Source of the DNA: a virus | IMG/VR virus record: IMGVR_UViG_3300020383_000006 | Span: 81,505 to 145,504 of that record | DNA length: 64,000 nt | Direction: 5' to 3' (one strand) | Shown: positions 1 to 64,000 of the stretch, piece by piece | Numbering within the stretch: position 1 is the first letter of the stretch | Layout of the letters: each line of letters starts with the position of its first letter | Translations under genes and position numbers: made by a program | Notes under the pieces: model-generated | Database searches by the model: none | Seen by the model: only the letters and a program-made list of their open reading frames with translations | Told to the model about the DNA's origin: nothing

Positions 1-1541
1 TACATTATTCCATTACCGTAGTCTAATGACACATAAGTATGTATAATTGATGGATTATGTTTTCTTATAAAAGATTTAAGCAACTTTCCGAAGCCACCTA
101 CGCAATTCAGCGAGGCATACCTAATAATTTCGTATTCGTCCTTACAGGAAGGATTTAACCCTAAAACGGATACGAGCTTACCTTCATAAATTAAACCATA
201 ATAATATTTTGCGTCACGTGAACCTTGAATATGTGTTTTTTCTAAAAATGGAAAATATTCTTCTTTTGTTAATTTAACAACTGAACATTTTCTAGCATAA
301 TATCGTTCATTTGATTTACCACACATATGTAATATTTTAGATTTAATCACTTCAGGTTTTTGTTCCCACCAATCTTCATACACATGGATAATTCTATATC
401 CTTTATCTAAAACCTCAAGGGATTTATTTTGATGGTAATTCCTATCACCTTTCATTTCAAACGAATGCCAAAACATGCCGTTAAATTCTATAACGATTTT
501 ATGTTCAGGTATAATGATATCACATTCTTTGGGTGAAATTAATGAACGGTCATTTGGAATGTAATCAATATTGTTTTCTTCTAGAAATTTTCTAACTTCC
601 ATTTCTTTTGATGAAACAGAATAAGAATTTTTCCTATCTATACCTAAAGCAATCATTGCTTGTAAAACAGTTCTATGAGAACCAACTCCAATTACTTCAG
701 CAATTTTCCTAGAACATTGATACTTTTCGTATAATTCTAACAATAATTGTTTATTTGTTAATGCTTCTATAATTTCATCAGTAAAATGTATTTTAGAATA
801 ATTGTCATGCCCGTATCGTTCTTGGTTTGTTTCAATAACTTTTTGGAGTATATCCTTAGACTGAAGTGGGCGTTCAACACCATGATTTTGTAAACAAGTA
901 CCTTTTGATTTATCTAATATTTCAGGTGATTGTAATACATGGTTAACACCATATTTTTCAAGAACAGTTTCGGTGGATTTTTCTTTAGTAGATTCTAATT
1001 GAAATACGTTATCAACACCATATCTTTCATTTACGGAATCTACTCTATTTTGTTTAACTTGTTCACTTGAACGATAATCTTCTACACCATATTTTTCTTT
1101 TGAAGTTTGTTTAACTTTTTCTTTAAACTCATTAGAAGTAAAAACGTGTTCAGAACCATAACGTTCTTTATTTGTTTGTTTAATCTTTTCTTTAATAGAA
1201 TCATCTTTCATATGGTGACCACCATATTTTTCTGATGAAATTTTTCTAGCATTTTCTGATGAACATTTAACTGAACAGAATTTAGCAAAACCGCCTTTTT
1301 TATAATAAGGGGATTGTTTATCTATTCCCTTTGGTAAAATATTACCGCATGAGCATTTTGGAATTGAATTTATTTCATACAAAACGCAATATAATCTTTG
1401 AACCAAAGGTACGTTATTATATTGTTCATCTAAGAAAGAAGTTTTGATCAATAATTCTTTAACAAAATTTGTATGTTTACTGGAACGAATTTCCCTTCCA
1501 TTAGGGTAATTATTTTCAATGATATATTCTTTCAAGTTCAT
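1..1541 (-). CDS. Hef-like (Vsr/PD-(D/E)XK) homing endonuclease, 3'-truncated by the window edge; not in the ORF track
   Basis: Manual translation from ATG at 1541 (MNLKEYIIENNYPNG...) stays open to position 1. It has a Cys cluster (KCSCG...FCSVKC), about 7 repeats of the (E/K)(K/R)YG(V/S)(E/D)(N/H) type, ECDIIIPEHKIVIEFNGMFWHS, GYRIIHVYEDWW, YARKC and FLEKTHIQG. Confidence 0.85.
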   Translation of the reverse strand, partial: MNLKEYIIENNYPNGREIRSSKHTNFVKELLIKTSFLDEQYNNVPLVQRLYCVLYEINSIPKCSCGNILPKGIDKQSPYYKKGGFAKFCSVKCSSENARKISSEKYGGHHMKDDSIKEKIKQTNKERYGSEHVFTSNEFKEKVKQTSKEKYGVEDYRSSEQVKQNRVDSVNERYGVDNVFQLESTKEKSTETVLEKYGVNHVLQSPEILDKSKGTCLQNHGVERPLQSKDILQKVIETNQERYGHDNYSKIHFTDEIIEALTNKQLLLELYEKYQCSRKIAEVIGVGSHRTVLQAMIALGIDRKNSYSVSSKEMEVRKFLEENNIDYIPNDRSLISPKECDIIIPEHKIVIEFNGMFWHSFEMKGDRNYHQNKSLEVLDKGYRIIHVYEDWWEQKPEVIKSKILHMCGKSNERYYARKCSVVKLTKEEYFPFLEKTHIQGSRDAKYYYGLIYEGKLVSVLGLNPSCKDEYEIIRYASLNCVGGFGKLLKSFIRKHNPSIIHTYVSLDYGNGIM

Positions 1542-1605
1542 ATTATAATTCTGGTTCTTTATAAGATCATTCAATTATACCTTAATTTATTGGTGTTTTA
1601 TAGGC

Positions 1606-1633
1606 ATAAAAAAGAGGAGCCAAAAGGCTCCTC
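1606..1633 (-). terminator. Rho-independent terminator after the major capsid gene
   Basis: Perfect 8-bp stem GAGGAGCC-AAAA-GGCTCCTC (1614-1633) followed by a T-tract on the minus strand. Confidence 0.9.
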
Positions 1634-1668
1634 AAGTTAGCTATGAATTATTATTGTTATAATTCAGA

Positions 1669-2949
1669 TTAGCCTTTAAGGTTAGTTACCGCGAATTTAC
1701 GGAAGTATTGGTTTTCACCTTGACCTAAACCTTTACCAGCTTTAGCAGAACCGTTAGCTTGGGTTTCAACGAAAGGATTCGCCTTAATACCGTAACGAGT
1801 CTGGAAACCGATACGTGGCTGGAAGCTATCTTCCGCAGTAGCACGTACCATTTCTAGTGGAACGTATGGGCACCAGTATACGCCAGCATCCCAAGCGTTT
1901 TGACCTTTATAACCCAATGTGATATAATCACGAGTTGCATAAGGGTCAACGTGAACTTGATAACGACCAAGCAAGATACCTGCAAAGGTGTTAGAAGTAA
2001 CGTCAACGTTCAAGCGAGAAGCCAACTCAGGGTTGTAATCCAATACGCCAGCCATGTTCAATGCAGAAGCAACGTTAGCTGAACAGATTACGCGGTTTGC
2101 TTTACCACGACGAGTTGAAATTGCGATTGCGTTAGCTTCAAGTTCAAGTTGGAACATAAGCCCTTTGAACTTCTCAACCAACCAACGACCGTCAGAGTCA
2201 GCAGAAAGGTCAAACATACCTGGAGTTGCAGCATCTTGAGCACCAATTTGTGCTGAAGTGTTGATTGTACGTAACAACTCACGGTCTTGTTCCGCTACAA
2301 TTTCAGTAGAAAGAACGTTAGCCAATTCACTTTCAGCGTCCAAGTTGTGGATTTGCTTCAAGTCGTGACGCAGTTCGTGGGTGAAAGAAGCTTTCAATTT
2401 ACGTGCTTTAGTTGAAACGTCAGTACGCTCAATTGAGAACGTCATTTCTTGCCAAGGATCGCCAGCTGTTGTACCAAGTTCTTCAGCTGCATTAGTTGAC
2501 ATACCAGTACCAGTAGAAGTACCTTCTGAAGGATCGCCTGTACCGAAGAAATCAGCAGGGAAACCTGAAGTATCACCAGCTTGAGTTCCAGCACCAGAGT
2601 GCGCAGTATTCGCTTCGTCGTGTAATGCTTCAGCGCCAGTTTGTGAAGTATAACGAGCACGCATAGCGAAGATTGAACCAGTTGGTCCAGATAGTGGTTG
2701 AACGCCAGCTAAATCAAAAGCCATAAGCTGAGGACCAGCACGACGAACCATACGGATCAATACTGGATCCCAGTTTGAAACACCACCAGTTTGAGTAGAA
2801 TGCTCAGAAGATTCGTTCATGCCTTGCATAAATTTGATCTGATTCGTAAGCATTGACTCAGTTACGTATTTTTTGTGACTTTCACCGATCTGAGGGAACT
2901 TTTCGCTCTCAATCAGCTCATTCACTTTTTCAGTAATCATATTATCCAT
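1669..2949 (-). CDS. gp23: major capsid protein
   Basis: WDPVLIRMVRR, GVQPLSGPTGSIFAMR, EMTFSIE, ELRHDLKQIHNLDAESELANVLSTEI, YCPYVPL-like and FQPRIGFQTRYG motifs. Confidence 0.98.
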   Translation of the reverse strand: MDNMITEKVNELIESEKFPQIGESHKKYVTESMLTNQIKFMQGMNESSEHSTQTGGVSNWDPVLIRMVRRAGPQLMAFDLAGVQPLSGPTGSIFAMRARYTSQTGAEALHDEANTAHSGAGTQAGDTSGFPADFFGTGDPSEGTSTGTGMSTNAAEELGTTAGDPWQEMTFSIERTDVSTKARKLKASFTHELRHDLKQIHNLDAESELANVLSTEIVAEQDRELLRTINTSAQIGAQDAATPGMFDLSADSDGRWLVEKFKGLMFQLELEANAIAISTRRGKANRVICSANVASALNMAGVLDYNPELASRLNVDVTSNTFAGILLGRYQVHVDPYATRDYITLGYKGQNAWDAGVYWCPYVPLEMVRATAEDSFQPRIGFQTRYGIKANPFVETQANGSAKAGKGLGQGENQYFRKFAVTNLKG

Positions 2950-2990
2950 TTTAAAACCTCTTGAATGAGAATTAATTAACCGTTATTAAT

Positions 2991-2998
2991 TATTTATA
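2991..2998 (-). promoter_or_regulatory. T4-type late promoter TATAAATA (gp23)
   Basis: Exact consensus about 40 bp upstream of the gp23 start. Confidence 0.8.
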
Positions 2999-3009
2999 TA
3001 AATTGAAAT

Positions 3010-3756
3010 TTAAACTCGAGACATTACGCTGTCTAACCAAGAATTAGTTGGTTGATTCTGATTATTTTGCTCATTAAGCGTGTTATCTGAATCTTCTTTA
3101 CTATTTTCTTGACCAGGAGCTAAAGACTCTTTTAAATCTTCCAATGCGCCTTTATACTGTGACTCATCAATGAATTTAACTTTAGAAGCCATTTCCTGAA
3201 GTTTTTCACGTTTAGTCTCAGTCATGTCCTCAGAAACGGTTTCAAATACTTTAGAGCGTTTAGACTCAGTAATTGTCGCTTCCAATTCAGTTTGCTTGTC
3301 TAATAGCTTATCAATTTTCTGATTAGCTTCAGCAAGATTTTGATTTGCTTTATCCAATTCATTTTCTGAACCATGAGGAACTTGAACGTTGAATTGTTCA
3401 GCAATACTACCTAAACCACCAAGGAAACTTTCAGCAAGTTTAACCTTGATACCGTTGTCGACAGCCAGTTTGTTTTCAGACATAAACTCTGAAGCGGCAT
3501 GATCAACATATTTACCAATTTGAGGAATAACTTCTTCGTTAATATATTGTTCCGTTTTGTCTTCCATCTCGGTAACAACATATTCTGAATAGTTTTCGGC
3601 CAATGCTGAATACTTATCTTCAGCCTTAGCTTCCTCTTCAGTTCTAATTTCTTCTCGGGCTTCAGAAATCTGATTTTCCAAGACCTTAGAAACCTTCGTT
3701 TTAAAGTCTTCACTGATTTCAACGCCATCGAAGATTTTCATTAGATCTTCGTTCAT
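3010..3756 (-). CDS. gp22: prohead core scaffold protein
   Basis: ISEDFKTK, acidic coiled coil, EFMSENKLAVDNGIKVKLAESFLGGL; lies directly upstream of gp23. Confidence 0.92.
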   Translation of the reverse strand: MNEDLMKIFDGVEISEDFKTKVSKVLENQISEAREEIRTEEEAKAEDKYSALAENYSEYVVTEMEDKTEQYINEEVIPQIGKYVDHAASEFMSENKLAVDNGIKVKLAESFLGGLGSIAEQFNVQVPHGSENELDKANQNLAEANQKIDKLLDKQTELEATITESKRSKVFETVSEDMTETKREKLQEMASKVKFIDESQYKGALEDLKESLAPGQENSKEDSDNTLNEQNNQNQPTNSWLDSVMSRV

Positions 3757-3796
3757 TTTCTTGACCTCGCTTTATGAAAATAACTCATATAAACTA

Positions 3797-3804
3797 TATT
3801 TATA
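3797..3804 (-). promoter_or_regulatory. late promoter TATAAATA (gp22)
   Basis: Exact consensus in the intergenic gap upstream of gp22. Confidence 0.75.
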
Positions 3805-3825
3805 TGTACTATAAATTAAAATTAT

Positions 3826-4245
3826 TTACTGTATGGAACTTAGAATAGTTTCTTTATTCTTTTTAATTGATCTTTCTATCTTTTTAAATAAATTTTCAAC
3901 GCTTTTAGAAGAAGAAACGGTTCTTATATCGTATAATCTAAACCCTTTCCACTCAGCCACTAATTTATCAGCCAAACGCATACCAGAAATATGAGTTTCA
4001 CCTTTTTCATGACCATATATTTCTAAAGTAGCAAATTTTCCACTTTGACCAATTAGATTAATTTTCATTAAATCTGAATGAAATTCCCCATCCTTTACTT
4101 TTACTTTTATTCCATCTTGATCAAATATTTTTGGGAATAATTTCATAGCTTCTTTTTTTGCTGATGAAAATAGTTCATTTTTATTATTGCGAAAATCAAA
4201 TGTTCCTGTTGGGGATTCATTCAGAAATTCTTTAAACGTTTTCAT
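3826..4245 (-). CDS. putative internal head protein with capsid-targeting leader (MKTFKEFLNE)
   Basis: Leader resembles the T4 IP capsid-targeting sequence; lies between gp21 and gp22. Confidence 0.7.
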   Translation of the reverse strand: MKTFKEFLNESPTGTFDFRNNKNELFSSAKKEAMKLFPKIFDQDGIKVKVKDGEFHSDLMKINLIGQSGKFATLEIYGHEKGETHISGMRLADKLVAEWKGFRLYDIRTVSSSKSVENLFKKIERSIKKNKETILSSIQ

Positions 4246-4248
4246 TGT

Positions 4249-4725
4249 TTATAAAAACCTCTTTGCTGATTCATTTGCAAGTTTTTTAATTTTTGCTAAT
4301 GTTAAACCACTTGCATCATGATTTCTATGACCTTTTACACTACCGCTAATTGAAGTTTTTTCAATTCCATTGACCACACCCCTACTATTGAATGTTAATT
4401 TGAATCTAAAAGAAACATCGACATCATCTAATGGAAATCCGTCACTACTAGAACCTCTGAATGTAGCTCTCGCATCAATAGTGGCTGAATCAGAATGAAT
4501 ATTTAATTGGGAACTAATATAGCTTGTTGTTAACCTACCATTGCCAGAATTTAAACTCCAACTTAACATTTTTGCTATTTTAGAATATCCTTTTTCAAGT
4601 ACTTTTAGATTAGCAATTTCTTGTGGAATTCTACCATTCAAATCATAAGTCTTATTAAAGAACTCAGGATTTTTTAAAAATTCTGGGAAATTTGATTCAT
4701 TCAAAAATTCTTTAAACGTTTTCAT
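4249..4725 (-). CDS. putative internal head protein with capsid-targeting leader (MKTFKEFLNE); start re-called at 4725
   Basis: An internal ATG at 4725 gives the same leader as the neighbour and has AGG upstream; the track start at 4749 overlaps the previous gene. Confidence 0.7.
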   Translation of the reverse strand: MKTFKEFLNESNFPEFLKNPEFFNKTYDLNGRIPQEIANLKVLEKGYSKIAKMLSWSLNSGNGRLTTSYISSQLNIHSDSATIDARATFRGSSSDGFPLDDVDVSFRFKLTFNSRGVVNGIEKTSISGSVKGHRNHDASGLTLAKIKKLANESAKRFL

Positions 4726-4742
4726 TATTTTAAACCTATATG

Positions 4743-5000
4743 TTACCACTGTTTAAATACATAATCATCTTTACTTAAATACCAATTTTCGGTGTTGCCG
4801 TTTTCTAATTCTACAGCAACTTCATAATTGTATCTATCTTCTCTTTCTATATCCTTTACGATCACGACAATAGGTTTTTCGAAAGAATCAGGATTATCTA
4901 CTTCAGCAGCCAAATAGCTTTTTCCTTTTCTTAATGAAGGCGGATTCATCCAACCTTCATCATTCATGTCTTCATTTAAAAAATCTTTGAATGTTTTCAT
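4743..5000 (-). CDS. putative internal head protein with capsid-targeting leader (MKTFKDFLNE)
   Basis: Leader motif; translationally coupled to the gp21 stop. Confidence 0.7.
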   Translation of the reverse strand: MKTFKDFLNEDMNDEGWMNPPSLRKGKSYLAAEVDNPDSFEKPIVVIVKDIEREDRYNYEVAVELENGNTENWYLSKDDYVFKQW

Positions 5001-5644
5001 TTCTTAAGTCCTTTAACATAATCTTCTAATTTCTGAAGGAATATTCCTTCATCAAATTGATGAACAGGTTCTTGACCTTCTTTCTGAACCCAAATACCTG
5101 ATTCAGTAAGCATCCATTGCTTTGATTCGTTAATAGCGTTAACATAAGCATCAGGAGCTGAAGGGTTGTCAACACAATCGGTTGCTGTGAACATTAAATC
5201 ATCTTGAACGTATTTAGTACCGTTTCTTTCTTTAAGTGACCCTAAAGCACGAGTTGAAACGCCAAGGTTAAACCCGCCTTCTAATAAACCTTTAACGATT
5301 TCACCTTTTGGCGTATTTAAAACCAATGCTTTACCGTAGACGTCATTGCCTTGCCATTCTAATTCCTTAATAAGGATAGCCGCTTGGCTAGGATCAGCAA
5401 AAGGATATTCTGGGTGGTTTAATTCACCCAAAGCTCTACGTCTACTAACATAATCTCTGTCATAACGGTCAATAGCTTTTTCCATAACTGAACGTTCATA
5501 GAAACGACCATTACCGTTTTTGATTTCTGATTGTGCAAAGATACCCTCAATGAAAACTTGTTTACCGCTTTCGGTGTTTTCAGTAAGCATCTCAACTTTA
5601 TCAGATGATTCTACTAATAGATTGTACATTTTATTTTTATCCAT
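4997..5644 (-). CDS. gp21: prohead protease
   Basis: FIEGIFAQSEIKNGNGRFY, RALGELNHP, LGVSTRALGSL, DCVDNPSAPDAYV. Confidence 0.97.
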   Translation of the reverse strand: MDKNKMYNLLVESSDKVEMLTENTESGKQVFIEGIFAQSEIKNGNGRFYERSVMEKAIDRYDRDYVSRRRALGELNHPEYPFADPSQAAILIKELEWQGNDVYGKALVLNTPKGEIVKGLLEGGFNLGVSTRALGSLKERNGTKYVQDDLMFTATDCVDNPSAPDAYVNAINESKQWMLTESGIWVQKEGQEPVHQFDEGIFLQKLEDYVKGLKK

Positions 5645-5646
5645 TT

Positions 5647-5913
5647 TTATAGCCCCATAGAACTACGTTTCTTCAGAGCCTTTTTTCTTTTGTACTGTGA
5701 TCTTTTCTTAGCACCTGAACCCTTTGAACGCTTAGTTCTTACTGCCTTTCTAATAGAACGTTTTTTAGAAGATTTTTCTGAACCAGACATAGGAACACAA
5801 GAAGTTCCTTTAGAGTTTAATTTAAACCCTTTTTTACATTTAACTCTTTTGGTCTTTTTACCTTTTGAGTTAACTCTGGTTACTTTACGCGCTTCTTCAA
5901 TTTGGTCAGACAT
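5647..5913 (-). CDS. gp68: prohead core protein, gp68-like (very basic)
   Basis: K/R-rich protein ending RSSMGL; position between gp67 and gp21. Confidence 0.7.
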   Translation of the reverse strand: MSDQIEEARKVTRVNSKGKKTKRVKCKKGFKLNSKGTSCVPMSGSEKSSKKRSIRKAVRTKRSKGSGAKKRSQYKRKKALKKRSSMGL

Positions 5914-5934
5914 AATATTTACCTCCAGTGAGGA

Positions 5935-6171
5935 TTATTCTTCGTCTTTATCTTTTTCTTCATCATCAGAATCTGAATATTTTTCATCATCAAGGTCTTC
6001 TTCGTCATCTTCTTCAGGTTCTTTTTCTTCAGAAACGAAGCTGTAACCAGTAAGGATTTCAGATTCACGTTCATTAATTTTATAACCAACTGATTCTTTT
6101 AGTTTATCTTTAATACCATTGATAACTTCGTTAGAGTTACCTTCTTTTAATTTTGTGTACAAGTCTTTCAT
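5935..6171 (-). CDS. gp67: prohead core protein, gp67-like (acidic tail)
   Basis: Small protein with a D/E-rich C-terminus directly downstream of the portal. Confidence 0.7.
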   Translation of the reverse strand: MKDLYTKLKEGNSNEVINGIKDKLKESVGYKINERESEILTGYSFVSEEKEPEEDDEEDLDDEKYSDSDDEEKDKDEE

Positions 6172-6206
6172 TTTAAAAACCTCTAGTTAAATTTATTCCT
6201 TTAATT

Positions 6207-6214
6207 TATTTATT
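6207..6214 (-). promoter_or_regulatory. late promoter variant AATAAATA (gp67-68-21 operon)
   Basis: One mismatch to consensus; intergenic. Confidence 0.6.
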
Positions 6215-6225
6215 AAAGAAAAATA

Positions 6226-7749
6226 TTAAAATCTTCCTGGTTCTTCTTTAGGCTGATATTGTTCAATATTTTTCTCTTCTTTAATTTCTTTATCCATTTC
6301 CTTCATTTGTTCTTCATTTTGTTTAAATATTTCACGGCGAACGTAATTGTGGGAAATATATTTACCAGTATATTGGTCTAATTCTCTAGCTAAATTTAAA
6401 CGTTCTTGAAGGATTTCGTTTCTAGTCGCTTCTTCTAAATACAAATCATGTGAATAGTTAAAAACGATTTTGTCTTTAATATCATCAAATTCCTTTGACG
6501 TCATTATTTTAGTAAGAATACATTCGGTTCTTAATAAATCCAAGAACACTTCATTAAAGCGGGTTCTAACTCTAGAAACAAATTTACTAAACTTCAACTC
6601 ATCCCTAGTAATTTCAGTTGTTCTGCCGCCCATAAATGTGGATTCAGGTTCTAATCTAGAAACAGGTAAATTAAGTGACTTATAAACTTTTTTCTGGAAA
6701 TAGACAATATCTTCAATATCACCTAAGTTTTGACCACCAGGAAGCGTAGTAACTTCAGTTCCTTTACCGTTAGAATCACGAGGCAACCAAAAGTCCTCTT
6801 GCATCGTATAAAAGGCTTTTCCATCCTTGAACGTACCCTTTTCAGGGTCAAATTGCATTTTGTTCCTGTAGGATGTTTGGAGCTTCTTAAGATATGCTTG
6901 TCCTTTAGACTTTTGAAGTTTAGAAGTATCAACATAAAAAACACGACGTTCAGGTGCGCGAGTAATACGGTAAATTAAAAGCGCATTTTCCATCATTCGT
7001 AATTGGTTAACAGGCTTAACTGCTTTATGCAAATAAGAAACCGCGTAACCTGTTTTATCATCAGTCATTCCAGTAGTAACGTAAACAACTGCATCAGGGT
7101 TTAATTCTACTGCTTCAATATATTGGTTTCTATCAGTTTTCTTATTCTTTTTATTTGTACCAACGTTTTCATTATAGATAATTTTTTCTATAATTCCAGT
7201 AATTGCTTTAGTTTGTCTATCATATTCAGTTTGTTTAACCTTAGATACAAATCTAGGGTCTAACTGAACAACTTTCAAAATACCGTCTTTGGGTCTACTT
7301 TTGTCTATAACTTTTTGGTAAGTTGCGCGACCATCTATGTAAAAATCACGTGCTTTTTTGTAAATAGTTTTCTTTAATTCCATTACTCGGGTTATTTTAT
7401 CCCAAGCATCATAAATTTTATTTCTTACATTTTCAGAAAGGTCATCTTCTAATCCCGTTAAATCCATAGAAACAGGTTCTTCATTTTCATGGAAAGAAAC
7501 CATTTCGTTAATAATGTCATCAATAGCTAAATCAACCAATTCATAATTAGCTATTTCCCTGTAGTCTTCAATTAATGCCGCTTGGTCAGAATATTTTGGG
7601 TCAAAGTTTAGGAAGTTTTGGTAGTATCCCTCAGAAAACTCAATAGCACCATCATCATTTTCGTCTGCTATCTGATTGGTCTGAATCCTTTCTTCATCAG
7701 GATTATCAAACTTAAATTTTTCTAGAAAATCACCAAATACACTCATCAA
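6226..7749 (-). CDS. gp20: portal protein
   Basis: SYLHKAVKPVNQLRMMENALLIYRITRAPERRVFYVD, EDFWLPR, GTEVTTLPGGQNLG, EITRDELKFSKF. Confidence 0.98.
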   Translation of the reverse strand: MMSVFGDFLEKFKFDNPDEERIQTNQIADENDDGAIEFSEGYYQNFLNFDPKYSDQAALIEDYREIANYELVDLAIDDIINEMVSFHENEEPVSMDLTGLEDDLSENVRNKIYDAWDKITRVMELKKTIYKKARDFYIDGRATYQKVIDKSRPKDGILKVVQLDPRFVSKVKQTEYDRQTKAITGIIEKIIYNENVGTNKKNKKTDRNQYIEAVELNPDAVVYVTTGMTDDKTGYAVSYLHKAVKPVNQLRMMENALLIYRITRAPERRVFYVDTSKLQKSKGQAYLKKLQTSYRNKMQFDPEKGTFKDGKAFYTMQEDFWLPRDSNGKGTEVTTLPGGQNLGDIEDIVYFQKKVYKSLNLPVSRLEPESTFMGGRTTEITRDELKFSKFVSRVRTRFNEVFLDLLRTECILTKIMTSKEFDDIKDKIVFNYSHDLYLEEATRNEILQERLNLARELDQYTGKYISHNYVRREIFKQNEEQMKEMDKEIKEEKNIEQYQPKEEPGRF

Positions 7750-7773
7750 TAGATTCCTTTTTGAAAATACAAA

Positions 7774-7796
7774 TCGAGGGAATTAACTTCCCTCGA
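7774..7796 (-). terminator. hairpin/terminator after the tail tube gene
   Basis: 9-bp stem TCGAGGGAA/TTCCCTCGA followed by TTTGTATTTT on the minus strand. Confidence 0.7.
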
Positions 7797-7799
7797 ATA

Positions 7800-7807
7800 T
7801 ATTTATA
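7800..7807 (-). promoter_or_regulatory. late promoter TATAAATA (gp20)
   Basis: Exact consensus between gp19 and gp20. Confidence 0.75.
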
Positions 7808-7816
7808 TCATAATAA

Positions 7817-8341
7817 TTAGGTTGAGTTACCGTTATCAATGTCAGAATAAGCAAACGTTGTTGAGAACGTTTCAATCTGGTCATTAGAGTCTTGGGCTAA
7901 CTCAATAGGCGTAATGATTTGTGGCCAAGCGTATAACATAGCAACCGATTTAACGCGGTTGTCATTATTATCTAATTGGTGAACTTCCACTGTACCGAAC
8001 ATTTCTTCCGGTGCAGTTAACCCAGTATTAGAATTATACGCATTAATGGCGTTTTGCCAACGTTCCAACGCATTTTGAATAGCGAAATCAGTATCGTTAT
8101 AAAATGTTGCTTCCCAATCTTCAAAAGTACGATCACCAGGAAGTTTTAATTGACGACCACGGAAACCGACTTCTTTAACGCCTAGATTAGATCCAGGAAT
8201 TTGCGAAGCTTGTACTAAGAAAGCCGTTTTTCTGATTTCTTCTTGCGTTGCCGCGAAAGCAGGAAAATCAATTACAACCTCGAAGCGGTTGGGACTAGCC
8301 CCACCGCCTTTAAGGTTAGAAAGAAAATTCTGAATACTCAT
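7817..8341 (-). CDS. gp19: tail tube protein
   Basis: GGGASPNRFEV, FRGRQLKLPGDRTFEDW, VHQLD, IETFSTTFAY. Confidence 0.96.
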   Translation of the reverse strand: MSIQNFLSNLKGGGASPNRFEVVIDFPAFAATQEEIRKTAFLVQASQIPGSNLGVKEVGFRGRQLKLPGDRTFEDWEATFYNDTDFAIQNALERWQNAINAYNSNTGLTAPEEMFGTVEVHQLDNNDNRVKSVAMLYAWPQIITPIELAQDSNDQIETFSTTFAYSDIDNGNST

Positions 8342-9942
8342 TAGAACGATTCCCCTTCAATTTCTTCAAAACTAACTCCAGCGCCAACGGCAGTGAAGTT
8401 AAGGCGAATATTGTTAATTGAACGTGCTGGGTCAATCATAATATCACCAACAAATTCAAAATTATCAATAACTTGTTCGGTGTTATTAGTATCATCAGCG
8501 ACTACTTTGAAACGACGAATACCTCTACGCCCTTGAACGCCACCTAAGTAACGATCACTTGAGTTCTTAAATGAAGAACGCGTGATTTGGTCGTTAAATT
8601 CAAATAACTGATAACGAGCCGCACGAGCAATAGATTTCTTGACAACTATAAACAAGTTACGAACGTTTACCCTACTGAAAGCAGAAGGACGTTTTAGCAT
8701 TGTTTTATCACCAAATAAAACTTTACCTTCACCTTCAAAATCAACAATTGAATTGATATTGTATTTATATAACTCATTCCTTGTTGTTTCGTCAGGATTC
8801 CAGGCAAGTTCAATAGCGTTAAGCAATTGTCCACGATTTAGTCCAGCGAATGAGAACCAAGGTTCGTTTCTAGCGAACGTTCTAGCTTCAAGACCAGCTG
8901 TATCAGAATCACAAGGAATCCATACGTTAGTATCATTGTACTTATCGTAAACTTTTTTCCAGTTATCTGAACCGAACGCATAAGAAGTATTTTTATTAAT
9001 TGTAGAGTTAAAATAATCTTTAACATCTTCCAATGCACTTGCATTATTTAAAACGTCAGACAATTCTGGAGCAAAGTGAGTTTTACAATCTTGGCGTTGG
9101 TCGCATAAATCAATTAATGATGCAACTGATGTTGCAGGCATGACTGAAGCAAATGCGCTAATGAAATCAAGTTTTTCTTTATTAGAAAGGACTTGAATTG
9201 CTGTATCAAAGTCGGCAGCAGTAGAATCATTTCCATCTACACCACCAGAAAATGAAGCTTCAAAAACGCCTTCACTACCAGTTTCATCTAACAAGACAGC
9301 AGAAAAATCACCAAGGTAAATGTATTCTGATTGCTCCATCAATACTTTTTCGATGAAAGCTGAAGTTCCATCAGGTTTTTTACTTCCTTGAACGTTAGTC
9401 ATTAATTCATAACTTTCAAGAATTGCGCCTTTTGAACCAGAAATCAATCCACCTTCGTCTACCACAACTAAGTTGAATTCACCTTCTTCTGGTACATATT
9501 GAAATTCACCAGCATAAGCCCAGTTGTCATAATCAAAATTATCAGCAACTGATACTTTTAATGAATTACCTAATGCCCCAGGATATTTAGCAATAAACGC
9601 CTTTCCTGTTGTATCAGTAGTTTCTAATTCACTTTCATTTTTAATTAAAACACCTGTGCCTGAAGAATCAGCGTTTTTTGCAACTAAATCATCAATAGCA
9701 CGAACCACAAATAATGGGTTTGCGTATTTAAGATAATTTGCTGCTGATAAGAAAAACTGTGATACTTCATTATTAGGGCGACCAAACTTTTGTAAAAGTT
9801 CTTTTTCATCAGTCGTAATTCTAATCGCCTTGTTCACAGGTCCCCAACGAAATAGACCCACCATTGCAGAAGCAGAACTATTCTGTCCTGCAACGTACAG
9901 GCTTCTATCACGTTCAAATGTTTGTACATTTGGACTGCTCAT
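8341..9942 (-). CDS. gp18: tail sheath protein
   Basis: GLFRWGP, AKYPGALGNSLKV, PWFSFAGLNRG, LFGDKT, SAFSRVNVRNLF, LFEFNDQITR. Confidence 0.97.
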   Translation of the reverse strand: MSSPNVQTFERDRSLYVAGQNSSASAMVGLFRWGPVNKAIRITTDEKELLQKFGRPNNEVSQFFLSAANYLKYANPLFVVRAIDDLVAKNADSSGTGVLIKNESELETTDTTGKAFIAKYPGALGNSLKVSVADNFDYDNWAYAGEFQYVPEEGEFNLVVVDEGGLISGSKGAILESYELMTNVQGSKKPDGTSAFIEKVLMEQSEYIYLGDFSAVLLDETGSEGVFEASFSGGVDGNDSTAADFDTAIQVLSNKEKLDFISAFASVMPATSVASLIDLCDQRQDCKTHFAPELSDVLNNASALEDVKDYFNSTINKNTSYAFGSDNWKKVYDKYNDTNVWIPCDSDTAGLEARTFARNEPWFSFAGLNRGQLLNAIELAWNPDETTRNELYKYNINSIVDFEGEGKVLFGDKTMLKRPSAFSRVNVRNLFIVVKKSIARAARYQLFEFNDQITRSSFKNSSDRYLGGVQGRRGIRRFKVVADDTNNTEQVIDNFEFVGDIMIDPARSINNIRLNFTAVGAGVSFEEIEGESF

Positions 9943-9982
9943 TTATAACACCTCTCTAAATGTAGGATAAAAATTACCGTTT

Positions 9983-9994
9983 TATTTATTTATT
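9983..9994 (-). promoter_or_regulatory. late promoter variant AATAAATA, overlapping tandem copies (gp18)
   Basis: TATTTATTTATT on the plus strand in the gp17-gp18 gap. Confidence 0.6.
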
Positions 9995-10005
9995 AAACGT
10001 TAATC

Positions 10006-11850
10006 TTAAAATTCTCCGAACGTTGGATCTTCAATTATTCTGTAACCAACATCTGGATCAACATCTTCACCTAATTCCATAAACGAATCACCATCAAATA
10101 AACTTCTACCGTCATCTATAATACCGAACGGCATTAATTCTTCTTCTCTTTCTTTTTTCGCTTGGTCAACTAATGAACTTCTGACATTAACATCAGTTAA
10201 TTCTTTAAAGAATTCTGAGTTAGATAACCAAGCAAACATAACCAAAGGCATAACTAAATCATCATGAGCACCCTCAGCCGCAGCATACGAACCGCCTTTA
10301 GGCACAAAATCACCTAATTCATCAACTATGTTCATATGGTTAGGGTTAAATCTTCCTCGCTCAATCATTGTTTTAAGGTTTGCACACCCAATACGCTTGA
10401 CGGACTTAGACATTTTCACGCCTATTCTACCATCAACTCTAAACGTTGGTGATTGCTGACCTTTTTCAGCAACGGTAAAGATAACATTTTCGTATTCTAA
10501 ATCGTGGTATAAATCGCTACTGACTTGATGACCTGTACTTTCGTTTTCTATAAGTACCCAAGCCGCATTATATTCACCAGCCACGTTATAAATTAATTCA
10601 GGTAATATAAGGCTTGATAACTTATTGTCGTGATACACACAAACAACTTCATACGGGTCTACAGATATATCTACAACTATCACTCCGTGGTAATCACCAC
10701 CAACGCCTTCTGAACAGTCCACTAAGCAGACATATTCATGACCCTCTATAGGTTTATGATATATGAATAACTTCCCTTCATTTAGCTCTTCAAGAGGTTC
10801 CTTAGTAATTAACTGCTCTAAGTAATTACCGGAAATAAGTGAGTTTGTGCTTCCACGGAAATGGCATTCGTGTTCTTGACGGAACTGTTCAGGTGAAGTG
10901 TTATTGATCGTTTCTTCTTTCCACGCCTGATCACGTCCAGGAACCATATCCCAAGTAACAAGTTTTTGAGCGTATGAGTTTTTACCAGCTTCAGATTCTT
11001 GCCAAAGTTTATAGAACATTCCACGAGTACCGTTCGGTGTAGAAGTCACGATAACTTTAGAATTTTTACCAGAAGCAATTGTTGGATAGGTAGACTCATA
11101 GAAAGCCATATCATTGGGAATAAATGCCGCTTCATCAATATAAAGTAATGCAATAGATTTACCACGAATTGAACTTGATGAAGAAGCCGCTGAAAAGGCT
11201 TTAGAATTATTACTGAATACAACACTTTGTTTGTTGTAAACTTTAACTCCAGGTTGCAAAAAACAAGGAATTGATTCGTAAGATAATTGGACACGCTCAA
11301 GGATTTCTTGTGCTTGTGATGATTTGTTGGCTAATATTGCAGAAGTTTTAGCTTCTGAAAATATACTAAACCATAACAAATATGATGCCGTGGTCTGGGT
11401 TTTACCTGTTTGGCGCGATTGCATTGAAATAATGAATCGGTTGTTTTGGTACAAATCAAGTAAGTCTTCTTGGAAATCCCAAAGGTCAAATGGTATGATA
11501 CCATCATCAATAGATATAATTTTTACATATTTTCTAGTAAAATAAACAACGTCTAAAGCACATTTAATCCATTCCAGTTTTTGCTTAACTGTAAATTTCT
11601 TTTCGTTCTTTTTTATGCCGTGACGAAGTAACCCTTCTTTATTTTGGTACCACCAATGTTCAGGAACTTCTTCAAAATTCCAATCATCAACAGTAATACC
11701 CATCGTATCCTTTCTTAGGAATTTCTTTACAAGACCTTTATTTTCGTCATAAAATTCTTTTAAGTTTGGAAATGGACAAACATTTTCAAACTCATAAATT
11801 TTATTCGTTATAGTTGTATCATTACTTGTATCAATCTTCCTGATTTTCAT
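10006..11850 (-). CDS. gp17: terminase large subunit
   Basis: SRQTGKT Walker A, LYIDEAAFI Walker B, TSTPNG, FRQEHEC, HDDLVM nuclease motif. Confidence 0.98.
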   Translation of the reverse strand: MKIRKIDTSNDTTITNKIYEFENVCPFPNLKEFYDENKGLVKKFLRKDTMGITVDDWNFEEVPEHWWYQNKEGLLRHGIKKNEKKFTVKQKLEWIKCALDVVYFTRKYVKIISIDDGIIPFDLWDFQEDLLDLYQNNRFIISMQSRQTGKTQTTASYLLWFSIFSEAKTSAILANKSSQAQEILERVQLSYESIPCFLQPGVKVYNKQSVVFSNNSKAFSAASSSSSIRGKSIALLYIDEAAFIPNDMAFYESTYPTIASGKNSKVIVTSTPNGTRGMFYKLWQESEAGKNSYAQKLVTWDMVPGRDQAWKEETINNTSPEQFRQEHECHFRGSTNSLISGNYLEQLITKEPLEELNEGKLFIYHKPIEGHEYVCLVDCSEGVGGDYHGVIVVDISVDPYEVVCVYHDNKLSSLILPELIYNVAGEYNAAWVLIENESTGHQVSSDLYHDLEYENVIFTVAEKGQQSPTFRVDGRIGVKMSKSVKRIGCANLKTMIERGRFNPNHMNIVDELGDFVPKGGSYAAAEGAHDDLVMPLVMFAWLSNSEFFKELTDVNVRSSLVDQAKKEREEELMPFGIIDDGRSLFDGDSFMELGEDVDPDVGYRIIEDPTFGEF

Positions 11851-12355
11851 TATTTGGTTCTTCTTTTTTATTATCTAGTTCTTCAAGTTCACGTTCTAGA
11901 TCATCAATTTCTTTTTTATCAGAGTTGTAGTAATGGTTATTGACTTGGGTATAATTAGATTGACCTTCACCACCTTCATCTAATTTATCTTTCAACGTTT
12001 TATGTAAATTAATAAGTTCTTTTGAAATATTAGACGAATTATTCATCAACTGCCCAGCAACTTCTAATGCTCTTGGGTGTTCACTTAACATAGCCAATTT
12101 TAATGCTTGTTCTATAGCAAAGTTAGTTCTACCCATTAACCCGTATAAATTAGAACGTGCGTTCTTATAATCTTCAAGCAAATCCGCTTGTGAAGAAATT
12201 GCTGTAGAATCTTTATTATCATAAGTTACTGGTGTTATTTCAATATTATCGAATACTGAACCTTCTTGTTCCTGAACTTCTGTATTAGAATTATCCCCAG
12301 GAACTTCTTTTTCCAGTAACTCAGTTAATTGTTTTTCAAAATTAGAATTTGGCAT
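11831..12355 (-). CDS. gp16: terminase small subunit
   Basis: DYKNARSNLY, SEHPRALEVAGQLM; lies upstream of gp17. Confidence 0.9.
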   Translation of the reverse strand: MPNSNFEKQLTELLEKEVPGDNSNTEVQEQEGSVFDNIEITPVTYDNKDSTAISSQADLLEDYKNARSNLYGLMGRTNFAIEQALKLAMLSEHPRALEVAGQLMNNSSNISKELINLHKTLKDKLDEGGEGQSNYTQVNNHYYNSDKKEIDDLERELEELDNKKEEPNNENQED

Positions 12356-13053
12356 TATTCAGTTATCACCTGTTGTTCATCAGTCAATTCAACTTTGGGG
12401 TCTAATTCAAAATAATTGACATTAACTTGTTTAATAACTTTTTGGTTTCTGGTTGCTCTATACAACCAACCTTTTAACGTAATACTAAACGATGATTCTA
12501 TAATTTGAGGGTCTTCAAATTCCCCTTCATAATTATTTTCTAATGAGGAATCATCTAACGTAACTATAACCGAAGAACTTGAATTTAAATCGTTGTTATC
12601 TTTGACAACAACTTCTATTTCAGGGTCTATTGCTGTTAATATTTGTTCAACAATTTGTAAATTATCTTCAAGGTATTTTGTTTTCGCTCTAACTTCAAAT
12701 TGGAAATTATAAGGAATTCTATTATATTGGAAATCTGAACTACCATCAGTTTCTCTATTGAAACTGTTACTAGATAACTTATTGTTTCTATTAGTCATCC
12801 TAGAATCGTCACGTTCCCAACCTGTTAATAAGAAAGCCATTCTAGGTAAATTCATATTATACCCAAGGTCATCCCGACCGCTTCTATCAACTTCATTGGC
12901 TTCGTTATTCTTTTGTTTACCAGAATACTGGATAGGTACTTTAATCACTTTACCGTTATGGCGTTTTATTTTTATGTCATTGAATATTGACCCAATAATC
13001 CCAGTATAGATCCATATTGTTTTATGGTAAGAATATTTTTCTAATAACATCAC
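12355..13053 (-). CDS. gp15: tail sheath stabilizer/completion protein
   Basis: GSIFNDIKI, KVPIQY, LPRMAF, PYNFQF, LQIVEQIL. Confidence 0.92.
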   Translation of the reverse strand: MMLLEKYSYHKTIWIYTGIIGSIFNDIKIKRHNGKVIKVPIQYSGKQKNNEANEVDRSGRDDLGYNMNLPRMAFLLTGWERDDSRMTNRNNKLSSNSFNRETDGSSDFQYNRIPYNFQFEVRAKTKYLEDNLQIVEQILTAIDPEIEVVVKDNNDLNSSSSVIVTLDDSSLENNYEGEFEDPQIIESSFSITLKGWLYRATRNQKVIKQVNVNYFELDPKVELTDEQQVITE

Positions 13054-13676
13054 TTAACTCCGAACGGGTTGTTTGGGTCAAATTCTAAATATTCATTAGA
13101 TTCAAAATCATCATTATCACCGCCTGATGATTCAGTATCATTTTCAGAATCATAAATTTCCATTTCAACTAAGTAATCTTCAATATCATAACCGATTGTA
13201 TCAATATCTTCATGAGAATAATCAAACGCAACTACTTTAAGTTCATAAACGTAGTTTTTTCCTTTTTCGAAAAATTCAGATTCTTCTTCACAATATTTTA
13301 ATTCTAATAACGAATTGGTTACTGGGATATAAAGTAAATCGCCAGCTTGGGGTTTATCAATATTGGGAAACTTTTCTCCGAATACTTTCTTAGATACAAC
13401 ATAAGAAGCAGTATCCTGAAACTCATGTGCAAAGAAAGTCATTCCTTCCATTCCACCAAACCCATCAACGCTTACTGGATACATTGGTAATCTTTCAAAA
13501 TGTTCATAATAAGCAGAAGAATCTTCATTGTATAAAAAATCAATATTATCTTGTGAACGACGGATGTAAAAAACCTCAAGACCCATATTGAATATTGTTT
13601 CATCAACTAGGTCTTGAATTAGGTTTTGTTCATTACTTGCGTTGTAATGATTAAAATGCTTATTAGTTACACTCAT
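13050..13676 (-). CDS. gp14: neck protein
   Basis: EQNLIQDLVDETI, PQAGDLLYIP, FDYSHEDIDT, FDPNNPFG. Confidence 0.93.
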   Translation of the reverse strand: MSVTNKHFNHYNASNEQNLIQDLVDETIFNMGLEVFYIRRSQDNIDFLYNEDSSAYYEHFERLPMYPVSVDGFGGMEGMTFFAHEFQDTASYVVSKKVFGEKFPNIDKPQAGDLLYIPVTNSLLELKYCEEESEFFEKGKNYVYELKVVAFDYSHEDIDTIGYDIEDYLVEMEIYDSENDTESSGGDNDDFESNEYLEFDPNNPFGVK

Positions 13677-13685
13677 TATAATTTT

Positions 13686-13693
13686 TATTTATA
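13686..13693 (-). promoter_or_regulatory. late promoter TATAAATA (gp14); second copy at 13708-13715
   Basis: Exact consensus upstream of gp14. Confidence 0.65.
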
Positions 13694-13706
13694 GAAACCA
13701 TAAGTA

Positions 13707-13997
13707 TTATTTATACTGGGTTATACTACCATTAATAGTTTTTTCTGAATACGTTACAGCCCCAACATAAGCAATAACGATAGAAGAAAAGAAACCTATA
13801 AGAGCAATGAATATCCCATTAAACTCTGAAGCGGCTTTTGCTTGTTCAATATCAACAAGGTACGCTCCAGCTAAAAAAATAATTGAAATTAGCATCAAAA
13901 ACCCGAATGAAGCTAATGCTAACCTTCTTCTAATTTTCCATTTTCTACGATCCCTTTCAAATTCAGCTTGTTCTTTTTCTTTTTCAAAGGTATCCAT
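13707..13997 (-). CDS. two-TM membrane protein, possible holin
   Basis: Basic N-terminus (RRKWKIRRR) followed by two hydrophobic helices; about 1 kb from the endolysin. Confidence 0.5.
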   Translation of the reverse strand: MDTFEKEKEQAEFERDRRKWKIRRRLALASFGFLMLISIIFLAGAYLVDIEQAKAASEFNGIFIALIGFFSSIVIAYVGAVTYSEKTINGSITQYK

Positions 13998-14286
13998 TTT
14001 TATTTCCCAAAAATTGATTCCAACTAATTAATTCAGGTGATTTTACTTTTGGCCATAGACCATAACCAAAGAAATTAAATTGTTTGTATTTCATGATTCC
14101 TATTGGTGTTATACCTTCTCTTTCTTCAGGTTCTAACCTTAAAAAAGTTCTTGCGTCACAAAAAGGTTCAAGAACTTTTTGATCATTAAATTTAAAACCT
14201 GAATCATACATAACCATATATTCAGTAACAAATCTAGGGACAATAAAATCATAAATATCAAACAATAATTCTTTTATATTACCCAT
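13984..14286 (-). CDS. hypothetical protein
   Basis: Tightly packed ORF in the late operon. Confidence 0.6.
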   Translation of the reverse strand: MGNIKELLFDIYDFIVPRFVTEYMVMYDSGFKFNDQKVLEPFCDARTFLRLEPEEREGITPIGIMKYKQFNFFGYGLWPKVKSPELISWNQFLGNKNGYL

Positions 14287-14289
14287 ATT

Positions 14290-15033
14290 TTACCCCACGA
14301 TAAATGAAAGAGGTTCGCTATATTTTTCTTCAAGTTCAACTTCTAATTGTTCTATTTCTTCTACTGCTTCATCATATATTTGTTGACCGTTTAATTCGAC
14401 GCCACCGAGAAGTTGAACACCGCTCATTTTCTTCATGTTGTTCCCCCACTGCTTCTTAATTAAAGCAGTCGTATACTTCTTCAGCCATACCTCATTAAAC
14501 ATGCTAGGGGCATTTTGTGGGTCTAATAAGCGGATAACTTTAAACCCTAAAGGATAATCAACACCAAGTTCACCTAAAGAAGAAGCTGAATTAATATAAA
14601 TTCTGTTTTGGTGTCTAACAAAATTATATGAACTTGCACCTGATAACATGTCAGAAACAGAATTGTAATTAAACATTTTCATAAAATAATCTGAAGAATC
14701 AAATGGAGTAAAATTACTTAATTCTTGCATTGCTACTTGATACTGATATGAAAATAAGCTATTGTGAGCAACAATTTCATTAATAGGCATAATATCGGTT
14801 ACAACTAAAATATTATCCGGTAATGACATATAACCGTTATCGATATCTTCTTGAGTTATTTTGTAACTAACCCATTCTTCTACTGAACCGTCATAGTGTT
14901 CTTCGGTATATTTTTGTAGAGCATCATCAATTCTGTCCTGAATTTGTTCTTCAGCGACATTAATATTAATGACTGGTTTACCCAATTGTCTTAGGCAATA
15001 TTCTTTTAATTTTTCTCTACTATTAACAGACAT
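14290..15033 (-). CDS. gp13: neck protein
   Basis: LKEYCLRQLGKPVININV, WLKKYTTALIKKQWGNNMKK, GGVELNG. Confidence 0.95.
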   Translation of the reverse strand: MSVNSREKLKEYCLRQLGKPVININVAEEQIQDRIDDALQKYTEEHYDGSVEEWVSYKITQEDIDNGYMSLPDNILVVTDIMPINEIVAHNSLFSYQYQVAMQELSNFTPFDSSDYFMKMFNYNSVSDMLSGASSYNFVRHQNRIYINSASSLGELGVDYPLGFKVIRLLDPQNAPSMFNEVWLKKYTTALIKKQWGNNMKKMSGVQLLGGVELNGQQIYDEAVEEIEQLEVELEEKYSEPLSFIVG

Positions 15034-15034
15034 C

Positions 15035-15622
15035 TTATTTTACCTTTTCAAAATGCGGTGCATCAATAAAAGGCTTTTCACCTTTCTTTTTCTTGAATTG
15101 TTTGTACTGGTTAACGTCCCTTTCAGGATCATTTATAAAACGCAACTTTTTCCAACAACCACCCCACCTCATTTCAAGGTTAGGGTATTTTTCCTCTCTT
15201 AATCTTTCTTGCGCCTTTTTAAATGCTTCTACAATAGGAAAATAATAACGATAATCCCAAACAGCTTTACCATCAACATAAGCAAAAACGTCTACTGCCA
15301 ATCCATCTAAGTGTTTAGATTTCAGTGTTTGGGTTTTGCCCTCATCCAATAATTTCTTTTGTCTTTCTAAAGAACGTAGACCTTCAGAAACACCGAAATC
15401 AACTTCTGAATAAGAAATTGCTAACTTAGCCAATTCCGCAATTTCTTTATCTACTCCTTCAAGGTTTTTTAAGCTGTTATTAGAAAACTTAAATTTGTTT
15501 ATTGGTTTCGGTAAGTTGTCTAATTGTTGATTCGAGGGTTGTGACTCTTTTTTCGAGGTCTGCAACGACCCGAAACAATTCACGACTTTTCTTTTTAGAC
15601 CGTTTATAATTTTCATACTCAC
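15035..15622 (-). CDS. endolysin, peptidase M15 (L-Ala-D-Glu peptidase type); start uncertain
   Basis: FSNNSLKNLEGV, DFGVSEGLRSLERQ, SKHLDGLAVD, RWGGCW, FIDAPHFE zinc-peptidase motifs. Confidence 0.9.
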   Translation of the reverse strand: MSMKIINGLKRKVVNCFGSLQTSKKESQPSNQQLDNLPKPINKFKFSNNSLKNLEGVDKEIAELAKLAISYSEVDFGVSEGLRSLERQKKLLDEGKTQTLKSKHLDGLAVDVFAYVDGKAVWDYRYYFPIVEAFKKAQERLREEKYPNLEMRWGGCWKKLRFINDPERDVNQYKQFKKKKGEKPFIDAPHFEKVK

Positions 15623-15695
15623 TCACATTTGTATTTGAAATTGTACCAGTATGAGGGTCTTTAACAAGACCCTCTTTACCCGTTATCCTATGCAT
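15489..15695 (-). CDS. small conserved virion-module protein
   Basis: LVKDPHTGTISNTNVSEYENY plus a coiled coil; resembles the small gene that follows VrlC-like genes in T4-like cyanophages (from recall). Confidence 0.65.
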   Translation of the reverse strand: MHRITGKEGLVKDPHTGTISNTNVSEYENYKRSKKKSRELFRVVADLEKRVTTLESTIRQLTETNKQI

Positions 15696-15699
15696 ATAT

Positions 15700-18600
15700 T
15701 TAACCTTTCAAGTTTGCTATACAACGCAACCTTTTACAAATAGGTGCCATAGAAGCGTTTTTAGATTTAAGTTGAATCATTACTTGGTAATGAGTAAACT
15801 CGCTTCTACCTTCTACAGCAAATTCACATTCCCTATATTCATTAGGTGAAGTATTATAAACAATTTGATTTAATGGTTCCCATGAAGATTCTAATACTTC
15901 TTCTTCAGAATTACCGTATCTAGCTGTGATTACTGTATCAGCTTCATCACCTTGCATAATATCCAAGAATATATTCAATGAATCGGCTGGTAATTTAAGA
16001 CCAGAAACTCTAGTTCTATAATTAGCGAAGTTATTAGAACCATCATTTAAATCTTGATCTTTATAATCTACCAAAACACAAGGCGTAATTACTGACAACC
16101 CTTGTAAATCTAATACTGGAGAAATATTAGAATTACCTGAATTCATTCTTAAACGGAATGAAAGGCTTCTAGAACCACCAATATTATTTTGTTCATCAAG
16201 TCTATTAGTAATAACCCAAGGTTGAGGTAATAGATTGTTCCTATCGTTAGCAACAGGGAAATATTGTGTCAGTTGACTATATGAGTTTTCATTGCCGTCA
16301 ATTGATTGCCCTCTTGTACCCTTAACACCGTATTCGACAGAAGTACCGTCTAATTCAATAGTAGGTACGTTCGGTCTCAATAAAGTTGCTTGTATCGTGT
16401 TTGAGACAGTTACTGTATCTTCCCCAATAAACCCTGAAGCGTTAGCAATCCCTGTAGAAGTTATTTCAATTCTATTAGGATCTAAAACATCAGTAATTGT
16501 CCAATCACCGTTAATTTCATTCAAAGCAAATCCATTACCGCCTGTTGCATTCTGAATAGTAATTGTACCACCCTGAATGTAGTTGTGTCTTGGTGCATGA
16601 ATAATTAATTTAGAACTTCCGTCTACTGTTTCAATTGGATTATTTTCCAATACAATTTTATCCAACTCAGTATTTTCTAAATATACCAATCCATTAGAAG
16701 AAGTATCAAAGTTAGCCATATAAATTCTAAATTGAAGGTCAGCCGTTTGGTCAGCTGTCCAAGTAGAATTATTTTGTGACTTAAACAATACACCCGCATA
16801 AGGTTGTTCAACAATATATTGGTTATTACCTAAGTTTCTTTCACCTAATCTACCAATCCATGCATTATAGTTATTTGAGTTGGACAAAATAACAAAACAA
16901 TATTCACTTTGATCAAGAAGGTGTACAGGGTACTCAAATTCAAACGTAGTAGGAACTGACCCGTCCTCAGAAGTATTAACTTCTGAAGGGTATAACATAA
17001 CGTCAGCCCCAGGAACAATCCTCTGAGTAGGTTGTCCATTTTCCATTTCGCGAACTTGTAACGTTACTGGTACGCGCTGATCTTTAGTAGCAAAGAAAAC
17101 ATCAATTTTCGTAATGAACCCGCCACCGTTTCTTTCTACTAAGAAAGATTGAGCTAATGGGTCAACCCAACGAGTTTGAGTGGTAGTTCTAGACGTTACC
17201 GAAGTTTCGATATTTCTAGTTGCTACAATCGTTCTACGTCTAACTTGACGAATACCGCTTGCAGTAAACATAGTTTCCGCATAAGAAGTAGATAATTGAC
17301 GATTATTATTTGGTTCATCCGTAACAATAAATTGCTTTTGACCCGTCTTAAACCTTCTTTGGCTTGTATTAGGGATTAAGAATACTGCTTCAAATTTACC
17401 ATCACCGTCAGTAACCACATCATTCCCATAAGAACCACCTACAGGCTTAACGTAATTGTTGATTTTAACGCTATCAAAGAAGAAGTGCATTTTAGCATTC
17501 GGTCTATTCCCTTCACCTTCAATAAGAATTTCTTTTGAACGCATATAAGGAATAACCGAAGTATCAATAACTTTGTCGTTAACAACTTCAATATTTGTTC
17601 TAGTTGTAGTGGTTGTATTAACAACAGTGGTTGAAATTCTTCGCTCCCTTCTACCTCTCATCGTTCTATTAGTAGAAGTTTCAGTTTCAGTTTCTGAAGT
17701 TTCTCCACCAACCCAATTCAATTCCCAAGAATTCCAAGTTTGAGTTAATTCACCATTATTGAATATTCTGTAAGTTACATCAGGTTGAGTATATATTGGG
17801 TCAATCCATGAATCAACTGAAGGAGTTAATGTAACTGCTCCATCCCAACGGAATACCGCATATGGGTTAACATTCATTGTTTCTGAACGTTGGTTTTGGG
17901 TAACATACGTTTCATGCGTAAATGGTAGTGTTACAATTTGGCCATTAACAACCACGCCCGTAGATGAAGAAGTATTCATTTCTAAATCTACAGCATTTAG
18001 TGAAAATTCAGGTCTAAGTTCGCCCTGTTCAGACATAGATACATGATAATTTTGCCAAGCAAAATCACCAACACTATGGTCAACGAAACGGTCAGTCAAG
18101 AAACCGTTTTTAAAACGATTCATACCTGTTTCGCCGTCAATAATTTGACGTGAATCAGCTTCTGATTCCAATGAATTTAGTGATACATAATATTCTACGT
18201 TAGATACACGTTGAGCAATATTACCAATATCCCTCATTGTATATCTTCTATTTTTAACCTTAATAGAATCAATTTCAGAAATATCCGGTGTGTACGCAGG
18301 GATTTCTATCTTATAAAGAACCATTGAATTCGGTGGATCGTTTGGTTCTTTAGGTTGTAACGCTGGTACACCTTTAGCAACTCTAAAGTTTTGACGTGAA
18401 TCCACATACAATTTGTCAATTCTAGGAAGGTAATGTTCAATATCAGAGCGCATGACACTATAAGGCGTCGGAATAGCCCCTGAAACGCTCCCTGTGGAGA
18501 AGAAGTCATCACCGCTATCGCTTACCCTTGGTCTAAAATCAATAACGTCTGACAGTCTTCTACCGTCCTCAGTTGGTACTTCGCCAAAAGGAATGTTTAC

Positions 18601-20592
18601 ATAAGAATCAGGACCAAAGAAATCACCGTCAGAATGACCGTAATATTTGAAACTGATAGTAACAGGCATAACCGCAGTTTCACCTGACTTTAATTCAACT
18701 TCAGAAACATCATAAAAAGATTTTCTAACGTTTCTTCTCAAAGTAAATTTATTTGTAACGTCATTACCTTGATCATCAGTGATATTAGTAATTTCGTAAG
18801 CATCCGCTTTATTCAAAGAGATTCTACTATTAGAATCAACTGAACCAGTAGCAGTAGAATTTTCTAATGATTTAACTTTTTGTTGTACTTGCTGTTTAGC
18901 CATTTGCAAGAAAACAGTAACAGGTCTACCTGCTGAACCAGAACCAACATCAATCGTTAAACCAGAACCGTTTGGGTTTCCAGTTAAAACGTAATTATTT
19001 GTAACGTCCAATTCCGTATTGTCATCAGTGAACTGACCGATCGCGTAAACTGGGTTTTGTTCAAGGAAAACTTGATTAGAACCAGCACTGAAAGATATTT
19101 GGCCACTTGTGTTTAATGTTCCAGTGAAACGTTTAATTGTAGAGAATGAAGTATCTGACTCACCTAATTCATTATAAAGTGACCTAACGAATTCTACGTT
19201 CATTGGAAACACTAATGAATTTTCAGACGTTTCTTGTAAACCAGAAGTAACGTTTACATCAAAGCCTAGTCCTTCAGTAGAAACAAAAGAATCAGAACTA
19301 GAAATAAAAGATGAACTCGGTGTTCCATCCGGCAACCTTAAATCAAATAAGTAGAATTGATATTCGTTCCCTGATTTTCTAATTGCTCTAACTCTACCAG
19401 TACCAACAGGTGTACCTGTTAAGTTTCTGAATGTTCCCTTTTGAAATGATTCAGTATCAGGCAAATGAGAATTAGCGTTTAATTGAACGTTAATGTAATA
19501 ACCTAACGCAGTAGAAATAGAACTGTTATTGATTATAGATGTTGTTCTAGCTTTATCCATAATCACGTTAGTTTTAGAAAGCGTTTCTACTCTATAACCT
19601 TTAACGTATGCAATACCAGGATCTAGTTGTGCCACAAATTGGTCTTGTGATTCAGTACCAAAAACCGTATCATGTTCTTCTAAACCAATACCAAATGATT
19701 TAACAGTATAATCACCAGATTCTTCATAAGTTCTTTGCGCAAGCGTATCATTTAGTAAACTATAATCTGATTTATCAACTTTGCGTTGAACTTCACCATC
19801 TTTAATACGGAATATTTCAAAACAATTATCCGGTAAATCATCCAATTGGTTTAATTCAAATTGAACAAGGCGCGTATTGACTCTTAAACGATCTGCTCCA
19901 GGAGCTGTTTCATTAGGCTCACCACTAGCGTTATCATAAAGGGAAGAGTCTTCATTGTGTGTTACAACCTCTTCTTCGTATTCAATACATACTGACTTAG
20001 AAGGTTCATTAGAATATTTGTCTAATAGGATTGTTTCATCAGCAACTAGAACGAATTTACCATTTAAGTAATAAACGCCACTAGAGATTGAAAATTTAGA
20101 ACCTTTTCCTTTAGTAATTACTGAAGCAGTACCGATGGTTGTTGTACCGTCTTCCGCGTAAATCGTAATAGAATCAGTTTCTTCAAAAATGTTTGATGAG
20201 TTTGTATTAGAACCATCAGTATATTCAATGTATGCTGTATGGTTATCCGTTTGAGTTGCTTCAACGAATTGTTTAAGGATAGCTTTGACTCCGCTACCGT
20301 TTTCTAATACTATGCCATCAACCAATTGAGATGAGATATTTGAAAAATTGTTAATGTTTAGTGTAATAAAAGAATATTCTGTCGAATAGTTTGTTTGCCC
20401 TGGAATAACGACCGACCCCTCTTCAAACGTATGGTCAGCGAACCGTTTAATTTGTTCATTAAACATACTTTGAAGTTGGTTCATTTCACGAACTTGCACA
20501 CCCCTTGCAGGTCTGAACAACATTTCGTGAAAGTTTTTAGTTTTATCGTAGTCGTCATAATATGGAGCTACTGATTTATTAACTTCAGTCAT
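15700..20592 (-). CDS. VrlC-like / DUF4815 large virion structural protein
   Basis: PYYDDYD..FRP..VQVREMNQLQS, LAQRTYEESGDY, RRYTMRDIG, RFKNGFLTD, VNPYAVF, DPLAQSF. Confidence 0.9.
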   Translation of the reverse strand: MTEVNKSVAPYYDDYDKTKNFHEMLFRPARGVQVREMNQLQSMFNEQIKRFADHTFEEGSVVIPGQTNYSTEYSFITLNINNFSNISSQLVDGIVLENGSGVKAILKQFVEATQTDNHTAYIEYTDGSNTNSSNIFEETDSITIYAEDGTTTIGTASVITKGKGSKFSISSGVYYLNGKFVLVADETILLDKYSNEPSKSVCIEYEEEVVTHNEDSSLYDNASGEPNETAPGADRLRVNTRLVQFELNQLDDLPDNCFEIFRIKDGEVQRKVDKSDYSLLNDTLAQRTYEESGDYTVKSFGIGLEEHDTVFGTESQDQFVAQLDPGIAYVKGYRVETLSKTNVIMDKARTTSIINNSSISTALGYYINVQLNANSHLPDTESFQKGTFRNLTGTPVGTGRVRAIRKSGNEYQFYLFDLRLPDGTPSSSFISSSDSFVSTEGLGFDVNVTSGLQETSENSLVFPMNVEFVRSLYNELGESDTSFSTIKRFTGTLNTSGQISFSAGSNQVFLEQNPVYAIGQFTDDNTELDVTNNYVLTGNPNGSGLTIDVGSGSAGRPVTVFLQMAKQQVQQKVKSLENSTATGSVDSNSRISLNKADAYEITNITDDQGNDVTNKFTLRRNVRKSFYDVSEVELKSGETAVMPVTISFKYYGHSDGDFFGPDSYVNIPFGEVPTEDGRRLSDVIDFRPRVSDSGDDFFSTGSVSGAIPTPYSVMRSDIEHYLPRIDKLYVDSRQNFRVAKGVPALQPKEPNDPPNSMVLYKIEIPAYTPDISEIDSIKVKNRRYTMRDIGNIAQRVSNVEYYVSLNSLESEADSRQIIDGETGMNRFKNGFLTDRFVDHSVGDFAWQNYHVSMSEQGELRPEFSLNAVDLEMNTSSSTGVVVNGQIVTLPFTHETYVTQNQRSETMNVNPYAVFRWDGAVTLTPSVDSWIDPIYTQPDVTYRIFNNGELTQTWNSWELNWVGGETSETETETSTNRTMRGRRERRISTTVVNTTTTTRTNIEVVNDKVIDTSVIPYMRSKEILIEGEGNRPNAKMHFFFDSVKINNYVKPVGGSYGNDVVTDGDGKFEAVFLIPNTSQRRFKTGQKQFIVTDEPNNNRQLSTSYAETMFTASGIRQVRRRTIVATRNIETSVTSRTTTQTRWVDPLAQSFLVERNGGGFITKIDVFFATKDQRVPVTLQVREMENGQPTQRIVPGADVMLYPSEVNTSEDGSVPTTFEFEYPVHLLDQSEYCFVILSNSNNYNAWIGRLGERNLGNNQYIVEQPYAGVLFKSQNNSTWTADQTADLQFRIYMANFDTSSNGLVYLENTELDKIVLENNPIETVDGSSKLIIHAPRHNYIQGGTITIQNATGGNGFALNEINGDWTITDVLDPNRIEITSTGIANASGFIGEDTVTVSNTIQATLLRPNVPTIELDGTSVEYGVKGTRGQSIDGNENSYSQLTQYFPVANDRNNLLPQPWVITNRLDEQNNIGGSRSLSFRLRMNSGNSNISPVLDLQGLSVITPCVLVDYKDQDLNDGSNNFANYRTRVSGLKLPADSLNIFLDIMQGDEADTVITARYGNSEEEVLESSWEPLNQIVYNTSPNEYRECEFAVEGRSEFTHYQVMIQLKSKNASMAPICKRLRCIANLKG

Positions 20593-20602
20593 TTCTTATC
20601 CT

Positions 20603-21853
20603 TTAAAATGATACAATAAATTTGTATTCTTCGGTTTTTTCTTCTGACCTCGTAACGGGTTTTATATTTTTAAACCACAACAAGTTACCAGAGTTTTTCA
20701 AGTAATTACCTTTATTTATAACTTCTTCCGTTAACGGTAAATGTTCAGTATTAATTTTGTTAATGATTTCAGTGGTAAAACCTTCACCGTGTATTTTTGT
20801 ATCAAAACCGCTTAATATGGAGTCGGTGTAAAACATAGAGTTATCTTTATCAACCATTAATACATTAATTTCTTCACCGCTAGAGGTACGTAATTTTTGA
20901 CCTCTTTTAATTTTTCTTATACAGGTTACTTTTACAACACAACCTTTTTTATTAGATAATCCTTTAGATACTACTCCAATTCTTCTATACGTTATACCAG
21001 TCGGCAACCCTTCTTTAGATCCTTCCAATTTTATATCAAGTAATTTGTATATTGCGTGTAATTCTTCTTTAGGGTTATAACCATGCCCACCTACTGGAGA
21101 AACAACAGGACGCATCACCGTATTACATGAGCATTCGTTAGATTGAACCTCAACGAACGCTCTTCTATACCCCTTCCCTGGATTTATAATTTTTACTTTT
21201 TCAATTTTACCATCTTTAATTATTGCTTTTGCTTCGCAACCGTAACCATCACCTTTTATGATAATTTTTGGTGATGTTTTAAAACAATTATTTTCATTAC
21301 CGGAAACTATATCTATTCTATCTATAGAACCATCATTTTTCCATTTTTCTTTCATTTGTACAGTATCGTAACAAGGAATATAACCAGTACCAGAAAAATT
21401 TCTTCTGTCCTCTTTATTAACGGAATACATATAAACCCAAACGTATCCGTCTTGACAAGAAAAAGGTTTTTCTAAATTACCTCTCGGCATAACAGTAGAA
21501 ACTTCATAATTGTTATTATCAAGACATTTATAGACACCCCACTCTTCATTAATAACGTAAAAGTCTACAGGTTTATCTAAATCAACTTCATCATCGTATT
21601 GAGAATAAACTTTCCCTGAAATCCAAGTATTATCTTCTATGACCGTATGTAAATCTTCGGAATTGATTCTTTTAAGACAAAGAACATCATTTAAAACATC
21701 AATGTGAGTTTTAACTTCGTTCTTTGCTTCAGGCGGTTCTTGTTCATTTTCCCAAGGACTAGAATTCCCTAAAAAGAAATAATAAGGAACACAATTAAGT
21801 GATTTTTTAAATATGTCACTTGCCGCAATTTTCAGGGAATTTGTTGGTTTCAT
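20603..21853 (-). CDS. gp8: baseplate wedge subunit
   Basis: WISGKVYSQYDD, FYVINEEWGVYKCLDNN, DGYVWVYMY, PVGGHGYNPKEEL. Confidence 0.88.
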   Translation of the reverse strand: MKPTNSLKIAASDIFKKSLNCVPYYFFLGNSSPWENEQEPPEAKNEVKTHIDVLNDVLCLKRINSEDLHTVIEDNTWISGKVYSQYDDEVDLDKPVDFYVINEEWGVYKCLDNNNYEVSTVMPRGNLEKPFSCQDGYVWVYMYSVNKEDRRNFSGTGYIPCYDTVQMKEKWKNDGSIDRIDIVSGNENNCFKTSPKIIIKGDGYGCEAKAIIKDGKIEKVKIINPGKGYRRAFVEVQSNECSCNTVMRPVVSPVGGHGYNPKEELHAIYKLLDIKLEGSKEGLPTGITYRRIGVVSKGLSNKKGCVVKVTCIRKIKRGQKLRTSSGEEINVLMVDKDNSMFYTDSILSGFDTKIHGEGFTTEIINKINTEHLPLTEEVINKGNYLKNSGNLLWFKNIKPVTRSEEKTEEYKFIVSF

Positions 21854-21894
21854 TTTATTGCCTATGCAATTGATTAAAAATTATACTTATACCA

Positions 21895-22200
21895 TTATTT
21901 ATATATTCCAATTTTTACCTTATGTTCTATTAACCGTTCTTCAATTCTTTTTACATCTTCTTTGTTGGTCACTATATCTTTTTGGGCTATTGCTACATCT
22001 GTCTCAATTGACCTAATGGCCAGACTATTCTCTTTTATAGTTTCTTTTTCCCAGGCATTTAATCCATCTGACACAACAAGCTCCAACTGAATATATTAAT
22101 TATTAAAAGTATTTAATCAGAAGAGTATATATAAATAAAGAGATACCCCCAGCTGACCCTAAAAATACTTTCCTAGCCTATTCACTTTCTTCATTCTCTC
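21895..22200 (-). pseudogene. possible decayed coiled-coil/membrane gene remnants
   Basis: A 63-aa coiled-coil ORF with a TTG start and no clear RBS, plus an upstream stop-interrupted hydrophobic frame (ARKVFLGSAGGISLFIYTLLIKYF). Confidence 0.3.
21896..21903 (-). promoter_or_regulatory. late promoter TATAAATA (gp8)
   Basis: Exact consensus about 43 bp upstream of gp8. Confidence 0.7.
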
Positions 22201-22223
22201 ATTCACCGGATACTCGTTTGTTC

Positions 22224-22616
22224 TCAAACATTTTCAAGGTCCGGTTTTTCGGGATACGTAAAGTTAAACGGGTAACCAGGCTGATCGGTGATATCTAGCA
22301 AAGATTTTCTGTAATTCTTGATCTCTTCTTTTAAATCTCCACTAACACTTTCCCACCTCAATGGGTTGCTTGCTACCTTATCTATTTCCTGCAGTAGCCG
22401 TGCTCTTTTCATCCTTGCCTCGGCATCCTTTTCTTCATAGGAGGGCTGATACTCGGCATATCCTTGTACTTTAACTAATTCATACACCTCTCTTCCCAGT
22501 TCCTCTGAGTCATCTGGTGATGCTGTAAAAGGAATCCACCCAAAACCTGGGTGGTTCAATTGAAGATCAATAGTGCCGTCTTTATTCTCTATGCAGTTTT
22601 TTATAGTGTAACTCAT
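22224..22616 (-). CDS. tail fibre assembly chaperone (Tfa-like); start probably 22616
   Basis: HPGFGWIPFTASPDDSEELGR, ARMKRARLL, YRKSLLDITDQPGYPFNFTYPEKP. Confidence 0.88.
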   Translation of the reverse strand: MSYTIKNCIENKDGTIDLQLNHPGFGWIPFTASPDDSEELGREVYELVKVQGYAEYQPSYEEKDAEARMKRARLLQEIDKVASNPLRWESVSGDLKEEIKNYRKSLLDITDQPGYPFNFTYPEKPDLENV

Positions 22617-22623
22617 CTTTACC

Positions 22624-24759
22624 TCACGCAATTCTTACAAATAATGTAGTACTTTCCGAAGCATTCCAGTCGGCATTCGCCCACCCCATACACCGCCATG
22701 TGCCTGGCAAACTGATTTTATCCCTTGCTTCAAAAGAGTTAACCGATGAAGCGTCCAGTTTGCTTCCGCTTATTGTATCGCCAGGTCTATATGTTGGTCC
22801 TCCGTCCACATACGCAACGTGTGCTAGCATATATGACCCTACAGCATTAGCATTTGGTTTTCTTGCTGAATATCTTTCATCTGATTCAGACTTACTGTAG
22901 CACGATACGTTTCTAACACTAGATAGACCTACATCTGATTTAGTCGTGCCGCTTCTAATAGAAGAAACCGATGTAGTAGCCGCATCAGATAACCCTAGAT
23001 TACTTCTTGCCGTTGACTTATCAGGTAAATCGGCTAGGTTACTTGATTCATTTAAATACCGAGCATCATAATGTGCTCTAGAATAGTTATCTACAAAACT
23101 TAGACCTACATCAGATTTAGTAGTTGCTTGTGCTCTTAGTCCAGAATATGTACCAGAGGTATTGGCTTTGGAAGATGGATTGAAATTACCCGCATGCCAA
23201 ACCTTGCTACCGTCCGTGTATAATCCATCGGATTTCATTTCTATGGGGTGGTAAGAAGACCCGTCATACCAGTTCTCCCTGTAAAATGAGTACCCGCTTG
23301 AGCTGTTACGGAATTTGTGAATGGTAGCTGTCGTACCATCATCACGAGCGTCCCAATTTACATGTGCAGAAGTAGCAGAATCATAAAGCCTGAATCTAGT
23401 GGATATCGTTTGCGATCCTGATGTTCTTATAAACCCACTTGAGCTAATACCGTCCAACTTATCAGCATCAACTGCTTTACCTCCAGCAGCCAAATAACGA
23501 CTGTCATAATGTGCTCTTGAGTAGTTATCCACCGAACCTAAACCCACATCGGATTTAGTTGTTCCCTTAGCACGTAAACTAGCAGTTCCTGTTAATCCAG
23601 AACCACTTCCAGAAAACGATGTTGCTGTTATACTCCCACCAAAATTGGCATTGCCATTAGTATCTATTAGTGTGGTTACTCGATTTAGCCCACTACTTAG
23701 ATTATCACTAGAAGCATAAACTTTAACACCATTTTCACCAGCTATATGAACAATTTCACCACCGAAACCGCCCATGCTACTCATAGATTCACCAGCACCA
23801 ATCTTTATCTCGGTGCCATTGCCAACATATTGAGTACTGGATACTTGATTAAAATCTACATTACTATTTGTGTTTAAACTCTGATTAGCAAAGTTAACCA
23901 TTGATGTAGTAATAGTAGGTAATCTAGAACTACTTAAAGTACCACTAGAAATATTGCCAGCATTTGTAGCGTCTACATTAGGAACATTACCTAAACCAAC
24001 ATCAGCTTTTGTAGTACCTGTAGCTCTTAATGAAGCTGTTCCAGTCAAACCAGAACCATTTCCTGAAATGTTTCCTGATACGTTTAAATCGCCATCAGTT
24101 TTAATGGAACCCTTAACATATAAACCGTTGGTAGGTACTTTAGATGAATCACTATATGAACTTGAAACAAGTAATTCATTTGTATTGATGGGTAAAGCTC
24201 CATTACCTTTTAGAAAACTTAACCTATCGTTACTCCCTTGAATAGCTCCAGATAAATATAAATTATCTCCATGATAATTACCTGTAACATATAAACTTTT
24301 TGTGCTTCCTTCATATTCAATACCAGAATGGGTGTATATTCTATTGTCATCTATAACTGTGCCTATAGAATATCTACCACTAAAAGTTGTACCACCTTTA
24401 TAAAAAGCACCGACTTGTGTAGCTGTTATACTTGTTAATCCTGAACCGTTTCCTGAAATTGTACCTGAGACTTCTAAATCAGTTGATACTTCAACTTTAG
24501 AGTTATCGTTATAAACATTAATAGCTCTACGCAAAGTACCATCATAAGAAAACCATGTGGATACTGAATTACCATTACCAAAAGCAAACCCATTAGTTCC
24601 ATTAGGGTCAGTATATAATGCATTACCTTCTAAATTTACTGCGTCCCAAGAGTTTTCTTTTATTTGTACATTTTCACTGAATTTAGCTTTTAACCCTACA
24701 GATAGCTCTCCTGTAACAGTTAAATCACCATAGTTTATTGAATCAAATAATTTTGCCAT
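22624..24759 (-). CDS. distal tail fibre protein
   Basis: TTK(S/A)DVGL repeats, KVWHAGNF, C-terminal VGSYMLA...PGTWRCMG...TLFVRIA tip; followed by the Tfa chaperone. Confidence 0.85.
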   Translation of the reverse strand: MAKLFDSINYGDLTVTGELSVGLKAKFSENVQIKENSWDAVNLEGNALYTDPNGTNGFAFGNGNSVSTWFSYDGTLRRAINVYNDNSKVEVSTDLEVSGTISGNGSGLTSITATQVGAFYKGGTTFSGRYSIGTVIDDNRIYTHSGIEYEGSTKSLYVTGNYHGDNLYLSGAIQGSNDRLSFLKGNGALPINTNELLVSSSYSDSSKVPTNGLYVKGSIKTDGDLNVSGNISGNGSGLTGTASLRATGTTKADVGLGNVPNVDATNAGNISSGTLSSSRLPTITTSMVNFANQSLNTNSNVDFNQVSSTQYVGNGTEIKIGAGESMSSMGGFGGEIVHIAGENGVKVYASSDNLSSGLNRVTTLIDTNGNANFGGSITATSFSGSGSGLTGTASLRAKGTTKSDVGLGSVDNYSRAHYDSRYLAAGGKAVDADKLDGISSSGFIRTSGSQTISTRFRLYDSATSAHVNWDARDDGTTATIHKFRNSSSGYSFYRENWYDGSSYHPIEMKSDGLYTDGSKVWHAGNFNPSSKANTSGTYSGLRAQATTKSDVGLSFVDNYSRAHYDARYLNESSNLADLPDKSTARSNLGLSDAATTSVSSIRSGTTKSDVGLSSVRNVSCYSKSESDERYSARKPNANAVGSYMLAHVAYVDGGPTYRPGDTISGSKLDASSVNSFEARDKISLPGTWRCMGWANADWNASESTTLFVRIA

Positions 24760-24760
24760 T

Positions 24761-27448
24761 TTAACCTTCTATAAATTCTTTTGAGTAAACTGTTTTGGAA
24801 TCAAAATTACTTTTTAAAGCTGAATTAGCTTCATCCATTATTTCTTTTTCTGTTAAAGGTTTACTGAAAATTTTAAAATTAGCCATTTCACCATGAAAAC
24901 TTGGTGCATAAGTATAGCTTGCTGATCCTGTAGACTGACCTATAGAACTAAAACTAAAGTATTCCCCACCAGGATTATTTCCGTCGTCCATTGAACCCGT
25001 GTAAAATAATTTTCCATTCTGGTACCAACGAACAGGTCTATTTGTTTCTCCATTAGCAAAAACAATAACAAAATTTGACCAAACACCTCGAACGTCATCG
25101 GGGAAGTTACTAGAACCGAAACTATAATTATTTTGTGTTGCTGCTTCAGTCCTAAAATACTTCCCTTGGCTATAAATTTCTATATGCCTGATAGTCGATG
25201 AGCCAAATAAAACAGCCAACCTATCCGCTGCGGACTCATCTACCTTGAGCCAAAAACTATATGAACACCCTTCAGGATAATTATTTGTGTTTGTAATATT
25301 TTCTGGGACAGAAATATATTCTCCGGCTACACCAGCACCGTCTCCTGAACCAGGAAAATAATAACAACTTTTTCCATTAAGAAAATTGCCATCTAAAACA
25401 ACTGTTGAAGACGATCCGTTATGTTTATTGCCGGAGTAGTCTAAGAAATTTTTAGACAACGGCCAAAATGCTACCAAATTATTATTTATTCCAACTTCGT
25501 TTATTTCACCACAATTCATTCTTTTGTTTTCTACTTGCATCCCTTTTTGGGTATCGCTAGAACCATTAATTTCCTTGACGTATTCGTAGTTAGAAGAATC
25601 ATAGCCAGTAGCTAAAGCATGGACTGATGGTTCAGTTCCATCAACTACATCTAACCTAGGATAAACAAATTGTTGCTTAGTTGCTGTATCAGTAGAGTAA
25701 TAAAGGTAAGAACGGTGACGTAGTGAAGTAGTTCCTGAAGCAAAAACATAGTCTCTTTCTATGTCACTTACTTTATTCCCCTTTATATCATAAAAGCCTG
25801 AATCCGGATGGTTGCCCCCTGTACCTGATCCGGCTGGCCATACATGACCTACCAATAAAAACCATTCTCCTTCAGGATAACCCCAACCTCCTGACCAAAA
25901 ATATGGGTTACTGTTTGAGGAACCATTGCTTCTATTCAAAACGTTGGAACCACCGCCATTACAACCTAAATAAGTTGATCCATTACCACGAACGGTTCTT
26001 CTAATCCAAACTGAAAAACGGTGTAATTTATTATTATCAATAGACTTGTAGCTGGTATTCCACCCACCATCAGCGTTTGAACTTGAATCCGTTCTTGCTT
26101 CCCATATAACAGATTTTTTCCCGTGCGGATCAACATCAATTATTCTGTAATTTTCTGAATCAGCACCATTTCTACTAAATCCAGAAGCTGAACCCGTAGT
26201 ACCTTCAACCCAAGTAGTATAGTCAAGCAAGTTACTACCGATATTACCTGTTTCATTAATCATCTTTGTGGATGCGTTAGCATGCTTATCAAAGGCTAAA
26301 CTTGTTTTATATGCGTTAGCTACCTCTTCATCAGAAAAAGCTCTTGCGTACTGTTTAACGCCCTGTAATTTACCAACAAAATCACTAGTATATCCTGTAC
26401 CTATTTGGAGATCATACGTAGATGCACCAATTGAGGTTAGGTTCATAGGTTCACTAAGATCGGGTTGACCATTAATATAAAACTGCCAAATTTGGTTTTT
26501 AATGTTTCTAACTACAGTAATATGAACCCACTTATTTAAAGGTATTCCACCACTACTTCTTAAAGATCTATAACCACTACCATCGTTTCCGTTTGGTCCG
26601 GAATAAAACCTGAAAAACCTTCCTGCCTCAAAATTTAAAGTGCCTTCCCCACTATACCCCTTATTCCATATTGTTTGTCTTCTGCTATCAGTAGTAGGGT
26701 AAACCCACATAGAAATGGTCATATTACCTGTGATAGTAGGCGAATTAGGTACAGTTATGTGTTTACCGGAATCATCAGAATTATCATTTACTTCTTGTAA
26801 TTTAGATAGAGAAAGAAGTTTGTATTCCTCTTCAACTTCTTTTGTGCTTAGTACATGGTCAAAAAATTTGAACTGGCTTAACTGCATACCATCACCGTTC
26901 AAAGAATTTGACCCTACACCACCACCAGAGCCAATAGTGTAATCAGTGTCATTAAAAGACCAATTTTTAAAATCACTGGGAGGAGTCAAACTTTCTACTA
27001 AATTACCGTCAAGATAAATTTTTGTGTAACCATCAATACTTCTGGTTCCAACTATGTGATACCATTTGTCTACTTCTAACCCATAAATTCCAGGCCATGC
27101 TCTATAAGCTTCAATTGAACCATCATCTTTTTCATAGTGTGAATACCATCTGAAAAACCCATCAATATCTCTACTATTTCTATAAAGCATGAAACCAGTA
27201 TTACCTCTTCTGTTACCTAATATAGCAATACTTTTCCAAGTAGCGTCCGTTTTTCTAAACCAGACACTGAAAGACCAATTTCTAAACTTAGATTCATTTA
27301 TTTTTGTTTGTATTTGTCCATATGAGAATTCAGCACAGTCATCAACAATGCCGTCTACAAAAGAAACATTGTCGCTTATATTTCCACCAAAATTACCCTT
27401 CAAATCTTTTTCATTTCCATTTAAAGGAAAATATGCAATTAAACTCAT
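24761..27448 (-). CDS. multi-LamG (concanavalin A-like) fibre-associated protein, putative hinge
   Basis: LIAYFPLNG, WYHIVGT, IYLDG, KWVHITVV, YARAFSDEEV; three LamG domains plus a CBM-like domain. Confidence 0.8.
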   Translation of the reverse strand: MSLIAYFPLNGNEKDLKGNFGGNISDNVSFVDGIVDDCAEFSYGQIQTKINESKFRNWSFSVWFRKTDATWKSIAILGNRRGNTGFMLYRNSRDIDGFFRWYSHYEKDDGSIEAYRAWPGIYGLEVDKWYHIVGTRSIDGYTKIYLDGNLVESLTPPSDFKNWSFNDTDYTIGSGGGVGSNSLNGDGMQLSQFKFFDHVLSTKEVEEEYKLLSLSKLQEVNDNSDDSGKHITVPNSPTITGNMTISMWVYPTTDSRRQTIWNKGYSGEGTLNFEAGRFFRFYSGPNGNDGSGYRSLRSSGGIPLNKWVHITVVRNIKNQIWQFYINGQPDLSEPMNLTSIGASTYDLQIGTGYTSDFVGKLQGVKQYARAFSDEEVANAYKTSLAFDKHANASTKMINETGNIGSNLLDYTTWVEGTTGSASGFSRNGADSENYRIIDVDPHGKKSVIWEARTDSSSNADGGWNTSYKSIDNNKLHRFSVWIRRTVRGNGSTYLGCNGGGSNVLNRSNGSSNSNPYFWSGGWGYPEGEWFLLVGHVWPAGSGTGGNHPDSGFYDIKGNKVSDIERDYVFASGTTSLRHRSYLYYSTDTATKQQFVYPRLDVVDGTEPSVHALATGYDSSNYEYVKEINGSSDTQKGMQVENKRMNCGEINEVGINNNLVAFWPLSKNFLDYSGNKHNGSSSTVVLDGNFLNGKSCYYFPGSGDGAGVAGEYISVPENITNTNNYPEGCSYSFWLKVDESAADRLAVLFGSSTIRHIEIYSQGKYFRTEAATQNNYSFGSSNFPDDVRGVWSNFVIVFANGETNRPVRWYQNGKLFYTGSMDDGNNPGGEYFSFSSIGQSTGSASYTYAPSFHGEMANFKIFSKPLTEKEIMDEANSALKSNFDSKTVYSKEFIEG

Positions 27449-27457
27449 TAATTCACC

Positions 27458-29575
27458 TTAAAAGAAATTAAATTCCATTGACTGATTGGTAGCATTGTAT
27501 TGTATTTTGCAACCTTCAGAACCATCAGCGCTACTATAAGAAGAAGCGTTATCTTTGTGGTCTAGTTCACCTAACATAACGTCATCAGTATCACTACGTA
27601 AAAATTGCGTTGAATTTACACCATCTAGGGAACCGGCATTTGTTGCATATTCGGCTTCGTCAGCAATACCTTTTAACCTTCCTTGAAAAACCTCAGCAAT
27701 TAGTTTTGCATTGGCAGATATACCATCACCCCAAAAAATAAATTCAGAGCCTGCCGAATCAGTATTACCATCAGTAACTTCTATTCTAGCGTCAGTACCA
27801 GTTATAAAATTTAAAAAATTGCCATACACAGCAAGCTGACCATTAACTTGCAAACTTTGGAAAATTGGCGTGCTGTCAGTATTAAGTTCTTGATCAGCAA
27901 AATTAACATGAGATGTAGTAATTGTGCCTAGTTCAGAATACGTAGGTTTACGCCCTCCGTGATACACATAATTACCATTTAATTTAATCTCAGCAGTTTC
28001 AGGGGTATTATCATTTGGAAATATAGTCCAAGTACCATCCCTTACATACGATTTCAACCCTGTTTCAACATTCTCATCATCGTAATCTCTTAAATATATG
28101 TATCTACCAAGCCTAGGACTTTCAAAGTATTCGCTTTGTGTACGCGCTATTTGGCTTGGGATACGAGCAGTACTTAAAGTACCAGTTGTAATGTTACTGG
28201 CATCATGGTTATGGCTAAGATTAGTTGTATATGAACTACCGTCTTGTTTAGAGAGCGTTAAAGTCCCATTACCGCTACCACTGATAGAGGTCAGGCTTCT
28301 ATCATAAGAAGTGTCCCAAAGTGATTTGTTATAGCCTGTTTTAGAGATTGAACCAGAAAAATAACTGGTTATTTCTGACTTTGTATTGTACCTTGAATCA
28401 TGGGTATGACTATCATTATCTACAGTAGCACTAATAGTGACGTTTGAAGAGCCGTCAAAGGACACAGAACCGCTTAAATCACCACTTAATGATATAGTCC
28501 TAGCCGTAGATAATTTAGTCGCTTGGTCTGCTGTAGACACCGCATCATTTATTTGAACATAAGAAGAACCAGACCATCTATACACGGACTCGGTATCTAA
28601 AGCCAAATACAATTTACCCGTTTCACCTGTTGCTGGAAACGCTGTTGTACTAGAATATTCCAATACATCATCAACGAAAGAAGGTAATTGTGAAGAAGGA
28701 ACAACGCCATTGGAATTTAGTGAAGCGTACCCATTAGCAACACCTTTATTTGAAGCTGATTCATACCCAGCTGAAGCGTGATTACCCCAAGAATAAGCTG
28801 TGTTCCAGTTAGAAAGGTTTAATGTAGGTTTACCGCTTATATTATTCCATTGCAAATTTGTTAAACCAGAACCATTACCTGAAATAACTCCACTGCTACT
28901 AATCCCCAATAATTCATTACCTGAGGAACTTCCCGCGTGACTTCTTATACTTAACCCATTGGGTACACCACTACCAACGTTTCTATTGGCAACTATACTA
29001 TAACCATAGTTATCCGTAGTAGAAGTTGCTATAGAAATCCCTACTTTACCATTATCAGTTAAAGCGGCAGGATCTACATGTAAGCCAGAATATTCAAAGT
29101 TATAAACGGAATCTGCTGTACTTTGTTTTACCTTAGTGGTCCCGAAATTAACATTACTTCCAATGTTCAGTGATTGGTTAGCAAAATTAACGTCACTAGT
29201 TGTAATAGTCGGTAAACGGGAAGAACTTAATGTACCACTAACTATGTCACTAGCATCATGATTATGCGAACTAGGTGTAAATGTACTTGGTACGTTGGTT
29301 AAATCGTTATATGAACCCGTTTTACCAACTGTACTTATTGTTGAATCTAATGCGTAACCAACTGAGGCATGATTGCCCCAAGAATAAGCGGTATCCCAAT
29401 TAGAAACTTGAGTAGAAGAAAATGGTAATCTAGCATAATCTATTGTACCAGAACTAATATTATTTGCGTTTATGTTATAAACGCCACTACCGTCACCTGA
29501 AATAATGCCTTTAACATTTAAATCATGTGTTACAGTTAATTTACCAAAAACTCTACTTGAACCTAAATCAGCCAT
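27458..29575 (-). CDS. tail fibre segment protein
   Basis: NWDTAYSWGNH, HNHDAS, KGVANGYASLN, ATKLSTARTISLSGD fibre motifs. Confidence 0.85.
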   Translation of the reverse strand: MADLGSSRVFGKLTVTHDLNVKGIISGDGSGVYNINANNISSGTIDYARLPFSSTQVSNWDTAYSWGNHASVGYALDSTISTVGKTGSYNDLTNVPSTFTPSSHNHDASDIVSGTLSSSRLPTITTSDVNFANQSLNIGSNVNFGTTKVKQSTADSVYNFEYSGLHVDPAALTDNGKVGISIATSTTDNYGYSIVANRNVGSGVPNGLSIRSHAGSSSGNELLGISSSGVISGNGSGLTNLQWNNISGKPTLNLSNWNTAYSWGNHASAGYESASNKGVANGYASLNSNGVVPSSQLPSFVDDVLEYSSTTAFPATGETGKLYLALDTESVYRWSGSSYVQINDAVSTADQATKLSTARTISLSGDLSGSVSFDGSSNVTISATVDNDSHTHDSRYNTKSEITSYFSGSISKTGYNKSLWDTSYDRSLTSISGSGNGTLTLSKQDGSSYTTNLSHNHDASNITTGTLSTARIPSQIARTQSEYFESPRLGRYIYLRDYDDENVETGLKSYVRDGTWTIFPNDNTPETAEIKLNGNYVYHGGRKPTYSELGTITTSHVNFADQELNTDSTPIFQSLQVNGQLAVYGNFLNFITGTDARIEVTDGNTDSAGSEFIFWGDGISANAKLIAEVFQGRLKGIADEAEYATNAGSLDGVNSTQFLRSDTDDVMLGELDHKDNASSYSSADGSEGCKIQYNATNQSMEFNFF

Positions 29576-29584
29576 TTAATTACC

Positions 29585-30001
29585 TTAACTTGTACTTGAT
29601 TCTTCTATAATATATTGTTCTTCTGCTAAATAATCTTCTTCGTCAGTTCCACCGACCGTAGGATCATAATCAGGTTGTGGTGGGTTATCCCTTCTTTTAG
29701 CAAAAAACAAATATGCTGAATGAACTGCGGCATATATTTCCGCGTATGTCATGTCCTTACCAATATATTTACCTGTTGATGGATCGACGATTCTTATAGT
29801 TAAATCCATTGTTTCAGGGGAAGATTCAACCTCAATCGATCCACTATCTTGGTTCATTACTGAACCGTCTTGTAGGTTTACACGTTTTTCTTCAACAAAT
29901 TTGACTTTTGGGTATGTTCCGAACTCATTTTCAATAACGATGCGTTTTGTTCTTACCCATGCTTCACCTGATATTGTTGTTTGTTTGTAATTCTCGGACA
30001 T
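29585..30001 (-). CDS. hypothetical fibre-associated protein
   Basis: Coupled ORF within the fibre block. Confidence 0.7.
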   Translation of the reverse strand: MSENYKQTTISGEAWVRTKRIVIENEFGTYPKVKFVEEKRVNLQDGSVMNQDSGSIEVESSPETMDLTIRIVDPSTGKYIGKDMTYAEIYAAVHSAYLFFAKRRDNPPQPDYDPTVGGTDEEDYLAEEQYIIEESSTS

Positions 30002-32925
30002 TATGCAATTACCTCTTTAATTTGGCCTCGGGTGTAGAGACAGTCTTTTGAGATTAAAACTTTACTGCCGCCTTGAACGGTTAATTTGTAAAGCGTTGCT
30101 ATTTCTTCAGAGCTTAATGCTCGGTTGTAAATTCGAATATCACGCATACCGCCAATTAGATTACTTCCGAACGTTGTAGTTTCAAGAATACCTGATGGAG
30201 TATCTGTCGAATCGACATTACCTGATGTTGCTGTTAGTTGACCATCGGTATAAATTTGAACAAGCATTTGAGACTGATCAAATACGAATACAATATGTTT
30301 CCATACATTATTTTGATTCGGTGCTCCATAAACGTAATGGTCGTTTTCTCCTCCGTTTAGATATAAAAGTGACTTGGTGGTTGAGCTATAAACAAACGTA
30401 TTTCCACGGTTGTAATTATTTACCTTTTGGTTTGTTCTGGAAACATCACTCGTCATAACCCAAGCACTAACAGTCCACAATTGCGGATCTTGTTTTATTT
30501 CTTCCGGAGTTTTCGCAGTGAAGTTGCTTGAGCCATTAAAAACACCACCATCAGCATTAAATGTGACTCCATTATTTGTACCGTGGTTGTCACCTAACAA
30601 GTCCTTTGTGTCATTTGTTAATGGGTACCAAGCAACAATATTTTTGGTTGGCCCTAGTTCCGAAAACGCGGGACTATTTACCCCTAATTCATTTATTCCA
30701 GGAACCGTTTTAGGTAAGATTTCGTGTTTAGAAAAACCATCAGGTATTGGTCCATTTCTTGTTACATATACATCGTCTACCCAACAAGCACCACTATTAT
30801 CTCTGTAGTTAAAAAGCCAAACAGAAGCTTCATAAGCTCCTTCAGGAATAGTTATATAAGAGTCGTATGTTTCCATCCATTCAGTAGGTTCAGGATGACT
30901 GAAATAACTATAACCAGCACCATAGAACACTAATCCAAAATAGAATTTTGCTCCTGACTCAGATTTAGTTACACAACGCCCATATATTTTTTCTCCAGGT
31001 TTTACTGAAAACCGTTCAGACCTTATTCTATTGTATGTACCGTCACCAGGAAAATATAAAGATTTAGATCCCTTATAACTTTCATCGTCAACCACATACA
31101 TGGAACCTGATTCAGCACTCCATCCTTCAGGAATTTCCCCTACTACAGAACCTTCAAAATTAGGGTTAACAACTAAATTATCCATTTCTTTTAAATTTGA
31201 TACAATTACTGAGCCATTACTATCAATAGAAGCTTTTGTTTGGTAAAGCTCTTTTATTTCCGGTTCTTTTAATGCAGTTGAAAAAACATTAATATCTTTT
31301 ATATTGCCATCGATTAAATAATTGTTATTCCAAGAATACAACCCAAATTGGACTTCTCCTGTCAGATTTAAAGGGTTAGTATATGTATGATCAATTACAT
31401 TCACCCCATTCTCATAAACTTTTATTCTTTTGTTTTTTATTGTTAACGTTATTTGTGTACCAACTGAAAATAATTTTGAACTTGGGACCCACGTTAAATT
31501 TGTTCCTTCATCAGACCAATACCTTACTCTAAGTGAGTTATTGCCTGATGCTGTTATAACTAACCCATTTTCATGTCCTCCAACACCCTTTAACTCAAGA
31601 AAACCTTGATAACTACTAATTGTTTCACTTTTAGCAATAAAAGAAACAGTAATTTCTTCAGGATCACCATTGATTCCTATTTGTTTAACTAACTTCTGCT
31701 CTCCATTGAAATGAAAAGATTTTTTTAAGTCTTTACTTAACGAAGGGGAAGTATCTAAATCAGGAACTAAGTCATATCCTTGGGTAGAACTGTCTGTAAT
31801 TAATCCAATTCTTTCGCCAACGACAAAATCTGTCGCATGGTCTTTCGGTTCAAGTTGAGGTGCGCAAAACCAAGTTCTTTGACCTTCCCCCTGCGGAGCT
31901 CCAAAACTAAATCTAAAAGATAAAGAATCCGATTGGCTGTCAGAAGGGTTTGTGAATGATGGCCAAATAATACGATGCCACTTTCCATCGTTAGGAACGG
32001 TTATGTATGATGAACTGTAACGCCCTGTTTCGCTATTATCTGCTGTGTAAAACCTAATTTGAAAATTGGGATCTACGGTTTTCACGTACAAAGAGGCTGT
32101 GTATGTTTGTCCAGGCAATTGCGGAGCATAATCTCCATAGGAATACCAGTAACCAATCTGATTATCTGAGTCTATAAAGCTAACAACTTGAGATTCAACA
32201 CCTTCTGGAGGATCAATGTCATTCCAACGTATATCTGCGCAGTAACCTTTACTCCATCCAGTATCCAGGTTTGTATTTTGGATAACGTTGACTGTCGGCT
32301 CTATAAAGCTGTCAGGTCTCAAATCCAAAATGGTTGCTTGGCTTAAATCGCGAACTTCTCTTTCTGACAAGGCATGATCGTAAATTCGAACGTCCTGTAT
32401 ATCCCCTAGAAGTACCCGTTCTGCCCCCCTAGAACCAATCCAAGTACTTGAGATATCCAACCGTGGTCTGGCTGCTACTACGGAACCTTTCAGGGCTCCG
32501 TTGACGTAGAGTAGATTGTGGGTGCCAGTATGAACAGCCGCAAAATGGAACCACTCGTTTTGTGGGTATTCCGGAGTAGTTACCAGGCTACTACCCCCGC
32601 CTTCGGCGTAGGTGAAGAAGCGGAACATGGAACTATAAAAATCCACCGCAAAGGTCGTCGAGGAATAGCTGGTAGACACAGAAACTAGAGTATCTGTACT
32701 TGATGCACCTGTGCCATTAAATTTCACCCACCCTGCGATACTAAATACTGCGAAAGGCTGAAGACCAGTAAGTTCCCCTAGAAAAATCCCGGTCTGACCA
32801 GACAGTCCAGCCGCTTGCCCAATCTTTCCATCAACCCAATTAACTCCACCGACAACCGTTCCGTGGTTATCACCAATAGAGTCCTTTGCATCACCGTCTA
32901 ATTTATAATGAGCTATTAAAGCCAT
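30001..32925 (-). CDS. multi-LamG/CBM fibre-associated protein, putative hinge
   Basis: LIAHYKLDG, WFHFAAV, DVRIYDHALS, DIRIYNRALS; NLVVNPNFEG CBM-like domain. Confidence 0.8.
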   Translation of the reverse strand: MALIAHYKLDGDAKDSIGDNHGTVVGGVNWVDGKIGQAAGLSGQTGIFLGELTGLQPFAVFSIAGWVKFNGTGASSTDTLVSVSTSYSSTTFAVDFYSSMFRFFTYAEGGGSSLVTTPEYPQNEWFHFAAVHTGTHNLLYVNGALKGSVVAARPRLDISSTWIGSRGAERVLLGDIQDVRIYDHALSEREVRDLSQATILDLRPDSFIEPTVNVIQNTNLDTGWSKGYCADIRWNDIDPPEGVESQVVSFIDSDNQIGYWYSYGDYAPQLPGQTYTASLYVKTVDPNFQIRFYTADNSETGRYSSSYITVPNDGKWHRIIWPSFTNPSDSQSDSLSFRFSFGAPQGEGQRTWFCAPQLEPKDHATDFVVGERIGLITDSSTQGYDLVPDLDTSPSLSKDLKKSFHFNGEQKLVKQIGINGDPEEITVSFIAKSETISSYQGFLELKGVGGHENGLVITASGNNSLRVRYWSDEGTNLTWVPSSKLFSVGTQITLTIKNKRIKVYENGVNVIDHTYTNPLNLTGEVQFGLYSWNNNYLIDGNIKDINVFSTALKEPEIKELYQTKASIDSNGSVIVSNLKEMDNLVVNPNFEGSVVGEIPEGWSAESGSMYVVDDESYKGSKSLYFPGDGTYNRIRSERFSVKPGEKIYGRCVTKSESGAKFYFGLVFYGAGYSYFSHPEPTEWMETYDSYITIPEGAYEASVWLFNYRDNSGACWVDDVYVTRNGPIPDGFSKHEILPKTVPGINELGVNSPAFSELGPTKNIVAWYPLTNDTKDLLGDNHGTNNGVTFNADGGVFNGSSNFTAKTPEEIKQDPQLWTVSAWVMTSDVSRTNQKVNNYNRGNTFVYSSTTKSLLYLNGGENDHYVYGAPNQNNVWKHIVFVFDQSQMLVQIYTDGQLTATSGNVDSTDTPSGILETTTFGSNLIGGMRDIRIYNRALSSEEIATLYKLTVQGGSKVLISKDCLYTRGQIKEVIA

Positions 32926-32926
32926 A

Positions 32927-35900
32927 TCATGCCCCTATAAAGTTAAAATCAAGTGACTTAGTTGATGAATTGTATTGGATTGCAAAGTCACCTAGTTTCA
33001 TCTGACCTTCACCACGTACCTGAACGTTACCATCAGTATCAATACTTTCTTGAGCATTCTGAACACCACCAGCCGCTAACGTATCAGTTCTTGTACCACC
33101 TTCAACTTGTAAACTGTTAATGCCGTCATCAGTTGCACCGCCAGTATGGATTTCAGCGTGTTTAACCGTTGAATTCGTATTTAGGTTTTGGTTAGCAAAA
33201 CTCGCTTTAGAATAATCAAGTACAGGAATTCTTGATGAACTTAAAACGCCCGAATTTATGTCACTTGCATCATGCGTATGTGATGAAGGATTATAAGAAC
33301 TAGGTTTATTTAAAAGATCATTCCAAGAACCTGTTTTACCAACAGTGCTTATAGAAGAATCTAAAGCATAACCCGCATTCGCGTGATTACCCCAAGAATA
33401 AGCAGTGTCCCAATTACCAGCATTCCAAGATGAATCAGTTTTTATTGCTGTTCTGGCTCTAGAAGTCGTAAAATATTGTCTAGAACCTTCAGACACATCG
33501 GTTGTACTTAATACAACCGCACCAATTTTACCGTTGACGCTATCAACTTTATCAGAACCATCAAGTTTAAACCAAGTATCAGCAATGTTATTGTATACGA
33601 TAGAGTCGCCAATAGCATACTGAACCGCGTTAATCGCCCCAGGAGCAGTTATTTTATAGAAAGCTGACCCTTCAGTCGGGGTCGGTGGAGTGCTCCCGCT
33701 AGAGGCATCCCATTCGCCCCCAAAGAACATACCACCGGATAAAGATTGAGCCGCTAATTGGGCTTCATCTCTATATTGCATTGCGTATTCAGAATAATGT
33801 TTAGCTGAATATTTCCCTGATTCTACTTCTACATCTTTAGTTTCTTCAGCCCATTTTTCTGATTTTAATTCACTTGAATGAGCGGCATTTTCACTGGCTA
33901 AAGCATTTGCTTCCGAAGTTGAAGCATTATCTTCACTTAGTTGAGCCGCGTTTTCGCTCGCTAAAGCATTAGATGCACTTGTAGATGCAGATGAAGCTGA
34001 ATTTTCTGCATCAATAGCCCAATGTTTAGCTGAATATTTACCTGATTCTACTTCTACCCCGTAATTATTTTCAGCCCAAGAATTTGCTTTTAATTCACTT
34101 GACTGAGCCGCGTTTTCACTTGCCAAGGCGTTTGCTTCAGAAGTTGAAGCCGCGTCTTCTGAATTAGAAGCAGAAAATTCACTGGCTGCCGCATTAGATT
34201 CAGAAGTTGAAGCCGCATTAGCTGAATTTTGTGCGTCAACTGCCCAGTGTCTAGCTGAATATTTTCCAGTTTCTACGGAATTACCGTAACTGTTGTCTGC
34301 CCAAGCCATCGCTTTATTTTCACTTGCTAAAGCATTTGCTTCAGAAGTATCAGCATTTGCTTCAGAAGTCGAAGCGGCATTTTCACTAGCCTTTGCATTT
34401 GCTTCTGAAGTTGAAGCCGCATTTTCACTGGCTAAAGCATTTGCTTCAGAAGTTGAAGCATTATTAGCCGCTGATATACTAATTTCTTGTGGAGCTATCC
34501 AGCTAGAACCCGTATAATATTTCAACACGTTTAAATTAGTATCGAAATAAGAAGAACCTTCTTGTAAAGAACCACCTTCATTATCAGTAGTTGGGTCGGA
34601 AGTTTTCCCTCCCAAATATCTTTTATCGAAACTTGTATACATACCAGAAACGCTATTTTCTAAATTAGTAACGTTTGTTTCTGATTGTAATACAATATTT
34701 TCGCTTGTTTTTGCGGCATTTTCACTTGCTAAGGCATTTGTTTCCGAGGTTGAAGCCGCATTTTCACTTGCTAATGCGTTTGCTTCAGAAGTTGAAGCAT
34801 TTGTTTCACTTGTTTTTGCCGCATTTTCGCTTGCTAATGCGTTTGCTTCCGAAGTTGACGCGTTATCTTCTGAAACTGATGCCGCCTGTTCACTCGCTAA
34901 AGCATTTGCCTCCGAAGCTGAAGCCGCATTTTCACTGTCTAAAGCATTTGACTCTGAAATAGAAGCGGCATTAGCTGAATTTTGTGCTTGCGTAGCATAA
35001 GTAGAAGCAACGTTTTCCGGAGCAACCCAATCAGTTCCTGTATAAAATTTAAGGACTTTATTCGTTGTGTTCCAATATACTGCACCATCAACTAAAGGAT
35101 CGCCATCATTATCAGTAGTTGGATCTGAGGTTAAAGAACCTAAGTATCTATCACCGAATTGATCAAATATTTGTTCAGCCGCTAATCTTGAACTTTCGGA
35201 GGCAGAAGCACTATCTGCAGCGTTCATTTCGGAAGTTGAAGCCGCTAAAGCACTATCTGAAGCATTTTGTTCACTAATAGAAGCATTATTTGCAGCAGTT
35301 AATGCTGTATTTTCGCTATTTTCAGCATTCGTTTCGCTCGCCGAAGCCGCTATTTCACTAGCCTTTGCATTAGTTTCACTTGTTTTAGCCGCTTGCTCAC
35401 TAGCTAAAGCATTTGTTTCTGAAGTTGAAGCCGCATTTTCGCTTGCTAATGCGTTAGATGCGCTTATACTTGCATTTGTTTCCGAAGTTTCTGCCGCCTG
35501 TTTACTCGCTAAAGCATTTGCTTCAGAAGTTTCAGCCGCTAATTGAGCATCAATAGCCTTTTCTTTATGGTGTAAAGCTGAATAACTTCCTGTTTCTACT
35601 TCTACATTTTCAGGGTTTTCAGCCCATTTCTGAGATTTATCTTCAGAAGAAGAAGCATTTGTCTCAGAAATACTTGCCGCATTAGCTGAACTTGATGCTT
35701 CTTGTGCTTTTATATCAGCAAATTGAGCTGAATCACTTGCGGCATTTTCACTTACTAAAGCATTATCTTCACTTGTTTTTGCCGCATTTTCACTAGCCTT
35801 TGCATTTGCTTCCGAGGTTGAAGCCGCTTGCTCACTTGCTAAAGCATTATCTTCACTTGTTTTTGCCGCATTTTCACTTGATAAGGCATTTGCCTCCGAA

Positions 35901-36691
35901 GCTGAAGCCGCATTTTCACTGTCTAAAGCATTTGTCTCAGAAATACTTGCCGCATTAGCTGAACTTGATGCTTCTTGTGCTTTTATATCAGCAAATTGGG
36001 CGGAGTTTAGTGATTCTTGTGCTTCGGTCTCAGCAAATTGTGCTGAACTAGCTGCTGCTTGCTCACTGGCTAAAGCGTAATCCGCAGAATCTTTTGCTGC
36101 TTGTTCACTAGCTAAAGCATAGTCTGCTGAATCTTCTGCTTCCCCAGCCGCTATTTCTGCTCTATCACCTGAAGCAATAGCCGTATCAATTAATTGCCAG
36201 TTAGCAATTTTATCTGAAAGGTAAGCTGTACCGCTATCATTAAGATAAAGTTCCAAAAATATATCAGGATCTTCAGAAGGAACTGCAAAATAAGAACCGT
36301 TACCAACTTCTTGCATTGCTTCATCAATGGTCGTATAGATACCGTTTCCAAGTAATTGGAGTTTTAACGCCCTATTTTCAGCTAGAATATCCTCTGAACG
36401 ATTTATAAGGGATCTAATCTTTTCAATAAGTTCAGCCAATTCAGCAGCTGTAGGAGCCGCTAAACAAGGTTGATCTACAACCGACCCATACGCCCAAGGT
36501 TTAACCAATTCTATCTTCTGGTTCCCTTGGTCGTCCTTAAACGTCGTTTTAATCTCAACAATAGGGTTATCAGCTATCTGCAAGAAACTATGATTCTTTA
36601 CATCTGACAACACATCTTGGAGCGTTTCATTAACGCTCACTATTGTTTCTTGATCAACTACCGAAACTTTTGTAGCATAGAAAAATGCCAT
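32927..36691 (-). CDS. long tail fibre with coiled-coil SE(A/T)NA heptad repeats
   Basis: Dozens of SEANALA/SENAAST heptads, DRYLG..SDPTTDN twice, VDSVNGKIGAVVL, NWDTAYSWGNH. Confidence 0.88.
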   Translation of the reverse strand: MAFFYATKVSVVDQETIVSVNETLQDVLSDVKNHSFLQIADNPIVEIKTTFKDDQGNQKIELVKPWAYGSVVDQPCLAAPTAAELAELIEKIRSLINRSEDILAENRALKLQLLGNGIYTTIDEAMQEVGNGSYFAVPSEDPDIFLELYLNDSGTAYLSDKIANWQLIDTAIASGDRAEIAAGEAEDSADYALASEQAAKDSADYALASEQAAASSAQFAETEAQESLNSAQFADIKAQEASSSANAASISETNALDSENAASASEANALSSENAAKTSEDNALASEQAASTSEANAKASENAAKTSEDNALVSENAASDSAQFADIKAQEASSSANAASISETNASSSEDKSQKWAENPENVEVETGSYSALHHKEKAIDAQLAAETSEANALASKQAAETSETNASISASNALASENAASTSETNALASEQAAKTSETNAKASEIAASASETNAENSENTALTAANNASISEQNASDSALAASTSEMNAADSASASESSRLAAEQIFDQFGDRYLGSLTSDPTTDNDGDPLVDGAVYWNTTNKVLKFYTGTDWVAPENVASTYATQAQNSANAASISESNALDSENAASASEANALASEQAASVSEDNASTSEANALASENAAKTSETNASTSEANALASENAASTSETNALASENAAKTSENIVLQSETNVTNLENSVSGMYTSFDKRYLGGKTSDPTTDNEGGSLQEGSSYFDTNLNVLKYYTGSSWIAPQEISISAANNASTSEANALASENAASTSEANAKASENAASTSEANADTSEANALASENKAMAWADNSYGNSVETGKYSARHWAVDAQNSANAASTSESNAAASEFSASNSEDAASTSEANALASENAAQSSELKANSWAENNYGVEVESGKYSAKHWAIDAENSASSASTSASNALASENAAQLSEDNASTSEANALASENAAHSSELKSEKWAEETKDVEVESGKYSAKHYSEYAMQYRDEAQLAAQSLSGGMFFGGEWDASSGSTPPTPTEGSAFYKITAPGAINAVQYAIGDSIVYNNIADTWFKLDGSDKVDSVNGKIGAVVLSTTDVSEGSRQYFTTSRARTAIKTDSSWNAGNWDTAYSWGNHANAGYALDSSISTVGKTGSWNDLLNKPSSYNPSSHTHDASDINSGVLSSSRIPVLDYSKASFANQNLNTNSTVKHAEIHTGGATDDGINSLQVEGGTRTDTLAAGGVQNAQESIDTDGNVQVRGEGQMKLGDFAIQYNSSTKSLDFNFIGA
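33850..36130. repeat. coding tandem repeats, 21-nt heptad / 42-nt double units in several blocks (bounds approximate)
   Basis: Recurrent gcattttcact(t/g)gctaaagcatttgcttc(a/c)gaagttgaagcc units. Confidence 0.9.
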
Positions 36692-36724
36692 ATTCTTAAA
36701 CCCTTATTCTTATCATATACAGTT

Positions 36725-36732
36725 TATTTATT
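36725..36732 (-). promoter_or_regulatory. late promoter variant AATAAATA
   Basis: Overlaps the stop of the 2470-aa gene, upstream of the 1254-aa fibre. Confidence 0.55.
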
Positions 36733-39700
36733 ATGCTTCTTCCGAAATAATTGATAAACGTTGAGTATTGTCGTATGTAGGCACTGAGTGAGTAACCTCT
36801 AGCCTGTATGTCCTATTTGTTGTGGTCTGAAGCGAATCCGTAAACGTGAACGAACCATTAAGGTTCCATTCCTCTTTGTATTTAATAGTGCCTCCATAAG
36901 CTATATACGAACCCTGAATGGTATGTGAAGAAACCAGTATCTCACCACTTGAAGTCTGTCTGTAAAGTTTGAGCGTTGCTGTCGGGTCGCCTATACCGAC
37001 AGGTTGGCCACCGTTAGGTATATCTCTAAATGCAGATACAGCAATCGAGCTTTTGATTTCAATAATACCACCATTTGAACCAAACGGACCCAGTACAACG
37101 TCAACAGGTGAGCCTATGGTTGAGTTTTGTATTGCATTTTTCAGTGTACCAGCAGTAATTGATCCGCCGAAGTAAGCGCCACCTTGGTCATCTAGGTAAG
37201 TAATTGCATTGGCTTTTGTTAAGTTTCCGTACCTTGGTCCAGAAGAATTCCATGTATTAGAATTTCTTTCTCCATACCATTCTATAAGATTATTTGGTCC
37301 GAATGAATTAGCCGCTTGAACTTTCATGTAGTTAGAACCAATCATTTCAACTTTACCACCACGGATAACAGGTCCTGAAATCATAGTCCCAGCAATTAAT
37401 CTATCACCACCAACAGTACCGGAAGCAATAATGTCACCATTAACCATCAACCCTACTGCTTCCCAATCATTATTCGCAGAATTTCTTTTTCTTGCTTGAG
37501 AATCTGTCCCATCGCTTCTAGTTTGTACAAAAATATCGTTGGGTACTGGATTTCTTCCTGCTATATTGGTAAATCTAGAATACCCTAAAGACCAACTGAT
37601 TGAACTATAAGTTCCACCAAAGAAACCAGGACCAGTAGCACCGTCCTGACCATCAGTACCGTTGGAACCATCTTGACCATCTTGACCATCTTGACCTATG
37701 TATCTAACAAAAGTTTGACCAGAAACAGGTAAATTTGGTTGGTTAACACTTTCATAAAACGTTACCCATTCTTTTCCAGTTCCACTAAATGATTGCCCAC
37801 TACCGCTTGAATTGTCTGCATATATTGGCCAAATACTTTGTCCATCATTACCATCTTGGCCATCAGAACCGTCAGAACCATCTCTACCTTTAAACCTAAC
37901 AAAAGTCCCACCTACGGGCAGGGATGGTTTTGTTCCTACATATTCTACATATTGAACAAATTCCCTAGTTCCTTCTGTTAGGCTTTGATTTGAACCTGAA
38001 GAATTAGTAGCATAAACAACCAAAACTGAAGTTCCATCAGTTCCATCAGTTCCTGGAAGTCCTCGGTCACCTTTATCACCCTTGTCACCCTTGTCGCCCT
38101 TTTCACCTTTAACCTTATTCAAATCCCATGAACTGGCTGTACCATTTTCTATTTTTCTGGTAGCCATCCAAATAGTAGAAGTAGAGGAACTAGAACTCCA
38201 ATTTCCTGGATCAGTTCCTGGATTTCCTGGACTATTTTCTACTGAACTGTATTGAACTTGAAAATCAGCAGTATTAGTTAATTGTCTAGGCGTAGTCCAT
38301 CCTGATTGCTGAGGGGAAGCCCCGTCATTGGTAAATATTCTAGTAGACTGCCATAATTTAGCTTCTCCACTAGGGACTCCATCACTCCAACCACTTGGAA
38401 CAGGTGAAGAATATGAGCCGCCAGAAGGAGTAGACGGTGTTCCATTAGTTCTTTTAAACACAATAGATTTAAATGAACTTTGTCCAGTATCACCTTTTTC
38501 ACCAACAACTTCTATAGTAAAACTATCTATTAAAGTAATACCAGTATCACTGCTGTAGTTTACAATAAATAAAGGTCTAAAGAAATAGGCATTATCCCTT
38601 AGTGTGTTTGGATTATCTATTGTCCCATTACCAGAAGAATTAGCGGATTTTCCAGAAAAATACCCTTCATAAGTAGTCCATTCTGATGGAACATTTTCAG
38701 AACTCGCTGCAACGTAATATTGACTACTTGTAGAATCATCTCCATTATTATTGACATAACCAGTATCAGTCTGATTTCTACCAGCAACACCAAAATACGC
38801 AGTCCCATTACCAGCTGTTTGTTTAGCGACTACAGTAATTTTGTATTTCTTATTTGGGTCGTAAGGAATTGAACGGTTATTAACCATCCATCTTTGGTCA
38901 TTCCCACTATTATTCCCTATTTTTACTGAAGTCCCTCCAGTAAAAGAATCATTGTCTAGGGTCATTTCGCCTGAACCGGAAGTGGAGATCCAACCATTAT
39001 TTTGAGGTAACGTTTTAAAATAATCAGAATAATTACCTACCGCGTCATCACCCACATATCTAACAAAAGTTTGACCAGAAACAGGTAATGATGGCTGATT
39101 TACGCTTTCATAAAACGTTACCCAAGTTTTTCCTGCTTCACTAAATGATTGGTTTGAACCTGCTTCATCTTCCGCGTATATTGGCCAAATACTTTGTCCA
39201 TCATTACCATCTTGACCATCTTGACCATCAGTACCAATAAATCTAACAAATGTACCACTGACTGGTAATGACGGTTGGTTTCCTGTGTATTCTACGTACT
39301 GAACGAACTCCCTAGAACCTTGTGATAAACTTTGATTTGACCCTGAAGAATTAGTTGCATAAACAACTAAAACTGATGCCCCATCATTCCCGTCAGAACC
39401 ATTTGACCCGTCTACGCCATCTATAGATAAAACAACTGGTGCAGACCATTCTGAAGAAGGTATTGAGTCAGTTGTGTTTCTACTGAACGCAGTTGCTTGA
39501 GTCACCCATAGTACAGGACCTTCAGAATTATCTGGTGCAGTTTTACTCCAATCCGTATCTAAATTAGATAAAGAACCGTTACTGAAATTGTACGTAGTTG
39601 TGTTATTAACAATTCCTGGAGAACCGCCATATGATGTCCTTTTATAAAGGTAAATTGTTGCTGTATTATACCCGTCTACACCATCACTACCATCACTACC

Positions 39701-42700
39701 GTCCGATCCATCTTCAGATAATATTTCTGGAGAAGTCCACTCAGAACTAGAAATAGTATCAGTATTAGAACGACTAGAAGCTGTGGCAACTGTTACCCAT
39801 AATGGATTGCCATTTTTACTAGGCATAGTTTTGCTCCAACCTGATGGAGCATTCCAAGATTTCGTAGAAAACGTATATGAAACGTTTGTGCTAACTGGGC
39901 TAGGACTAGAAGCTGATCTTGTATACAAATAAAGGGTAGCTTGGTTATACCCGTCTACGCCATTAACTCCATCAGTACCGTCTTCACCCTTATCACCTTT
40001 TTCACCTTTAACTTTACTAACTTCCCAAGGTTGTTCTTGGTTATCAATAATTCTTCTTGTCGCCATCCATATAGTATTCTCAGAAGCAGTAGATGACCAA
40101 CCTGCAGAATTACTTAATGGCGTTCCTGGTGCTTCCAAAATAGAACTGTATTGAACTTCAAAATCAGATGTATTGGTTAGCTTCTGTGGTTCTGTCCAAT
40201 TATTTTCTTGTGGTGATTGACCATCATCAGTGAAAATTCTAGTTGATTGCCATAAAGGATTTTGACCTGAAGGGACTCCGTCACTCCAACCACTTGGTAC
40301 AGGTGATGAATAAGAACCACCACTAGGGACAGAAGGCTTAGAGGTAGCACGTTTAAACACAATGGATTTAAACGAACTTTGTCCAACGTTACCCGTTACA
40401 CCTTGCTTAGATTTTGAGATGGTGTAACTTTTTGTTATTGTTGTCCCTTCAAACGTTGCAGATAATTCAAACGTTTCAGAATCAGAACTCCATGAAGAAC
40501 CGGATAACGTATAATTACCGCTCGTATCTATAGAAATGGATAGACCGTTTTTAGTTGTTGATCCGCTATAACTAACACCTGATGTTACTTTATTAGATCC
40601 TTTGAATATTTCAAAAGTACCACCTGAACTAGCAAGGGAATATGAATCACCTGAACTATTCGCTGATACAATATGACTTTCATTAGAAAGGTATCCAATT
40701 ATATTTTTAGAACCATCAACTAATCTTACAACCGTTATTTCATCAGATAAACCATCTTTAGAAGCAGTAACAGTAACTGATTGGTTGTTGCCGAATTCAT
40801 TTACGTCTAATGTTTTGTTTCCATTGGTATCAGTACCGAACGTTAACGACCTATTATTATAAAAAGATAATGACCCGTCTAAATTAGATTCTTGGACAGT
40901 AAACGTTATTAATTGGTTACTTGGGTCGGCATTATTATCCCCATCAAAATGGAAAGATTGTGAATCTGAACTAAGTTTTAAAACCTTAGCGTTTTCTCCT
41001 TTCTGCCCTTCTTTAGACTTAGATAAAGAGAATTGCTTAGTGATCGTGGTTCCTTCATAAGAAGCTGATATATCAAAAACTTCAGATTCAGTAGACCATG
41101 AACTTCCGCTGACAGAATATGAACCATCAGAACCAACGTTCAATACTAATCCATTTTTGGTTGCGTCACCACTAAATGAAGCCGATGAAGTAACTTCTTC
41201 AGAACCTTTAAATATTCTAAATTGTCCCGAAGCACCAGAAAAACTTATAGGTGTACCGTTCGGAGTAGCACTGATATTGTGGCTCTCATTTGATAAGAAA
41301 CCTGTTATAACTTCTGAACCATCTTCTAATCTAACGATTGTTATTTCATCAGAAAGCCCATCTTGAGTAACAGTCACTGTCACATAATTATTAGACCCAA
41401 AAGAAGAAACAGGGATATTAATTTGATTTGTTGAATCATTAAAATATGTAATTCCTGGGTCAGTAGAAAATGACGGTGAACCATTTAGATTAGAAGATTG
41501 TGTGTATAAGGCAATTTGTTGACCTGTAGGGTCAGGTTCGCCGTCTCCATTATATCTAAACGCTTGGGCACTAGCAACCAGTTTTAATGATTTAGCATTA
41601 TCACCTTTTTCACCTTTAATTAATGAAACGTTCCAAGGTTTAGGTTCACCGTTTTCAATTTTTCTTTGTGCTAACCAATTTGTAGAATTAGTTGCATTAT
41701 CCAACCAATTAGTAGGATTATCATCTGGGTTACCAGGATTACTACTTTGTGAAATTTCACTGTATTTAAAAATATTGTTTTCAGTTGTAGCAATTTCTCT
41801 AGGTGTAGTCCAGCTTGATTGTTGCGGTGATTCACCGTCATCAGTAAAGATACGGGTTGTTTGCCACAACTTAGCTTCGCCTGTAGGAATACCGTCTGAC
41901 CAACCGTTTGGTAAAGGATCAGAGTATGAACCGCCTGTTGGGGTGGCTGGCGTAACATTAGAACGTAAAAATGCAATAGATTTAAACGTACTTTGGCTAT
42001 CCGGTGATTTAAAGTTAGAAGGTGATGACCAAGTAGAACCAGCCGCGAATTGTGTACCATCAGCAATTTTTGTTGAAGTAATAACCCAAACTTTACCAAC
42101 TGTATTCGGTGGTGTTAAGCTCCACCCATTAGGTTCTAATGCAGTAGGTGTGGCTGGTTGTGTTTCAGAAGCTTTATATCTGAATTCAACGTAATTACCG
42201 TCTAATGCACGAATGTCATTTTCACCGCCTACTTCATATCCGTCATTTTGTAGACGTAATTTACCTTTTATGACTAGTGTATCTTCCGCTTCGTCATAAT
42301 ACAAACGGTCACTATTTTGTACAGTAACTTTAAACCCTTTATTCGCAACGGCATTACCAAACTTATCAACATAAAATACTGAGTTCGCTTGGTTAATTCC
42401 ACCTGATAGAGAATCATCACCGTACCAATAAGGGAAATTATCATCACCAATAACGACTCTTACTCCAGGATCAGATTCAGTCGTGATAGTTGAACCAACA
42501 ACTGTACCACCTGTAACTGTACCACCCAGAATATTAGGTGATGAAATAGAACTCCCAACGGCTAAATCACCGTCAAATACCATTCTTCTTTCGTTGGTAT
42601 TAAGATATAAAGCATTGATTAAATTATCGCTGTTGTCATAATAATTAACACTGAATGTATCGGCAATCACTGAAAAATCAGAAGTTGAACCATCGTTCGT

Positions 42701-44143
42701 ATTAATAAACCCTGATACATATCCATCAACATCAGTTAATACCGCTCCGCGTGCTATTACCCCGCCGTCTTGAGTACTTTCAAATGCTTCTGCGATTTGT
42801 GACACTCTAGCTGTTTGTCCATCAGCGGTAGTAACCCCAACCTTTCTGACAGCTGTAGATAATGGGGAACCGACCCATTCACCGCCTTGTAAAGAGCATT
42901 CGTCAGGTGTTTCCGCTGAAGTAGGTGAACCATCAATTTGACAATAACCGACTCTAGAATTTAACTCATCAGTTGCATCAGCTCTAGCGTAACCAATTTC
43001 AGCGTCTAATTGTGTTATATCAGAAGCCAACGCTTGGTAGTTATTTGAAACGGTAATTTGTAAAGAATCTAATTCTGAAGTGATAATATAATTTTCGGTA
43101 GCAAAAACTGTATCCAATTCAGTTATAGATTTTGCAATAGCGCCATTAGGACCTGTTAATGTTACTAAGTCCTGAACTGCCAATGCAAGCTGAGTTCCTT
43201 CTTCCACTGCACCTAATCTATATAATCCGACATCAATCTCAGTCAGAGCTTGCTGAATCTCTTTACTAAGGATTCTATCTTCATTATTAGATATTCTTGT
43301 TTGTGTTGAGGTAAGGGTAGTTGTTTGTTGTGCTAAGGAACTATTTAAATCAGAAACAGTTCTTTCTACTGTATCAACGCTTGCTATAGAAGCATATTCT
43401 TCGGCAACAAAAGATAATAGATTATCTTCTGATTGAGCAATTGCCCCACCAGGACCTGTTATGGCTGTATCTAATTCAGATATTGCCGCGTTTCTTTGGT
43501 ATTGTTCGTCATCAATTTGTGATTCTAAATCAGTGCGTGTTTGTGCTATCGCTTCATCTTGATAAACTAGGGTAGTTTGTATGTTAGAAATTTCAGCTTG
43601 GCGATAAGAAGCTTCATCATTTAATTCAGCCGTTAATTCTTCTCTGGTTTGAGTAATGGCAAACTCATTATCAGCGACAGAAACAGCAAGGTTTTCTAAT
43701 CCAGCTAACACATAATTATCACCGTCGATAATTTGTGCTTCTAGATTAGATTGTACGTAATCAATTTCCCCTTGGAAATAGTTTTGGTTGTCAATAATAT
43801 CATCAATAGTCATAGAAAAACTTTCAACTCTATCATTAACTTCATTGACTTTGTCGTTAGCTTCTGTTTCTATACGTTCAATTTCATTATTAAACAATGA
43901 AAATCGGTCGTCAACGTCTTGAATCGTGTAATCAATTAAGCTATTAATTTCGGAAATGTCATAATTTAAATCATCAACGTATTGCGAAATTTCATATTGA
44001 ATCGCATCGTTAAGTTGAGAAGCTATTTCTGAATTGGAAAGGTTAAAGTTTCCTTCGTGATAAACTTCATTACCACCTTCAGCAAACATTTTACCGTCGG
44101 CGGCAAGCGTACCTTTAATTTGAGTATCTTTTAACTGAGCCAT
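36731..44143 (-). CDS. giant tail fibre/host-specificity protein (J/DUF1983-like region, collagen-like G-x-D-G repeats, duplicated modules, CBM-like domain)
   Basis: Coiled coil, TDVDGYVSGF...SDFSVIADTF, KGEKGDKG and DGQDGQDG runs, three QS(S/T)FKSI modules. Confidence 0.8.
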   Translation of the reverse strand: MAQLKDTQIKGTLAADGKMFAEGGNEVYHEGNFNLSNSEIASQLNDAIQYEISQYVDDLNYDISEINSLIDYTIQDVDDRFSLFNNEIERIETEANDKVNEVNDRVESFSMTIDDIIDNQNYFQGEIDYVQSNLEAQIIDGDNYVLAGLENLAVSVADNEFAITQTREELTAELNDEASYRQAEISNIQTTLVYQDEAIAQTRTDLESQIDDEQYQRNAAISELDTAITGPGGAIAQSEDNLLSFVAEEYASIASVDTVERTVSDLNSSLAQQTTTLTSTQTRISNNEDRILSKEIQQALTEIDVGLYRLGAVEEGTQLALAVQDLVTLTGPNGAIAKSITELDTVFATENYIITSELDSLQITVSNNYQALASDITQLDAEIGYARADATDELNSRVGYCQIDGSPTSAETPDECSLQGGEWVGSPLSTAVRKVGVTTADGQTARVSQIAEAFESTQDGGVIARGAVLTDVDGYVSGFINTNDGSTSDFSVIADTFSVNYYDNSDNLINALYLNTNERRMVFDGDLAVGSSISSPNILGGTVTGGTVVGSTITTESDPGVRVVIGDDNFPYWYGDDSLSGGINQANSVFYVDKFGNAVANKGFKVTVQNSDRLYYDEAEDTLVIKGKLRLQNDGYEVGGENDIRALDGNYVEFRYKASETQPATPTALEPNGWSLTPPNTVGKVWVITSTKIADGTQFAAGSTWSSPSNFKSPDSQSTFKSIAFLRSNVTPATPTGGSYSDPLPNGWSDGIPTGEAKLWQTTRIFTDDGESPQQSSWTTPREIATTENNIFKYSEISQSSNPGNPDDNPTNWLDNATNSTNWLAQRKIENGEPKPWNVSLIKGEKGDNAKSLKLVASAQAFRYNGDGEPDPTGQQIALYTQSSNLNGSPSFSTDPGITYFNDSTNQINIPVSSFGSNNYVTVTVTQDGLSDEITIVRLEDGSEVITGFLSNESHNISATPNGTPISFSGASGQFRIFKGSEEVTSSASFSGDATKNGLVLNVGSDGSYSVSGSSWSTESEVFDISASYEGTTITKQFSLSKSKEGQKGENAKVLKLSSDSQSFHFDGDNNADPSNQLITFTVQESNLDGSLSFYNNRSLTFGTDTNGNKTLDVNEFGNNQSVTVTASKDGLSDEITVVRLVDGSKNIIGYLSNESHIVSANSSGDSYSLASSGGTFEIFKGSNKVTSGVSYSGSTTKNGLSISIDTSGNYTLSGSSWSSDSETFELSATFEGTTITKSYTISKSKQGVTGNVGQSSFKSIVFKRATSKPSVPSGGSYSSPVPSGWSDGVPSGQNPLWQSTRIFTDDGQSPQENNWTEPQKLTNTSDFEVQYSSILEAPGTPLSNSAGWSSTASENTIWMATRRIIDNQEQPWEVSKVKGEKGDKGEDGTDGVNGVDGYNQATLYLYTRSASSPSPVSTNVSYTFSTKSWNAPSGWSKTMPSKNGNPLWVTVATASSRSNTDTISSSEWTSPEILSEDGSDGSDGSDGVDGYNTATIYLYKRTSYGGSPGIVNNTTTYNFSNGSLSNLDTDWSKTAPDNSEGPVLWVTQATAFSRNTTDSIPSSEWSAPVVLSIDGVDGSNGSDGNDGASVLVVYATNSSGSNQSLSQGSREFVQYVEYTGNQPSLPVSGTFVRFIGTDGQDGQDGNDGQSIWPIYAEDEAGSNQSFSEAGKTWVTFYESVNQPSLPVSGQTFVRYVGDDAVGNYSDYFKTLPQNNGWISTSGSGEMTLDNDSFTGGTSVKIGNNSGNDQRWMVNNRSIPYDPNKKYKITVVAKQTAGNGTAYFGVAGRNQTDTGYVNNNGDDSTSSQYYVAASSENVPSEWTTYEGYFSGKSANSSGNGTIDNPNTLRDNAYFFRPLFIVNYSSDTGITLIDSFTIEVVGEKGDTGQSSFKSIVFKRTNGTPSTPSGGSYSSPVPSGWSDGVPSGEAKLWQSTRIFTNDGASPQQSGWTTPRQLTNTADFQVQYSSVENSPGNPGTDPGNWSSSSSTSTIWMATRKIENGTASSWDLNKVKGEKGDKGDKGDKGDRGLPGTDGTDGTSVLVVYATNSSGSNQSLTEGTREFVQYVEYVGTKPSLPVGGTFVRFKGRDGSDGSDGQDGNDGQSIWPIYADNSSGSGQSFSGTGKEWVTFYESVNQPNLPVSGQTFVRYIGQDGQDGQDGSNGTDGQDGATGPGFFGGTYSSISWSLGYSRFTNIAGRNPVPNDIFVQTRSDGTDSQARKRNSANNDWEAVGLMVNGDIIASGTVGGDRLIAGTMISGPVIRGGKVEMIGSNYMKVQAANSFGPNNLIEWYGERNSNTWNSSGPRYGNLTKANAITYLDDQGGAYFGGSITAGTLKNAIQNSTIGSPVDVVLGPFGSNGGIIEIKSSIAVSAFRDIPNGGQPVGIGDPTATLKLYRQTSSGEILVSSHTIQGSYIAYGGTIKYKEEWNLNGSFTFTDSLQTTTNRTYRLEVTHSVPTYDNTQRLSIISEEA

Positions 44144-44184
44144 TTTTACCCTAAATTTTTACTTAAAAAGCATTATATTTAAGA

Positions 44185-44192
44185 TATTTATA
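44185..44192 (-). promoter_or_regulatory. late promoter TATAAATA
   Basis: Exact consensus upstream of the giant fibre gene. Confidence 0.75.
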
Positions 44193-44990
44193 TTACTCAA
44201 TAAAAAGTTTAAACCCTGCTGGAGCTAAATTATTTCTAATGTATTCAGCGTAGTCATTTATTTGTTGATTTGTTCTAACCACAAAAGAATATACTGAGTA
44301 ATAATAACTATCTTGTAATAATGAATTGTTTGACAGGTGACTTTTTTCTGTTATATAAAACCCTTGCGTTTTTTCTGAATTTTGTATAACATTAAACGTA
44401 TTATCACCGATTTGTATCGTATCCCCAATACTGTAAGTTGTTTTTGGTTTAACGAATATTAACTCTATTGTTTCATTTCCTGGAGTTACATCACTTACAA
44501 AATTATAACGATCTAAGTAGGCTTCTCCATTATTCATTATTTGTTCATCAGGCAATACGCCTTCATAATCTACAACCACAAGGTATTCATCATTTACATA
44601 ACGGGATTCCGATAAAGAAAATATATCATCTTTCGGGTTATAGAATTCTAGATCATTATCCCCAATTAGTGCCTTTATCAAAAATTGATAAGAAAGTCTA
44701 GAACCTCTAGAAGCGTTAAACTTCTTAGATAACTTAATTAATAATTCTTTAATATCAGTTGTGTCTTGTTTAGGTAAAGACCCCAGATATTCTCGCTCCA
44801 TTAATTCTACGTACTTATCAAGCGGTTCTTCAAAAGATAATCTTTTTGTGTGACGCTTAATATTGTATTGTGCATTATCCGGTTGGGAACACCATTCATA
44901 ATAAGCAACCAAAAAATCCACGAACCTAGGATTATTCCTTAAAATATGTTTCGGGATTTGCGAAATAATTTTATTTTTAGTAGAGATCAT
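44193..44990 (-). CDS. baseplate wedge protein, compact gp7-like
   Basis: QIPKHI..NPRFVDFLVAYYEW, RGSRLSYQFL, LQDSYYYSVYSFVV, PAGFKLF; follows gp6. Confidence 0.75.
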   Translation of the reverse strand: MISTKNKIISQIPKHILRNNPRFVDFLVAYYEWCSQPDNAQYNIKRHTKRLSFEEPLDKYVELMEREYLGSLPKQDTTDIKELLIKLSKKFNASRGSRLSYQFLIKALIGDNDLEFYNPKDDIFSLSESRYVNDEYLVVVDYEGVLPDEQIMNNGEAYLDRYNFVSDVTPGNETIELIFVKPKTTYSIGDTIQIGDNTFNVIQNSEKTQGFYITEKSHLSNNSLLQDSYYYSVYSFVVRTNQQINDYAEYIRNNLAPAGFKLFIE

Positions 44991-44993
44991 TGA

Positions 44994-46682
44994 TTAAACC
45001 TCTTCTACTGTCGAACCAACAATATCTATATAGAAATTATTGTTAGCGTATATATTTTCATTTTCCGGTTTAGCTTCAATTTCTATAACTGGAGCATCTT
45101 GAATCATGTTCATTGAAAATTGAACAACGCCTTGTTGGTAATCAACGCTACCAACTTGTTTATTCACAGAAACATTATTTTCTATATATTCTAATAAAAT
45201 ATCACCGTCAACATCGTATAACATATGTTCCGTTGCGTTAGAATTAACAATAAAGTTTTCCATTATAACGGAACCGCTTTTAATCGGGTTATTAAAATCA
45301 ATTTTATAAAAAGCACCGTTTGATCTATTAACTTCTATATCAATTAGCACCTTGGGATATATTTCAATATATTCTAATCCTTGAATTGATTTAGCTCTAG
45401 CAGTTAATTCTGAATCATTGAAATATCCGGAAAAATTATTTAATTCTTTTTCGTTATAGTTGTTAATAATAGACTGAACATCAGCCCATATTTGGTTAAA
45501 TGTTTTGTTTGTGCTTGAGTAATCAACTTTTATTTTGTTTTCTAACTCAATAGAAATCTTTTTAGGTTCAACAAATTTAAGGTCAACTGAACCAACATAA
45601 TAATCTTCAAAGAAACTATTGATATTTTCTTCTATGGATCTAGTAATGATTTCGTCATTCTTCAGGATTGCACTATAATACACTCTTCCATTACCAGACC
45701 AAAACTTAGAAGATTTAATCGCATATCCCGATTGTTTTAACAATAAGGAATAATCAGAAATTGACAATGATCTTTCCTGTGCTTCATAAGCTCTAGGCGC
45801 GTTAAAACGTATTTCTTCTATAGATTCTTTATCTTGACCGCCACTCGCTTTTTCTGAAACATTAACTATGGCGTTAGAATACCCTTCTATTGTAGAAATC
45901 AAAGAAAAACTATTAGCACCGTTAGCAAAATTGTCTTCACAAACAATATACTCTAGCGTTACAACTGAAGAATCAGTCGGTTCATTTCCTAATCTATCTT
46001 TACCAAACTCAATATAATATTTTCCAGAAGAATCTTCAGAAATAAAGTACAAATTAGAATTATTAACAATATCTTTTATTGAACTTGCTCTGGTATATGA
46101 CGTAACGCTTCCTGAGGAGTCCGCTACAACGTTTAACGTATCTATATCAGCTAGGTTATTAGGGATATAAATTTTATCGCCTTTAAGGTGCGTTGAGCGC
46201 GTTACAGTCAATGTTCCTTGAAACAATTCAACATCATTAACAACATATTGATTAGAACCATTAAGTGCTAATGTGTATGGTTGCATTGTGGTGAACGTAT
46301 AAGTTTCACCATCATACATTGATACGAACTTTGTACCCTTTGGTGCAACAATAGAACTCGGTAAAGAAGTTGTTACTTCAGGAACGACCGTTAAATCAAC
46401 TTTTGCTTTAGAACAATTTGTTGATCTAGGCAAGTAAGAAAGTTTTTGTGCTTGTGAGGAAACGTTTCCACGAACTTGTGCCGTCTGTATAAATGATTCA
46501 TTAGCCATCATATGGGCTAGATATGAATCATACATATTATTTCTTACTAAAAGGTCTACAAGCGTATTAATACCAGAACCTTCAAAATCAAAATCACCAA
46601 ACTTACCTGTTGATGATAAGAAATCAATAAGGTTTTGTTTAATGTCTTGATGGTCTAATTTTGTTAAGTCTAGTTCTGTCAT
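44994..46682 (-). CDS. gp6: baseplate wedge subunit
   Basis: IKQNLIDFL..F.DFDFEGSG, ANESFIQTA, GGQDKESIEEIRFNAPR. Confidence 0.93.
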   Translation of the reverse strand: MTELDLTKLDHQDIKQNLIDFLSSTGKFGDFDFEGSGINTLVDLLVRNNMYDSYLAHMMANESFIQTAQVRGNVSSQAQKLSYLPRSTNCSKAKVDLTVVPEVTTSLPSSIVAPKGTKFVSMYDGETYTFTTMQPYTLALNGSNQYVVNDVELFQGTLTVTRSTHLKGDKIYIPNNLADIDTLNVVADSSGSVTSYTRASSIKDIVNNSNLYFISEDSSGKYYIEFGKDRLGNEPTDSSVVTLEYIVCEDNFANGANSFSLISTIEGYSNAIVNVSEKASGGQDKESIEEIRFNAPRAYEAQERSLSISDYSLLLKQSGYAIKSSKFWSGNGRVYYSAILKNDEIITRSIEENINSFFEDYYVGSVDLKFVEPKKISIELENKIKVDYSSTNKTFNQIWADVQSIINNYNEKELNNFSGYFNDSELTARAKSIQGLEYIEIYPKVLIDIEVNRSNGAFYKIDFNNPIKSGSVIMENFIVNSNATEHMLYDVDGDILLEYIENNVSVNKQVGSVDYQQGVVQFSMNMIQDAPVIEIEAKPENENIYANNNFYIDIVGSTVEEV

Positions 46683-46683
46683 C

Positions 46684-47061
46684 TTATCTTAACCTTTCTA
46701 ATTCGATTCTAAATGATCTTTCTTCTGGATCATTAAAGATATTGTAATAAATGAAAATATCAAGCGTATTTTCATATTGTCTTGAAGTTGTTACATCAAT
46801 CCTAACAACTTCAACGTCTTTTTCAAAAACTTTTAAAACCCGTTCTATATTGGTTTTTATTGTTTCTTTAAGTAACGGGTCATCGTTTTCAAATAAAGAA
46901 GCTCCAATATCAGAATAAACTTCTATATTGAACCCTCTTTCATAGTAATTTGTTAGGATGAGGTTCTTCATTGATTGCTCAATAGCCATAACCCCTTTTT
47001 TTGTATTTATATCCCCCGTTAAAGGATGAGGATTAAAATTCAAATCTATATCTTTCCTCAT
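46684..47061 (-). CDS. gp25: baseplate wedge subunit
   Basis: KDIDLNFNPHPLTGD, AIEQSMKNLILTNYYER. Confidence 0.92.
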   Translation of the reverse strand: MRKDIDLNFNPHPLTGDINTKKGVMAIEQSMKNLILTNYYERGFNIEVYSDIGASLFENDDPLLKETIKTNIERVLKVFEKDVEVVRIDVTTSRQYENTLDIFIYYNIFNDPEERSFRIELERLR

Positions 47062-47065
47062 CTTC

Positions 47066-48004
47066 TTATCCTTCTATTAAACTTGTACAAAATACCGCAC
47101 CGTTACAAGTAAATGTTCCGTTTACCGTAACAGAACCTATATGAGTTCTTGAACCTGCTTTAGTAGTGTGACTACCATAATTTTCCGTAACGTCAGAATA
47201 ATCCCTTGTTACAGAACCACCGTATTCTTCTTTTGTTTCACCGTCAATGTTTAGTATATAGTTGCCCTGAACGTAATGCTTGACGTCACCCTCTACTGTT
47301 AAATTAACATCACCCCTGACGTTAGCAAACTTAGAACCCGCAATAATTTCATAACCGTCGCCAACTATCTTGACTATCTTATTACCGTCTTTATCAACTT
47401 CATAAAACGTTCCAGATTTATGAAATTCTTGGATTCTTTCATTACCTTCGGTGTTATCGTATTCTTTTACATGACCTGATTTCGTTTCTTTAACGTCATT
47501 ATCCGGGTATGTAGCATTGTTTCGGTATTCAGGTTCGTCCCAATTGCCTCCACCAGCAGTAGGTACACCAATTCTTCGGTTTTGATTCCTAATCTTAAAC
47601 AATTCATGGGAACTATCCCCTCTAGCTAGTTTATTGACATCGCTTTCATCTGTATAGATCGGGTAAACGCCATCAGGGTCATTAAAACCTAAATTTGACA
47701 TTGCCGATTTAGTCGGTTTACCTGAAATTGAACCAAGTACAATTCCATCTTGTAAATCTTGACTTAAAAAATAACCAAATACAGTAGAACCTTGAACATA
47801 ACCTGTAGGAGATTCACCAATACCTGAAACGCCAGCTTGGTTAGAATTTACCGTGGAAAACCATAACAAATGTTCTGTCGGTAAAAATTCCTTGTTTTCT
47901 GTATGGTACCCATAACAGCGAACTTGGACTCTACCAACTTCTTCCGGATCTTTTATATTTTCGACAACCCCAAAAAAAGGTTGAAACGAATCTTGTATTA
48001 ACAT
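47066..48004 (-). CDS. gp5: baseplate central spike (OB fold plus beta-helix, no lysozyme domain)
   Basis: FFGVVENIKDPEEVGRVQVRCYGYH, YPDNDVKETKSGHVKEYDNT, V.G repeats. Confidence 0.9.
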   Translation of the reverse strand: MLIQDSFQPFFGVVENIKDPEEVGRVQVRCYGYHTENKEFLPTEHLLWFSTVNSNQAGVSGIGESPTGYVQGSTVFGYFLSQDLQDGIVLGSISGKPTKSAMSNLGFNDPDGVYPIYTDESDVNKLARGDSSHELFKIRNQNRRIGVPTAGGGNWDEPEYRNNATYPDNDVKETKSGHVKEYDNTEGNERIQEFHKSGTFYEVDKDGNKIVKIVGDGYEIIAGSKFANVRGDVNLTVEGDVKHYVQGNYILNIDGETKEEYGGSVTRDYSDVTENYGSHTTKAGSRTHIGSVTVNGTFTCNGAVFCTSLIEG

Positions 48005-49197
48005 TATTTTGAATACCCGTCTTTAAACAACATCATTGTTTGTGTCATCTTAGTATTAGAAAGATTATGGTGTATTTGCCCAATTAAGTATTTACCGTCT
48101 ATTTTATTTTTGACTTCTTGTTGTTCCTGATTCCAGTTCGGTAAAGTAACATTACACGCTTGACCTACTCTAATCGTTGAATCACCAAATACAACAATCT
48201 TAACTCTGATAGTCGATAACTCGATTAACTTCATTACAGAAGAAACCGCTTTTCGCTGATTTAAAGAGGAATTATTATTAACCCCTAGCCTAACCCTAGA
48301 TTCATAAGATACATCTACTTCGTTCTTATGAGGAACCTCAGATAGCGATTTTTCACTATTCCATGAACCTTCTTTATCATATTCAACTTTAGTTGCTTCT
48401 TTACTGAATAAATCAAATTGAACTGAAGTCTTACCATGAATCCCTTCCATGGTTCTATCTAATAAGGAATTTTCTTCTAATACTTCCAGTTCTTGGATAG
48501 AGTTAAATGATTCAACTTCTTTCTGGTCAATTTCTTTAAACACGCCCCTGTTTCGGTAGAAATAATCTTTAACAGGTTCTTGTTGTTTTAGTTTTTCAAC
48601 CGGAACAAAATTAAATTGTCGATTATCTTCATAAAACAAATAACCTAAGTCATCCCCATAAGCCGCATTTCTAAGAATGTTAATGGCGTTAAACGGTTTA
48701 TGGACACCAAACACATAAGAAAATATCCCTTCTGTTTGTTCGGCAACTAATGGCTTATCTTCTTTTAATCTTTTATTAAAAATGCTTTCTACAAAACTAG
48801 ATATTTGTTTCTTACCAGAAATATTAGTCGATAACCTTGTTGATTTTAATGCTTCTGGACTAATGAAATAAATTGTATAACCAGAAGCGTGTTCAGATAT
48901 TCTATGGTTTTCAGAAATCTTATAAACAATTGCTTTATATTCAAAAAGGTCTTCAGTTCCAAGCGTATTGAAACTGATATCTATTTCTTCACCACCGTAA
49001 AGATTAGCTGTATCTGGTAAATTTAATGAATCAATAATAGAAATAGATCCAGACATTGTTTGATCAAACAATGATTCAAATATATCCACCGATACAAACG
49101 CAACTGATAAATCCAATTCTTTCGTTTCGGAATCAGAAGGTTTGTATCGTAAAACCAATTTGTTTATAGCGTAATCGCCATTGCTTTTATATTTCAT
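48004..49197 (-). CDS. baseplate hub protein, gp27-like
   Basis: IFESLF..SGSISIIDS, YLFYED..FNF, GKYLIGQIHH; lies upstream of gp5. Confidence 0.7.
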   Translation of the reverse strand: MKYKSNGDYAINKLVLRYKPSDSETKELDLSVAFVSVDIFESLFDQTMSGSISIIDSLNLPDTANLYGGEEIDISFNTLGTEDLFEYKAIVYKISENHRISEHASGYTIYFISPEALKSTRLSTNISGKKQISSFVESIFNKRLKEDKPLVAEQTEGIFSYVFGVHKPFNAINILRNAAYGDDLGYLFYEDNRQFNFVPVEKLKQQEPVKDYFYRNRGVFKEIDQKEVESFNSIQELEVLEENSLLDRTMEGIHGKTSVQFDLFSKEATKVEYDKEGSWNSEKSLSEVPHKNEVDVSYESRVRLGVNNNSSLNQRKAVSSVMKLIELSTIRVKIVVFGDSTIRVGQACNVTLPNWNQEQQEVKNKIDGKYLIGQIHHNLSNTKMTQTMMLFKDGYSK

Positions 49198-49691
49198 GAG
49201 CGCATAAGCCTATCATGTTCATTTTTAATTGCTCTAGCAATTTCAGGTATCGGTACTAAGATAGATCTTTTATTTTCATTCTTTCTATATTCGTATTCGT
49301 AGTTGGTTATCGTGATTCTATCATATTCTGGATGATCACTTTCTACCGTTCTACCATCAAACATAGATTCATAATGATGAACGCCTTCAGAGTTTCCATA
49401 TTCGTCAGAAATATAGCCTCTCAATTCATTAACCTTTAATGGCCAATCATCATCCAAATCCATAATGTTATTATAGAACGGAATAACCCAAAACAAATCA
49501 GCGTCATCATAAATTTTGTCTGCTATCGTTAATGGTGTATCGCCGTCCCTGATAGTGTATTCAATATGATTGCTATCACGTCTTTTGTATTTTTCAACAA
49601 TAGATGACCTTTTCGTAATATCAATACAAGGCATTTTAAGGTTATTGAACTTGTAAGGATATATGATCGGAAATTTTGAAAAGTATCCCAT
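49194..49691 (-). CDS. gp53: baseplate wedge subunit (LysM-like)
   Basis: YFSKFP, YTIRDGDTPLTIADKIY, HHYE, TNYEYE..KNENKRSI. Confidence 0.9.
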   Translation of the reverse strand: MGYFSKFPIIYPYKFNNLKMPCIDITKRSSIVEKYKRRDSNHIEYTIRDGDTPLTIADKIYDDADLFWVIPFYNNIMDLDDDWPLKVNELRGYISDEYGNSEGVHHYESMFDGRTVESDHPEYDRITITNYEYEYRKNENKRSILVPIPEIARAIKNEHDRLMRS

Positions 49692-49693
49692 GA

Positions 49694-50626
49694 TTAATAT
49701 CCTTGTTCTATTCTATTTTTTGTAAGAACTTCCATTTCAGTGAACTCAAGCGTTAATTCAGTTGCTGATGGAGAACCGTCTTTAAAGTTTGAATATTGTC
49801 CATCGGGACTATGGTTTACCGTTAAATTGGTCATAGCACAAGTAGATATTTTAAACAACCAAGGATTTTCTTTTGATTTGTGTAAAAACTGCAAATCAAA
49901 TTCCGCTGGAAATATCCAATAGTTCGTATTCTCTTCAAATTTAACTTCCGGTGCTCTATGGAACTTTAATGTGTCAACAATACGCTTAATCTCGTCTTGT
50001 TCATCCGCAGAGCGAGGAATCATTTTAAACGTAAATGAGAACGTTCTATTTTCTACTCCGTTGAATACCACTTCCATATACGGGTTAGCAACCGTAGAAG
50101 TATAAGATTTTCTTAGTGCTTCAAAGTTTAGTGGTGTTAATGCTGAAGCTGCCGTTGATAACGTTCTTAAACCGGACTCAGATAACGTATTCTTAACCGC
50201 TTGCCATGAATTAGAAGCATCTTTCCAGGAATTAACTGAAGACAGTCCACCGATAGCATCAACGGAAGACCCTAAAGAACCAAGTTCCTCGGTTGACCAA
50301 TCTGATTGGTATTGAGAGGTGATTTCAGGTGGCATAAACAAATCAATAAACGTGTTAATGCGCTTATAATTTTCAGAAAATCGTTTAGATATACCACTCT
50401 TATTCTGTTCACTTCTAAAATTAGAAGTGACGTCATTACCCTCAGCATCAGTTACTTTTTGTTGACCTTCCGAACCCAAGTAACGTGAACCAGAAGGAAC
50501 ATTAATCAAAATACGAATAATTGATTGGTTGCCTTGTGTATCTAAATCAAGAGGAAACTTGAGCCTGTTTTGACCCCTCTTGTTTTGAGTTAATTTATTA
50601 TTCAACAATTCTGCTTTAGTAGGCAT
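49694..50626 (-). CDS. gp48: baseplate tail tube cap
   Basis: NPYMEVVFNGVENRTFSFTFKMIPRSADE, LEFTEMEVLTK. Confidence 0.88.
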   Translation of the reverse strand: MPTKAELLNNKLTQNKRGQNRLKFPLDLDTQGNQSIIRILINVPSGSRYLGSEGQQKVTDAEGNDVTSNFRSEQNKSGISKRFSENYKRINTFIDLFMPPEITSQYQSDWSTEELGSLGSSVDAIGGLSSVNSWKDASNSWQAVKNTLSESGLRTLSTAASALTPLNFEALRKSYTSTVANPYMEVVFNGVENRTFSFTFKMIPRSADEQDEIKRIVDTLKFHRAPEVKFEENTNYWIFPAEFDLQFLHKSKENPWLFKISTCAMTNLTVNHSPDGQYSNFKDGSPSATELTLEFTEMEVLTKNRIEQGY

Positions 50627-50671
50627 TATGATCGTATCTCTTTTATTATTTCTTAAACTTATAGTGATTAT

Positions 50672-51157
50672 TTATTTACCAAATATATGCTTCTCCGTCA
50701 TGATAATAAAGTTCCATCCTTTTTTATTACAATAGGACTCAGCATGTTTCCATTTTGCTTGGTTTATTTCAAAGGTCATACATTCTTGTAAAAACCTTGA
50801 TTTCTTTTTGCCTTGTTTCTTTGGTGGAAACTTTTCCTTTTCAGGTTTAACCTCAATAGCGGTAACTTGTTTCTTACCTTCTTTGTCTTTTGTCACTATA
50901 ACGAAGTCAACAAAATATCTATGTATCCTTCCATCTTTTGGTGACAAATACGGTATGACAAGCTCTTCACTGTTCCAAGCAAGTATTTTTGGGTCTAGGT
51001 CAAAGTTGTTCATACACTTCCTTTCCCATGAAGAACGATAGGTAATTTTTGATGTGTCACCTAGATATTTTTCAGGGAATTTTGGTATAAACCTGCCATG
51101 GTGTAATAATTTTTTACCTTTTTTCTTATCTTTTTTTAATTGCTCTCGAATGCTCAT
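50672..51157 (-). CDS. gp4: head completion nuclease
   Basis: GRFIPKFPEKYLGD, YRSSWE, WNSEELVIPY.SP.DGRIHRYFVDF, IEVKP, NQAKW. Confidence 0.95.
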   Translation of the reverse strand: MSIREQLKKDKKKGKKLLHHGRFIPKFPEKYLGDTSKITYRSSWERKCMNNFDLDPKILAWNSEELVIPYLSPKDGRIHRYFVDFVIVTKDKEGKKQVTAIEVKPEKEKFPPKKQGKKKSRFLQECMTFEINQAKWKHAESYCNKKGWNFIIMTEKHIFGK

Positions 51158-51187
51158 GGTTACAGTCTTTTAGCTCATTATAATTTA

Positions 51188-51195
51188 TATTTATT
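51188..51195 (-). promoter_or_regulatory. late promoter variant AATAAATA (gp4 operon)
   Basis: 30 bp upstream of the gp4 start. Confidence 0.55.
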
Positions 51196-51239
51196 TCCAC
51201 TATTTCCAAAAAATATACATCAATTGATTAAAAAATGAA

Positions 51240-51495
51240 CGAATTTGCCGAATTTTAAATTCATCAAACTGATATATACTTTGTATAAACAAAGAATAAC
51301 GAGTAGGGAAATTATGTTCTTAGAACTTTACACTCTTCGAAGATGAACTTCTCAGAGGTAAAGATTCTTAAGAACCAATGGAATATTTTTTTTATATTTA
51401 AAGTATAAGTAATTTATAGTAACATTAAATAAATACTTTAAACAATTCATAAATGAATATTCCGCGCGCGAGGAAGTTTGTTAAACAAATTTTCT
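51240..51495. other. palindrome-dense AT-rich non-coding region at the strand switch
   Basis: At least seven short inverted repeats and one 60-nt branched hairpin (51316-51375). Confidence 0.6.
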
Positions 51496-51534
51496 TAAAT
51501 TATTTTCTAACTACAAAAATAGGCATTTTATTTT

Positions 51535-52047
51535 ATGTACAATGATGCGATTGAAAAAGAATATTTGAACCATAAAACCTTCATTGATATTTGTAATTCC
51601 TTAACAAACCTTTCAAAATGTACCTTTACAAAAGTTGCTTCAGTTATTGTTGACCAAGACGGAGGAATTATCTCTACTGGGGTTAATGGAACAATTGCTG
51701 GTTTACAAAACTGTTGCGACAACCATTTTGAAAAACGTGATGACCATATTGAATATTCGGAAAAGTATGAAGTTCATGCTGAAATGAACGCAATTATACG
51801 CCTTGCAAGATCCAGTATTAAACCAAACCGCATTACCCTCTACACTTCCCTCTCACCATGTAAAAACTGCTTAAAACACATTTTAGCACTCCAAAACAAC
51901 TATGTGAAAGTTGATGCAATTGTTTTTGGTGAATTGTATCACCGTTATACAAAAGAAGATATTGAACAAATGCGTAATTATGCTTACAGTGCTGGTATCA
52001 AATTGATTGACATCAATGAAATGTCAAAATTATTGAATAATAAATAA
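51535..52047 (+). CDS. cd: dCMP deaminase
   Basis: SKC..KVASVIV, ISTGVNGT, HAEMNAI, SPCKNC. Confidence 0.95.
   Translation: MYNDAIEKEYLNHKTFIDICNSLTNLSKCTFTKVASVIVDQDGGIISTGVNGTIAGLQNCCDNHFEKRDDHIEYSEKYEVHAEMNAIIRLARSSIKPNRITLYTSLSPCKNCLKHILALQNNYVKVDAIVFGELYHRYTKEDIEQMRNYAYSAGIKLIDINEMSKLLNNK
52039..52046 (+). promoter_or_regulatory. late promoter variant AATAAATA
   Basis: Heads the 52084-55363 gene run. Confidence 0.5.
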
Positions 52048-52083
52048 CCTTTAAATAGATTTGATTTAAACCAAAGGGTAACA

Positions 52084-52518
52084 ATGAAAACTTTTATCAA
52101 CAAAAACAAAACAGTTTCCGAAGCATTTGAGTTTGTAACAAAAGAAGCTTCAAACAATGATGAAAAAATTAAAATACTACAAAAACTTAAATCCAGATCA
52201 ATGAAATGGGTTGTACAAGCAATGTATACAAGGGATTTAAGTAAGTACCCTATACCTAAGTTTGAATACAACCATCGAGATGCTGGTATTTGTTATGCGA
52301 CAATCCATAATTCAATTAATAGAATGGAAAGTGCTTTCCGAGTTTATGATAAAGGTAATGAAGCAAAATACAATGATCTAATGACGCTTGTATTACAAGA
52401 ATTACCTAAAGAAGAAGCTGAACTATTGATTGATGTTATGGCTGGTAAGAAAACACGGGGGATTTCTAAAACCGTTTGGAAAAAGATTTACCCTGAATTT
52501 TTTCGATCTGAGCAATAA
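52084..52518 (+). CDS. conserved T4-like hypothetical protein (DUF6433-like)
   Basis: EKIKILQK...LQELPKEEAELLI...GISKTVWKKIYPE pattern; sits next to FmdB. Confidence 0.6.
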   Translation: MKTFINKNKTVSEAFEFVTKEASNNDEKIKILQKLKSRSMKWVVQAMYTRDLSKYPIPKFEYNHRDAGICYATIHNSINRMESAFRVYDKGNEAKYNDLMTLVLQELPKEEAELLIDVMAGKKTRGISKTVWKKIYPEFFRSEQ

Positions 52519-52577
52519 TGTTAAAAGAATAAAAAGAAAATTTATTGCTAAGAATAAATCAATTAGGAAATTTTATT

Positions 52578-52841
52578 ATGCCAATTTACGATTACCGTTG
52601 CGGTTCTTGTGGAAATCAGTTTTCACAAAGAAAGAAAATATCTGAAATGGAAGCTCCATTAAGTGAACCTTGTCCGGAGTGTGAAAAGAAAGGTGAAATT
52701 ACAAAAATTATAACATCAGCCCCTGTTGTTGGATATTCAATTGCTCCAAGCCTTAAAACAACAGACAATTTCAATTCTAGATTAAAAGAAATGAAAAGTA
52801 AAGCTGGTAAGGGAAACACGTTTTCGGATTCAATAAGGTAA
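52578..52841 (+). CDS. FmdB-family zinc-ribbon protein; start re-called at 52578
   Basis: MPIYDYRCGSCG...PCPEC; AGGA RBS upstream of ATG 52578. Confidence 0.9.
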   Translation: MPIYDYRCGSCGNQFSQRKKISEMEAPLSEPCPECEKKGEITKIITSAPVVGYSIAPSLKTTDNFNSRLKEMKSKAGKGNTFSDSIR

Positions 52842-52846
52842 ATTGA

Positions 52847-53404
52847 ATGAAAAAGTTTCAAGAATTTTTAAATGAATCTAAAACCGTTACTGTTTACCAC
52901 GGCAATAAATACGGTACATCCAAAATAAATCCGAAACACATGGATTCCAGTATAAACGAACATGGAGTTGGGATTTATTTTACGGATGAATTTAATACTT
53001 CTAAAATGTACGGTGAACATGTAGTAAAAGCAGAAATTAACCCTTCCGATTTTATTGAATCTAGATCTTTTATAGAAAAATTAGGTAAGTCATTTTTTAA
53101 TCTATTAAAATATTTGTATAAAATTGAACCTGAAGGAATTTGGTATTTGGTAACTGATTATGGTATGGAAGTTTTTAATCCAGAAGATGTAGAAGAAAGT
53201 CATTTGTATGAACTATATAAAATTGCTGGGAAAGAACAAATAAGGCATATGCAACAAACTTTAGTCGATAACACTTCTGTTGAAGATTTTGTGAAAGGTT
53301 GGTTAAAAACAATAAAATACAAAGGCACTTACCAAAAACAACAAACGGGTGAAACGTTTTATATGATAATAGACCCTAATGTAAAATTAGAAAAAGTAAT
53401 TTAA
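52847..53404 (+). CDS. capsid-targeting-leader protein with an ADP-ribosyltransferase-like domain
   Basis: MKKFQEFLNE leader; VYHG...GVGIYFTD...MYG..V and C-terminal YKG...YMIIDP. Confidence 0.65.
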   Translation: MKKFQEFLNESKTVTVYHGNKYGTSKINPKHMDSSINEHGVGIYFTDEFNTSKMYGEHVVKAEINPSDFIESRSFIEKLGKSFFNLLKYLYKIEPEGIWYLVTDYGMEVFNPEDVEESHLYELYKIAGKEQIRHMQQTLVDNTSVEDFVKGWLKTIKYKGTYQKQQTGETFYMIIDPNVKLEKVI

Positions 53405-53435
53405 AAATTATAATAGGCTAAATATTAACCGTAAC

Positions 53436-53454
53436 ATAGGATAATTTATCCTAT
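53436..53454 (+). promoter_or_regulatory. hairpin in the 5' leader, preceded by a CTAAATA late-promoter variant (53418-53424)
   Basis: ATAGGATA-ATT-TATCCTAT perfect 8-bp stem. Confidence 0.45.
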
Positions 53455-53475
53455 TCAAATTAAAGGATTAGAAAA

Positions 53476-53877
53476 ATGGATAAAACATTTCAAGAATTTT
53501 TAAACGGGGAACCTGTAGAACAACTAGAAGAAGCAACTTCTAGAGGAAATGGCTGGATGGAAATTGATTCAAATTCTAACGAAATAAAAAGTTTAGAATT
53601 TACTCTCGTAATGAAATCTGATGCAGATATGCCAAATATCGAATTAGATTTTAATTATGATAGCAGCAAACCAAGTCTAACGAAACCTTCTTTAAAATTT
53701 AGTTCAGGAAGATTCAAAGATGAACGCCACTATAAAAAGTTCACCAAAACTGTAAATGACCTATTAGAAAAAATAGGTGAGTTAGAATTAGAAATTGGTA
53801 TGGCTTCAGGTTCTTCTGGTTATTCTAAAGTTCAAAAAGAACTTAAGAAAATGGGAATAAAAGTAAAAATAGACTAA
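53476..53877 (+). CDS. putative internal head protein (MDKTFQEFLNG...LEE)
   Basis: Capsid-targeting-like leader. Confidence 0.65.
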   Translation: MDKTFQEFLNGEPVEQLEEATSRGNGWMEIDSNSNEIKSLEFTLVMKSDADMPNIELDFNYDSSKPSLTKPSLKFSSGRFKDERHYKKFTKTVNDLLEKIGELELEIGMASGSSGYSKVQKELKKMGIKVKID

Positions 53878-53878
53878 T

Positions 53879-54064
53879 ATGAAATCATTTCAAGAGTTTG
53901 TAAACGAAGAAAAGAAAGAAGAATCTACTGAATATCAGAAATTCTTCAAAAAAGCGCTTAAGAAATTTGGTGTTGAAGAACCGGATGAACTTGAAGGCGA
54001 AAAAGAAAAAGAATTTTATGACTATGTAGACGCTAATTGGGAATCTGAAAAGGAAGAAGATTAA
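53879..54064 (+). CDS. putative internal head protein (MKSFQEFVNE)
   Basis: Leader motif; highly charged 61-aa protein. Confidence 0.65.
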   Translation: MKSFQEFVNEEKKEESTEYQKFFKKALKKFGVEEPDELEGEKEKEFYDYVDANWESEKEED

Positions 54065-54330
54065 TGAAACCATTTAAACAATTTCTAAAAGAAAAAAGAG
54101 TAGAATCAAACGATTTACTCGATGAACTTCAAGAAATTTATTATGACGTTTCTATGTCTGATAATGAATCAGGTTATATGATGGAAGTTATTGACTTCTT
54201 ATCGGATCCTGATGAAGAAGATCCTGAGCTTGCATTAGATAGTTTAGATAGAATTAAAAGGTTAGTTAAGAAATACTTGGGAATAAGTAAATTTTACGAG
54301 CTTGTTGATTTTATTAAAAGTTACCAATAA
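54064..54330 (+). CDS. putative internal head protein (MKPFKQFLKE)
   Basis: Leader motif; acidic helical body. Confidence 0.65.
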   Translation: MKPFKQFLKEKRVESNDLLDELQEIYYDVSMSDNESGYMMEVIDFLSDPDEEDPELALDSLDRIKRLVKKYLGISKFYELVDFIKSYQ

Positions 54331-54360
54331 AACAGGATAAAAAATGAAATCATTTAAAGA
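54278..54360 (+). repeat. imperfect direct repeat, copy 1 (about 83 bp)
   Basis: Shares the exact 25-mer ATTTTATTAAAAGTTACCAATAAAA (54308-54332) and similar flanks with copy 2. Confidence 0.9.
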
Positions 54361-55075
54361 ATTCATAAAAGAAAGTACAGTACCTTATAATGTTTGGGGA
54401 CCTAAAAAATATGAAGGTGCTTATGGTAAAGGTTCTTTCGACAGAAAATTATTTGATGAAATAAAAAAAGGTTACAATTTTAAACGGCTTGGAATAAAAC
54501 CTTATGGTATAAGTAGATCAAATATGCTGTTTTTAAAAGATAGTTCAAAAAATATATACAAAATAAGGTTAGGATACCATGACAATATCATAGTTGGTGA
54601 TTTACATTCAGAATTTACAACTGAATTTAAACCAAGAATGAACACAAGTAGTTATGTCGACGATCCTTATTCATTTTTTAATGCGTTAATTGACGTTAAC
54701 GAAAAAGAAATTTATGAAGGATTGGTGGAAATCCAAAAGAAATTTTCCGGAGAAGGCATACCGAAAGTTTATGTTATAAAAATACCGAATGTCAATAAAA
54801 GAACTGGTAATACTGGTTTTAATTATAATTTTTATGAAGAATTTGATGATTCTAGTTACGAATTATATGAACTAGAAGATTATGGAATCAGTTTAATTGC
54901 AGCAAAAGGAACTGATTTAAAAGTCGGTCAAGAAATTTTTGTTGTAAATAATGAAAGACCTGGATACGATGCATTTTCTAATGGTAAGTTATATGCACCA
55001 TACAAAATTAAAAAAGTATTGAAACCGACGGAACTTGATACTTCTAGAGTAGGATCAATCAAGTTTATAGACTAA
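54344..55075 (+). CDS. putative internal head protein (MKSFKEFIKE)
   Basis: Leader motif; flanked by the direct repeats. Confidence 0.65.
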   Translation: MKSFKEFIKESTVPYNVWGPKKYEGAYGKGSFDRKLFDEIKKGYNFKRLGIKPYGISRSNMLFLKDSSKNIYKIRLGYHDNIIVGDLHSEFTTEFKPRMNTSSYVDDPYSFFNALIDVNEKEIYEGLVEIQKKFSGEGIPKVYVIKIPNVNKRTGNTGFNYNFYEEFDDSSYELYELEDYGISLIAAKGTDLKVGQEIFVVNNERPGYDAFSNGKLYAPYKIKKVLKPTELDTSRVGSIKFID

Positions 55076-55080
55076 CTAGA

Positions 55081-55164
55081 TGGGTATGAGCAAATTTAAC
55101 GAACTTGTTTATTTTATTAAAAGTTACCAATAAAAGAGGAAATTAAAATGAAGTCATTTAAAGA
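55081..55164 (+). repeat. imperfect direct repeat, copy 2
   Basis: Exact 25-mer at 55111-55135; encodes the relic MGMSKFNELVYFIKSYQ* (55080-55133). Confidence 0.9.
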
Positions 55165-55363
55165 GTTTAATTGTGGATCAGTAAATGAATCTAGATTCAA
55201 AACTTCTAGAGGAAATATTACTATTTTTGAAGGAATTGGCCCAAACGCCGAAAAATTCTTTATCAGTATAAAAGGTAAAGTTGTAGAAATTCCACCTGAA
55301 GAAGTTGGTCCTTTTGTTGATGCTGCTAAAGATTTTGAAAAATATTACATGAGCATGGCTTAA
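55148..55363 (+). CDS. putative internal head protein (MKSFKEFNCGSVNE)
   Basis: Leader with an extended spacer before the VNE site; strong GAGGA RBS. Confidence 0.65.
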   Translation: MKSFKEFNCGSVNESRFKTSRGNITIFEGIGPNAEKFFISIKGKVVEIPPEEVGPFVDAAKDFEKYYMSMA

Positions 55364-55386
55364 TCTAATTCCATGGAGTAATAAAT

Positions 55387-55427
55387 AAAATACAGGCACG
55401 ATTTTTAAATCCTCTGCCTGTATTTTT
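55387..55427 (+). terminator. terminator hairpin ending the leader-protein cluster, overlapped by AATAAATA (55380-55387)
   Basis: AAAATACAGGCA...TGCCTGTATTTT inverted repeat with T-tract. Confidence 0.7.
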
Positions 55428-55450
55428 AATTACAAAAAGGAAATTCTTCT

Positions 55451-56176
55451 ATGTCTAAAAACAGTAGACTGAAGCGTGAAGCCAAGAAATATACTGATTG
55501 TGATATGAAGCCCTCCAACGTTGCCCAATTTGAACGTAAAAATAAACAACTCGAAGCTATAACTCCCCTCCAACAAGATTATATATCCGTCCTAAGGCAT
55601 GATGAAATGGTAGTAGGTGCTGGTCGTGCTGGTACGGGTAAAACTTACATATCATCAAGAGTTGCCGCTGAATTTTTCCGTGATCATAAATTTACTGAAC
55701 GTCTTATTCTAACCAGACCGAATGTTGAGGTTGGTAAAGGTATGGGTTATCTTCCCGGAGAGATTAGTGAAAAATACGCGCCATACTTAGAACCCTTTGA
55801 AAAAGGTCTTAAAGATGAATTGGGTGCTAATAAGTACAACAACGACCTTTATAAAAATATCATACCAACTCCGTTATGTTACATGAGAGGGAAAACATTT
55901 GATAACGCTATAATGTTATTAGATGAAGCGCAAAACACAACCATAGAAGAAATGAAGATGTTTTTGACTCGGGTTGGGACGAACTCAAAAATATTTATTA
56001 CAGGTGATGAATCTGACCAAAATGATTTACGGGTTAAAGAAAATGGGTTACAATGGTTAATTCGTGAAGCAAGACGTCAACATACCACCATTGAAATAAT
56101 TCAGTTTGGTATTAAAGACTGTGTTCGTTCACCGCTTTGTAAAGATATGTTACAGCTAATTGAAAGAGCTGAGTAA
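55451..56176 (+). CDS. phoH: PhoH-family ATPase
   Basis: GRAGTGKT, LTRPNVE, GYLPG, YMRGKTF, LLDEAQN, FLTRVG. Confidence 0.96.
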   Translation: MSKNSRLKREAKKYTDCDMKPSNVAQFERKNKQLEAITPLQQDYISVLRHDEMVVGAGRAGTGKTYISSRVAAEFFRDHKFTERLILTRPNVEVGKGMGYLPGEISEKYAPYLEPFEKGLKDELGANKYNNDLYKNIIPTPLCYMRGKTFDNAIMLLDEAQNTTIEEMKMFLTRVGTNSKIFITGDESDQNDLRVKENGLQWLIREARRQHTTIEIIQFGIKDCVRSPLCKDMLQLIERAE

Positions 56177-56181
56177 TTTAC

Positions 56182-56209
56182 TTTACTTTTTAGAAAAAAC
56201 CATTATAAT
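56182..56209 (+). promoter_or_regulatory. sigma70-like early promoter TTTACT-N16-TATAAT
   Basis: TTTACT at 56182-87, TATAAT at 56204-09, followed by the TGTTGAGTTA element shared with other promoters. Confidence 0.65.
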
Positions 56210-56211
56210 AT

Positions 56212-56241
56212 GGGTTGTTGAGTTAAATCATCAACCCTTTA
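56212..56241 (+). terminator. hairpin plus T-tract after phoH, overlapping the promoter start
   Basis: GGGTTG...CAACCC followed by TTTT. Confidence 0.5.
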
Positions 56242-56267
56242 TATTATGAGCCAGTGAGGAATTTATC

Positions 56268-56534
56268 ATGAAAACAGCTATCGAATCAATGGAATTTGGT
56301 CAAGAATACCGAGTTCGCCTTTCTCCAGAATTTACGCCTTCTAATTTAGCAATGTATTTGGCATTGACCGACCGATACGATAATAAAGAATTATCTATCG
56401 CTGATTTTACTTATATTGCTTCTATGTTATTTGAGGGTAAAGAAATTGTTGGGACTAAAACAAGCGATTTGATGTTTCGCCCTAACGATTGTAATTGTTT
56501 ATTCCCTCTTAAATTTTTACAGTTTACGGAATAA
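56268..56534 (+). CDS. hypothetical protein
   Basis: GAGGA RBS, downstream of a promoter. Confidence 0.7.
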   Translation: MKTAIESMEFGQEYRVRLSPEFTPSNLAMYLALTDRYDNKELSIADFTYIASMLFEGKEIVGTKTSDLMFRPNDCNCLFPLKFLQFTE

Positions 56535-56538
56535 TAAT

Positions 56539-57255
56539 TTGTTAAAGTTCAAAGAGTTTCAATGGCAAACTGATATCCAATTTGACGAGGTTGAGGTGAT
56601 TGAAGGTTCACCTCGACTTTACGTCACACCACATGGAAAATACCCTTCTATGACTTCATTACTTTCTGTCTTTGATGATGGAAGTATAGATGATTGGGTT
56701 AAACGGGTAGGCAAGGAAGAAGCCAAAAGAATTTCTGAAGAAGCCATTAACCGTGGAAACGCTCTTCACGATTATAATGAGAAATATTTACAGAATCGAT
56801 TGAAGCGCTCAGAGCTCCGAGGACAAGCCAAAATTTTGTTCAATAGGGTTAAGCGCCACCTTGATAAAATACAGCTTGTAATAGCCACTGAGGTGCCTTT
56901 ATGGTCTGATAAACATAAATACGCAGGTCGGGTTGACTGTATTTGTATGATAGATGACCAAATCACTATACTTGACCATAAGAATACCCGCAAAGATATT
57001 AATATAAACCTTCCTTGGAACAGAAAGAAACTTTTCAAGTACATGATTCAAATATGTGGGTATGCTAGAGCACTTCATGAAATGAAAGGTATTAAAGCAA
57101 CTCAGGGTTGTTTAATCATCGGTAATCATGAATCTTCAAGTTCTGATGTCGTCAAGTTCCAAATAGAATCAATGCAAAAAGAACTTGATATCGTTATCAA
57201 CGCTTACTTTAATGATGGGGAAGGTATTGAAGAATCCTTATATTTCAAAATGTAA
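56539..57255 (+). CDS. PD-(D/E)XK exonuclease
   Basis: RLYVTPHGKYPSMTSLL, RGNALH, E.PLWS...AGRVDCI, ILDHKN, Q..GYA. Confidence 0.9.
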   Translation: MLKFKEFQWQTDIQFDEVEVIEGSPRLYVTPHGKYPSMTSLLSVFDDGSIDDWVKRVGKEEAKRISEEAINRGNALHDYNEKYLQNRLKRSELRGQAKILFNRVKRHLDKIQLVIATEVPLWSDKHKYAGRVDCICMIDDQITILDHKNTRKDININLPWNRKKLFKYMIQICGYARALHEMKGIKATQGCLIIGNHESSSSDVVKFQIESMQKELDIVINAYFNDGEGIEESLYFKM

Positions 57256-57260
57256 TATCC

Positions 57261-57305
57261 TTATAACTAATCGTTATTATACTTTTTTCTTTATTCCGTT
57301 ATAAT
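57261..57305 (+). promoter_or_regulatory. box promoter 1: TTATAACTAATCGTTATTA-N20-TATAAT
   Basis: Box at 57261-57279, TATAAT at 57300-57305. Confidence 0.8.
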
Positions 57306-57351
57306 AGGGGCTGTTGAGTTAAACGAACTGTTAACTAAGGAAACCTATATT

Positions 57352-57732
57352 ATGAAAAACCGTGAAATTGCAAAAAGCATTGTTTATGGTCTAACTAAAA
57401 AATTCAAATTGTCTATTGATGATGAGTTTGAACGTGGAGGTTGTTTTCGTGTTCATGTTATGGAGCCTGAACCAGAAGTTAAATGTCATCATTTCCCTAC
57501 TCCAGAATTAACCCTTTCAATTTACGTTAACGATGATGACGGTTCTTATCTGGTAGAGTCATTCAATCACGTAACTGAAAAATTTATCGAGTTTTCATAT
57601 AGACCTGAAACTGAAGCTCATGTCTTAGAAGATTCCCTTCGGTTTCTAATAGAAACCGCTGAAGATTGTGAAAATATTGTTAAATTGGGGAAATTTAATG
57701 ACTATGAAACAAAAAGCTGCGAGGCATCGTAG
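57352..57732 (+). CDS. hypothetical protein
   Basis: AAGGA RBS, downstream of a promoter. Confidence 0.7.
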   Translation: MKNREIAKSIVYGLTKKFKLSIDDEFERGGCFRVHVMEPEPEVKCHHFPTPELTLSIYVNDDDGSYLVESFNHVTEKFIEFSYRPETEAHVLEDSLRFLIETAEDCENIVKLGKFNDYETKSCEAS

Positions 57733-57850
57733 AATCCAAAAGGCTTATAAAAGGTTCATGAAAAAGAAACAAAAAGAAATTCAGATGCGACGTCGTGATG
57801 CAGAAGAATTCTTATGGTTTAAAAATTTAGAAGAAAAAGGATATTTATAA
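57704..57850 (+). CDS. small basic hypothetical protein
   Basis: MKQKAARHRR...; coupled to the next gene; start uncertain. Confidence 0.5.
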   Translation: MKQKAARHRRIQKAYKRFMKKKQKEIQMRRRDAEEFLWFKNLEEKGYL

Positions 57851-58290
57851 TGAGTACAAGCACAATTTCAAATGAATTCAAGAAAAGCGTAAATGAAGCA
57901 ATCAAAAACCTTTATATTCAAGGCGAAAGCTCAGAATTAATAACACAAAGCGGTGATGCCCGTTGTGCTTATCGGGGTAAATCAGGGAATAAATGTATCG
58001 TCGGTTGGATGATCCCTGATGAAAAATACGATGAAAAATTAGATCTTTCTGCTGATTCAGGAGTTATTGATTTATTTCATAAAGATAGTGAACTAGATTC
58101 TAAAGATTATTTCGGTTTTGAATTGTCAGAGAAAGAATTGCAAATCCTTTTTCGATTACAAGGTATACACGACCAATTTTTTGGCGAAGATGTTTCAAAA
58201 GAAGTTTTTCGTAAACGGTTTTTAAATGCTTTAAATGAATACGTTAGTGATGAAGGCGGAGAATGGATTGTTTTGCCTGAAAGTAACTAA
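57850..58290 (+). CDS. conserved phage hypothetical protein
   Basis: CAYRG..GNKCIVG..IPDEKY...LQGIHD pattern. Confidence 0.7.
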   Translation: MSTSTISNEFKKSVNEAIKNLYIQGESSELITQSGDARCAYRGKSGNKCIVGWMIPDEKYDEKLDLSADSGVIDLFHKDSELDSKDYFGFELSEKELQILFRLQGIHDQFFGEDVSKEVFRKRFLNALNEYVSDEGGEWIVLPESN

Positions 58291-58353
58291 TCACGGTTAC
58301 TTTCTTAATAGTAACTGTATAGAGTAACTTTAACAAAAATAGGAATTTATATT

Positions 58354-58668
58354 ATGGGTATTTATGTGAATCCAACCAACGGTATGGAAAAAGAAGAATT
58401 CTTGGCTAAGTACGGTGAACAAACTACGTTCGATGAAGTTGTTAATACGCCACCTGATTATAAAACCAAGTTCCCAGTTGTATTAGTTAACAACGGCTTT
58501 TTTACTGCCGCTGCTGTTATTACTGACGGACTAGAATTAACTAATTTTTATAACCCGCACGATAATCGCCCGAAAATGATGTTCTTGGTTGACGCAAAAC
58601 CGTTATTAGAATTTGGTATTGGTGTCAGTTCTGAACTTGAACATTTCAAGGCATTTGTTGGAGAATAA
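58354..58668 (+). CDS. conserved phage hypothetical protein
   Basis: MGIYVNP..KEEFL, PVVLVNNGFFTAAAV; AGGA RBS. Confidence 0.75.
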   Translation: MGIYVNPTNGMEKEEFLAKYGEQTTFDEVVNTPPDYKTKFPVVLVNNGFFTAAAVITDGLELTNFYNPHDNRPKMMFLVDAKPLLEFGIGVSSELEHFKAFVGE

Positions 58669-58669
58669 T

Positions 58670-58873
58670 ATGTATATTCTAGTTTCATTAATTAATGGAA
58701 AAGAAACTTGTTATAAACACGGAACTATGGAATTGGCAATTCATTCCGGGCTTGACATTGTGGTTCAATTTTTAGAAAAACAATCTGAACTTGAGCGTCT
58801 TTATATTAAGAACTTAGAAGGTGAAATCGTATGGAGTCATTCATTTGATGAAGAACCTAAAGAGGTTTATTAA
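58670..58873 (+). CDS. hypothetical protein (start re-called)
   Basis: GGAG RBS before ATG 58670. Confidence 0.6.
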   Translation: MYILVSLINGKETCYKHGTMELAIHSGLDIVVQFLEKQSELERLYIKNLEGEIVWSHSFDEEPKEVY

Positions 58874-58875
58874 TC

Positions 58876-59139
58876 ATGGATTTATTAATTTCATTTGTTT
58901 TAGGATCTATGATATTTTTCTTTTTTTATACTGTAAATGAATATATTACAAGAAAGAAAAATAATGAAGAAAAAATCATTCGATTTCTTAAATCAAAAAG
59001 AAACGGTCAGTGTCGACAATATGAAGTTTTAATATCCATTGGGGGTATTTCTGACCAAGATTTTCAGGAAGCAATCAACCACCTTTACAAAAAAGGGTTG
59101 ATTAATTTAAAAACTGATTGGATAAGTTTAAGAAAATGA
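58876..59139 (+). CDS. membrane-anchored protein, possible winged-helix C-terminus
   Basis: N-terminal TM; FQEAINHLYKKGLI. Confidence 0.55.
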   Translation: MDLLISFVLGSMIFFFFYTVNEYITRKKNNEEKIIRFLKSKRNGQCRQYEVLISIGGISDQDFQEAINHLYKKGLINLKTDWISLRK

Positions 59140-59345
59140 AATTGAATATTATTCATATGTCATTCTCACCAACGTATAGGTTGCGATTATCTGATGGAAG
59201 ATATATCTACATGACATGGCATCGTTATTGTGGACCGGAATTTTTCCATGACAAAAATTGTATGTTAGTATATAGCAATTGGTGGGATGATGAACAAATT
59301 GTTGAAGCCTTAGAATGGTTTCAAAAACGCGGTTGTGTGGCTTAA
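59136..59345 (+). CDS. hypothetical protein
   Basis: WHRYCGPEF motif; ATGA coupling with the previous gene. Confidence 0.6.
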   Translation: MKLNIIHMSFSPTYRLRLSDGRYIYMTWHRYCGPEFFHDKNCMLVYSNWWDDEQIVEALEWFQKRGCVA

Positions 59346-59366
59346 ATTTTTAAAATAGGAATTACT

Positions 59367-59825
59367 ATGACTGTTATTTTATTTTTATTTGTATTGGTTT
59401 TATTTTTGTTTTCAATATTTTTAATATTGAACGCTGATGAAGGTGTTTTAGGGGCAGGGTTAATTATTTTTGCGGTAACATCTATTTTTGGATTTATTAT
59501 ACCTTATGTTTCGTTAAATTCAGATGTCCAAAAGGTCGCTCATGAAACTCAATACTTGGAAATTGAGAAAGAATACCTTAAATCACTTAACGCAAAATTT
59601 AATGATTTGCCTGAGTTTGACTCAGCTTTATTAAATGGTGATACTCCGGTTGCTTCTTTGGTTCAGAATATTCATGAAGCTGAAAATAATATTCGTGAAC
59701 GTCGCATTGAAATTTTAGACGCCAAGCGTTCTATTGAAGCCCGTAAAACAGGTATGACCGCCTACATTTTTTGGTTCTACAACGGTGATGAAGTATTAGA
59801 AGAGTTAGAAGGAAATAATCCATGA
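59367..59825 (+). CDS. membrane protein with two TM segments and a coiled coil
   Basis: Hydrophobic N-terminus; AGGA RBS. Confidence 0.7.
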   Translation: MTVILFLFVLVLFLFSIFLILNADEGVLGAGLIIFAVTSIFGFIIPYVSLNSDVQKVAHETQYLEIEKEYLKSLNAKFNDLPEFDSALLNGDTPVASLVQNIHEAENNIRERRIEILDAKRSIEARKTGMTAYIFWFYNGDEVLEELEGNNP

Positions 59826-59980
59826 AACGTTTATATGAAGCAATGGTTTTTCTAATTTTCTGTTTTTTGTTTAGCTTGGTTTATGCTGAGAATGTGAAAA
59901 CGTTTCATAGTGAAGTTATACTTATGATAATCCCTGTTGGTTTGATATTCTTAGCTATCACTAAGTCAGGTAAAGATTAA
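59822..59980 (+). CDS. small two-TM membrane protein (52 aa, below the track cutoff)
   Basis: Manual translation MKRLYEAMVFLIFCFLFSLVY...; ATGA coupling. Confidence 0.55.
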   Translation: MKRLYEAMVFLIFCFLFSLVYAENVKTFHSEVILMIIPVGLIFLAITKSGKD

Positions 59981-59993
59981 ATGCGAGAGAAAT

Positions 59994-60224
59994 ATGAAAG
60001 GTAAAGTTGAAAAGATTGTTTTAAAGATGCAATCAGGTACGATAAAAAATATTTACCATGATGCGGTCGATATTGCTAAATCTACGGATTGTAAACATGT
60101 CGAGTTCCCATTTAATGGAATCATTGTCGTAGTTAACCAGTGGCTTGAACGGGAATTGTCTAGTGAACAGTTTACAAAAATACAAGAAGTTATAGGTAAT
60201 GACGGGGAGTACGTTTACTTATGA
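59994..60224 (+). CDS. hypothetical protein
   Basis: Packed ORF. Confidence 0.6.
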   Translation: MKGKVEKIVLKMQSGTIKNIYHDAVDIAKSTDCKHVEFPFNGIIVVVNQWLERELSSEQFTKIQEVIGNDGEYVYL

Positions 60225-60541
60225 ATAATGAAAGTTTCGTTCCTGACAAAGAAGATATTACCAAAGTCAAAGGAATTGAGCGACAAGTTGTTTGTGCCGC
60301 TAACCTTTACCCTTGTGGAACAATCGTTTTAGGTGTAAGACATTTTTGTCCTTTAATGCGTCAGAATATTAAAGCATTAGGAATCAAACCGACTCAAATG
60401 GATATGATTCAAGGTTTTGTTGATCAATGGGGCAATTTCATGGATCGTGAAGAAGCGTTAGCGGTCGTTAAAGCCAATGGTCGGTTCATACGTGATACTG
60501 ATTTTCATCCAAGAGAATTATTTTCGGAGAATTGTTATTGA
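60221..60541 (+). CDS. conserved phage hypothetical protein
   Basis: VVCAAN...GVRH...QGFVDQWGNFMDREEA...LFSE pattern. Confidence 0.75.
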   Translation: MNNESFVPDKEDITKVKGIERQVVCAANLYPCGTIVLGVRHFCPLMRQNIKALGIKPTQMDMIQGFVDQWGNFMDREEALAVVKANGRFIRDTDFHPRELFSENCY

Positions 60542-60849
60542 GGTTTATTATGAGATGTAATATATGTTTAACTTATAACCCTCCACTGAAAAAATGTTGT
60601 ATGAATTGCGGTTCTTTTTTAGTGGGTCGTTGCCAAAACAATGTAACAGGTAAATGGGGTCATCGGTTATCAGACGGAACATTCATACCTGATAACCCTA
60701 GGGAAATAAGTCCGTCCGAATTTGAACAACAATACGAACAAAAATTTATGATGGATAAATTTAGAAAAGCATTAGAACGTGAAGACTCAAAAGTTTCTAT
60801 TGATTATGAAACAGGTAGTATATCTGTTACTTTCGATAAGGAAGGATAA
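60532..60849 (+). CDS. Cys-rich hypothetical protein (start possibly 60550)
   Basis: CNIC...CCMNC zinc-ribbon-like motif. Confidence 0.55.
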   Translation: MLLRFIMRCNICLTYNPPLKKCCMNCGSFLVGRCQNNVTGKWGHRLSDGTFIPDNPREISPSEFEQQYEQKFMMDKFRKALEREDSKVSIDYETGSISVTFDKEG

Positions 60850-61058
60850 TGGAAAATCGGGATGTTATTGTGAGTATTTTATGTAACCCCATTTTATCTA
60901 GTGAAATAATAGAAGAACTGGAAGAAAAGGTATATTATGACACACCTAATGATATGAGTACTAGAGGTAAGGATATAGAAAAACGCAAAAATAAAGTTAG
61001 AAATATACCTTGCCCTATTTGTGGGAGTGGTAAAAAATTTAAGAAGTGTTGTTGGTAG
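60849..61058 (+). CDS. SEC-C motif mini-protein
   Basis: C-terminal RNIPCPICGSGKKFKKCC. Confidence 0.8.
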   Translation: MENRDVIVSILCNPILSSEIIEELEEKVYYDTPNDMSTRGKDIEKRKNKVRNIPCPICGSGKKFKKCCW

Positions 61059-61073
61059 AATTTGGTTATATGT

Positions 61074-61118
61074 TTATAACTAATCGTTATTATGCTTTTG
61101 TGTGGAAGAACGTATAAT
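61074..61118 (+). promoter_or_regulatory. box promoter 2
   Basis: Box at 61074-61092, TATAAT at 61113-61118. Confidence 0.8.
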
Positions 61119-61167
61119 AGGTTATGTTGAGTTAGTTAATTAATATCATTTGGGAGGAATCTATAAC

Positions 61168-61596
61168 ATGAGTATGCCGAATTTAGTACCAGGACGCCAT
61201 ATGGTTGTGTTTGATGATGGTAGAAAAGGTTTAGTTTTAGAAAACGGAATTATGTACTTTGAAGGAACTAACCTTCATGAATTAAAGTCAACTGGCTGGA
61301 ATCTACCTAATCGTTGGGATAAGCACGGCGAACCCGTTGGTAGATATATTTCACACAGCATCATTGAAGTTTACGACATTCGAAGTAACCCAAATTTATT
61401 ATATTTTTATACTAAAGATGATGAATTTCCAACTAAAACTGGACAAATTAATGAAAACAAGTTAATTTGGGAATCAAAGAATCAACTACTCAGACAAGAA
61501 CTTGAAGACAAATCCAAAAAGTTAGAATTTTTTAAGGCTAAAATTAGCCAATTAGAATGCTACATCGAAGCAATTGAACAGGAACTTAATAAATGA
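61168..61596 (+). CDS. hypothetical protein (start re-called)
   Basis: GGAGG RBS before ATG 61168. Confidence 0.7.
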   Translation: MSMPNLVPGRHMVVFDDGRKGLVLENGIMYFEGTNLHELKSTGWNLPNRWDKHGEPVGRYISHSIIEVYDIRSNPNLLYFYTKDDEFPTKTGQINENKLIWESKNQLLRQELEDKSKKLEFFKAKISQLECYIEAIEQELNK

Positions 61597-61970
61597 GTAA
61601 TTTACAAAGTCTTAAAGGGCAAATTAATCAATGTGTTGCCTCATATAACAAATCATTTATGAGGCAGTATAAAGACAACCCTGACTTTGGTTGTTGTGGA
61701 TCGGCGGTCGTTCTTATAGGGTTCGGTCGTAAGAAAAAACTAAAGCAACTATTTGATGAAGCTGGAATGCTTGGTTCGGAATGGGAATATTGTGGAAAGA
61801 AAATGTATGTTCTGGAATATAATCGAAATGCGGGAGTGGCAGTTCCAACTCAATACATTGGATACTACGCTCATCGAGCAGAATTGGTTGTTGATGTTCT
61901 AAAGAACTGGTTTATTTCTAGTGCTTTAGATAATCCACCAGAAGTATATGCACATAGTTGGGTAGATTAA
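61593..61970 (+). CDS. hypothetical protein
   Basis: Coupled ORF; GCCG motif. Confidence 0.7.
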   Translation: MSNLQSLKGQINQCVASYNKSFMRQYKDNPDFGCCGSAVVLIGFGRKKKLKQLFDEAGMLGSEWEYCGKKMYVLEYNRNAGVAVPTQYIGYYAHRAELVVDVLKNWFISSALDNPPEVYAHSWVD

Positions 61971-61971
61971 T

Positions 61972-62460
61972 ATGGAATTGTTTAATTCAAATAGAAATAA
62001 AATTGGTGACGACTTTAATCCTTATTCAGATACTTTTAATGGTATGAGGGAGTTAATGCTTCCTCTAGAAGCTCCTCTAATACCCGATACGGATAATATG
62101 CCTTCTATCGGTAGAAGTATCAGTCAAGGTGAAATTAACTTGCTTAGGGAGCATTTAGGGATCCATTTAAAGGATGAAGGTCATAAAGACCACGACCAAT
62201 TAAGCGGTTGGATTAATTTATCTAAACCTGTAGACTCTCACATTGATGGGTACGGTCATTGTTTTTTGTATTGTGGAAAGGGTTCTGGTATCCTTTGGAA
62301 AGAACAACGCCCAGTTCATTTATCAGAAGGGTTTTATACAACGTTTAATGATAGCAAGAAACATGCTTTTGACGTGTTGTCTGAAAATTGTGTTTTACTT
62401 GTCGTTAATATAACGAAAGGCGTTTCCCCTGATAAGAAAGACGTCTTTTATGTAAAATAG
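61972..62460 (+). CDS. 2OG-Fe(II) oxygenase/cupin-like protein
   Basis: HID...FNDSKKHAF, an HxD...H facial-triad pattern. Confidence 0.55.
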   Translation: MELFNSNRNKIGDDFNPYSDTFNGMRELMLPLEAPLIPDTDNMPSIGRSISQGEINLLREHLGIHLKDEGHKDHDQLSGWINLSKPVDSHIDGYGHCFLYCGKGSGILWKEQRPVHLSEGFYTTFNDSKKHAFDVLSENCVLLVVNITKGVSPDKKDVFYVK

Positions 62461-62467
62461 GTTTATT

Positions 62468-62683
62468 ATGTTAATTGTTTTATTGTTTTTGTTATACACG
62501 TTCCTATACGCCACTGGTTTAATATACATGACTTTTAATATCTTTTCGCCAACCCTCGAAATTTTTGAAGATAGTAAACTTTGGTGGATATTTGTACATA
62601 TTGTGTACTTTACAGTTCTGTATTACCTAGTACAATTATTTTTTGTAAGTATTAAGTTTTCAAAAACGGTTATATCCTTATAA
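62468..62683 (+). CDS. small two-TM membrane protein
   Basis: Two hydrophobic stretches. Confidence 0.55.
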   Translation: MLIVLLFLLYTFLYATGLIYMTFNIFSPTLEIFEDSKLWWIFVHIVYFTVLYYLVQLFFVSIKFSKTVISL

Positions 62684-62722
62684 CTAATCGTTATTAGTAA
62701 TTTTCTTGATTCTTAGTATAAT
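62678..62722 (+). promoter_or_regulatory. box promoter 3
   Basis: Box at 62678-62696, TATAAT at 62717-62722. Confidence 0.8.
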
Positions 62723-62755
62723 GAACCCATATTCACGTTGAGAGGATTTTATATT

Positions 62756-63091
62756 ATGGATAAAGAAATTTTAGTTTTGGGTGACATTGTTTGTGATATT
62801 ACAGGCAAAGTGCAATTAATCAAGGCTCTTGATAAGAAAACAGGTGAATTACAATTTAGAGGGAACGGTATTAACATTTTCCGTTATCTTCATAAAGATG
62901 GTAACGCACCAAGGTTTTTGCGCTTTGTAGGTCATACTGTTATTTTTGGTTATAAAACCAAAATGTATACGCTTGCTGAAAATTGGAGCGCTGAACTTTA
63001 CGACCAATATAAAATGGTTGCACCTGACCCACATAATGACGCTTCAATTAATGACTATAAAGCAAACGAAATAATTCCGGGGATATTATAA
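62756..63091 (+). CDS. hypothetical protein (start re-called)
   Basis: GAGGA RBS before ATG 62756. Confidence 0.7.
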   Translation: MDKEILVLGDIVCDITGKVQLIKALDKKTGELQFRGNGINIFRYLHKDGNAPRFLRFVGHTVIFGYKTKMYTLAENWSAELYDQYKMVAPDPHNDASINDYKANEIIPGIL

Positions 63092-63234
63092 TGAATAATG
63101 GATGGATTAGTGGCAGACTACCGAGCAAAGAAGAAGCTGATTTCACAGGGCAGACTGCCAAGCACGGGAAAGTTACTTTCATTCTCAATGAAGAAAACTT
63201 TTCTCAAAAATCAGGCAACTATCATAGGAGTTGA
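63091..63234 (+). CDS. 47-aa ORF with a DUF551-like start (WISGRLP), possibly a remnant
   Basis: Manual translation MNNGWISGRLPSKEE...; TAATG coupling. Confidence 0.4.
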   Translation: MNNGWISGRLPSKEEADFTGQTAKHGKVTFILNEENFSQKSGNYHRS

Positions 63235-63238
63235 GAAA

Positions 63239-63655
63239 ATGAGTGATTTAGATATACAAGAAGTTATTGACATTCTTTCTGTTTTATCTGATAGAGGGAA
63301 GAGATTAGCAGAGAGCATTGCCCTTCTTTATCCCGCTTGTAAACACATGGGTTTAGATTATGCTTGCGCAGAGATAGACTTTGAATCAGATGAATATGAG
63401 TTTGGAGCGGAATTTTCTGAGCCTTGGTGCGACGGTAGTGACATGACAATGACCTTCGATATCGAGCATCTTCTTTCTGAAGAAGCGATGCAGGCTAAAA
63501 TACAAAACGTAAAAGATGAACTCGAAGAAAAAGAGCGTGAGAAACAAGAAAAAATTAAAGAGAAAAAGATTAAAGAGAAAAAGGAAATGGAAGCCTTAGA
63601 GAGACGTGAGTATGAAAGATTAAAAGAAAAGTTTGGAGGTTGTGATAATGAGTGA
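63239..63655 (+). CDS. hypothetical protein with a C-terminal coiled coil (start re-called)
   Basis: AGGAG RBS before ATG 63239; EYERLKEKF end. Confidence 0.65.
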   Translation: MSDLDIQEVIDILSVLSDRGKRLAESIALLYPACKHMGLDYACAEIDFESDEYEFGAEFSEPWCDGSDMTMTFDIEHLLSEEAMQAKIQNVKDELEEKEREKQEKIKEKKIKEKKEMEALERREYERLKEKFGGCDNE

Positions 63656-64000
63656 TTTACCAGAAAAACTAAGGAAGTGTGTAGATTATGCATATGAAAC
63701 TAGGCATCATGAAGCGGTTGAAGCATTGAATGATTCTGCCGACCGAATCGAGCAGTTGGAGCGGGAGAATAAGGGGCTTAAAGATTCAGTGACAATACAG
63801 AAACATGTATCTGAGGATTTAACTGAATACCGTGACAAACTAAAACAGGAACTTGACGAATTGGCGGGGCATGTTGAGAAGCTCAACAGTGCTTTTGCAA
63901 AATTTGAAAAGCGGCACGAAGAAATAGAATATGAAGACAATATTGGTGTGTTTTTTGAAAGTCAAGACTTTGACGACTTAACTGACGCATTTGTAAAGCC
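63648..64000 (+). CDS. coiled-coil hypothetical protein, truncated by the window edge
   Basis: GGAGG RBS; MSDLPEKLRKC...ADRIEQLERE is open to the end of the window. Confidence 0.65.
   Translation, partial: MSDLPEKLRKCVDYAYETRHHEAVEALNDSADRIEQLERENKGLKDSVTIQKHVSEDLTEYRDKLKQELDELAGHVEKLNSAFAKFEKRHEEIEYEDNIGVFFESQDFDDLTDAFVK

Follow-up and report, generated by a model that had tools for sequence, protein, structure and literature searches.

The locus considered here raises the question of why six consecutive viral genes with unrelated bodies should begin with variants of one short peptide, and where their products would act. The genes lie at positions 52847-55363 of the window, by which we mean the whole stretch of DNA that was analysed (64,000 nucleotides; positions 81,505 to 145,504 of IMG/VR record IMGVR_UViG_3300020383_000006). 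The first-pass annotation described them as an array of capsid-targeted cargo genes, with nine such genes in the window. We confirmed the six consecutive plus-strand open reading frames, with their coordinates and N-termini, and the count of nine (six in the array and three on the minus strand near the head genes). The array genes are as follows, with arrows marking candidate cleavage sites.

52847-53404, plus strand: array gene 1, 185 aa; leader MKKFQEFLNE↓S and a predicted H-Y-Y-E ADP-ribosyltransferase domain (ART-PolyVal/AcrIF11-like)
53476-53877, plus strand: array gene 2, 133 aa; long leader MDKTFQEFLNGEPVEQLEE↓A, with a predicted propeptide of 19 aa, like that of T4 IPI
53879-54064, plus strand: array gene 3, 61 aa, acidic; leader MKSFQEFVNE↓E; phrog_28651
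54064-54330, plus strand: array gene 4, 88 aa; leader MKPFKQFLKE↓K; predicted mature part very acidic (pI 4.2)
54344-55075, plus strand: array gene 5, 243 aa, an ORFan; leader MKSFKEFIKE↓S
55148-55363, plus strand: array gene 6, 71 aa; leader of 14 aa, MKSFKEFNCGSVNE↓S

We consider it likely, by analogy with T4, that these genes encode internal proteins of an uncultured marine phage, a distant relative of T4, and that their products are loaded into the head and injected. The leader pattern, M-K-x-F-x-E-F-(L/I/V)-x-E, starts the array genes and also three genes located between those for the prohead protease and the scaffold. It is identical at seven of ten positions to the capsid targeting sequence (CTS) of T4 IPII and IPIII (MKTYQEFIAE), and its first seven residues are those of T4 IPI (MKTFKEF.., part of a 19-aa propeptide). 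The leaders are thus near-identical despite a major capsid protein that is just 33% identical to that of T4. The T4 internal proteins IPI, IPII and IPIII carry the CTS (Mullaney & Black 1996, as reviewed in PMC9026906 and PMC3012670), and mutagenesis of this sequence indicated that positions 4 and 7 matter for targeting and positions 8 and 10 for processing (PMC9026906). The array leaders agree with the T4 CTS at all four positions. An aromatic residue at position 4 and Phe at position 7 were identified in all nine leaders of the window (the motif of gene 2 is shifted by one residue). The leaders of genes 1-6 end in LNE10, LEE19, VNE10, LKE10, IKE10 and VNE14, respectively, all of which are (L/I/V)-x-E sites of the prohead-protease type. 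The P1' residue is S in genes 1, 5 and 6, A in gene 2, E in gene 3 and K in gene 4. Since the residue that follows the cut in T4 is mostly A, G or S, processing of the gene 3 and gene 4 products is uncertain.

In an AT-rich genome, similar N-termini might be expected to arise as an artefact of composition or translation. The G+C content is about 31-40%, the proteins contain much Lys, Phe, Glu and Asn, and ATG AAA .. TTT .. GAA TTT is made up of AT-rich codons. A genome-wide count of the motif had been proposed in the first-pass annotation. In a crude set of 198 genes (45,780 residues), [KDLI]xFx[EQD]F occurs 15 times at N-termini and twice internally. The two internal occurrences are about what is expected by chance, and thus the N-terminal enrichment is real. 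This count refutes the artefact explanation, to which we give practically no credence; the strict leader pattern is also absent from pf16, the closest cultured relative. Nucleotide identity is 70% within the leader and 33% in the flanks, and synonymous Leu and Glu codons differ, which points to selection on the leader peptide. Judged from these sequences, leader conservation acts at the protein level. Genome-wide, leader genes number 15 in the crude calls and 16-18 by ORF scans (18 in the looser scan). The exonuclease start MLKFKEFQW (TTG, 56539) was considered as a further leader gene and was not counted, as it lacks a cleavage site and precedes a clear nuclease body.

We identified genes for the T4-type machinery expected to use such a leader at the other end of the window.

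4997-5644, minus strand: gp21-type prohead protease (phrog_207, E 1.7e-68), which is expected to cleave off the leaders
4743-5000, minus strand: head-module leader gene, 85 aa; MKTFKDFLNE↓D
4249-4725, minus strand: head-module leader gene, 158 aa, basic; MKTFKEFLNE↓S
3826-4245, minus strand: head-module leader gene, 139 aa, basic; MKTFKEFLNE↓S
3010-3756, minus strand: gp22-type scaffold (phrog_237, E 2e-50) with 19 [LIVM]xE sites; the expected docking core
1669-2949, minus strand: gp23-type major capsid protein (phrog_138); candidate maturation site MQGMNE↓S

The T4 gp23 cleavage site, LTE65↓A, falls in the N-terminal region that aligns with gp23 of this phage (33% identity). A portal protein and a gp55-like late sigma factor are also encoded in the genome. 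The slot between gp21 and gp22, which contains three leader genes here, is empty in T4 (with gene 21 extending to 104086 and gene 22 beginning at 104117). In 11 IMG/VR relatives the slot contains zero to three leader genes, which differ, and in pf16, the capsid protein of which is 64% identical, the protease-scaffold interval contains no genes. The association of the leader with this slot across relatives argues against the idea that the shared N-terminus is recognised in some process unrelated to head loading, for instance by a modifying enzyme or a chaperone, or as a signal for degradation. Also against such a role are the near-identity of the leader to the experimentally defined T4 CTS and the fact that no candidate partner enzyme was seen next to the arrays. 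We regard it as very improbable.

In the complete relative G001, the flanking genes (cd, p144, the Zn-ribbon gene, phoH and exo) are kept and the array is absent; other leader genes occur nearby, and the genome has about 10 in total. Only one array cargo, that of gene 3, has a homolog in G001 (27793-27614, 47.5% identity). Syntenic IMG/VR loci were sought with a PhoH probe and none was found. Comparison of the region with GenBank phages by blastn returned nothing except one match, to a Tenacibaculum phage gene ('DNA ligase 1'); the match is of low complexity and was judged irrelevant. Gene 5 is bracketed by a direct repeat, in two copies.

54258-54363, plus strand: direct repeat copy 1, comprising the gene 4 tail, ribosome-binding site and gene 5 leader; 78-88% identical to 55061-55167
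55061-55167, plus strand: direct repeat copy 2, comprising a remnant gene-4-like tail (..FIKSYQ and stop), ribosome-binding site and gene 6 leader

This repeat pair looks like a recombination scar. The array lies in a plastic region, with cassettes apparently exchanged through recombination at the leader that they have in common. The arsenal would grow by such swaps, both in the gp21-gp22 slot and around phoH.

The following expression signals and genes were identified in and around the array.

52039-52046, plus strand: late-promoter variant AATAAATA, located 45 nt upstream of the start codon at 52084 (ATG); likely operon start
52084-52518, plus strand: first operon gene, 144 aa, phrog_461; starts MKTF, without a CTS
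52578-52841, plus strand: second operon gene, a Zn-ribbon protein, 87 aa from ATG; phrog_385, with PF09723 on the identical gene of L017
53387-53414, plus strand: possible sigma-70-like promoter TTAGAA-16-TATAAT in the gap between genes 1 and 2; found by eye, weak, not among the sites listed by the scan
53437-53455, plus strand: perfect palindrome ATAGGATAA-T-TTATCCTAT just 5' of gene 2; single copy in the genome
55387-55431, plus strand: intrinsic terminator closing the array; hairpin at 55387-55426 (-16.3 kcal/mol, z -6.7) followed by a U run

The first-pass annotation placed late-promoter variants at 52039 and 53418 and a terminator at the array end. The terminator is borne out by its hairpin and U run, and the site at 52039 by its position. 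The site at 53418 (CTAAATAT) is not supported as a late promoter, since only three of the ten genomic copies of this sequence precede genes. Of 41 sites of the form [TA]ATAAATA, 22 precede a start on the same strand by 30-70 nt, including those of sheath, fibre and baseplate genes; for C/GATAAATA the count is 0 of 13. Solo leader genes at genome positions 19736, 60516 and 62666 each have [TA]ATAAATA at -38 to -44. The array likely lies in a late operon that extends from the promoter at 52039 to the terminator at 55387-55431. The 52039 promoter is a one-base variant of TATAAATA, the exact form of which is absent on the plus strand upstream of the array; early-type TTTACT-N16-18-TATAAT promoters were not found before the array either. 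Read-through from cd or the site at 53387-53414 could give earlier expression.

Some of these observations would also fit a situation in which only the three head-module genes are packaged and the six array genes encode cytoplasmic accessory proteins. Such proteins would have kept a CTS-derived N-terminus because the leader and ribosome-binding region form the recombination joint that moves the cassettes. The array is beside, and on the same strand as, early-type genes (cd, phoH and the exonuclease), exact TATAAATA is missing upstream, and the repeat around gene 5 takes in the leader. In addition, two further leader genes (genome positions 31617 and 31314) sit behind an early-type promoter and lack (L/I/V)xE; thus, a leader-like N-terminus is also found where packaging is doubtful. 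However, cleavage positions 8 and 10 are conserved besides the targeting positions, and the differences in synonymous codons show selection on the peptide. Moreover, AATAAATA serves bona fide structural genes and is at the right distance here, T4 ipII and ipIII likewise sit among early-strand genes, and ADP-ribosyltransferase (ART) homologs of gene 1 in other lineages retain a similar leader at different genomic sites. On balance, we think it unlikely that the array products are cytoplasmic accessory proteins.

The reading of the array as internal-protein genes was supported by every in silico test run. From the T4 precedent, the CTS of each array product would dock onto the gp22 scaffold core during prohead assembly, and cleavage by the gp21 protease would follow the Glu of (L/I/V)-x-E, which is residue 19 in gene 2, residue 14 in gene 6 and residue 10 in the others. 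The trimmed protein would remain in the head with the DNA and enter the next cell with it, ahead of phage transcription. Thus, we infer packaging, cleavage and injection of the array products by analogy.

Pfam and PHROGs searches with 16 of the 18 leader proteins yielded, gene 1 aside, weak or uninformative matches. Gene 1 matches PF18760 with 20 bits, below the curated cut-off of 31.2; homologs at 52-53% identity carry precomputed PF18760 matches. The AF2 model of gene 1 has a pLDDT of 90.2 (49 for the leader), and the best Foldseek match is AcrIF11 (6KYF, E 5e-5), followed by 8DWQ (E 2e-3). VIA gave Z 9.4 to 9k3a_B (rmsd 4.6, 161 aligned), Z 8.2 to diphtheria toxin (113 aligned) and Z 7.5 to tankyrase 2, with Z 7.4-9.4 to ARTs. 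At least Z 5 was reached by 231 chains, and all 50 matches listed are ART-fold proteins or 9k3a_B. Among the homologs, YHG (H18), GIYF (Y44) and Y55 are invariant, and E169, which precedes the strand at 170-174, is kept in six of eight. The motif is H-Y-E, not R-S-E. Putative catalytic roles for H18, Y44, Y55 and E169 follow from motif and strand order, and gene 1 is predicted to encode an H-Y-Y-E ADP-ribosyltransferase of the ART-PolyVal/AcrIF11-like type. A search of the genome gave no match to PF03496 (Alt/VIP2-type ART), but control genomes were silent too, so that the result does not establish absence.

AcrIF11 (6KYF, 8DWQ) has a layout like that of gene 1: the strands with His and Tyr are N-terminal, a helical insert that varies comes next, and the acidic catalytic residue is towards the C-terminus. 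Identity is only 12-16%, however. Expression of this anti-CRISPR ADP-ribosyltransferase follows entry, and it is not known to be packaged, whereas the gene 1 product is predicted to be packaged. The ART-PolyVal domain (PF18760; Tox-ART-HYD2 clade) of polyvalent proteins is predicted to be delivered with DNA at entry (Iyer et al. 2017, PMC5512222). It is a module of a giant multidomain protein, whereas gene 1 would encode the domain by itself, with a T4 CTS as its address. T4 Alt is a head-packaged, injected ADP-ribosyltransferase, and the gene 1 product is likewise predicted to be loaded, protease-trimmed and injected. However, Alt is large and of the R-S-E (Alt/VIP2) clade, whereas the gene 1 cargo is a predicted H-Y-Y-E enzyme of 175 aa with an IP-type CTS. 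As a predicted ADP-ribosyltransferase, this cargo would probably modify some host protein at entry.

As the first-pass annotation had claimed, the cargo parts (after residue 10) have no significant similarity to each other in an all-against-all BLASTP comparison. Genes 4 and 6 have no family match in Pfam or PHROG. Word-indexed and exhaustive HMMER searches of 1.84 billion representatives returned only self-hits for gene 5, and by the same two methods the relatives of gene 2 are the phage's own near-identical copies only; the ESM Atlas provided no usable match for either. The AF2 model of gene 5, made from a single sequence, is unusable (pLDDT 39). The gene is frameshifted in two near-identical TARA environmental assemblies (in L017, A7 is shortened to A6 at 54463-54469). 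The other five cargo proteins are small and lineage-specific, and most likely inhibit host defences, a function that we infer in line with the TET/JBP and glycosyltransferase (TAGT) DNA-modification genes of this genome.

T-even phages carry variable Ip genes, and T4 Ip1, Ip2 and Ip3 all inhibit GmrSD enzymes, which carry out type IV restriction of glucosylated DNA (PMC12373910); the earlier statement that one of the three T4 internal proteins is anti-restriction is therefore outdated. The T4 proteins resemble those described here in their leaders of 10-19 residues (position 4 aromatic, position 7 Phe, and positions 8-10 (L/I/V)-x-E, with the Glu up to residue 19) and in their unrelated small cargo. 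Both phages have gp21, gp22 and modified-DNA genes, and in both the leader genes are dispersed over plastic loci, with non-structural genes around them. T4 has three such genes, whereas this phage has about 18 leader genes, three of them inside the head operon, and one cargo here is a predicted enzyme.

The strategy is a known one, published for T-even phages, and the set here is larger and new. About 18 small genes, unrelated in their cargo, carry the tag by which T4 loads its capsid, which suggests that the phage probably pre-packs a varied set of proteins in its head for injection. Proteins co-injected with DNA act before phage gene expression, and are thus a likely place for counter-defence factors. 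A broader proposal, which we put forward tentatively and rate as somewhat less probable than not, is that the T4 tag has stayed nearly unchanged across very distant T4-type phages, so that the injected proteome of uncultured phages may be read from sequence. The approximately 18 effectors would then include an AcrIF11-like ART that disables a host defence or commandeers a host machine at entry, and several orphan inhibitors of enzymes that attack glycosylated DNA. If the leader is reliable this far from T4, it would provide a simple sequence rule for finding candidate injected effectors in uncultured marine phages. For this phage the list would, if true, contain one compact ADP-ribosyltransferase along with at least a dozen orphan proteins.

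The window covers the final 64 kb of a virus record made up of one contig (145.5 kb; 90% complete by CheckV). The phage is a T4-type myovirus: genes for the portal, a gp68-like protein, the prohead protease (gp21), the scaffold (gp22) and the major capsid protein (gp23) lie on the - strand, followed by tail and fibre genes, and a gp55-like late sigma factor is encoded in the genome. The capsid protein shares 64% identity with its counterpart in Pseudomonas phage pf16, ~50% with the capsid proteins of pelagiphages, Methylophilales phages and cyanophages, and 33% with T4 gp23. Near-identical contigs are present in TARA Oceans metagenomes, which marks the phage as marine and uncultured.

The first-pass annotation reported six consecutive + strand ORFs at 52847-55363 with a shared leader, and these (genes 1-6) are present exactly as claimed. 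Genome-wide, we identified 16 leader genes with a strict regular expression, and 18 with a looser one that accepts Tyr as residue 7 or Leu/Met as residue 4. Among 198 crudely called genes (45,780 residues), the core motif occurs at 15 N-termini and at two internal positions. The leaders differ at synonymous codons and are 70% identical in nucleotide sequence, versus 33% for their unrelated flanks. As had been stated for the cargo, the mature parts have no significant similarity to each other. The head operon contains three leader genes, and a second cluster lies outside the window:

4743-5000, - strand: head-module leader gene between gp21 and gp22
4249-4725, - strand: head-module leader gene between gp21 and gp22
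3826-4245, - strand: head-module leader gene between gp21 and gp22
Genome 31087-33019 (L013:13087-15019 in a stretch of this genome), - strand: four leader genes, starting MKTLREYISE, MKSFKEYLNE, MKTFKQFTES and MKSFQQFTEA

Interleaved with the second cluster are genes for a 140-aa membrane coiled-coil protein and a 118-aa lipoprotein (LLSGCS), which look like an i-spanin/o-spanin pair. A PD-(D/E)XK exonuclease ORF (56539-57255, TTG start) begins MLKFKEFQW, which is leader-like and lacks a cleavage site; this is probably fortuitous or left over from a cassette joint. A perfect 19-nt palindrome (53437-55), found once in the genome, immediately precedes gene 2.

The leaders closely resemble the T4 capsid targeting sequence (CTS). 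In GenBank, T4 IPII and IPIII both begin MKTYQEFIAE, and IPI begins MKTFKEFTST, with a 19-residue propeptide ending ITE|A. The commonest leader of the window, MKTFKEFLNE, shares 7 of 10 residues with IPII/IPIII and its first seven with IPI. The first 10 residues of IPIII are enough for head loading; CTS positions 4 and 7 are needed for targeting and 8 and 10 for processing, and propeptides are 10-19 residues long (PMC9026906). All four positions are retained here, and the predicted leaders of genes 2 and 6 are 19 and 14 residues long. The match to cleavage-type sites of head proteins also holds, as (L/I/V/M)-x-E|S occurs in gp23 (MNE|S), gp21 and gp22. AF2 models the leader of gene 1 (52847-53404) as a low-confidence appendage (pLDDT 49) on a confident domain. 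The CTS reading is supported in silico.

Among 11 IMG/VR relatives (gp21 identity 66-75%), the gp21-gp22 slot holds 0, 1, 2 or 3 different genes, all with this leader type (e.g., MKSMKQFLNE, MKQFKEFVNE, MKTFKEYLQE, MRSFLEFMNE). At this site the tag is kept and the cargo varies, beside the protease expected to cut the tag.

Expression signals were also evaluated. TATAAATA lies 48-58 nt upstream of gp23, gp22 and the tail-tube gene, and AATAAATA precedes genes including those for sheath, fibre and baseplate. When all copies were counted, 10 of 20 for TATAAATA, 12 of 21 for AATAAATA and 0 of 13 for CATAAATA / GATAAATA were 30-70 nt upstream of a same-strand start. The late-promoter variant noted at 52039 is AATAAATA, 45 nt before the ATG at 52084, and the terminator placed after the array is a strong hairpin (55387-55426). 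No + strand terminator was found between 52039 and the array, except for a weak intragenic match. Together, these signals make a late operon plausible, with the array as its distal portion. Solo leader genes at genome 19736, 60516 and 62666 each have [TA]ATAAATA at -38 to -44, and 12 of the 18 leader genes are linked to a late signal or the head operon.

TTTACT-N16-18-TATAAT, with seven copies (genome 2823, 22406, 25435, 31675, 34757 and 63598; window 56182) and an identical -35 hexamer in all, is probably the early promoter consensus of the phage. None of the seven is upstream of the array. One precedes the last two leader genes of the second cluster (genome 31617 and 31314), which also lack (L/I/V)xE and are thus doubtful members. 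T4 ipII and ipIII, like this array, are located among early-strand genes, so the neighbourhood is no argument against late expression.

A relative with a complete genome, G001 (137.9 kb, with terminal repeats), shares the gene order baseplate, TnsA-like, cd, p144 (the 144-aa gene at 52084), Zn-ribbon, phoH, exonuclease, with no array-like genes between the Zn-ribbon gene and phoH. Gene 3 alone has a homolog in G001 (47.5% identity), on the far side of phoH; beyond the exonuclease are three other leader genes, and G001 has about 10 in all. The strict leader pattern has zero matches in pf16. In the window, the TnsA-like endonuclease-domain gene (50672-51157, -) lies between the baseplate genes and cd; PF08722 was identified on the identical gene of L017, a near-identical TARA contig. 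A direct repeat of 87-105 nt, comprising the gene 4 tail, ribosome-binding region and leader, brackets gene 5, a pattern that fits cassette movement through recombination at the leader. In the window, gene 5 is intact, with an A7 run at 54463-54469; in two environmental assemblies, L017 (50-aa and 183-aa calls, L017:6428-7158) and a Logan assembly, one A is missing and the gene is split. The missing base could reflect a real slippage variant, decay of a cassette that the phage can do without, or a sequencing error in the homopolymer.

Gene 1 homologs are 34-72% identical, and three have PF18760 (ART-PolyVal). Nearer homologs have CTS-like starts (MIKFTSFLNE, MILKTFKQFNE, MSFIEFLNE) and the most distant do not; two leaderless proteins (P0006, P0008) carry a conserved, fused extension of ~130 aa C-terminal to the ART. 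One homolog lies between gp41 helicase and primase on another T4-like contig, so enzyme and tag travel together. With the gene 1 model (pLDDT 90.2), Foldseek ranked AcrIF11 Pae1 first (6KYF, E 5e-5) and AcrIF11 Pae2 third (8DWQ). VIA-align gave as best match a domain of a cyanophage A4 pre-ejectosome protein (PDB 9k3a chain B residues 957-1602, Z 9.4, 161 residues), as well as diphtheria toxin (Z 8.2), tankyrase (Z 7.5) and AcrIF11 (Z 7.4). The publication on 9k3a does not mention ADP-ribosyltransferase; this podovirus capsid-internal ejection protein may carry an undescribed ART-like domain. H18 (YHG), Y44 (GIYF) and Y55 are invariant among gene 1 homologs, 6 of 8 sequences have E169 ahead of the final strand, and AcrIF11 has the same layout of His/Tyr strands, helical insert and acidic residue. 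From sequence and model, gene 1 is predicted to encode an H-Y-Y-E ADP-ribosyltransferase that is probably active.

Genes 2 and 5 have poor predicted structures and no relatives except near-identical copies from the same phage; genes 3 and 4 encode short acidic proteins. Just upstream of the DNA polymerase, the gene group at genome 66898-70627 (L014:8898-12627 in a stretch of this genome) encodes a TET/JBP dioxygenase (PF12851, E 6e-23), a TET-associated glycosyltransferase (PF20691, E 8e-12), and kinase-like and cytidylyltransferase-like proteins. This looks like a cytosine hypermodification cassette, and, given the first two genes, the phage probably carries glycosylated cytosines. GmrSD-type enzymes, which attack such DNA, are inhibited by all three T4 internal proteins (PMC12373910). 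By analogy, it is a reasonable guess that some array cargo would inhibit these enzymes.

The mechanism proposed for the array is that of the T4 internal proteins. Many ip genes of T-even phages were identified via the signal sequence, with at least 10 reported (PMC12373910), and the CTS has been suggested to be an evolutionary device to load varied proteins (PMC9026906). In a non-exhaustive literature search, we found no report that places the tag on an ART-PolyVal enzyme, or that describes it from any marine or otherwise distant phage of the T4 type. The array is confirmed as an observation and its reading as capsid-targeted cargo is supported in silico; the leader set is an enlarged new example of the known T4-type internal-protein principle.
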